Assembly (NCBI GenBank): GCA_951406725.2
Contig: OX597831.1
Location: forward strand, 62,186,001 to 62,250,000
DNA length: 64,000 bases
Direction of reading: 5' to 3'
Source: Octopus vulgaris
Lineage: Eukaryota
Shown here: positions 1 through 64,000 of the stretch, piece by piece
How positions within the stretch are numbered: position 1 is the stretch's first letter
Layout: every line of letters starts with the position of its first letter
Notes under the pieces: model-generated
What the model was told of the DNA's origin: nothing
The model's database searches: none
What the model saw: the letters and a program-made list of their open reading frames with translations, nothing else
Program-made: the position numbers and the translations under genes

Positions 1-240
1 TGAGTAAGTATCTCATTTATTTCTTTGAAACATTTATCACTGATGTAGGGAGGGTTCTTACGAACTAACCCTGAAATCGGTCCGATATGGTAATAATGGA
101 ATTTTTTAGAAATTTGTGTCGGCTTTTTTTCGTGTAGCGTGCGTATTGGGAAAAATTATATGATTATGGATAATATGTCCAATTTTCGCCGTATTTGGCA
201 TTAGAGATTTTTTCGTTTGCCCTTATTTATAAGTTGTATA
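1..240 (+). mobile_element. Hammerhead-bearing non-coding repeat, family F1 (partial; same family as 9270-9712)
   Basis: 31-236 aligns with 9531-9712; hammerhead-like motif TATCA-CTGATGT-AGGG..CCCT-GAAA-TCG-GTC-CGATA at 35-87 (A9 mutated). Confidence 0.7.
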
Positions 241-420
241 TATAAACATATAAACACCTATAAAAGCTCACAGCTCTTCGACCAGTAACTAATTTGATAG
301 ATACCAACGCATGAAACTATCGAACCTTGGATCACTCTGTTACTTGTGGTAAATATTAATAGAAATATGCAATAATAATTTACAATGACACACTTTTTGT
401 TCAATCTTTTTTTATTTCAC

Positions 421-527
<107 letters not shown>

Positions 528-583
528 TATATAGGAGCACAGACGCAAATACATCTCTCTCTCTCCCTCTCGCTCTCCCTCCA

Positions 584-617
<34 letters not shown>

Positions 618-1323
618 AACATAATTAGCTTATTCACATGAACATTAGGTTAATAAAAATATGCTTATGCATATACTAACTTTCTGACAAAAACTGAGAA
701 AGGCTAAAGCACTAAAGATGTCTCCTTGGGAATCCGTTAGCGGAATGCACTGGTCAGATATTGCAAATATTACCGCAATAAAGAATTTATAACTACGGTA
801 ATTGTAGTGCATTAACGTTAAGAGGTTAGAATAGGTCACAGACTTATTTTAACTCACCTAAACCTCATTTAATCTTCATCAGTGCTTGTCGCATATGTGT
901 GTGCGTATGAGTGTGTGTGTGTGTGTTTGTGTGAGTGTGTGTGTACTTGTACGTGTGCGTGTATGGATATTTGTCTATACATGTTTTCAAATAATTTATT
1001 CGAAAAATTTTTTTGTGGGGACATTTTATCCGAGTGGGAACCAGTTTTGCGCTATTATCGATTGATAATTCAGGTTAACGTTTCTGTGCTTATGTACTAA
1101 TGTTTGTCGTTAATTACTTTGATCATTCTTAGTACTTTTCACTTCCGAAAATCCAATTCTCCCTACAAAGACTTCATTTTTTCGATATAGGAAAAATAAT
1201 TAATTCTTCAAGGAAAACAGAGTATACACATAGATATTCACTTTTTAATTATTGTGCAGTCAATGTGACTACACAATGATTAAAAAGTGAATATCTATGT
1301 GTATTCTCTGTTTTCTTTAAACT

Positions 1324-1369
<46 letters not shown>

Positions 1370-1370
<1 letters not shown>

Positions 1371-2645
1371 TAGCAGAGATACCCAGCGTTGCCCGGTTAC
1401 ATTCAATAGAAGAATTAGACTTTTCTGTTATATATATATATATGGATACACACACATACACACACACACAAATATATGTATGTTAATATAAATACATGAA
1501 AGTACATGAAGTTTGTTAAAAAAGGGGATCATGTATATACCTCCTGGCTGTTGAGATTATAACACCTCGTTGTAATCAATGTTCCTTGTTTTTCCTTGTG
1601 GAGCATATACAAAAAGGTTTCTTTTGGTTCCTACTCTTGAGCAGCCAACATACAGTTGCCTATGCGAGAAGCAGGGATCTTCAGAGAAGACCAGCTACAG
1701 AGAGGGTTTGGCCCTGAGATTTGTTAATGGACATGGCAAAGCTGACACGAAGGAGGAATTGCAGTCTTCTGAATGTAAAGGGAATTTCTGCTCCTGATGG
1801 AGTAAGAGGAAATCTTGGAATAAAGACGTCATCACCTTTTCCACATCCAGAAGAATGATCGCCTCGATAACGTGTAATATCATTTTCTTTATCACCAGTC
1901 GTGCTACATTGCAAAGTCTTGGTGGTTCCAGATTGCGGAGTAGCATTACAGGAGTTCCAACTTTAAGTGGTAATATGTGTGGAGGTAGTCGAGGAGGGCT
2001 CCAGTGAATTGAGAAATTCAGGAGGATAGTTCACAACTTCATTTATATCTGGAATTGTATCAACAGACTTGTAAGTGTGTATAGTGCCGGGAAGAGAATG
2101 CATTAGCAGTTGATTAATTTTGTTATCAGCGACGTTTTTTGGAGCTAATATTGCTCTTTCACACCGCCAATTGTGATTTTGGTAGTTTTGTGTGAAGTTG
2201 GGAAAGACTTTGTTTTTGAGGTCATCTACAGAATTAACAACAGAAGAAAATGACCACACTTCCATTTGTTCTGCAGCATCGAGAGGCAACTTGCCATCAC
2301 CAAATGTCAAAATGTCCTGTGCAAACTTTGTCTACATTTTGTCGCCGTGTAGCTGAGCTCTCATGTTAGTGGTGAGACTAAAGATTGTAACATGATGCCA
2401 CAGGGTAGAGGACTTTAGGCATGCTTGAACTTCATCAGCTCTAGTGCCTTTCGGAATGACAGGAAGAGTTGCCTGAAATCACCTGACAACAGAAGCGTTA
2501 CACCTCCCATTGGAGCCTGACTGTCTCGGATGTCTTTCAGGGCTCTATCTAATGCTTCCAAAGCTCCCTTGTGAGCCATAGTGCACTCATCCCAGACAAT
2601 TACATAACACATTTTAAGTACTTGTTCCTGATCTGAAGAGACATT
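1370..2645 (-). mobile_element. Helitron 3' part with disrupted PIF1-family helicase
   Basis: Frameshifted ORF pieces with Helitron helicase motifs (VIVWDECTMAHK, LLLSGDFRQ, ERAILAPKN, MLLRNL..RLCN, RLQF..VSFAMSINKSQGQTL); minus-strand 3' end CCGGGCAACGCTGGG hairpin followed by CTAG at 1370-1373 next to (TA)n. Confidence 0.9.
1579..2640 (-). pseudogene. PIF1-like DNA helicase pseudogene of Helitron RepHel
   Basis: ORFs 2415-2612, 1963-2310, 1695-1946 and 1681-1914 are consecutive frameshifted parts of the helicase C-terminus. Confidence 0.9.
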
Positions 2646-2649
2646 TCTT

Positions 2650-2840
2650 ATAGTAGGAGAAATAGCTAAATTCTTTGGCTGCTATTTCTAAAGATTCGGT
2701 GTGTGGTAAAGTAAATTTTTTTTGCTGAACCCTAATTATATAAAGTAATGTTTAAATATACCGTAAATGGTCCTTTTACGTATTGAACACTGCTTGGCAA
2801 AATTATTAATTACTAATTAATTAATTTTACCCTTATTATT
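2650..2840. mobile_element. Fragment of terminal module shared with hammerhead elements F7 and F9
   Basis: Similar to 38501-38697, 39069-39260 and 32262-32445 (AGAAATAGC..GCTATTTCT hairpin, ends TTAATTTTACCCT before a microsatellite). Confidence 0.7.
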
Positions 2841-2846
2841 ATATAT

Positions 2847-3185
<339 letters not shown>

Positions 3186-3198
3186 CTTGCAGAAGCTA

Positions 3199-3924
3199 CG
3201 TAAAGTATACTAGCTATCTCAATATGGCTAACCACTAAGAGTGGGTGTTACTGAAGCTTTTTAGCCCCAGGAGATCATCGTCTCCAGCTGGCTTTAGACA
3301 AACTTTCTGTGTCCTTATGATATTCGCAAAGGAAGGTCATCCCCTCTCGTAAACCTAAGTGATACGCACGGACTATAGTTTCGAGGTTTTTGCCTGTCGT
3401 CAACGTACGGTAATCACCGGTTTTCGATGAGGAGAGACCTGTTTGCGAATAGCTATTTAATGTTTTTCCCAGTAACTTCCGTCACTGATTTCGAAAAACT
3501 GTCTGAAAGCAATAATAAATCTCTGAACGAGATGTAAACAGTAACCGTTCGACAGCGTAAAGTATATTAGTTATCACAATATGGCTAACCACTAGGGGTG
3601 GGTGTTACTGAAGCTTTTAGCCCCAGGAGATCATCGTCTGCAGCTGGCTTTAGACACACTTTCTGTGCCCTTATGATATTCGCAAAGGGAGGTCATCCCC
3701 TCTCGTAAACCTAAGTGATACGCACGGATTATAGTTTCGAGGTTTTTGCGAATATCATAAGAGTACAGAAAGTGTGTCTAAAGCCAGCTGGAGACGATGA
3801 TCTCCTGGGGCTAAAAGCTTCAGTACCACCCACTCTTAGTGGTTAGCCATATTGAGATGGTAAGTACACTTTACGTTGTCGAGCGGTTACTGTTTACATC
3901 TCGTTCAGAGATTTATTATTGCTT
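3199..3924 (-). mobile_element. Partial tandem plus fold-back element with hammerhead, family F3
   Basis: Direct repeat 3199-3392 / 3556-3748 (period 357); inverted arms about 3508-3686 / 3744-3924; minus-strand GTACG-TTGACGA-cAGG..CCTc-GAAAC-TATA-GTC-CGTGC at 3365-3409. Confidence 0.8.
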
Positions 3925-3942
3925 ATATATATATATATATAT

Positions 3943-4555
3943 AATAAATATTAGGGAATAAATCCAAATTTCCAAGGAAAAATCAGATTTAAGATTGAAT
4001 CCAATTTTATAGTAAAATATTATATTATATCAAATTAGAGACAAAATCACTATTATGCTTTGTATAATATTATGGTTATTCATATGTTAAATTTTAATTT
4101 ATATAAATTATTTTATGTATTGGCTTAAGTCTTTCTTTGTTTGATTTGCATAATAGTGGTTTTGTCTCTAATTTAATATAATATAATATATATATATAAT
4201 ATATATATATATATATAATATTAATTAGAGAAAAACCACTATTGTCAAATCAAAGAAAGACTAATCCAATACATAAAATTTTTTATATATTTTATATAAA
4301 TTAAATAAAATTAAATTCGCCACTACAATTGTTTCGTGTCTCTTCTAAGGACATTTATCAGGTGGTTTTCAAATCTTCTATTCAATTTTAAGTTATATAA
4401 AAATTTTATGTATTGGATTAAGTCTTTCTTTGTTTGATTTGCACAATAGTGGTTTTGTCTCTAATTAATATTATATAATATTTTACTATAAAATTGGATT
4501 CAATCATAAATCTGATTTTTCCCTGTAAATTTGGATTTATTCCCTAATATTTATT

Positions 4556-4557
<2 letters not shown>
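3943..4557 (-). mobile_element. Nested inverted-repeat element with degenerate hammerhead, family F4
   Basis: Outer arms about 3943-4055 / 4445-4557, inner arms about 4215-4290 / 4395-4475; minus CCAC-CTGATAA-aTGTC..GACAc-GAAAC-AATT-GTA-GTGG at 4320-4365; (TA)n on both sides. Confidence 0.75.
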
Positions 4558-4638
<81 letters not shown>

Positions 4639-5293
4639 GAATGTATACATATACGTATATAAAAAGGGAAAATTTGATATAAATATCATTATCTATGCTC
4701 TCTATCCGTGTTATATAAACATACTGGAACTTTCGTCTGCGGATGATGATGGCAAAAATGAATAACAATATACAAAGCATCTATTTCTCTCGATGTCAAT
4801 CTCTTCTCTATGCATTACAATAACGTTGAATTAAAATATGTGAACAACCTCTTCAGATAAATTTCAGAATACTAAATGCCTATTCGATACAAACACCCTA
4901 AGCGTGGTTTACTTTAAAGAACAAGAAACAGATAGTTATTCGCAAGAAGAACTGAAAATTTATCAGCTGGACGAAAACCGAAAGTATGAAAATTGGGGTA
5001 AACATTACGTAACACACCAAATTAAGAAATCCTGTTACTGTCCATATGGGCTTAACGTAAAGTTTCTATAATGACAGAAAATATAGTACTCGTTTTGATA
5101 CCTAAATTATAATTGCTACATGTTTGAAGCCATTTTTTATCAATAGCAGCCGCTGTATGATGGTCAGATATTGGACCTGACTATCTAATCGATTAATTCT
5201 CTCGCGTAACAGAATTTATTAACATTCTTACAATGCAAAATCGCTTCAGTGTTTGAATGAACTTTCGCAAAAGTAACTTAGCTGTTACTTAGC

Positions 5294-5398
<105 letters not shown>

Positions 5399-5945
5399 TC
5401 AGGTTCGTAGACGAAAGTAGCACAAGTTGCTATACTTCGATCCATTTTCCGGTAGATATATGGTTGAAAATAAACATGTAAACCTCAGTTTTAATGTAAA
5501 TTTTCTAAGAATTATCCGTAAGAGACGGGGAGGAATTCAACAAATGCGAGTAAATTTGCACCATTACTTATAATTCTTACCGAAGATAATGAGAGGTGGT
5601 TGAAAATATTTTCATAAATAGAATAAATACTATGAAGTTTATCTGGAAGATAACTAACACACTTACATTTATGATTATTTCTACGCAAAAGTAAAAATGG
5701 AAACTTTTCATCTCATTTCAACCAAAAGAATATAAGGAAGATGACATGTTATGCACTCACACAGATATATGAATGTACGCACATATGTGACATGCACCTG
5801 GCTGATTTTTTGCTAAAGAAGTTCACTTCAAACCCACGTGGTTCCGACCATGATTATTGTCCCTGCTTTGTACAAGGGACATGTGTCTCCTACGAGAACC
5901 TTATTTTTTTGTTGCTTCTTTTTTTAATGTTCCCATTATTTCCAA

Positions 5946-6360
5946 GGATCTTTTCGGTTTGACCGGCAGTTTTTTAAAAATAATTTCCACGTAACTAAAC
6001 ACTTTTAAACTTCGAATGTGTTTATAAAACATCTTTTTCTCTTGGCTTTATTGAGAAAATTCTATAGTTTGTAAGATATTTGTTGTTTTTTTCTTCAATT
6101 TCTGCAATTTCAACTAATCACTGACGTCCATTGAGGTGAAAACATTTTGTGCCGTATGAATATGTCTTTCGTTTAAGAAACAGATTGGGTCTATTTACAT
6201 TTCTGAAGAAAAACAGATATTCTTCCACCCATCCCTAACTATAACCCTAACCCTAAAACAGATTGAAATACAATAGATCGATACTAGGGTCATAATTATG
6301 GGTGACAATTTCATATGACACCGCTAGATAAAATGCCGTTCAAATCGGCATTTTAGACCC
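5946..6360. mobile_element. Non-autonomous DNA transposon (MITE-like) with short CCCTAA motifs
   Basis: Imperfect terminal inverted repeats GGATCTTTTCGGTTTGACCGGCAGTTTT and AAAATGCCGTTCAAATCGGCATTTTAGACCC; CCCTAA units at about 6233-6255. Confidence 0.55.
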
Positions 6361-6785
6361 TTTCCAATGTTCATGCCAGCATCTATGATACTTTGTTCGC
6401 GATATGTAGATTCCTCTACTTCATATAAGGCAAATGAAGAAAACTGCGTGCTGTCAATTCAGTTCAGGCAAAGGAAATCCAATAAAACTATGCAAGTTGT
6501 ATCTGCATCACGTCGGCTGTGGCAAATTCAAACCAATAATCGAAATAAAGTGTGAGCGTCACGTGTTTTCTCGCTCGCTCTTAGGGCGCGGGAACAGTTA
6601 AGTGGAATATCGAAGATGCTTGAAACCGAGAGAACACAAAAAAAATTTGAAACGGAAATTTTCCGTTATATTCGAACTCCTGATCAACTTCTTAGTAAGG
6701 AAATATTTACGTATTATACAATTATATTTCACTCCAAATATACACCATTTGTCTTATTTAGCAAAAATCTTTCTGCTCTCCCCCC

Positions 6786-6998
6786 CTTCTTCTTCTTCTT
6801 CTTCTTCTTCTTCTTCTTCTTCTTCTTCTGCTCCTGCTCCTCCTCCTTCTCCTCCTCCTTCCTTCTTCTTCTTCTGCTCTTCCTCCTCCTCCTCCTCTTT
6901 ATTCTTCTTCTTCTCCTTCTTCTTCTTCTTCTTCTTCTTCTTTATCTTCTTTATCTTTTTCTTCATTTTCCTCTTCTTCTCCTTCTTCTTCTTCTTCT

Positions 6999-7045
<47 letters not shown>

Positions 7046-7386
7046 TTCTCCTTCTTCTTTTTCTTCTTTATCTTCTTCTTCTTTTTCATTTCCTTCTTCT
7101 TCATCTTCTTTATCTTCTTCTTCTTTATTTTCTTCTTCTTCATTTTCTTTTTCTTCATTGTCTTCTTCTTCTTCTTCTTCTTCTTCTTCTCCTTCCTCTT
7201 CTTCTTCTTCCTTCTTCTTCTTTTTCTTCTTTATCTTCTTCTTCTTTTTCATTTCCTTCTTCTTCATCTTCTTTATCTTCTTCATTTTCTTCTTCTTCAT
7301 TTTCTTTTTCTTCATTTTCTTCTTCTTCTTCTTCTTCATTTTCTTCTTCTTCTTCTTCTTCTTCTTCTTCTTCTTCTTCTTCTTCT

Positions 7387-7419
<33 letters not shown>

Positions 7420-7442
7420 TCATCAACATTATCATCATCATG
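6786..7442. repeat. Compound (CTT)n/(CCT)n/(TCG)n/(TCA)n microsatellite with higher-order variant units
   Basis: Direct inspection; source of poly-F/S/L/K/E spurious ORFs. Confidence 0.95.
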
Positions 7443-7730
7443 AATCACAGGCAAAAATCTGTAAACAGTCATAATAGCGACTCGATTCTTAAGAAGTATT
7501 TAGAATTTCTGCTTACTCATATTACCACATAGTACGAAATTATTCAGTGATCTAAGAACAATGGAATAATAACGCAGTCAGAATGTTGGAGGATTATATA
7601 TATTTTATTTACATTTTATGTACACTTTAAGCGCTTTCTTCCGTTATCGGATTTATCAAAACATTTTGATAAACAAAAGTATATATCATCACGTGACATT
7701 CTGACTACATTATTATTCTAAATATATATC

Positions 7731-8325
<595 letters not shown>

Positions 8326-8380
8326 TAATTCCTCATGTCTTAAATATAAAACTATATGTCCGTACATCACTTCAAACTCA

Positions 8381-8414
<34 letters not shown>

Positions 8415-8939
8415 GCCGCCATTCACGCGTTGTAATCAATGGGAATGCAATAGGGGGAATTAAGAAGCTTTAACTGGGGGATAAGGGAGGCGCAAACATT
8501 CTTGGACAAGGACTTTTGATTCTCTCCGGTGGTATGGCAAAGAGTCGAATCCTGCTGCTACACATATGACCTTCCAGCTGTAACTATCACCAGCTATTTC
8601 CTTCACTAAAACTCAGAGTCCCTTGCTTGAATCTTCCATCTCATTTTCCTGCATTTTATGGATGACACCCAGCATGAGGTCGCAGGCATGGCACTTGCTG
8701 GCTACGGCTTTGCAATATCTGTGGCAGCTGTCTATGTCTAGTCTTACAGCCTCTACAGTGTTCACAGATTTCGGTAATAGTCATGACGTCGGCATTTTGA
8801 TACCCGGTGCAAATAATTATGATGCAGATAACAAATTTTCCAATATTCTAGTACTTCCCGTCGACTACAGTCAACTTCAGTCATAATGTTTACCAATACA
8901 TCAGACAATTCCTGAAAAAAAGAATTGAGCAAGAACGCC

Positions 8940-8941
<2 letters not shown>
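8415..8941 (-). mobile_element. Tc1/mariner-superfamily transposase remnant
   Basis: Minus strand reads QQDSTLCHT (WQQDSAPCHT-like) then a degenerate P..SPD..P.DY..W motif; ends at (TA)n. Confidence 0.55.
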
Positions 8942-9023
<82 letters not shown>

Positions 9024-9124
9024 TGTATATATTTATATATATATTTACATATATATATATATATATAACTATATATAAACATATATATACATTTATATAT
9101 ATATATAAATATATATATAAATAC

Positions 9125-9172
<48 letters not shown>

Positions 9173-9269
9173 TTATATATATATATATTTATATATATAT
9201 ATATATATATATAAAAGTAAACGTCGAGCATAAAATAGCTTCTCTCGCGCGATGATATATATATATATC

Positions 9270-9712
9270 TAATGTAGGATAAATTTTTTTCGAAAAAAAA
9301 ATGTTATCAATGGCCAGCATATTAAAAAATACCTTTAAAGGTTAAATTATAAACAACTCATAAATAAGGGCAAACGAAAAAAAATTTATGCCAAACATGC
9401 CGAGAATTGGACATATTGTCCATTTACCTTATAATTTTTTTTCCCAGTACGCACGCTACTCGAAAAAAGGTCGACAGAAATCTCTAAAAAATTCCATTAT
9501 TACCATATCGGACCGATTTACTTCTTTGCTACATGTATCACTGACGAAGGGAGGGTTCTTTTTGAACTAACCCTGAATTCGGTCCGATATGGTAATAATG
9601 GAATTTTTTAGAGATTTCTGTCGACCTTTTTTCGAGTAGCGTGCGTACTAGAAAAATTATATGGTAAATGGACAATATGTCCAATTTTCGGCATGTTTGG
9701 CATTATAAGTTG
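9270..9712 (+). mobile_element. Fold-back element with hammerhead in loop, family F1
   Basis: Inverted arms about 9350-9519 / 9576-9712; TATCA-CTGACGA-AGGG(agGGTTC..GAACtaa)CCCT-GAAT-TCG-GTC-CGATA at 9536-9589; between (TA)n tracts. Confidence 0.75.
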
Positions 9713-9749
9713 TATATATATATATATATATGGCATGTATTTGTCAACG

Positions 9750-10200
9750 AATCTCCACTTGATTGCATATTGTGACTAACGATGTACAAACATGTAGCTG
9801 TGGCTACGATATCGCCCGAGATTCCACGAGTATGAGCAGGTGTAGTCGCCGTTTATCAGATTCACATTATTTTAGCTCACTCTTGAACAGGATAGGCCAG
9901 TCAATAGCGAAGGGCTTACGTCTTGTAATTTATGCATGTAGGCGTCCGGTGGGTGAACTGAACCGTGATGTCCTTTTCCCAAATGGCAGAAACGCACTGG
10001 TGGGCTGCTGAAGACCTGGGCTACGACGATCAAGGAGGACCGCTCCGTGCTCACTATCTGGCTCGCTGTCTCCAGTGAACTGGCACAGGACCGTCGTGCG
10101 TGGGCTGCCATGGTTCTAGATGCCTCGAGGGTGGTAGAAGAAACCAACTCAATCCGCCCAGGGTGAATGTCGCCAGAAGTACAAGTACAAGTAAAGTAAT
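9750..10200 (+). mobile_element. RTE-clade LINE 3' end
   Basis: KTWATTIKED..ELAQDRRAWAAMV-type C-terminal peptide and (CAAGTA)n tail at about 10175-10199. Confidence 0.7.
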
Positions 10201-11281
10201 CAGGGTTATTGGAAATGTCGCTGGCTAGGTCTTCCCGATATGTAAGCAGAGCGACGAAACCGTTCAGTTCACATTTTAACATAATGTTGTTGTTATATAA
10301 CACTGAGGACATTGCACTCATTTCCTGAATGATAGTGAATGAAAATTGATAAATGAATGTCTATCTATCATTAACGATATATTATCAGAAGTCGGAAAAA
10401 ATCAATAGAGTTGAATAATAATGGGAATTGTTGTTAGTTTCTTCGCTATTAATTCAGGACACACTGAGACGTCGTTTCCTTTCATTCAAACGAGTGAACC
10501 ATGGCGTCTGTATGTGGATAGCCAATGACAATATCAGAAAAAATATCCTTCAAGTTACATCCTATTGTCTTAAGAAAGAAGACATCAGATAATGTAGTCC
10601 ATGGCTCACTGTAAATGGAAATCATTAATAGCAATATTGCAATATATTTCTCCATATGTCTGCTCAGTCAGGGCCGACATGCGGCGAAACAACACAAGAA
10701 ACAACTACAAACAAAATTTGAGAAAAGGAATGATTCAATTGTTTCGTTGTTGGCAACTAAATAGGAAAAAAAATCTATAATCACAACAACGCGTCCGGTG
10801 CTGCATATGAAAATACACTAAATTTTCTCGTTAATATTGTCTAGAGAATTTCAATAGTGTTTGTAAATATATGGAAGGAAAATTTAATTAGTATATAGAA
10901 CAGTCCTTTTTGTTCTCTTTAATTATATAAGACAGTATTAAGTGGCGTACAGTGATAAATACTGCTGAATGAAGAAAGTAAAAGAACAAACAGTTATTAG
11001 AAATTTCTGAAGTAATTATTTCCACGCCGAGAGAAAGAAAAAAAAGAAACGCTATATCTGCTGGGCACAGAAAGTGTGTATCTATGCATATGTGTGGGTG
11101 TCTGCATACACAAATATACACGCATACACACACGTACACACACATATATATATATATATATATACACACATATGTATATATATATATACACATATATATG
11201 TATATGTATTTAAGTTTACATGCACACACGCTTACACACACAGGCACACAAGCTCACACACACATATTCACACACATATCC

Positions 11282-11355
<74 letters not shown>

Positions 11356-11689
11356 CATGCACAAATTGTATGAGGTTGTGTGTCCTCTGTGTGAGTGTGT
11401 ATGTGTGTGTGTGTGTGTGAGTGTTTCTGAATGCGGGTATGTTACTTGATCTTCCGATCACGCGTGCGTTTAAGTGTATGTTTATTTAATGAATAGAGAT
11501 TCAACGAAATTATTTTCTAGTAAGATTGTTTGATTGTTTGTTGATCTTGAGATAAAAAATATAAGAAAAATATTAAAAAAAAACTTTTAAATAGATGAAA
11601 CAATTAAATAAGATGAACAAAGCAGAAGTAGAATGGTGTGTGTGTGAGAGTGTGTTGGTGGTTGTGAGTTGTACAAGGGCGTGTGTGTA

Positions 11690-11690
11690 T

Positions 11691-11767
<77 letters not shown>

Positions 11768-11811
11768 CATCTATCTATCTATCTATCTATCTAAATACCT
11801 ATCTATCTAAA

Positions 11812-11871
<60 letters not shown>

Positions 11872-11956
11872 AATCTATCTATCTATCTATTTATGTATCT
11901 ATCTACCTATCTATCTATTTATCTATCTAACTATCTATCTATGTATCTATCCATCC

Positions 11957-11989
<33 letters not shown>

Positions 11990-11991
11990 CC

Positions 11992-12022
<31 letters not shown>

Positions 12023-12085
12023 CTACCTATCTATCTATCTAAATATCTATCTATCTAACTATCTACCTATCTATCTATCTACCTA
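11690..12085. repeat. Degenerate (TATC)n microsatellite
   Basis: Direct inspection. Confidence 0.95.
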
Positions 12086-12130
12086 CTTGTCTGTTTGTCT
12101 CTTAGTTTCTCTCTCTCTCTCTCCCTCTCA

Positions 12131-12214
<84 letters not shown>

Positions 12215-12759
12215 CCATATGCGTATGTATATTAGTATAAATCTGTTTTATTGTTATTGGGCGTGAGAACTGGTACGCCTACAGATCAATATTTGCGTAA
12301 TAAGTTTGGACAAGCCGGAATTTAGTATACTTAGATATCGGCTATCGTTACATTATCTAACTTGGAAAACTGGCGGGTAGATTAGCTCAATCAATCCCTA
12401 ACCGCAGCTAAATTACACTCATCAATATTAATGACTCATTCTGTAAGAATTCATTTAGATAATGTAAGCAATCTAAATATTGCCCTTTCAACGACGAAGG
12501 CAGCAGCTGACGGACAGCTTGAGTGGAGAGAGAATAAGGCTGTTGTTGAAACATGGCTGGCTGTTGTCTCATATGCATAAACTGTTGAATGTACATACGA
12601 GATTGTGAACAATGGAAATACAACGCGTTACTTGCATAGACAGATTTAGAGTGAAACTGAGAAGAAAGAAGAGAGAAAACTGTTAATAACAGATGCAAAG
12701 AGAGAGAGAGAGAGAGAGAGAGAGCGCAAGAGATACAGAGAAAGTGAGGGAGGGATATT

Positions 12760-12845
<86 letters not shown>

Positions 12846-13196
12846 GAGAGAGTATAAAGGAAGCGATGATTAAAGACGAAAGAAACGACAATTAGATGTA
12901 AAAGAGATAAAAGAAAAAGAAAGGAAATTTGGTTGATTTGAAGACTGGTTGGTATTGTTTTCATAAGCTTAATATGGAAGCTATCCCAGATCGCTGACAG
13001 GACATGTATTTGATAACAACATCAAGTAGATTGGAAAGAAAAGCGAGCAAAATATATCGCTTTTAGCATTCTGCGACGTTGATGCTGCTATGAAAGAATT
13101 GTAAAAGCGGTGTTAGCAGGCAATCAGTGTGTGGCTCTGCAGACAAAGAAGGAAGATTGGAAGGTTTACAAGTATTGAGATACCAAAATAGGTGTG

Positions 13197-13262
<66 letters not shown>

Positions 13263-14991
13263 ACAGGGTAGACGTGTACTAAGCCCACGGGATTTTAAAT
13301 AATGTGAAGCAGTTTCAAGCTGTTATTAAAGATATGTGTGGTGTGGTGGTGGTGGTGGTGGTGGTGGTGTGTGTGTGTGTGTGTGTTTGTGTATGTGTGT
13401 ATTTTTGTGCATATAGTTTGCTGTACGACTACTACGGGTACCTTTAGTATTACACGTCACTACCATCATCCAATTTACGTCTCGGCAGAATTTTGTGAGT
13501 ACTACTGTACTCAGTACTGTTAAACAATACCTTGGAACATCACTGAAAAATGCCTTCTCTTGGTGAACGACTATACACAGAATTCTCCATATATTATACA
13601 GTGTCGTGTGTGTGTGTGTGTGTGTGTGTGAGTGTGTAATGTAAATATCCCATATCAACCTTATGAATTATATTTGAAAGCCATTGTCCCTATCTTTATC
13701 CTTTTCTTTTTGATGACCTATATGTCATAGCACTGACTACATTCTGCACACATTTGGTAATTAATTATAACGCTTAGATGCTCTACAATGCTCTGCCTGT
13801 GATAATGTGCATGTTGTTATTACGTATGTAATATCAGTGACAATAAATTAGATGTTTCGGCGTACATAGAGCTTATTTGAATAGACGTATTTGAATAGGC
13901 TCGACAACACTTCAAAGTCTCTTATCGTGAAATTATTATCAATAGCAAACTCTACATGTGCACTGAGTTATGTTTGATGTTTTCATGCACATGAGAAAAA
14001 ACCCCACTAAGTTTTAATATGTGTGTCTCTATATTTATATGTTTCTATATGTTTCTGTAAATATGCCTTTGTGTGTGCGTGTAAAGTTTGTATTCTTCTA
14101 TATATGTATGCTGGTACGTGTGAATGCATACATGTGTCTATGTATGAGTAAAAATCGATGTGTCTCGGGGACTAGTGGCTCTCGATTCAAAAAGCGATTC
14201 GACAAATATAGATTGATGAAATAAATACCTGAGTAACACGTGTGCTAGGTTCGATATTATTGACTATAAACCCTGGAAGGTGACACAAAAGCCTGACTAC
14301 AGCCAAATGGCAGTTGCGAATAAAAGAATATATATATATATGCTTGTTGGCGCATGTTGTTCACTTAAGTGCAATATTGAATCGAGGTAATGAATATGAG
14401 CGGTGAAGTTCAAAGGCTATTACTAAACAGAATCACTTTCAATATTAGTTTTACCTGCATTTCAACAGTTTTCTGAAAGCAATACAGTGAGATAAAATAT
14501 TGATAATAGTTTCACAATAGTCTGTTTACATGAAGCATACAGTGTTAATGAAATTATGAAGTCGCCATTCATATATGAATATTTCTGCATGGCTTTCGAA
14601 TCCAATGTTATATATAATTATTGGTTAATTTTTCCGTTGAAACATAAAACAGAAATGCGTCAGAATAATTACAGAACCTCAATAATAAAGTTCGTAGATA
14701 ACTGAATAATCTTTCTTTGGTCCGAGTTAATATTTGTTTCATTTACTACTCCACTGTCAATAATATTTGGTGTACGAACCGGCCAAAATTCCTACAATAA
14801 TAGAGACGACTATTCTGATAAATTCATATAATGGTCGATATTCTTATATATGAAATAGATTGTTTCGTATCTTATAACGTATGCCAGAAGTTTAGATGCA
14901 AACAAGAATAACAGATTTGATATGTGTACGAGTGTGTATGTACTTTAGTGACTGCATGGAAAAGAAACGTAATATACACATTTTTTGGATT

Positions 14992-29871: not shown

Positions 29872-30283
29872 CTTATTTCTTTATTGCCCACAAGGGGCTA
29901 AACATAGAGGGAACAAACAAGGACAGACAAATAGATTTAGTCGATTATATCGACCCCTGTGCGTAACTGGTACTTATTTAATCGACCTCGAAATGATGAA
30001 AGGCAAAGTCAACCACGGCGGAATTTGAACTCAGAACGTAACGGCAGACGAAATACCTATTTCTTTACTACCCACAAGGGGCTAAACACAGAGAGGACAA
30101 ACAAGGACAGACAAATAGATTTAGTCGATTATATCGACCCCAGGTCGTAACTGGCGCTTAATTTATCGACCCCTAAAGGATGAAAGGCAAAGTCGACCTC
30201 GGCGGAATTTGAACTCAGAACGTAGCTGCAGACGAAATACCGCTAAGAATTTCTCCCGGCGTGCTAACGATTCTGCCAACTCC
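29872..30283 (-). mobile_element. Two tandem SINE family C copies
   Basis: Repeated CCCACAAGGGGCTAAACA..GGCGGAATTTGAACTCAGAACGTA blocks at 29872-30059 and 30056-30283. Confidence 0.85.
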
Positions 30284-30864
30284 CAAACCTTAATTATATA
30301 AATGATAACGGTCATCAGAAATATGAATAAAGAATCTGTAAATATGGGTAATGCAAATGGAGGTAGAGAAAACAAATGTCACAATAACAAACCAAAATGA
30401 GAAAAAAAGGCGAATAAACACTATGGAAAAATGTTATGAAGAACTGTTATAATGAGTCAAACGAGAGAAGCAACGATAGAAAATGTAAATGCTTCAAGAG
30501 TATAAACACATTCAATTCTGATTCTGGGAATGATAAAGATTTGAGAATGCAATCGGTGTTATTGTTAAAATTACGTTCACGGTGATCTGCAATGTTTATT
30601 GGTCGTAATGTAAGAAGTTACATCAAGCGGCAGTTTGATCAAAAATGTTTCTGATATGTTGATTCAATCGGGTGTTGAACGATATAATTTCGGAAACAGT
30701 TGTATAGAGTATGTGTTTTAAAATTAAGAGTTTCAAAATTTATAAAGATGCAAAAGTTTGACGCACACGCGTCGCGCGCGCACAGATATGCACACACACT
30801 CACACATGTATATGATATGTATGTGTGTGTCTACCTTTGTGTGTGTGTAGATGCGCGCTTATCT

Positions 30865-31286
30865 CTTTTCTCTTTCTCTTTTACTTGTTTCAGTCATTTG
30901 ACTGTGGCCATGCTGGAGCACCGCCTTTAGTCGATTAAATCGACCCCGGGACTTATTCTTTGTAAGCCCAGTACTTATTCTATCGGTCTCTTTTGCCGAA
31001 CCGCTAAGTGACGGGGACGTAAATATACCAGCCAGCATCGGTTGTCAAGCAATGTTAGGGGGACAAACACAGACACACAAACACATACACACACATACAT
31101 ATATATATATATATACATATATACGACAGGCTTCTTTCAGTTTCCGTCTACCAAATCCACTCACAAGGCATTGGTCGGCCCGGGGCTATAGCAGAAGACA
31201 CTTGCCCAAGATGCCACGCAGTGGGACTGAACCCGGAACCATGTGGTTGGTTAGCAAGCTACTTACCACACAGCCACTCCTGCGCC
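30865..31286 (-). mobile_element. Full-length SINE family B
   Basis: Minus head GGCGCAGGAGTGGCTGTGTGGTAAG..GGTTCAGTCCC, internal (TA/TG)n, 3' GGCGGTGCTCCAGCATGGCCACAGTCAAATGACTGAAACAAGTAAAAG. Confidence 0.88.
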
Positions 31287-31391
31287 TTATATATATATAT
31301 AAAATAGAAAATGGGACAAGAACGCAAAACATGTATTTTATATATATATATATATATATATAGCGGCGTACGGACACTTTGATCTCTTATA

Positions 31392-31425
<34 letters not shown>

Positions 31426-31470
31426 CGACGTACGGACACTTTGATCTCTTATATATATATATATATATAT

Positions 31471-32990
31471 AATTACATTATATAAAAGGGCTTAGTAAAA
31501 TAAATTACTTCGCCGCATACTGAACTCATTAGAAATAGCAGCTAAAAAACTTTTTTAAAGCTATTTCTAATACTTAAAGAAAATCTCTCTCATATATAGC
31601 GTTTGCTTAATTCAACTCACAAAAGTTTGGGGGTAAGGACATCAAAAAATCAAGTGCTAAGGTTATTTGAGTACGTACGTTTCAAGATTAGTCAAAACAA
31701 CATTTCTATCTTCAGCTCAGAAATTCCTTGGTTTGGATTTGGAAACACTGAAAGTAAGAACATACCCTTTCGAAGATTCGCTCGTTACTAACAGTGCCAA
31801 CAAACCCAAAATAAGCAAGTGAAGAATTTCTGTTCTCCCCTTTCCACCAGCGTGGGTTAAAATCATCAAACGCTATGCTTATTTCGGTAAAATCCAAAGC
31901 ATTAATTAGAGGGAGATTAATTATAATTTCAACAATTGAGGGTAAAATTAATTAATTATTAATCAATTTCACCAAGTGTTCAGTATGCAAAGGGACCATT
32001 TAAGGCGAATTCAAATTATTACATTATATAAAAGGGCTTAGTAAAATAAATTACTTCGCCGCATACTGAACTCATTAGAAATAGCAGCTAAAAAACTTTT
32101 TTAAAGCTATTTCTAATACTTAAAGAAAATCTCTCTCATATATAGCGTTTGCTTAATTCAACTCACAAAAGTTTGGGGTAAGGACATCAAAAAATCAAGT
32201 GCTAAACTTTTGTGAGTTGAATTAAGCAAACGCTATATATGAGAGAGATTTTCTTTAAGTATTAGAAATAGCTTTAAAAAAGTTTTTTAGCTGCTATTTC
32301 TAATGAGTTCAGTATGCGGCGAAGTAATTTATTTTACTAAGCCCTTTTATATAATGTAATAATTTGAATTCGCCTTAAATGGTCCCTTTGCATACTGAAC
32401 ACTTGGTGAAATTGATTAATAATTAATTAATTTTACCCTCAATTGTTGAAATTATAATTAATCTCCCTCTAATTAATGCTTCGGATTTTACCGAAATAAG
32501 CATAGCGTTTGATGATTTTAACCCACGCTGGTGGAAAGGGGAGAACAGAAATTCTTCACTTGCTTATTTTGGGTTTGTTGGCACTGTTAGTAACGAGCGA
32601 ATCTTCGAAAGGGTATGTTCTTACTTTCAGTGTTTCCAAATCCAAACCAAGGAATTTCTGAGCTGAAGATAGAAATGTTGTTTTGACTAATCTTGAAACG
32701 TACGTACTCAAATAACCTTAGCACTTGATTTTTGATGTCCTTACCCCAAACTTTTGTGAGTTGATTAAGCAAACGCTATATATGAGAGAGATTTTCTTTA
32801 AGTATTAGAAATAGCTTTAAAAAAGTTTTTAGCTGCTATTTCTAATGAGTTCAGTATGCGGCGAAGTAATTTATTTTACTAAGCCCTTTTATATAATGTA
32901 ATAATTTGAATTCGCCTTAAATGGTCCCTTTGCATACTGAACACTTGGTGAAATTGATTAATAATTAATTAATTTTACCCTCAATTGTTG

Positions 32991-32994
<4 letters not shown>
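31471..32994. mobile_element. 1.5-kb palindrome of a 546-bp hammerhead-bearing tandem unit, family F7
   Basis: Left arm 31471-32174 (period 546), loop 32175-32203, right arm 32204-32994 is a near-identical reverse complement; hammerheads at 31668-31719 (-) and 32659-32710 (+); (TA)n on both sides. Confidence 0.85.
32659..32710 (+). ncRNA. Minimal type I hammerhead ribozyme motif
   Basis: TGAG-CTGAAGA-tAGA..TCTt-GAAAC-GTAC-GTA-CTCA; ACGTACGT palindromic stem III, GUA triplet; stem II is weak. Confidence 0.7.
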
Positions 32995-33061
<67 letters not shown>

Positions 33062-33063
33062 TA

Positions 33064-33815
33064 GTAGCAGCATAGCCCGGCGTTGCGCGGGTATGTAAGA
33101 AACTTTGTCGATAAGCAATGCCCTTTACCTTTTTACCCTTTTTTGTACTCATTGAACCGTTATTTTGTAAAATGAAGCCTAAAAGGCATTAAGGCATTCA
33201 AGGCACCGTTTCCTTGCATGCATGAATAAGTAGGAAAAATCTATGTGAGCTTTCCAAAAATATCGCAGAAAAATCGGTTTGTATGTGTGCCACATATGAT
33301 GTAATTAACCTATTTTTTCCAGTAATAACGTATCCTATTGGAATCAAAAGGGCTGTATAGCTTCTTTGATCAGACATGATGCTCGCTGTGAATTTCAAAA
33401 AAAGTCCTGCCAATTTGATAAAGATATTGTCGAAAATATGTCATCTTGAATTTGAACGCGATTTCCCAAAATGGCATGATTTTATCGATTTGTTCTGATG
33501 GTAAGGTATTGCATGAAAAACTAATGTCAGAATTAAGTTCCTTAAGGTAACATTAAGCTTCACCATGAGTTTGGTGAAAATCGATTGCAAGTTGTGAAAA
33601 CTAGAACAGAAAATGTGTTGCATATGATAAGCTTAGATTCTCGACCCCATGTCGAATTTATCGATGATTTTCAGAACTGGAGGAATTTTTCAAACTTTTT
33701 ACTGTGTTAGTTTTGAATTATGACATTGGGCTATGTGTGTGTCAAGTTTCATTAGAATCGGATGAAAGCCGTGGTCAGGGTGAGGGTACAACCTGACAGA
33801 CAGACAACAGACTAC

Positions 33816-33825
<10 letters not shown>
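33064..33825 (-). mobile_element. Non-autonomous Helitron-like element
   Basis: Minus 5' TATATATAAAAGGTAGTCTG..; 3' CCCGCGCAACGCCGGG hairpin then CTAC, similar to the Helitron end at 1370-1397. Confidence 0.7.
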
Positions 33826-33885
<60 letters not shown>

Positions 33886-34763
33886 GCATATATATGCATG
33901 TATATATATATATATAACTATATTTATGTTTCTTCAAATGATATTTGGATTCCGTAGCTGGTACGTACAAGTTCTAAGTATAATTAGAGAATTGTTATAT
34001 TCGGTTCGATAAGGAACCTTCCAGACGTTTGGTAATTATTTTTTTTTTCCGAGAGACAGTTATTAACTTCAAAGAAGTGCAAAATTCTAATCTTCAAAGT
34101 AGGATCCTCAGATTTCAATGGACTTGTAGTGCTCCAGTCACTTACTGAAGGTCTTGTATAACGGTTCCGAAGTGAAAGGGATCAGGACTCTTGTGAAAAC
34201 CTTTATCCTCTTCTTTAGCTAAAAGTCACAGGCAATAATATGAACTGATTGGTGAACCCTACCCAAAAGTGTTTACATTATAGCGCGTATAGCAGAGAAG
34301 ATCCTCATATCAATACATTTTCAAACAATATTCACACCAGATGATAAATATATATTATATGCAGTTGCGTCCACAAAAGCTTCTTGAAGCACCGGAACAT
34401 CCTAAGACTACGTGAGTAAAAGCATGCACACATAACATTTTCATCAGTACTGAAAATAGAACATGAAATTACATATAATTGAACATATAATCGAACTCGC
34501 TATACACATTTACATGTACACTCGGTGACATTTTCAATCCATTACATTTCTACGACTATTTCCTTACATCAGAATGGCGCGATAATTGACGATGCAGTCG
34601 ACACAGTACAATCCCCTTCTCGACATTTAGCATGTTTTAATCATTTCCACATAGGATTTCTAAAATCTCATTTTCATTTTTGAGACTTTTTCTATTATTG
34701 CTCTTCTGCAGCCATATGTATGCATGCATGTATGTATTTATGTATGTATGTATATATGTACGC

Positions 34764-34853
<90 letters not shown>

Positions 34854-35039
34854 ATATATATATATATCAATCAATCTATCGATCTATCTATCTATCTATC
34901 TGTGTGTCTATCTGTCTGCCTGTTTGACTGTCTGTATAAGTGTATGTATGTGTATTTGTGTGTGTAGAAAGAGCGACCTACCTGGTTTGACACTGGCACT
35001 CGTTTAGAAATATCCTGTGATTTCATGAAGAGGAGACAC

Positions 35040-35155
35040 TCACATACACACGTGCGCACATATCGAGGGTCTACTTCAGTTTCTTTCAAGCAAATTCCCT
35101 CGGAAGATTTTGGCCAGCCTGGGGCTAAAGGAGAAGACGCTTGTCCAAAGATCAT
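35040..35155 (-). mobile_element. Degenerate SINE family B fragment
   Basis: CTTCAGTTTC..CAAATTC..TTTGGCCAGCCTGGGGCTA..AGAAGAC.CTTG.CCAA. Confidence 0.55.
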
Positions 35156-35362
35156 GCTTTGAATGTAAGAACAAAAAATATATATTTTCGAAAATATAAG
35201 GACACAGATATTGTGTCGTATAGCCTGCTGGAAACAATGTTTTCTGCGGCTAAACTACAGTAGCAATCGTCCCTTCCGGGACAACCACATTCAGTTGGCA
35301 AATATTCTTTACTTCAAATAACTCTTACTGAATATTTCTATTATGTATATTATATTTATATA

Positions 35363-35483
<121 letters not shown>

Positions 35484-35537
35484 CGTTTAAATATTTGTTG
35501 TGCAAGATTTTTTATGTGAAGTCGTGTGTTGAAACAG

Positions 35538-36163
35538 ATATTGTTATATTTAGGAATGGTCATTTTGCCAGTTTAGCCAATAAAAACACACGCACTATAT
35601 ATTTGGTGTTACTTTGCTTCAATGTTATTTATTTATTTTTTACATCAATCTTAATCTTATTTCGGCCACAGTTCTTTTGTCACACTCCTGTGACCGCATC
35701 AGTGGTCCTTTGTTTTCTTCTTACTTATTTGTGTCTCTCCTTACTAACCGTCAGCCATTTTGTATTTCTATTGTATGTCTTCATTTGCGCATGCTTATAT
35801 CTCTATGTGCGTTTATGTTTATTTAGTGTGTGTATGTGGGGGATGCCTGTAATATTTGTATCTTCTACAAATATCTACAAATATTACAGGCATCCCCACA
35901 TACACACACTAAATAAACATAAACGCACATAGCGATATAAGCATGCGCAAATGAAGACATACAATAGAAATACAAAATGGCTGACGGTTAGTAAGGAGAA
36001 GACACAAATAAGTAAGTGTGACGAAAGAACTCTGGCCGAAATAAGATTAAGATTAATGTAAAAAATAAATAAATAACACTGAAGCAAAGTAACACCAAAT
36101 ATATAGTGCGTGTGTTTTTATTGGCTAAACTGGCAAAATGACCATTCCTAAATACAACAATAT
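35538..36163. mobile_element. Fold-back element, family F8, with partial hammerhead-like core
   Basis: Arms 35538-35860 / 35876-36163; minus CTGATGC-GGTCACAG..CTGTGGCC-GAAA at 35660-35702; the core is deleted from the right arm. Confidence 0.7.
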
Positions 36164-37064
36164 TATATATATATATCCATATATATATATATGTACGTAT
36201 ATATGTATATATATGCATGACACATCATTTGTGTTTACATTTTGTAATTACACCACAAAGACCCACCTCTGATTCAGGTCTATGGTTTAAATTGAGCTTC
36301 TTTTTTTGCGTATCTGCAGTATCCTATTAACACGTAATGCGTTTAATGTTGTTTATTTGAATGTGAGTTGTACGAGTTGGATTGTCTAAATTCTTATGAA
36401 TACGTATATAACAAAATTATATCTACATATGTATGTGTCTGTCCGTGCGTGTCTGTGTGTTTGTGTGTGTGTCTGTGTGTGTGTGTGTGTATGTGTGTGT
36501 GTGTTAGTAAATGCGTCCAGGGAAACGATTAGCAGCATTTCGTCCATCTTTACTTTCTCATTTCAAATTCAGCCGTGGTCGACTTTACCCTTCTGTGTCG
36601 ATAAAATAAGTGCCAGTAAATCATATTACCAATCTGTTCAAGATACCAATTTCATCTGAAATTGTTACTGGATGCACTCCTATGGCATTATGCACATGTT
36701 ACTTATGAATATTGCTTAAACGTCTGTTATGTCATTTTGAAGAATCTGTCGAGATAAAACATTACATCTCTATATAATTTCGATATCTTTATTACATTTC
36801 TGTGCTTCAAATTTCATAAAATATTATAAGACTTTCTAATCACGCTTAGTAAAAAGTACTAGCCTAATATGTTTTGTCATTATATGAACAAATAACTCGC
36901 TGTTGTAAAATCGAAAACAACAAATTCAACGAGATAACGTATTTCATAATACATAGTTATAGTGGATACAAAAGTGACACTAACAACAAATCACAACATA
37001 TTTGTACACACTCATACATACAGACACTTGCATGTATATATACGTATGTGTGTATTATGTATGC

Positions 37065-37097
<33 letters not shown>

Positions 37098-37100
<3 letters not shown>

Positions 37101-38355
37101 GGCCTTTCCCGGGATTAAGTTACGATTATTAAGCTAATCAAGTTCCTTATTTCAAACCAAACTAAGTAATATCGGCGTCAAATTTGGGCAGAATCCGTTT
37201 GATGAAAATGTTTGATGAAAATGTGTGATTAAAATGTTTGATAAAAATGTCTGATGAATATGTTTGATGAAAATGTTTGGTCGACATGTATGATGAAAAT
37301 GTTCGATGTAAATGATGAAAATGTCTGGTCAAAATGTTTAATGAAAATGTGTGAAGAAAATGTTTGATGGGAATATTTGATGTACATGTTTGATGAAAGT
37401 GTCTGATGAAAATGTTCGATGAATATGTTTGAAAATGTTTGATGAAAATGTTTGATTAAAATGTTTGAAGGTAATGTCTGACGAAAATGTTTGATGAAAA
37501 TGTTTGATGAACATGTTTGATGTAAATATCTAATGAAAATGTTTGATTAAAATCTTTCATGATGAAAATGTCTCTATTAAAACAACTGATGAAAATGTCT
37601 GATGATAATGTTTGATGAAAATCTTTGATGAATTTGTGTGATGAAAATGTCTGATAACAATGTTTGATGAAAATGTTTTATGAAAATGTGTGATTAAAAT
37701 GTTTGATGAACATGTCTGATGAATATGTTTGATGAAAATGTTTGGTCGACATGTATGATGAAAATGTTTGATGAATATATTCGATGAAAATGATGAAAAT
37801 GTCTGGTGAAATAGTATGATGAAAACGATGATGAAAATGTGTGAAGAAAATGTTTGATGAGAATATTTGATGAAAATGTTCGATGAATATGTTTGAAAAT
37901 GTTTGATGAAAATGTTTGATGATAATGTGTGATGAAAATGTTTGATGAAAATGTCTGGTGAAAATGTTTGATGAAAATGTTTGATGAAACTGATGAAAAT
38001 GTTTGATGAAAATGTTTGATGAAAATGTTTGATGAAAATGCTTGATGAAAATGCTTGATGAAAATGTTTGATGAAAATGTTTGATGAAAATGTTTGATAG
38101 AAATGTCTGATGAAAATGTTTGATGAAAATGTTTGATGAAAATGTCTGATGAAAATGTCGGGGGAAATAGTGGAGAAGATATGATATTGCTGTGGGGTCG
38201 ACCTAGGGAAAAAGTTAAGATATTTTTGCCGATGACACTCCCCGGTCCTTAAGTAAGGCATGTGTAAAATTTGAATGAAATTAGTTGTGTAGTTCTCAAG
38301 TTTTAGGGAAACACACTGACAGACAGACAGACAGACACACATTCTCAGTTTTATA
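37098..38355 (-). mobile_element. Non-autonomous Helitron-like element carrying an internal 13-bp minisatellite
   Basis: Minus 5' TATATAAAACTGAGAATGTGTGTCTGTCTG resembles the 33064-33825 element end; (TA)n on both sides. Confidence 0.6.
37197..38158. repeat. Minisatellite (TTTGATGAAAATG)n, about 70 degenerate units
   Basis: Direct inspection; variant blocks are duplicated (37200-37450 resembles 37665-37920). Confidence 0.95.
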
Positions 38356-38436
38356 TATATATATATATATACTTAAATGTATACGTCCTTACATAAACAT
38401 ATAGGTATATACACATATACACGTATCTATCTATCC

Positions 38437-38498
<62 letters not shown>

Positions 38499-38500
38499 AA

Positions 38501-39260
38501 TTTAAAGTAGAGGAAATAGCTAAGGTTCTTTGGCTTCTATTTCTAAACTTCAGTATGTGGTAAAGCAAATCTTTTGCTGAACCATAATCATAAAATATTA
38601 CTTAAGTTTACCGAGAAATGTTCCTTTTTCATGCCGAATTCTACTTGGTGAAGTTATTAATTACTAGTTTTATTAATTAATTTTCCCTTTGTTATTATTG
38701 ATAATATAATTTTCTCCCGGATTTTTTCTGTAGTATTTTTACTTGACGACACACGTGGATGGGCAGTGGTAGGTGATGAACCTCATTCGTATATTTTGAA
38801 TTTGACGGTACTGGACGTTGAATATGATCTGTCTGATACTGTTAGTTGGAGAGGTATATTCAATTCTTCCAGTGCCTTCGGATTTAATATTGTGAAGTCC
38901 GATGCAAAAGAGGAAAATATTTCGGTAAAGTATAAATTCTACATTCTTTATACCGAACTAATTCCGAAACGCGTACATGGGTAATCAAATATCGATTGAT
39001 TTTCGTCATTTTCCACTCTGCCTGCGTGGATTGTTTTCGAGTACTTTGTTTTTGTCTGGGAATCTCTTTTTAAAGTAGAGGAAATAGCTAAGGTTCTCTG
39101 GCTGCTATTTCTAGACTTCGGTATGTGGTAAAGTAAATCTTTGCTGAACCCTAATTATAAAATATTACTTAAGTTTACCGGGAAATGGTCATTTTTCATG
39201 CCGAATTCTACTTGGTGAAATTATTGATTACTAGTTAATTAATTTTACCCTTTGTCATTA
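38501..39260 (+). mobile_element. LTR-like partial tandem element with degenerate hammerhead, family F9
   Basis: Direct repeats 38501-38697 / 39069-39260 (period 568); ATG-CAAAAGA-GGAA..(TTCGGTAAAG/CTTTATACCGAA)..TTCC-GAAAC-GC-GTA-CAT at 38902-38978. Confidence 0.75.
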
Positions 39261-39301
39261 TATATATATATATAGATATACATATATATATATATATATA
39301 C

Positions 39302-39351
<50 letters not shown>

Positions 39352-40939
39352 CGTGTGTGTGTGTGTGTGTGTGTAAATACTCACACATGCGGAACATAAT
39401 TCGTTGATAGTCAGTCTTGTGTACAGAGGGCTATAACTCTACGTGAAACCTTCGCTGATAAAAGTTCGATGAATTACATTAAAATTTCTGTTTATATACT
39501 CCATCGCACAACGGCTGCAATATGCAATCAATATTTGATGTATGATTTTGAAGAAACTTAGCTTTTCTCCTTAGGGGATTCAGAGTTCACAACTCGTTAT
39601 TGTTGCTTACTGTGTGGGCTGGAAAATATATATGCCATCTTTTGTGAGCTTGGTTGACTTGCATTTATGAATGCCTTTCCGTTTAAACACGTTTCATGAG
39701 ATTTATAATTGCTATTTATTATCTCCCTCGTTGGGATTGCTAGATATATTATCGACATTTTTTATATTATTTTTCGTAAGTAGTATTCGCACTTAAAAAC
39801 CGATGAGTCATAGTTTCTCTCTGCGTACTGTACGTCTAATTTAGTATTATTATCAAGCTGGAGTGAAATCCGCACTCAGAGTGAATACTACAAATGCCTG
39901 GGTTGACCCAGAGAGATTATATTCCTCAAAATTGAAAATTTTTCTCAGTATTGCTTTGTGAAAGCTTTTTGGATGAATGTGTTGGATGAAGTGTTCGTGC
40001 ACTTTATCAAATTGGTTCCAGTTGACAGAGAACCATGCAGTACAAAGCAACGAGCCCCAGATGTCACAATTATTTTGTGCCACTGCATCTACTCCTAGAA
40101 TAGTAGCTGGTGTGGATCCTGTACAATCTATCGCCACCTAATCACTTCATGCAAATGATTTTCACTCATTTTTGTATCGGTAGTCTTTTGTTCACACTTA
40201 CCTGTTTTAAAATACCGGTAGCAATTCCATTCAGTGCATTCTTTTCTTTGATTGTCTTCAGTCATACTTATACCACTCCATTAATAATGCAAATATGTTC
40301 TTTAATTTAGAGATTTTGTACATACACAATTTAACAGAATTTTAAAAGGCATCATTTATATATGATCGATGGTTGAATTAGCTATTGCAAGCAATAACAT
40401 GAATTATTCTATGCAAATTACTGGAACTGAATTACTTGCAAAATATAATTAACTGTGTATATTATAACCATCACGCAACAAATTTAATCAAATTTCTTCT
40501 AAAGCCACGTACAATAGTGAAGCAACTAATAGCAGTAAGTGTATTATGTTAACATGTTGAAATAGGAGGAGTCCAACTAGAATGAGCGGAGTTAATTGAT
40601 AAAAGGCTCACCAATTACGTTTGGGAAACAAAACGAAATTAGCGAAGTTCTTTGTAGTATCAGTAATAAGTCAAAATTACATGCACGCATGCAGATAGCT
40701 TGGTATATCGACTCATTGACATATTTACTCTTGCTATAGAGCACAAGGCTCCAGTAATTTTCCTCTTATTAGTGAAAATTATCCTGCGTATATTAACATA
40801 TCTGCATTTCTGTAGACAGTAACACGTACCGTCTGACAATTTTGCATAATGATCTCTCCCTCATTCTTTTCTTTCACTCTCTCTCTCTTTCTCTCTCACA
40901 CATACGCAATACACGAATACACACACATACGTATATATA

Positions 40940-41202
40940 CGCAAGATGGGAGAAGTACGAAACGTGGTCCTTTGTTATTCGTAAGACCCGCAGAAGAGAG
41001 AGCAGGTCAACCCCCGACACCGAGAGCAAGAAACAGGAAGAAAGAGTGAGAGAAAGTTGGGGCGAAAGAGTACAACAGGGGTCGCCACTACCCCCTGCCG
41101 GAGCCTCGTATTGAGCCTCGCTCAATACACACACAAGGGAATCGAAGCCGCGATCCTCCGACCGCGAGTCCGCTGCCCTAACCACTGGGCCATTGCGCCT
41201 CC
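40940..41202 (-). mobile_element. SINE family A variant
   Basis: Head and body match 15180-15374; 3' part differs. Confidence 0.8.
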
Positions 41203-41539
41203 TTTGCTATTGCTGTTCTTGTTATGATCTTATTGTCACACTATATTCGCCGCAATATGCCAAACATGATATCACAGAAAATATTTTGGTGACCATTGCG
41301 TCGTTTATCGAGGCATAATATATATACTGTGATATTACTAAACACCCCCTTTCCTACCTGCTACTGAAGGGGCGGTATTATATGAAGATCTTGTGTTATT
41401 TCTTGTCATTTGTGTGGTAGATGTTGATGAAGTGAAACGACGGAACACAGTTGTTACCCTCGCAATAATTTTGTGCTACACCATCTATTGCAAGAATAGT
41501 ACAGTTGATCCTTTACAAGCTATCAAAACCTAAACAATT

Positions 41540-41630
41540 TTCTTCTTCTTCTTCTTCTTCTTCTTCTTCTTCTTCTTCTTCTTCTTCTTCTTCTTCTTCT
41601 TCTTCTTCTTCTTCATCTTCTTCTTCTTCT

Positions 41631-41665
<35 letters not shown>

Positions 41666-41675
41666 TTCCTCTTCT

Positions 41676-41707
<32 letters not shown>

Positions 41708-41761
41708 TTCTTCTTCTTCTTCTTCTTCTTCTTCTTCTTCTTCTTCTTCTTCTTCTTCTTC
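41540..41761. repeat. (CTT)n microsatellite
   Basis: Direct inspection. Confidence 0.95.
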
Positions 41762-42305
41762 TCCTCTACCACCATCATTATTATCACGAACATCGACTGC
41801 AAAGTTATCTTCATATGAATATAAATCCAAATGACCAAAATTAATATGAAAATCACCATTTATTCGCTTTAGACGGGATCTAAATGCCATTTAGACAGTA
41901 TCTACGTGTCTGCTCCATACAGCTAACTCAAAAATCTAAAGGACTCAAAAATCCTCCTCCAATTATAAGAGAAGTTGGTCACGACTATAGCATGCAAAAT
42001 AATCGGTTTTTACTGTTCAGGTCAAAGCAGGTGTTAAAGTCTCATTCGAACACTATCACCAATATCTTCAGCGTCAAAGGCAACTCCTGTCTTGGCGTCA
42101 TCAATTTGTACTCTTATACTTTTGACTATTTTTTCTCATGATAGGCGTAGGAGTGGCTGTGTAGTAAGTAACTTGCTTACGAACCACATGGTTCCGGGTA
42201 CAATCGCACTGCGTGGCACCTTGGGCAAGTGTCTTCTAGTATAGCCTCGGGCCAACCAAAGTCTTGTGAGTGGATTTGGTACATGGAAACTGAAAGAAGC
42301 CTATC

Positions 42306-42357
<52 letters not shown>

Positions 42358-43135
42358 ATGAAAATAGTAATGCAATACGAGAGTATTGCTTTCCAGTAAA
42401 GAATAGCCCGTGAGGGTAAAATTATACATAAAAGTAAATAAATGGTACAACGAAGCACCGGTATTTACTGGAAAATAGCGAACGTAATAAATACGACGCT
42501 AATGTATAGCTTCACTGCGCATGTACTAGCTTTTTCATTTTTCAGATGTTCTTCCTAGAGGTAAGACAATTTTTTTCATGTTTGTTGCACACACGCATCT
42601 TTACTAGTACATACACAATGAAGCTATACATTAGCGTCGTATTTATTACGTTCGCTATTTTCCAGTAAATACCGGCACTTCGTTGTACCATTTATTTACT
42701 TTTATGTATAATTTTACCCTCACGGGCTATTCTTTACTGGAAGGCAATACTCTCGTATTGCATTACTATTTTCATTGAAACTGTTTCACTGTTCTCGCTC
42801 TCTTAACGTGTTAGCGTTCAGACGAGTGTACTGGCATAGATGTGGCAACATTTGAAATATTGTTGAGGTTTATGCAGCTGATGAGGATAAATCAAATATA
42901 CTTTTGGCATTCGTATTTTGAAAAATCCGAAACCGGTACTGCATTATCCGTTATCTAGGTTTTTCATTTTTCAGATGTTTTTCCTAGAGGTAAGACAATT
43001 TTTTTCATGTTTGTTGCACACACGCATCTTTACTAGTACATATGCAGTGAAGCTATACATTAGCGTCATATTTATTACGTTCGCTATTTTCCAGTAAATA
43101 CCGGAGCTTCGTTGTACCATTTATTTACTTTTATG

Positions 43136-43138
<3 letters not shown>
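42358..43138 (+). mobile_element. Partial tandem plus inverted element with intact hammerhead, family F10
   Basis: Inverted arms 42358-42529 / 42604-42775; direct repeat 42526-42710 / 42955-43138 (period 429); no ORF. Confidence 0.88.
42872..42944 (+). ncRNA. Canonical minimal type I hammerhead ribozyme
   Basis: ATGCAG-CTGATGA-GGAT(..TCAAATATAC..GTATTTTGA..)ATCC-GAAA-CCG-GTA-CTGCAT: 6-bp stem I, intact core, stem II GGAT/ATCC, ACCGGT palindrome, GUA cleavage triplet at 42936-42938. Confidence 0.88.
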
Positions 43139-43168
<30 letters not shown>

Positions 43169-44403
43169 ATGTATGTACGTATATATGTGTTTATATGTTT
43201 GTGTGTCTGTGATTGTCCCCCTAACATCGCTTAACAACCGATGTTGGTGTGTTTACGTCCCCGTAACTTAGGGGTTCGGCAAAAGAGAGCGATAGAATAA
43301 GTACTAGGCTTACAAAGAATGAGTCCTGGGGTCGATTTGCTCGACTAAAGGCGGTGCTCCAGCATGGCCACCATCAAATTAATAAAAGGAGTAAAATAGT
43401 AAAAGAGTAAAGACTCCATTCACAGACCAATATTTTAACTCTACTAATGGAGAAAATACTAAGGAACTTAGAGTCCTTCATAACTGCATACTAATCGTTA
43501 ACTCATTAGTCCTCAGTGACCGAAGCTGCCATCTTTTGCGAATATTCAAGTTGAGTGTTTCCTCTCCAAGCAGATTACGAGTTGCCATGAAAGACGTCTG
43601 GATTTTTCAACAACTCGTAACAGATCTGCTGTTAATGATGTATATAAACCATTCAAAAACCTTAACCGTGGTCTTATTGAAAGCTAATGGTTTCGTAAAT
43701 GAATGTGGGTGGAAACCTCATTCATCTATTTTATACATACTTTTATGCACCCAGCTACTAATGTAGTCGTTAACTGTAATGATATAACACCGGTAATAAA
43801 ATACTATAAATTTTGATTCTCAAAACAAAAATTTTGAAAAAAGTAGAGAAAGGACGGAACACCCACGTTATTCATAGCCTTCGGGAATTTTACTACTTAG
43901 TAAATTTAAAGTAATTAGCTGAACATAATATTAGCAATATATCTTCTATCAAAACAACTAAATGGCATTTTATGTATGATTTTCGATTAGTTATTTATGT
44001 TTCATTCATTTGCTTTTTATTTAAGAAATAAAAATGCATTTTGAATTATAGTTTCTCATGCAATTATGTTATTAATGTAAGGTTGTTATATACTGCAAGT
44101 AAAACTTGATTCTAAGGACAAGATTTAATGTGTAATGCTAACTAAATCTGTACAGTTTCTCTACACGATCGCAAATGTCAATTCACTTTTACAAGCGTTG
44201 TAAAATATCGACCACGGCATTTCAGAGACCCTTATAGATGTATTACTAAGTATGCTACTAATATTACGTTATACAGTTTCCTCATCTTATAGAGACTTTG
44301 GCAAAATGCATTCACACTGATTTAAAATGGCTTTTAGAACACATTATTTTAAGAAGAAACGGGAATTTGCGCATAAATCTCCTAACATTAATTATAAAAT
44401 AAT

Positions 44404-44501
44404 GCGGCGAGCTGGCAGGAACGTTAGCACGCCGGGCGAAACGAGTAGCCGTATTTCATCTCCCTTTACGTTCCGAGTTCAAATTCCGCCAAGGTCGACT
44501 T
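44404..44501 (+). mobile_element. SINE family C, 5' part
   Basis: GCGGCGAGCTGGCAG..GTTAGCACGCCGGGCGAAA..GAGTTCAAATTCCGCC. Confidence 0.8.
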
Positions 44502-44809
44502 AAAAAGGCATGCGCATTACACACACAGATACACGTTTGTTTTATATATAAATATATATTATTTCATTCGTTTATTAGATACATTTAGTTTTTGGTCATA
44601 ATCTCAACAAAGTTACTTAGCTGTATATCATTCTCAGAGAATATTCGCTTAAACACATAAGGATGTACGTGCGTGTTGCTTGTGAGTTGAGACAACACAC
44701 CCAGGCACACACGTACATACGTTTGTATGTGTGTATATACAAGATTTATCTATATATGTGTGTATGTTTTTGTGCGTGCGCGCGCGCGTGTGTATACAAT
44801 ATTTAAATA

Positions 44810-45608
44810 TACTGAACTACAAAAGAAACGTCCCACTGCAAAAGATTATTTGTTTCAGACACGATACTAAGATTATATGGATTTTATCACATTTCTAGGT
44901 CACTGACCCACAACACCACACTCTTTTGAAAACACAAGGATTGCATGTAGGGTTCGAACTTGCTCAATTTTCGTAAACATGGTAATGCTCGCGAACGGCA
45001 TCTTTATGAAAAGCATGAGGCACGTGCAAAACGTTGATTTTGGGGGTATAAAAGGCAACCAAATTTTCCAGTCTGCCTTTCGCTTCCCGAACGCAACAAG
45101 AATGGTAAGACTGACACGAAATCAGTGCCTATTGTGGCAGGTTAACAACACACTTCCTCCAACAGCACAACATCCAGACACTGACATGGCTTCCCCTAAG
45201 TCAGGAGATGAACCCCATAGAGCACCTGTAGGACGAAATCCAAAGCAGGCTAAATGGAATCCGTACAAGGCCGACAGCTGCGGCACAACTCACTGCAAGT
45301 TTTAACAGAGTATGGGCTGCTATCCCCATAGCTTTTATCTATCGTTTGGTGCATTCAATGTCCAGAAGATACCAGGCGGTAATCAATGCTAACGGTGGTC
45401 ACAAGAAATGTTGACTTCATCTCTTTCTATCCAGGAGATTCCGTCATCACATGACACCTTGTGACGTGAAACATGTTTCAGGAAATTACGTTTTATCATT
45501 AGGAAAGAACGTTTTCTTAATTAGCACTCTTCAATCAATGCTATGACAGTTTGTTAATGAACCGGTTTCTATTTAGTATGTGTGCAACGTTTCTTTTATT
45601 GTTCAGTT
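44810..45608 (+). mobile_element. Internally deleted Tc1-like DNA transposon
   Basis: TIRs TACTGAACTACAAAAGAAACGT / ACGTTTCTTTTATTGTTCAGT; peptides MNPIEHL and SMSRRYQAVINANGGH. Confidence 0.8.
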
Positions 45609-45954
45609 TATATGTAATATATAATATGTATGTATTTTCCACGTCACATTGGGTGGTTTTTATTGAGAAGAAATAAATTGCAATTTACGTACAAAATTAG
45701 TACGAATTTGAAATAGAAATAATCGGATCTGTTTTAGGAACAAGACAAACAGTTTTGAGGAAAGTAGGTTACGTGATACTATCAAACCCCATGACTTTTA
45801 TTTTGAACCATCAATCCCTGTGTAATGAACAGCAAACTTGACCTCGGCAAGATTTGGACTCAGAATAAAAAAAATATACAGAACAAGTGCTACATATTTT
45901 TTCATTGCTCACACATTGTCGATTAAATTTCAGTGATTAAAAAAAATACACAGT

Positions 45955-46490
45955 GGCGCTCCGTTGGATGCAACAGTGTGGACACCAGTTCATTTGCTCA
46001 AGAAAAGAGCGTGCTCGTGAAATTAACGTGCATATAGATGAGTACTCTCCAGACACTCCTGTCCTAACGTAATTCTCAGTAAGATTCAGCGTGATACAAT
46101 ATATAACAAGGCTGTCCCTTTGAAATACAGGTACTACTAATTTTTGCCAGCTGAACGGATTGGAGCAATGTGAACTAAAGTGTTTTGCTCAAGGTATCGA
46201 ACAGAATATCTTGAATCGACTATTATAACCACTTAGTCACGAGCCTTGATTATCTTCAGTAATAAGAAATTATGATTTCAAATTTTGTTACAAGGCCAGT
46301 AAATTCAAAGAAGCATGGTATGTAGTTTACATCAATACTGGGGTTCAATTGATACTTATTTTATCGACCCCGAAACGATATAAGGCAAGTCGGCATCGGC
46401 TGAATTTCAACCCAGAGCGTAAGGACGGACGAAAAGGCTTCTAGTATTTTGCTCGTCGTGCTAACGATTCTGCCATCTCACCACATTAAA
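45955..46490 (-). mobile_element. Degenerate SINE A and SINE C copies
   Basis: GCTCGTGAAATTAACGTG..CTTTGAAATACAGGTAC (A) and TTTATCGACCCCG..GTGCTAACGATTCTGCCA (C). Confidence 0.65.
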
Positions 46491-47371
46491 TAAGAAATTA
46501 ATAAATAAAAGTAATTTAAAAAAATAAAAGTTTTCTCAGAAATGGAGAACTATCACCGTTTCCTGACACAAAATATTTTTCCTGCCTTATAATTAAGCAC
46601 AACGGACAATTAGTACTGGGGCTTTATACATAATTAATAACGTTCCTTGATTCAAAGATGTATTGATCTCTAAAATTTCATCATTTCGGCAATTTGACAC
46701 GCATTAAAATCTTAGTTCCACACTCCAGCTATCCACCACCGGAACGATTAAAGATAACTCATGTGGCCTATCAAGTGCGTAGCCATTCCTGCGAAAATCG
46801 ATGAAATACGTGTTGCCATCAAGTGCTGTTTTACTAATTAATAAAAATCTATTATTATTTACACTTGTCTTCCCTTTGCTCAAATAGTTTACTTAAAGCT
46901 CCCAAATAGCTCTCGCTCTCTCTCTCTATGAATCTCAACCTATATACATATATATATATGTGTGTGTGTTTTTGTGTGTGCAGGTATACATACATGTATG
47001 CATAAATATACATACTTGTATGCATAAATATATATGCATGTGTGCATGTGTGTGTATGTACGTATGTATATATATGTATTTATATATATATATGTGTGTG
47101 TGTGCGAGCGAGCATGTGTGTGTGTGTGACATGACGTGAGTATAGGTGTGAATTATCTAATTGTATAAAATTCCTAAAAGAATACACTAAAAGTGAAGTG
47201 TGTAAGGATTCAATATATGACAGTAAAATATATAAAGTAAACTGATATAGTTGGAGGCCATAACTTCAGCATAAAATTAATTCTAGCATTCAACAAATTC
47301 ATACACAAACTAGCAAGTCTTACTTCGATGACTATAAAGCATTCAATAAAAACACACATACATACAAGCAT

Positions 47372-47501
47372 GCAGGCGTGGCTGAATGGCAAGATATTTA
47401 CTTCCCAAGTCTCAGCGTTGCCGAGTGTCTTCAACTATAGATGTGAGCCGATGAAAAACCTTTTGGCTGAATTTCCTACATGGAAACTGAAAGAAGCCCG
47501 T

Positions 47502-47563
<62 letters not shown>

Positions 47564-47762
47564 TGTGTGTGTGTGTGTAGCTTTCATTTTGTCCCGATCA
47601 TCGTTTCAGAACAGGTGTTAGTGTGTTTACATTTACGTAACTTAGCAGATCGGCAATAAGAGTGTGACAGAATAAATACCACGATTACGATAAGTATTGG
47701 GTTCGGAACGTCAAAGTGGTGCCCCGACGTCGCTGTTCTCTCATGATTGAAAAAATTAAAGA
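47372..47762 (+). mobile_element. Degenerate SINE family B
   Basis: GGAAACTGAAAGAAGCCCG, internal (TA)n, CGTAACTTAGC. Confidence 0.6.
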
Positions 47763-47787
47763 ATTAAATAACGTATACACACACACA

Positions 47788-48125
<338 letters not shown>

Positions 48126-48379
48126 TCGTCGGCTGCAGCTCGTATCCGAGCATTCGTCAATTTCTGTCACGTCTCCTCGGCTGATGTTTGTGCTGAAATT
48201 GACTTTGGGGTCCAAGTCGGTAGTGAATGAGTCGTGGGCAGATCTCGCACCAGATGGTGGGTGCAGGTCGGGGATGTTGAAGACGCTCCTTTCTTCTGCG
48301 TTTTGCATCCTCATTCTGTTATCTGTACTGGTCGAAGCAGCTGACTCCATTGCGGATAGCAGCCCTCCAGGCTGTCCTA

Positions 48380-49722
48380 TCAATGCCAATCTCTTCTTAT
48401 GAGGATGGCTGGATGGTAGCCTGAGCCATGGTCCGTTGAAGCTGGTCTTTAAAACGGAATTTGGGACCTCCTCTGGGTCTTGTTCCGATTGCAAGTTCCC
48501 CGTAGATCATGATTCTTGTGAGACAAGAGGGCTCTATACGCTGGTTCTGATCTTCCCAGCGGTGATGATGGCGAAGAATGACAGTGAGGCACGGCGAAGT
48601 GATTAGTAATGAAACACGGCGAAGAACCTCATTGTTGGTACTGTGATCCTCCCATTGTATGTTGATGATCTGTCGTAGCTTTGATCGCTGGAAGCTTGAA
48701 GTCACGATGGTACAGCGTCTAAGTCTCACAAGCGTAGAGCAGAGTTGATAGGACTATAGGACGGAAGACTATGATCTTTGTCCGGAAGGTCAACGCCTGA
48801 TTGAACAATATACAATAGCTGAGTCTTCCAAAGGCGCAGTAGGCCGCCCAAATCCGGTTCTCCACATCCTTTTCACGTTGGTGTCTTCGAAAGGGTACTT
48901 CCAAGGTATGTGAAGTGCGAGATTGAACAGTCCACCATTCAAGTGATAGCGCATGTTGATGGAATGTGAGTCTAGTGTGATTTCATTGAACATGGCGGCT
49001 ATGTACAAAGAGAAACAGGTTGGTTCCAGGTCACATCTTTGCTTAAGACCCCCAGTGATGGGAAACTGGTTTTCGAGGGCATTTTGATGGCATACCCTAC
49101 CCACCATGCCGTCGTAGAAGGAGAGAACCAGAGCAATGAAGTCTTCCGGACAACCAAACCGGCAAGGAAGGCCTATATTGCAGGACGGGCGACCGCGTCA
49201 AAAACTTTCTTTAGATCCCAGATGAACATTGCAGGCTGTTGTTGTTCCTGACTCTTCTCCTGAAGTTGAAGGGTACAAAAGATCATGTCAATTGCGTAGA
49301 GAAGGGCGAAAGCCACACTGGGACTCAGGATGGACGTCTTCGCGAGGATGAGGCGATTGAGTAGGATACGGGCGAAGATCTTACTTGCAATACTCAAGAG
49401 TTAGATGCCCGGATAATTGTTGCAATCAAACTTCTCGGTCTCCTTTCTTGTGATGATAGTTGCATGGCGGAAGTCGTTCGTGGGGTTCTTGCTTTCCTAG
49501 ATCTTGAGGATAAGGAGCATCATATGATTTCTCAGCTCCGGACCTCCGGGTGCATAAAACTCAAACGGGATGTTGTCTGGTCCTGAAGCTTCCTCCGGCT
49601 TCATGCGCGCAAGTGCGTTGTTGAACTCCTGGCGTGAAGTCAGCAGGGACATCCAATGACGGAACGGTAGCTGTGGAGTGTTTTGGAGGACATCGTCAGG
49701 ATCGTGTGAGTGGTCGTTGGAC
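48380..49722 (-). mobile_element. RTE-clade LINE RT region, decayed
   Basis: ASGPDNIP, KIFARILLNRL, AIDMIFCTLQLQEKS, DLKKVFDAV, GLKQRCDL.P..FSLY, LSTLLYACET, IMIYGELAIGTRPRG. Confidence 0.9.
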
Positions 49723-50456
49723 ATAGATTTTAACAAAATCTTTTATGGGCCTTACTAGGACCGCATGGACCCCGCTCTAACTAGAAACTAAAACCAAGTT
49801 CATTTGTCCTATTACTGTTTTCCGTCGTTTATATAATATGTACGTCCATGTGTCTATGTTTGTGTGTATGATTATGTGGATGAAATTAAACCAAGGAATT
49901 TATTATTTTAATTATACCCATCTTACTTCATACAGAAATGGTTGTTCTTGTTGCTGTTAAACCCTGAGTGGCCAGCCTTGACCAAGAGGAAATATACTTA
50001 AAAGCATTCCAGCCAAATTTATTCCGCTGTTCTCCCCACTACACTATTCAGTGAATCGATTGCATGCTTCTAGCATGTCAATCGACGAAGCTTGTATTTG
50101 TCAATTTCAGCTTCCTCTTCATGGTTTCATAGTAACTGATATTGCCGGCAATATCAATGAAAAATCATTCCTATAAACAATGCTGGATGTACTCAATTTA
50201 GATGGAATTAAGTAAACCTGAATATTTGTGAAACTGGTGAAGGCATTTATTGACAGTCCATAGTAAGAGATAATTGAACTGAACCGCTTTGTATGACCCT
50301 AACGCAAGAGAGATACGATATATAATTAACGCAGTCAAAACTATGATTGTTAGCGATACGTAAGCCAGACTACTCGTATCAAGAAAGTGTGCAAGGTGAG
50401 GTATCTGTCAAAATTCCATATTATAAAATGCGTATTTCATATAGAATGAATGATTA

Positions 50457-52502
50457 CACTGGCCAAGAAGTATTTTTCATCACGCATGTCAAGGTGTACT
50501 TAGTGTAGTTTTTAATGCTGATTTCAAATATACAATTAGTTTTTTTTTTTTTTACTTCGCATACAGTTTTCAAGATGAGAAAGTTTTTTTGTTTTTAGCT
50601 CATGCATTATATAGTAATTCTAATTAATGACGTGTATGGAAACATACCTTTAAAATTAACTATATATCTATTTCCTTACTTGTTTTACAGTGTTAACAAT
50701 GTCAAAACAGAAAAAATCGTCCTGATGTGTTTTTTTATGTCTGTAGATAATTAAATGTAAAAAAATTCAAAAACATACAATGACACAAGAGATCAAGAAG
50801 ATTTATAAGCAACACCTTGATTGTCCTCTTGGAGGTCAGGAAAAGTTATGGGCATCACATTTTCTCTGCTCAGCTGGCTCAAATGGCTTATGTAACTGGT
50901 ACACTAAGAAGAAGAGATCCATGCCTTTTGTCATTCCAGTGATATGGAGGGAGCCGAAGACCATTTTAATGACTGTAATTTTTGCAATGTAAATGTCACA
51001 GGATTTCCTATGAAGAATAAACGCAAAAGTGTGTATCCCAATTTGGATTCTGCAATGAGACCTGTGCCTCACAATGGAAGTCTGCCAATTCCGGTTCCAC
51101 CAGATGATGGTACTGAAACATTAGATCATGATGCTGACTGTCATGATAGTGCTGCTGTGGAAGATTAAATGGCTGATTACGACAGCTTCGAACCTCAGAA
51201 ATTTTCCCAAGCTGAACTGAATGACCTCATCAGAGACCTATTTCTCTCAAAAAATAAAGCAGAACTGTTGGAATCAAGACTGAAGGAGAATATCTAATAG
51301 AATACGTTGTTCGTATAACTTATTTTCGGCAGAAAATGTGGTGCTACAAACGTGCTTTTCTATTGAAGGCTCGCTTTACTTTTGCACTAACATTGATGGA
51401 CTTTGCGAATGTTTATGACAAAATCATGATCCTGCAGAGTGGCGTTTGTTTATTGACTCTTGGAAACGAAGTTTTAATCTGTAATTCTCCATAATGGTAA
51501 TTTGATGTCCTTAATTCCTATTGCACACTCCGTGAATCATATGAGAATATGGAACTTTTACTTCATGATATTGCCTATGAAAGATATTCATTGGAATATC
51601 AACGGAAATGCAGTCAGATTTCACAAAATACTGTTGTTTCTTGTGTCTATGGGATAGTCGGGCAACTGAGAGACATTATTCGGAATCAAACTGCCAAACG
51701 AGAACATCATACCAGCAAAGAGTGTCTAGCGTCAAAAATACACCTCTTGTAGATCCATGTTATATACAATTGCCTCCTTTTCAAATAAAGCATGGACTGA
51801 TGAAATATTAGGGAAGAGAAATGGCAGAGTGTTTGAGTATATTGTAGAAAAGTTTCCCAGAATCACATACGCGGAGCAGAAAGAGGTTATTTTTGTCGGA
51901 CCTCAAATTAGAGAAGTACTCAAAAATGTCAACTTCAAGACAACACTGGAACTGGCTGCCTGAAATGCTTTCAATTGGATCTGTGAGAATTTCTTCGGCA
52001 GCAAGAAGGGAATAGACTACAAAGATTGCATCGTCGCATGTCACTGAAAGTTCACTTCTTGGACTCCCAACTGGAATTCTTCGCAGGCAAACTTGGTCCG
52101 CAGGACATTTGTGCAATAAAGAAAAGGTACCAGGGCTTCTGGAATGACAATATGCTGGCTGACTTTACCATGATCAACCAGAGCAGAAACTCAGCAGGAA
52201 ATCCAAATCACAATGTTTGTAACTCTGTTGTTCTAACATTGTCTTTTTTTTGTGTATTCACTCTTTGTAAAATTATAGTGATGATTTTTAACACAATACA
52301 TTCATTTACTTTCTAAAAATAATATGCCCATATTTATTACGTTAATGATTTCATATATACAGAATATTTGCTCGTATTTACTGAAAAACTGTCACGTGCT
52401 ACATACAAATGGAGTAAAAGTTTGAAATCAGCGTGAAAAATGACTAAAGAAGTTGGTTTGCGTTCATTATGAGTATACTACATTTAATTTTGTTGACCAG
52501 TG
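50457..52502 (+). mobile_element. Chapaev3-like (CMC) DNA transposon, decayed transposase
   Basis: Termini CACTGGCCAA / TTGACCAGTG with TTA on both sides (50454-50456, 52503-52505); peptides MPFVIPVIWREP, YPNLDSAMRPVPH, FSQAELNDLIRDL, WRLFIDS, CCFLCLWDSRA, IFVGPQIR, MSLKVHFLDS. Confidence 0.8.
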
Positions 52503-53138
52503 TTATTCTACAATAGGGTATAGTAATGAGTCAATCCTGGACTAAATAAATACAACTGACCGCAGGCCTTTGCAGGGTCAGGTTAATGTGTGTGCGTGTA
52601 TGTGTGTGTGTGTGTATGTGTGCTTGCGTGTGTGTGGATGCATGTATATGCATGTATGTTGTATGCAAATCAAAGTAACATCCGTTTTTTTTCCACGATT
52701 ATTCACCATTTTATTTAGTTGACGGTTCGATAAAATTCACCAATAAACGCCTAAAACATTTGACTTCCTCTTTTCTACAGGTTATGTGGGGTTGATATCA
52801 GAGAAATGTAGGATTTATTTCATGCAATTTGTGTGAGCGTGTGGAAGTCCTTTGTCGACTAATAGTAACAAGCGACTGCAGCATCGACATGATTATTATG
52901 GTTGTATAAACAATAAACAATAAATCAGCGACGGCATTCATCATCATCGAATCGATCCTCTCCTTCCTCTCCTTCCTTTACTTCCCCTCCTTCCTTATAC
53001 ATCCGCTACCTCGACATCAATAATAAAGTAAATAAATGGCGATAGCCGAACGAACTTAACTTTCTTCAAACGAATAAAAATTGTTTTATGTTACGGAACA
53101 GCAGGTTCCGCTGTATATTCCGTTGAAATATTCCGGTG

Positions 53139-53975
53139 GACACACACATACACACACACACACATACACACACATACACACACACGCACATACATACACA
53201 CATACACACACACGCACATACATACGCACATACACACACACGCACATACATACACACACACACACGCGCACATACATACACACACACACACACGCACATA
53301 CATACACACACACACACACACACACGTACATACACAGATACACACACATACATACACACATACACACACACATACATACACACATACACACACACGCACA
53401 CACATACACACATACACACATACACGCATATACATACACACATACACACACACACACATACACACACATACACACACACATATACATACACACATACACA
53501 CACACGCACATACGTACACAGATGCACACACACGCACATACATACACACATACACACACGCACATACATACACACATACATACACACGTACACACACATT
53601 CACACGCACGCATGCTTGCACACATACATACACACACATATACACACATACATACATACACACATACACACACACGCACATACATACAGACAGACAGACA
53701 CACGCACATACATACACACATACATACACACATACACACGCATCTACACGCATGCATGCATGCACATACATACACACGCACATACATACACACATGCACA
53801 TGCACATACATACACACACACACACATGCACATGCATACACGCATACACACACACGCACATGCATACACACATAGACACACACGCACATACATACACATA
53901 AACACACACACGCAGTTGCACGTCTGCATACACACACACATACAAAACACACACACGCACGCACAGACATGCACA
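53139..53975. repeat. Long degenerate (CA)n/(CATA)n compound microsatellite
   Basis: Direct inspection. Confidence 0.95.
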
Positions 53976-54034
53976 TATGCACGCAGATAAAAATGCGCTT
54001 AGTTATATAAATATGTGTTACAAATATATAAATA

Positions 54035-54121
<87 letters not shown>

Positions 54122-55619
54122 TATATATATAAATATATAAATATATGCAGACAAAATATAAAAGGCATAAAGTAGAATAAGAGGACAGAAAGAAAGAAAA
54201 GAGCGAAAAACGGAAAAGAAGACGAAAAGGAAAGAATGAAACCTGAAAAGGGAAATGTGTCACGTGAGACAAACTATACATTGCAAAAATATTGGACGCG
54301 AAATTTATGGACGATATGGGATTGTATTATTATTCTAGATAATAGGTGTATTTCTATTTCATCGGCTAAATGAATATAGATTAACATGAAGCACGCTTTT
54401 GTGACAATGAAGTAGGTAGTCATGCTCTTAAGATCAATCGTAAAGGAAATTTTGACAACATAAGATGAAAGATATTCGCGCTAGAAATACTGCAGTTTAC
54501 TCGATGAGATTTTCAATTAATAGAATTTCAAACAATGACAGGTGAAATGGTTTCGACCTTTGATAGATTTCGTGTACTATGAGTCAGAAATACTAGAAAT
54601 TCAGTAAGATTATGAAAGAAATGCCTCATATTATTGCTTAGTTTTCAGTGACCAAGGGTTATACAAATTGTGTATGAAATTGCGCTAAAATAATTCAATA
54701 AAATGAAACTTATGATAACGAACACTTAAAATGTTATTGCGATTAAGTGCAAAATATCAGTTTCGATATGTATCGGTTATAACCAATTTAGTTCGCTAGG
54801 ACATGTATAAAAATTTTGCAATAAATGCAGAAGAAATCTTTACAAGTACCGGAGATAATCACATAAAATTGACGTATACTTCAATGTAATCTAATTGTAA
54901 ATATCGTTCCTTCTATTGGAACATAAACGACTATCAAACGCGATATGCGAGAGAGGTTTGGAACCTGCTGTTAGATTTATTGCAGGTTATATAGATAGTC
55001 ATGTTGTTACTGTTTAGCCTTAATTTAGCATTGGTCGAGGAGAGTTATGATCAATTTTCTTCCAGATTTGATCAATATAAGATTTACATATGTAAAACAG
55101 CATTATTCAACAAGTCTGTTCAATGTTATAAACCTCATATGTCAACATATTGCTTGTAACAGAAAGACTAGCAAGAATGAACAATATGGTATTGTTCTGA
55201 ATTGGAAGATTTTCTTTATAGGCTTGTTAGATGAAGATTTATTTGTGGGTAATCAGCGAAAAGACAGAAACAGCTACAAAAATAAAGGTATTTTTTTTTT
55301 GCAAATGGAATATATGATGAAGACTAATGCAACTGGTGTGAAAAAAGAAATAGATTCTATGGTATCTGAACAGAGAACATCGACGGTTTCGTAATTTAAA
55401 ACATACCAGTTTACCAGATATACTCTTATGTTGAAAGAAACATTTTGGGGAAAAGAAAAGCTAGTTTTTCTGTCGTGTCTGGGGAGAATCCTTTTCTTCT
55501 TGTGGCTTATAATGTAACACACTCAGCGGGAAAATTTCCACTTATTTCTTATTTATTTTCCTAAAATTTCCTAAAAGCTAGTTATATTTGATAAAAATAT
55601 TCATATATTGTTCTAAACA

Positions 55620-56318
55620 TGAAACGCCCATATGAAGTAAAAGTAGCCGGATTATAATAAATATTATTGAATACACATACTTATGTATATGTCTTGTATA
55701 TTTTCCGGTGGGTGCAATGGCGTAGCGGAGTATATTACTCTCATGTCACTAGTGTTAAAACAACTTAGAGTCATTGAAAGGTGAGAAAACCATTTAGGAG
55801 TGGTAGCCATCGATCTTTCGTCATATTTGTCGCTCTTAAACATCATGTACCCGCTTGTGTTGAAGCCAATGCAGCAATTTATATGCTCATCACCGGTGAT
55901 ATGAGAGTTATATACTCCGCTACACCATTGCAGCTATCGGAAAATGCACAAAGCATATACTTTAGTATTTGTATTTAATAATATGTATTACACTTGAGCT
56001 GCTTTTATTTCATATGTATATTTTCACATAAGTATGCAATTTCTGAGCATACCAGCTCATGGTTTTATAAACCATGAGCGTATAAGCCGTGAACTGGCTA
56101 GGTGATTCGCCTACAAACCCAAGCGGGTGCGTGATGTTTAAAAGACACAAAATTGTGAAATATCGATGTCTATCACTCCCAAATGCTTTTGCCTCACCTG
56201 TCCATGACTCTAAGTTGTTTTAACACCTACGACATGAGATTTATATATATTCTGCTGCGCCATTGCATTCACCGGAAAATGCACAAAGCATATACATTAG
56301 TATATGTATTTAATAATA
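55620..56318. mobile_element. Diverged inverted plus direct repeat element (same architecture as hammerhead elements)
   Basis: 55664-55857 is the reverse complement of about 56118-56318; 55900-55982 is repeated at 56233-56318; 11-bp hairpin at 56055-56079. Confidence 0.6.
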
Positions 56319-56529
56319 CTCACGATAATAAGTAAATAGAGTATTTTTAAAAAATGATTACAGCTCTCTAGATTAATGAAAAGGTCCACGATATCTTCAT
56401 TTCTTTTGTTTTCGCTTAAATATAAATTAGACAATCGATAATTTTATTCAATTTTAATGATATGAGAGAATGTCGTCCTCTGTTCTATTCATACTGATAC
56501 CGCATTGCTTGAAATAATATAATTACTAT

Positions 56530-57620
56530 ATCACCTTTTAGCTTTCTCACGAATTCCTCGCCCAAACGAATGCCGGACCAAGCGTTGATATTTTTCTTTC
56601 TTCAGTAAGGGTCGTAGTAAAACCGTCCTGCTACATCCATTTGTTCCAATCCTCTCTCATTAAAGTCTTGATGTGTCTGTTAATTGAAAAATAGGAAGGT
56701 TACACTTGACATGTTAAACAGCTGTCAGTTGTATTTTTCACTAATAAGCTTTTTTCCTTTCCTTTTATTCGTTTTATGAGCTCTCAGTTAATCCCGAGTG
56801 AAGAGAGAAGGTTCTACTAATAAGTCCCCACGAGGTTTCGACCAATTGCTTGAAATGAAAGTAATTTATCTGCCTTCAGCCACCCATCTTTTTCTAAATA
56901 CGTGAATGTGACGCTACGGAAAAATTTGGACATTATTTTCATTTAAAAATTAATATTGTTGAAAATTTCCCATCTACAGAAATTGCTAGCCTCACTGCGA
57001 TTTTTCGAATCGAGTAGTCTTCACAGAGATTGTTTTCTTATTTTTCATATAAGTTGCTCTGTTAATTGGAACATCAAATATTAACAGAGATGAATGCATG
57101 TTTACTATTTGACATAAGTCAAATGAAGCTGTTTGCTTTAACTGCATAATGAACTTGTAAAAGATTTAGATGTTCCTCTCATGTTGAGGAATTCTTCGAG
57201 CAATTTTTGCTTCGATACTTAGAACTAAAACATTGCATTTTATAAACGGATAACCCATGGTGTGTGACTCGTAAAATCTTCCAAACTATTATCACAATCA
57301 ATAATATTTGCTTCAAAAATTATGGTTGAAAAAATGGATAGTACATGCCTTTCCTGGACCACAACTATTCGAATAGTTCATGTTTGATATCTTTTCTATT
57401 TGCTCCCTCACCTAGAGGAAATGAGGTTTATCGCACTCAATTATTTTCATTTTTCATTCTTCAACGAATCAAAAACGATTCACTTAATTCTTTTATCGGA
57501 AGACCAAAATGTCTTTCAGAAGCTCTATTCCCATGTTCTTTTTTGTTTTATTTGTTTTTTTCATAATTAATCACAATTTGAATTTAGTTGGGTATGCCAG
57601 CCTCTTTTCTATAGTCATCA
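56530..57620 (-). pseudogene. pogo-type transposase remnant (Brinker-like DBD, CENP-B HTH, DDE_1)
   Basis: Minus-strand peptides RLAYPTKFKL, KEHGNRASERHFG, WVIR, LIFDVPINR..KKTISVKTTRFEK, LAISVDG. Confidence 0.65.
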
Positions 57621-57791
57621 TGAGAATGCATAAAAATAGGATTGAAATATTTTGATCCCTGTGGATGAGATAGGATACTTTAGCTTTCGGTTATGCATAC
57701 AATTTTGGTATATGCATGTACCAGAATTGATCAAACGCAATACATGTTTGAAATCTAAGGCAAGTATTCAAAAAAAATTCCCTTTATTGTG

Positions 57792-57844
<53 letters not shown>

Positions 57845-64000: not shown

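Follow-up and report, generated by a model that had tools for sequence, protein, structure and literature searches.

The locus described here lies in a 64,000-nucleotide stretch of the Octopus vulgaris genome (assembly GCA_951406725.2, contig OX597831.1, positions 62,186,001 to 62,250,000 of the forward strand), hereafter referred to as the window. Positions in the repeat unit are numbered such that u1 corresponds to window position 42526 with a period of 429, and thus the ribozyme spans u347-419 with its predicted cut after u413 (42938). The features of the locus are as follows.

42307-42357: left (TA)n target microsatellite, downstream of a high-copy dispersed repeat at approximately 42140-42305
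42358-42529, minus strand: inverted arm, u79-250, 97% complementary to 42604-42775 and without a ribozyme
42526-42529: head-to-head junction, a four-nucleotide palindromic microhomology, CTAG, common to both arms
42526-42954, plus strand: the single full 429-bp period, u1-u429, non-coding, 36% GC
42872-42944, plus strand: predicted type I hammerhead ribozyme, on the basis of a generic type I descriptor and covariation
42872-42877 and 42939-42944, plus strand: stem I, ATGCAG/CTGCAT, 6 bp
42878-42884, plus strand: core, CTGATGA
42885-42928, plus strand: stem II, GGAT/ATCC, with a 36-nt extended hairpin
42929-42932, plus strand: GAAA
42932-42937, plus strand: ACCGGT palindrome (helix III/loop 3), the predicted dimerisation site of a double hammerhead
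42936-42938, plus strand: GUA triplet (GUC in another subfamily), with the predicted cut after 42938
42955-43139, plus strand: second, partial period, u1-u185, its 3' end (…TTTTATGTAT) at the "short" start site u185
43140-43200: right (TA)n/(TG)n target microsatellite

As can be seen, the insertion has a single ribozyme in its 1.43 periods and none in the 172-bp inverted arm, such that the preliminary description, which placed a hammerhead once in every 429-bp period, was overstated. The direct repeats (42526-42710 and 42955-43139, 96% identical at a spacing of 429) and the inverted 5' copy are essentially as it reported, and the unit is indeed devoid of open reading frames, the longest ATG-initiated ORF in a doubled unit being 49 amino acids. 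The 3' end of the inverted arm (…TTTTCAT) corresponds to the "long" start site, u250, and adjoins the (TA)n tract, within which no target-site duplication can be discerned. Compared with the majority of its closer relatives, the locus copy differs at 11/429, 5/185 and 2/172 positions in its three parts and at none in the core. On the basis of these differences it is no fresh insertion.

The insertion is flanked by two dispersed repeats, at 42140-42305 and at about 43200-43400, the former with 4460 candidates genome-wide. Both are presumably SINE-like; a search of the window with ARAGORN revealed no tRNA genes. Elsewhere in the window are a 13-bp minisatellite (GTTTGATGAAAAT) of 75 copies at 37197-38158 and, at 25437-27493 and 48790-49197, ORF fragments that by eye resemble decayed LINE endonuclease and reverse transcriptase.

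The sequence and coordinates of the hammerhead, along with its stems, core, palindrome and GTA triplet, are as originally described. The CUGANGA and GAAA motifs, the UH and stems I to III in the type I order are all present, and a generic type I descriptor applied to both strands of the 64 kb matched only 42872-42944. The term "fully canonical" is correct for the core, every nucleotide of which is in place, but not for helix III, which contains one A-U base pair capped by a CCGG loop (or two base pairs with a two-nucleotide loop). Stem II consists of four base pairs followed by an internal loop and a nine-base-pair extension. Given that helix III measures just one to two base pairs and is capped by a palindrome, the ribozyme is predicted to require a partner and to cut only in pairs. 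Indeed, a short helix III of such kind has been described as impeding monomer cleavage and acting as a dimer (Cervera & de la Pena 2014, PMC4209133). Two monomers lacking helix III have a computed energy of -25.2 kcal/mol, and the double hammerhead one of -35.1 kcal/mol; the minimum of an unconstrained co-fold is another structure, at -39.0 kcal/mol.

A search against Rfam gave no match at the gathering thresholds. The best hammerhead match was to HH9, with 22.9 bits versus a gathering score of 52 and an E-value of 0.0067, and the score is probably lowered by the long stem II insertion. Taken by itself, a score below threshold would be in keeping with an ordinary repeat or local duplication that resembles a hammerhead by chance. 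Covariation refutes this explanation, which we regard as scarcely credible. Examined were 49 copies (42 distinct), of which 27 were selected by BLAST, two were found otherwise and 20 came from the sample of 180 matches anchored just 3' of the cut. Paired cells amount to 93% in the ribozyme structure versus 28-40% in slid controls across the 49 copies. Among the 42 distinct rows, the first pair of stem II is A-U in 13, G-C in 11, G-U in six and unpaired in 12, and the fourth is U-A in 26 and C-G in 14. One subfamily (L201) has its stem I changed to ATGTGG/CCACAT. An old copy, 63% identical (L211, G000:C3:166980080-166983137), has the stem I AATCTAG/CTAGATT and an eight-nucleotide palindrome, ACCTAGGT. 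Compensatory substitutions have occurred in both stem I and stem II, the palindrome is preserved, and control patterns return zero matches. The ribozyme fold has evidently been maintained under selection, with both stems as well as the palindrome affected; the compensatory changes represent a handful of lineage events rather than independent counts per copy. A comparison of lineage-variable sites in the core with those in the rest of the unit (0/28 versus 41/401, P = 0.054) was left unused because selection of the sample had depended in part on the core.

The genome searched amounts to 2.8 Gb in 227 contigs. The ribozyme region has 830 candidates genome-wide, and the 40 of these that were scored display identities of 91-100%. 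Searches with exact patterns gave 25, 185, 180 and 231 matches and none for the reversed controls, the exact-core pattern accounting for at least 185 intact cores. The conservation across genomic copies on which the preliminary description staked its reading is thus borne out by these cores and by the covariation. The family is dispersed and free of ORFs, and long tandem arrays are not its arrangement: the longest direct array found is 840 nt, and the searches gave none with two full periods. Sequencing runs bearing the labels of four organisms also have family sequence in their contigs. The same is true of contigs from four runs presumed to be RNA, in which neither strand, ends nor circles can be discerned and which speak neither for nor against expression.

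At seven places in the genome, two cut sites are separated by a single period, and at three of them (L031, G000:C5:111698700-111699450; L082; and L083) there are two whole cores in the same orientation. These three are candidate source loci, and they contain the two or more tandem hammerhead units by which retrozymes are recognized; the window locus does not. The unit itself has the retrozyme attributes, namely 429 bp of non-coding sequence, neither LTR nor ORF, a GC content under the 45-50% limit and a highly self-paired monomer. Other short hammerheads are found at L072, L073, L075, L076, L077 and L078, those of L077 and L078 near broken Penelope-like element (PLE) ORFs. Their stems I and II differ from those of the unit and their ACCGGT palindrome is identical, although a common palindrome would presumably be insufficient for cross-cleavage in the absence of a matching stem I.

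The retrozyme reading put forward at the outset is accordingly sound for the family, with its hundreds of copies and its covariation, and fails for the window locus with its single cut site. There, a tandem transcript was supposed to be cut into 429-nt monomers. Release of a monomer needs two cuts, and so the locus copy with its one ribozyme cannot provide it. In addition, helix III is too short for a stable monomer, and the transcript would also fold into a 172-bp hairpin. Even with a core that is intact and free of private changes, it is very improbable that the locus itself functions as a tandem retrozyme.

The combination of direct and inverted copies within (TA)n is a Penelope-type insertion footprint, which the preliminary description missed. 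To define it, a sample of 92 loci was used, containing the 100 matches listed of 180 and anchored just 3' of the cut. Of 122 pieces, 105 end at u176-189 or u245-253, and 81 of these 105 run on into (TA)n. The 5' ends are scattered, the copies thus being 5'-truncated, and 22 of the 92 loci show a head-to-head inversion. The two fixed sites, u185 and u250, are positioned about 200 and 266 nt downstream of the cut, and hence reverse transcription would appear to begin at fixed internal sites and not at the cut itself. A G to A change at u181, confined to the terminal period in 10 pieces, is consistent with a (TA)n primer overlaying the RNA.

The two arms of an insertion do not use the sites at random. 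We counted 40 two-armed junctions among 126 distinct loci, and in 29 of these both ends fall at the two sites; in the remaining 11 one arm ends elsewhere. The pairing is u185 with u250 in 28 of the 29, u185 with u185 in one, and u250 with u250 in none (binomial P = 5e-8 versus independence, two of the 28 being copies within one duplicated locus). All 28 u250 arms extend past u185. Where there is one arm alone, it ends at u185 in 76 of 92 cases. At one locus (L081, G000:C6:71051500-71058000) a single two-armed insertion is present three times via local duplication, and its middle copy contains an additional segment in which the sequence skips from u363 to u415, adjoining the cut site.

A fixed 3' end, an optional tail, 5' truncation, partial tandems, 5' inversions and a microsatellite target are thus all observed in the octopus family. 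Partial tandems, 5' inversions, tails and a microsatellite bias are likewise part of PLE anatomy as set out by Craig et al. 2021 (PMC8557442). For the anole element Poseidon PAc, Frangieh et al. 2024 (PMC11167929) describe reverse transcription that initiates internally at two sites past the hammerhead cut, an AT-rich target, extension of both nicked strands and a predicted protein dimer, in all of which but the last the octopus copies offer a parallel. The PAc start sites, according to the same account, lie in an AC-rich loop, are not homologous to the target and show no strand difference in vitro, whereas those of the octopus unit are U-rich, end in AU, have a short homology to (TA)n and differ between the two arms.

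The identical footprint might suggest that the locus is simply what 5' truncation has left of an autonomous PLE, its 3' end with pLTR and tail, there being no separate non-coding element. Hammerheads at two PLE loci (L213 and L215) contain the same GAAACCGGTA followed by CTG, and another (L077) ends in TTTTCAT plus (TA)n. Upstream of u1, however, copies pass into u429, for up to 840 nt, and never into an ORF, and a tblastn search with PLE ORFs returned separate flank fragments at unit-bearing loci and none in the window. The unit is without the RT plus GIY-YIG ORF between pLTRs that characterizes an autonomous PLE. We consider this explanation largely refuted and quite improbable.

Two PLE families were considered in the search for a mobiliser. 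The first, L062-L067 (for example G000:C5:1039500-1046500), is young and autonomous, with the closest copies about 99% identical. Its ORF1 of 479 amino acids, without a Pfam match, overlaps an ORF of 781 amino acids in which GIY-YIG scores above the cut-off and RVT_1 just under it. The latter also contains a CX4CXXC linker, the motif given for Neptune (PMC8557442). In the terminal repeat, which ends in (TA)n, there is a motif resembling a hammerhead, its core being a variant (TTGATAA … GAAACATGTTA) and its palindrome ACATGT. There is no DNA similarity between this family and the 429-bp unit. The second family (L073, L077/L213 and L078/L215) is broken and has a short hammerhead with the GAAACCGGTA and CTG motif of the unit and, as at L077, a TTTTCAT/(TA)n end. 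These two features are all that the unit has in common with L073, L077 and L078, a small part of the PLEs of the genome having been compared, and this family is a candidate relative only. Local alignments of the unit with seven candidate hammerhead or PLE loci gave z-scores of -1 to 4, and a BLAST search against 40 GIY-YIG loci yielded one match, an independent insertion. A putative chimeric insertion with the 781-residue PLE at L067 was rejected: some 600 bp separate the copy from the PLE, other repeats intervene, and the copy has a (TA)n end of its own. Similarly, a GIY-YIG fragment near L080 is separate from the copy there. In the O. vulgaris repeat paper (PMC13282606), 31 Penelope-like families are listed as recently active.

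The nature of the template was addressed through the extent of the copies. The cut site is read through (past u412) in 94 of 100 sampled pieces, and the RNA template was therefore continuous across it, either as a religated circle or as uncut RNA. Ends at the cut are not clearly enriched above background: 5 of 99 5' ends fall in the six-nucleotide window there versus a mean of 3.3%, and 25% of 297 windows are as high. Among the 100 listed copies anchored at u18-42, seven depart at u412-416, a count that overlaps the 180-match sample and lies partly at TA microhomology. An apparent drop in contig depth near the ribozyme was rejected as a contig artefact because 86 of 100 listed copies anchored at u18-42 continue through u407, as counted by eye. 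In the second passage, five of the 10 pieces that reach at least t = 416 come to an end within u415-u429, immediately on the 3' side of the second cut site. This hint, slight and post hoc, would point to an RNA 5' end or to a stalled reverse transcriptase.

Differences between periods in 44 pieces recur 32 times in the same direction and 30 times in the opposite one, and thus neither a fixed dimeric master nor period-specific inheritance is seen. Rare alleles occur in both periods in seven instances (five of them in L083) versus 101 in one period, and in both arms in 12 versus 140 in one arm only. The alleles of L083 speak for a circle, and the preponderance of alleles in a single period or arm weighs against the proposed cycle. 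In favour of a circle, too, a linear template copied without overlap would have to exceed 840 nt for 13 of the 27 two-armed loci. The simplest account of these data is a circle, the probability of which falls a little short of even; two linear RNAs or strand displacement can also provide an account. The cut-to-cut monomer folded as a circle has an energy of -106.9 kcal/mol versus -79.9 ± 4.7 kcal/mol for 60 shuffles (z = -5.7, 59% paired), a good fold that does not distinguish between circle and line.

There is a real possibility, somewhat below even, that the same non-autonomous PLE is copied from uncut linear RNA, either two molecules or template jumps between molecules, no circle being made and the ribozyme acting elsewhere in the cycle or simply being carried along. 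The read-through of the cut site is as such a template would give. In the anole system, Frangieh et al. 2024 (PMC11167929) report that insertion is normal when the ribozyme is mutated and that uncut RNA predominates as substrate in vitro. The second-passage stops, few and noted post hoc, are those expected of a linear RNA cut at its upstream ribozyme alone. The maintenance of the ribozyme fold implied by the covariation, the copies longer than one period that bear no fixed dimeric master signature, and the failure to find an array of two full periods all argue against a linear template; two RNAs per insertion would cancel the argument from length. Ribozyme activity is not to be assumed, since of nine Xenopus retrozyme dimers reported in a preprint, one was cleaved in vitro and eight were not (Li, Clavereau & Pollet 2026, 10.64898/2026.07.22.740005).

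Taken together, the locus is most probably one of hundreds of dispersed 429-bp non-coding hammerhead repeats that constitute a likely non-autonomous PLE, or non-LTR retrozyme, copied in trans by the reverse transcriptase and GIY-YIG endonuclease of a PLE, and it is itself a likely dead end. In the cycle that we infer, with regard to cleavage, circle and enzyme alike, a rare copy with two ribozymes would be transcribed, and its two motifs would pair via ACCGGU to form a double hammerhead from which a monomer of 428-429 nt would be excised and likely ligated into a circle. A PLE protein, likely a dimer, would then nick both strands of (TA)n and prime cDNA at the two fixed internal sites, u185 and u250, one per DNA end. 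The cDNAs would pass through the ribozyme, often for more than one period, and stop at variable points, after which they would be united head to head by microhomology, or one arm alone would survive.

On the basis of its sequence, the octopus family is likely a member of the non-LTR retrozymes with a predicted ribozyme. As in the metazoan retrozymes described in PMC7229834 (Cervera & de la Pena 2020) and in the preprint cited above, the unit is short, non-coding and low in GC, with one type I hammerhead per period, a palindromic and weak helix III like that of axolotl HHR_Amex1, a highly self-paired monomer and co-occurrence with PLEs. At 429 nt it is longer than the approximately 170-400 nt given in PMC7229834 and inside the range of 51-972 given in the preprint. 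Unlike those retrozymes as described there, nearly all octopus copies are dispersed with one ribozyme and none was found to have two full periods; the preprint counts single-ribozyme copies as monomer derivatives. The octopus family also targets (TA)n strictly and has two internal start sites that are fixed, features of which we noted no description in those two accounts. With the EN+ PLEs, as presented in PMC8557442 and PMC4209133, the family shares 5' truncation, partial tandems, an inverted 5' copy, an optional tail, a microsatellite bias and a dimer-type hammerhead. It differs from them in having no RT/EN ORF, a tail of 65 nt rather than 30-40, and a long stem II (44 nt) rather than a minimal one.

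The class of element is already known, and the family, although real, is ordinary in kind. Literature on cephalopod hammerheads and octopus Penelope-like elements revealed no such family by title or abstract start, and supplements or repeat libraries may list it. The words "octopus" and "cephalopod" are absent from the main text of PMC7229834, as is "ribozyme" from that of the O. vulgaris repeat paper (PMC13282606).

The role of the hammerhead in PLEs and the origin of their tandem and inverted insertions are called open in the accounts of Craig et al. 2021 (PMC8557442) and Frangieh et al. 2024 (PMC11167929). The octopus family is of value as a test system in this regard, in that hundreds of copies of a short unit record the start sites of reverse transcription, the site used by each arm and the continuity of the template across the ribozyme cut. 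A bolder and more doubtful proposal, which we put forward tentatively, is that these copies record a PLE dimer carrying out rolling-circle reverse transcription of a ribozyme-made RNA circle from two sites 65 nt apart, with one active site at each end of the cut (TA)n. If this were true, the "tail", the partial tandems and the 5' inversions of PLEs would be explained by one mechanism, and the role of the hammerhead would be to make the circle at rare two-ribozyme source loci.
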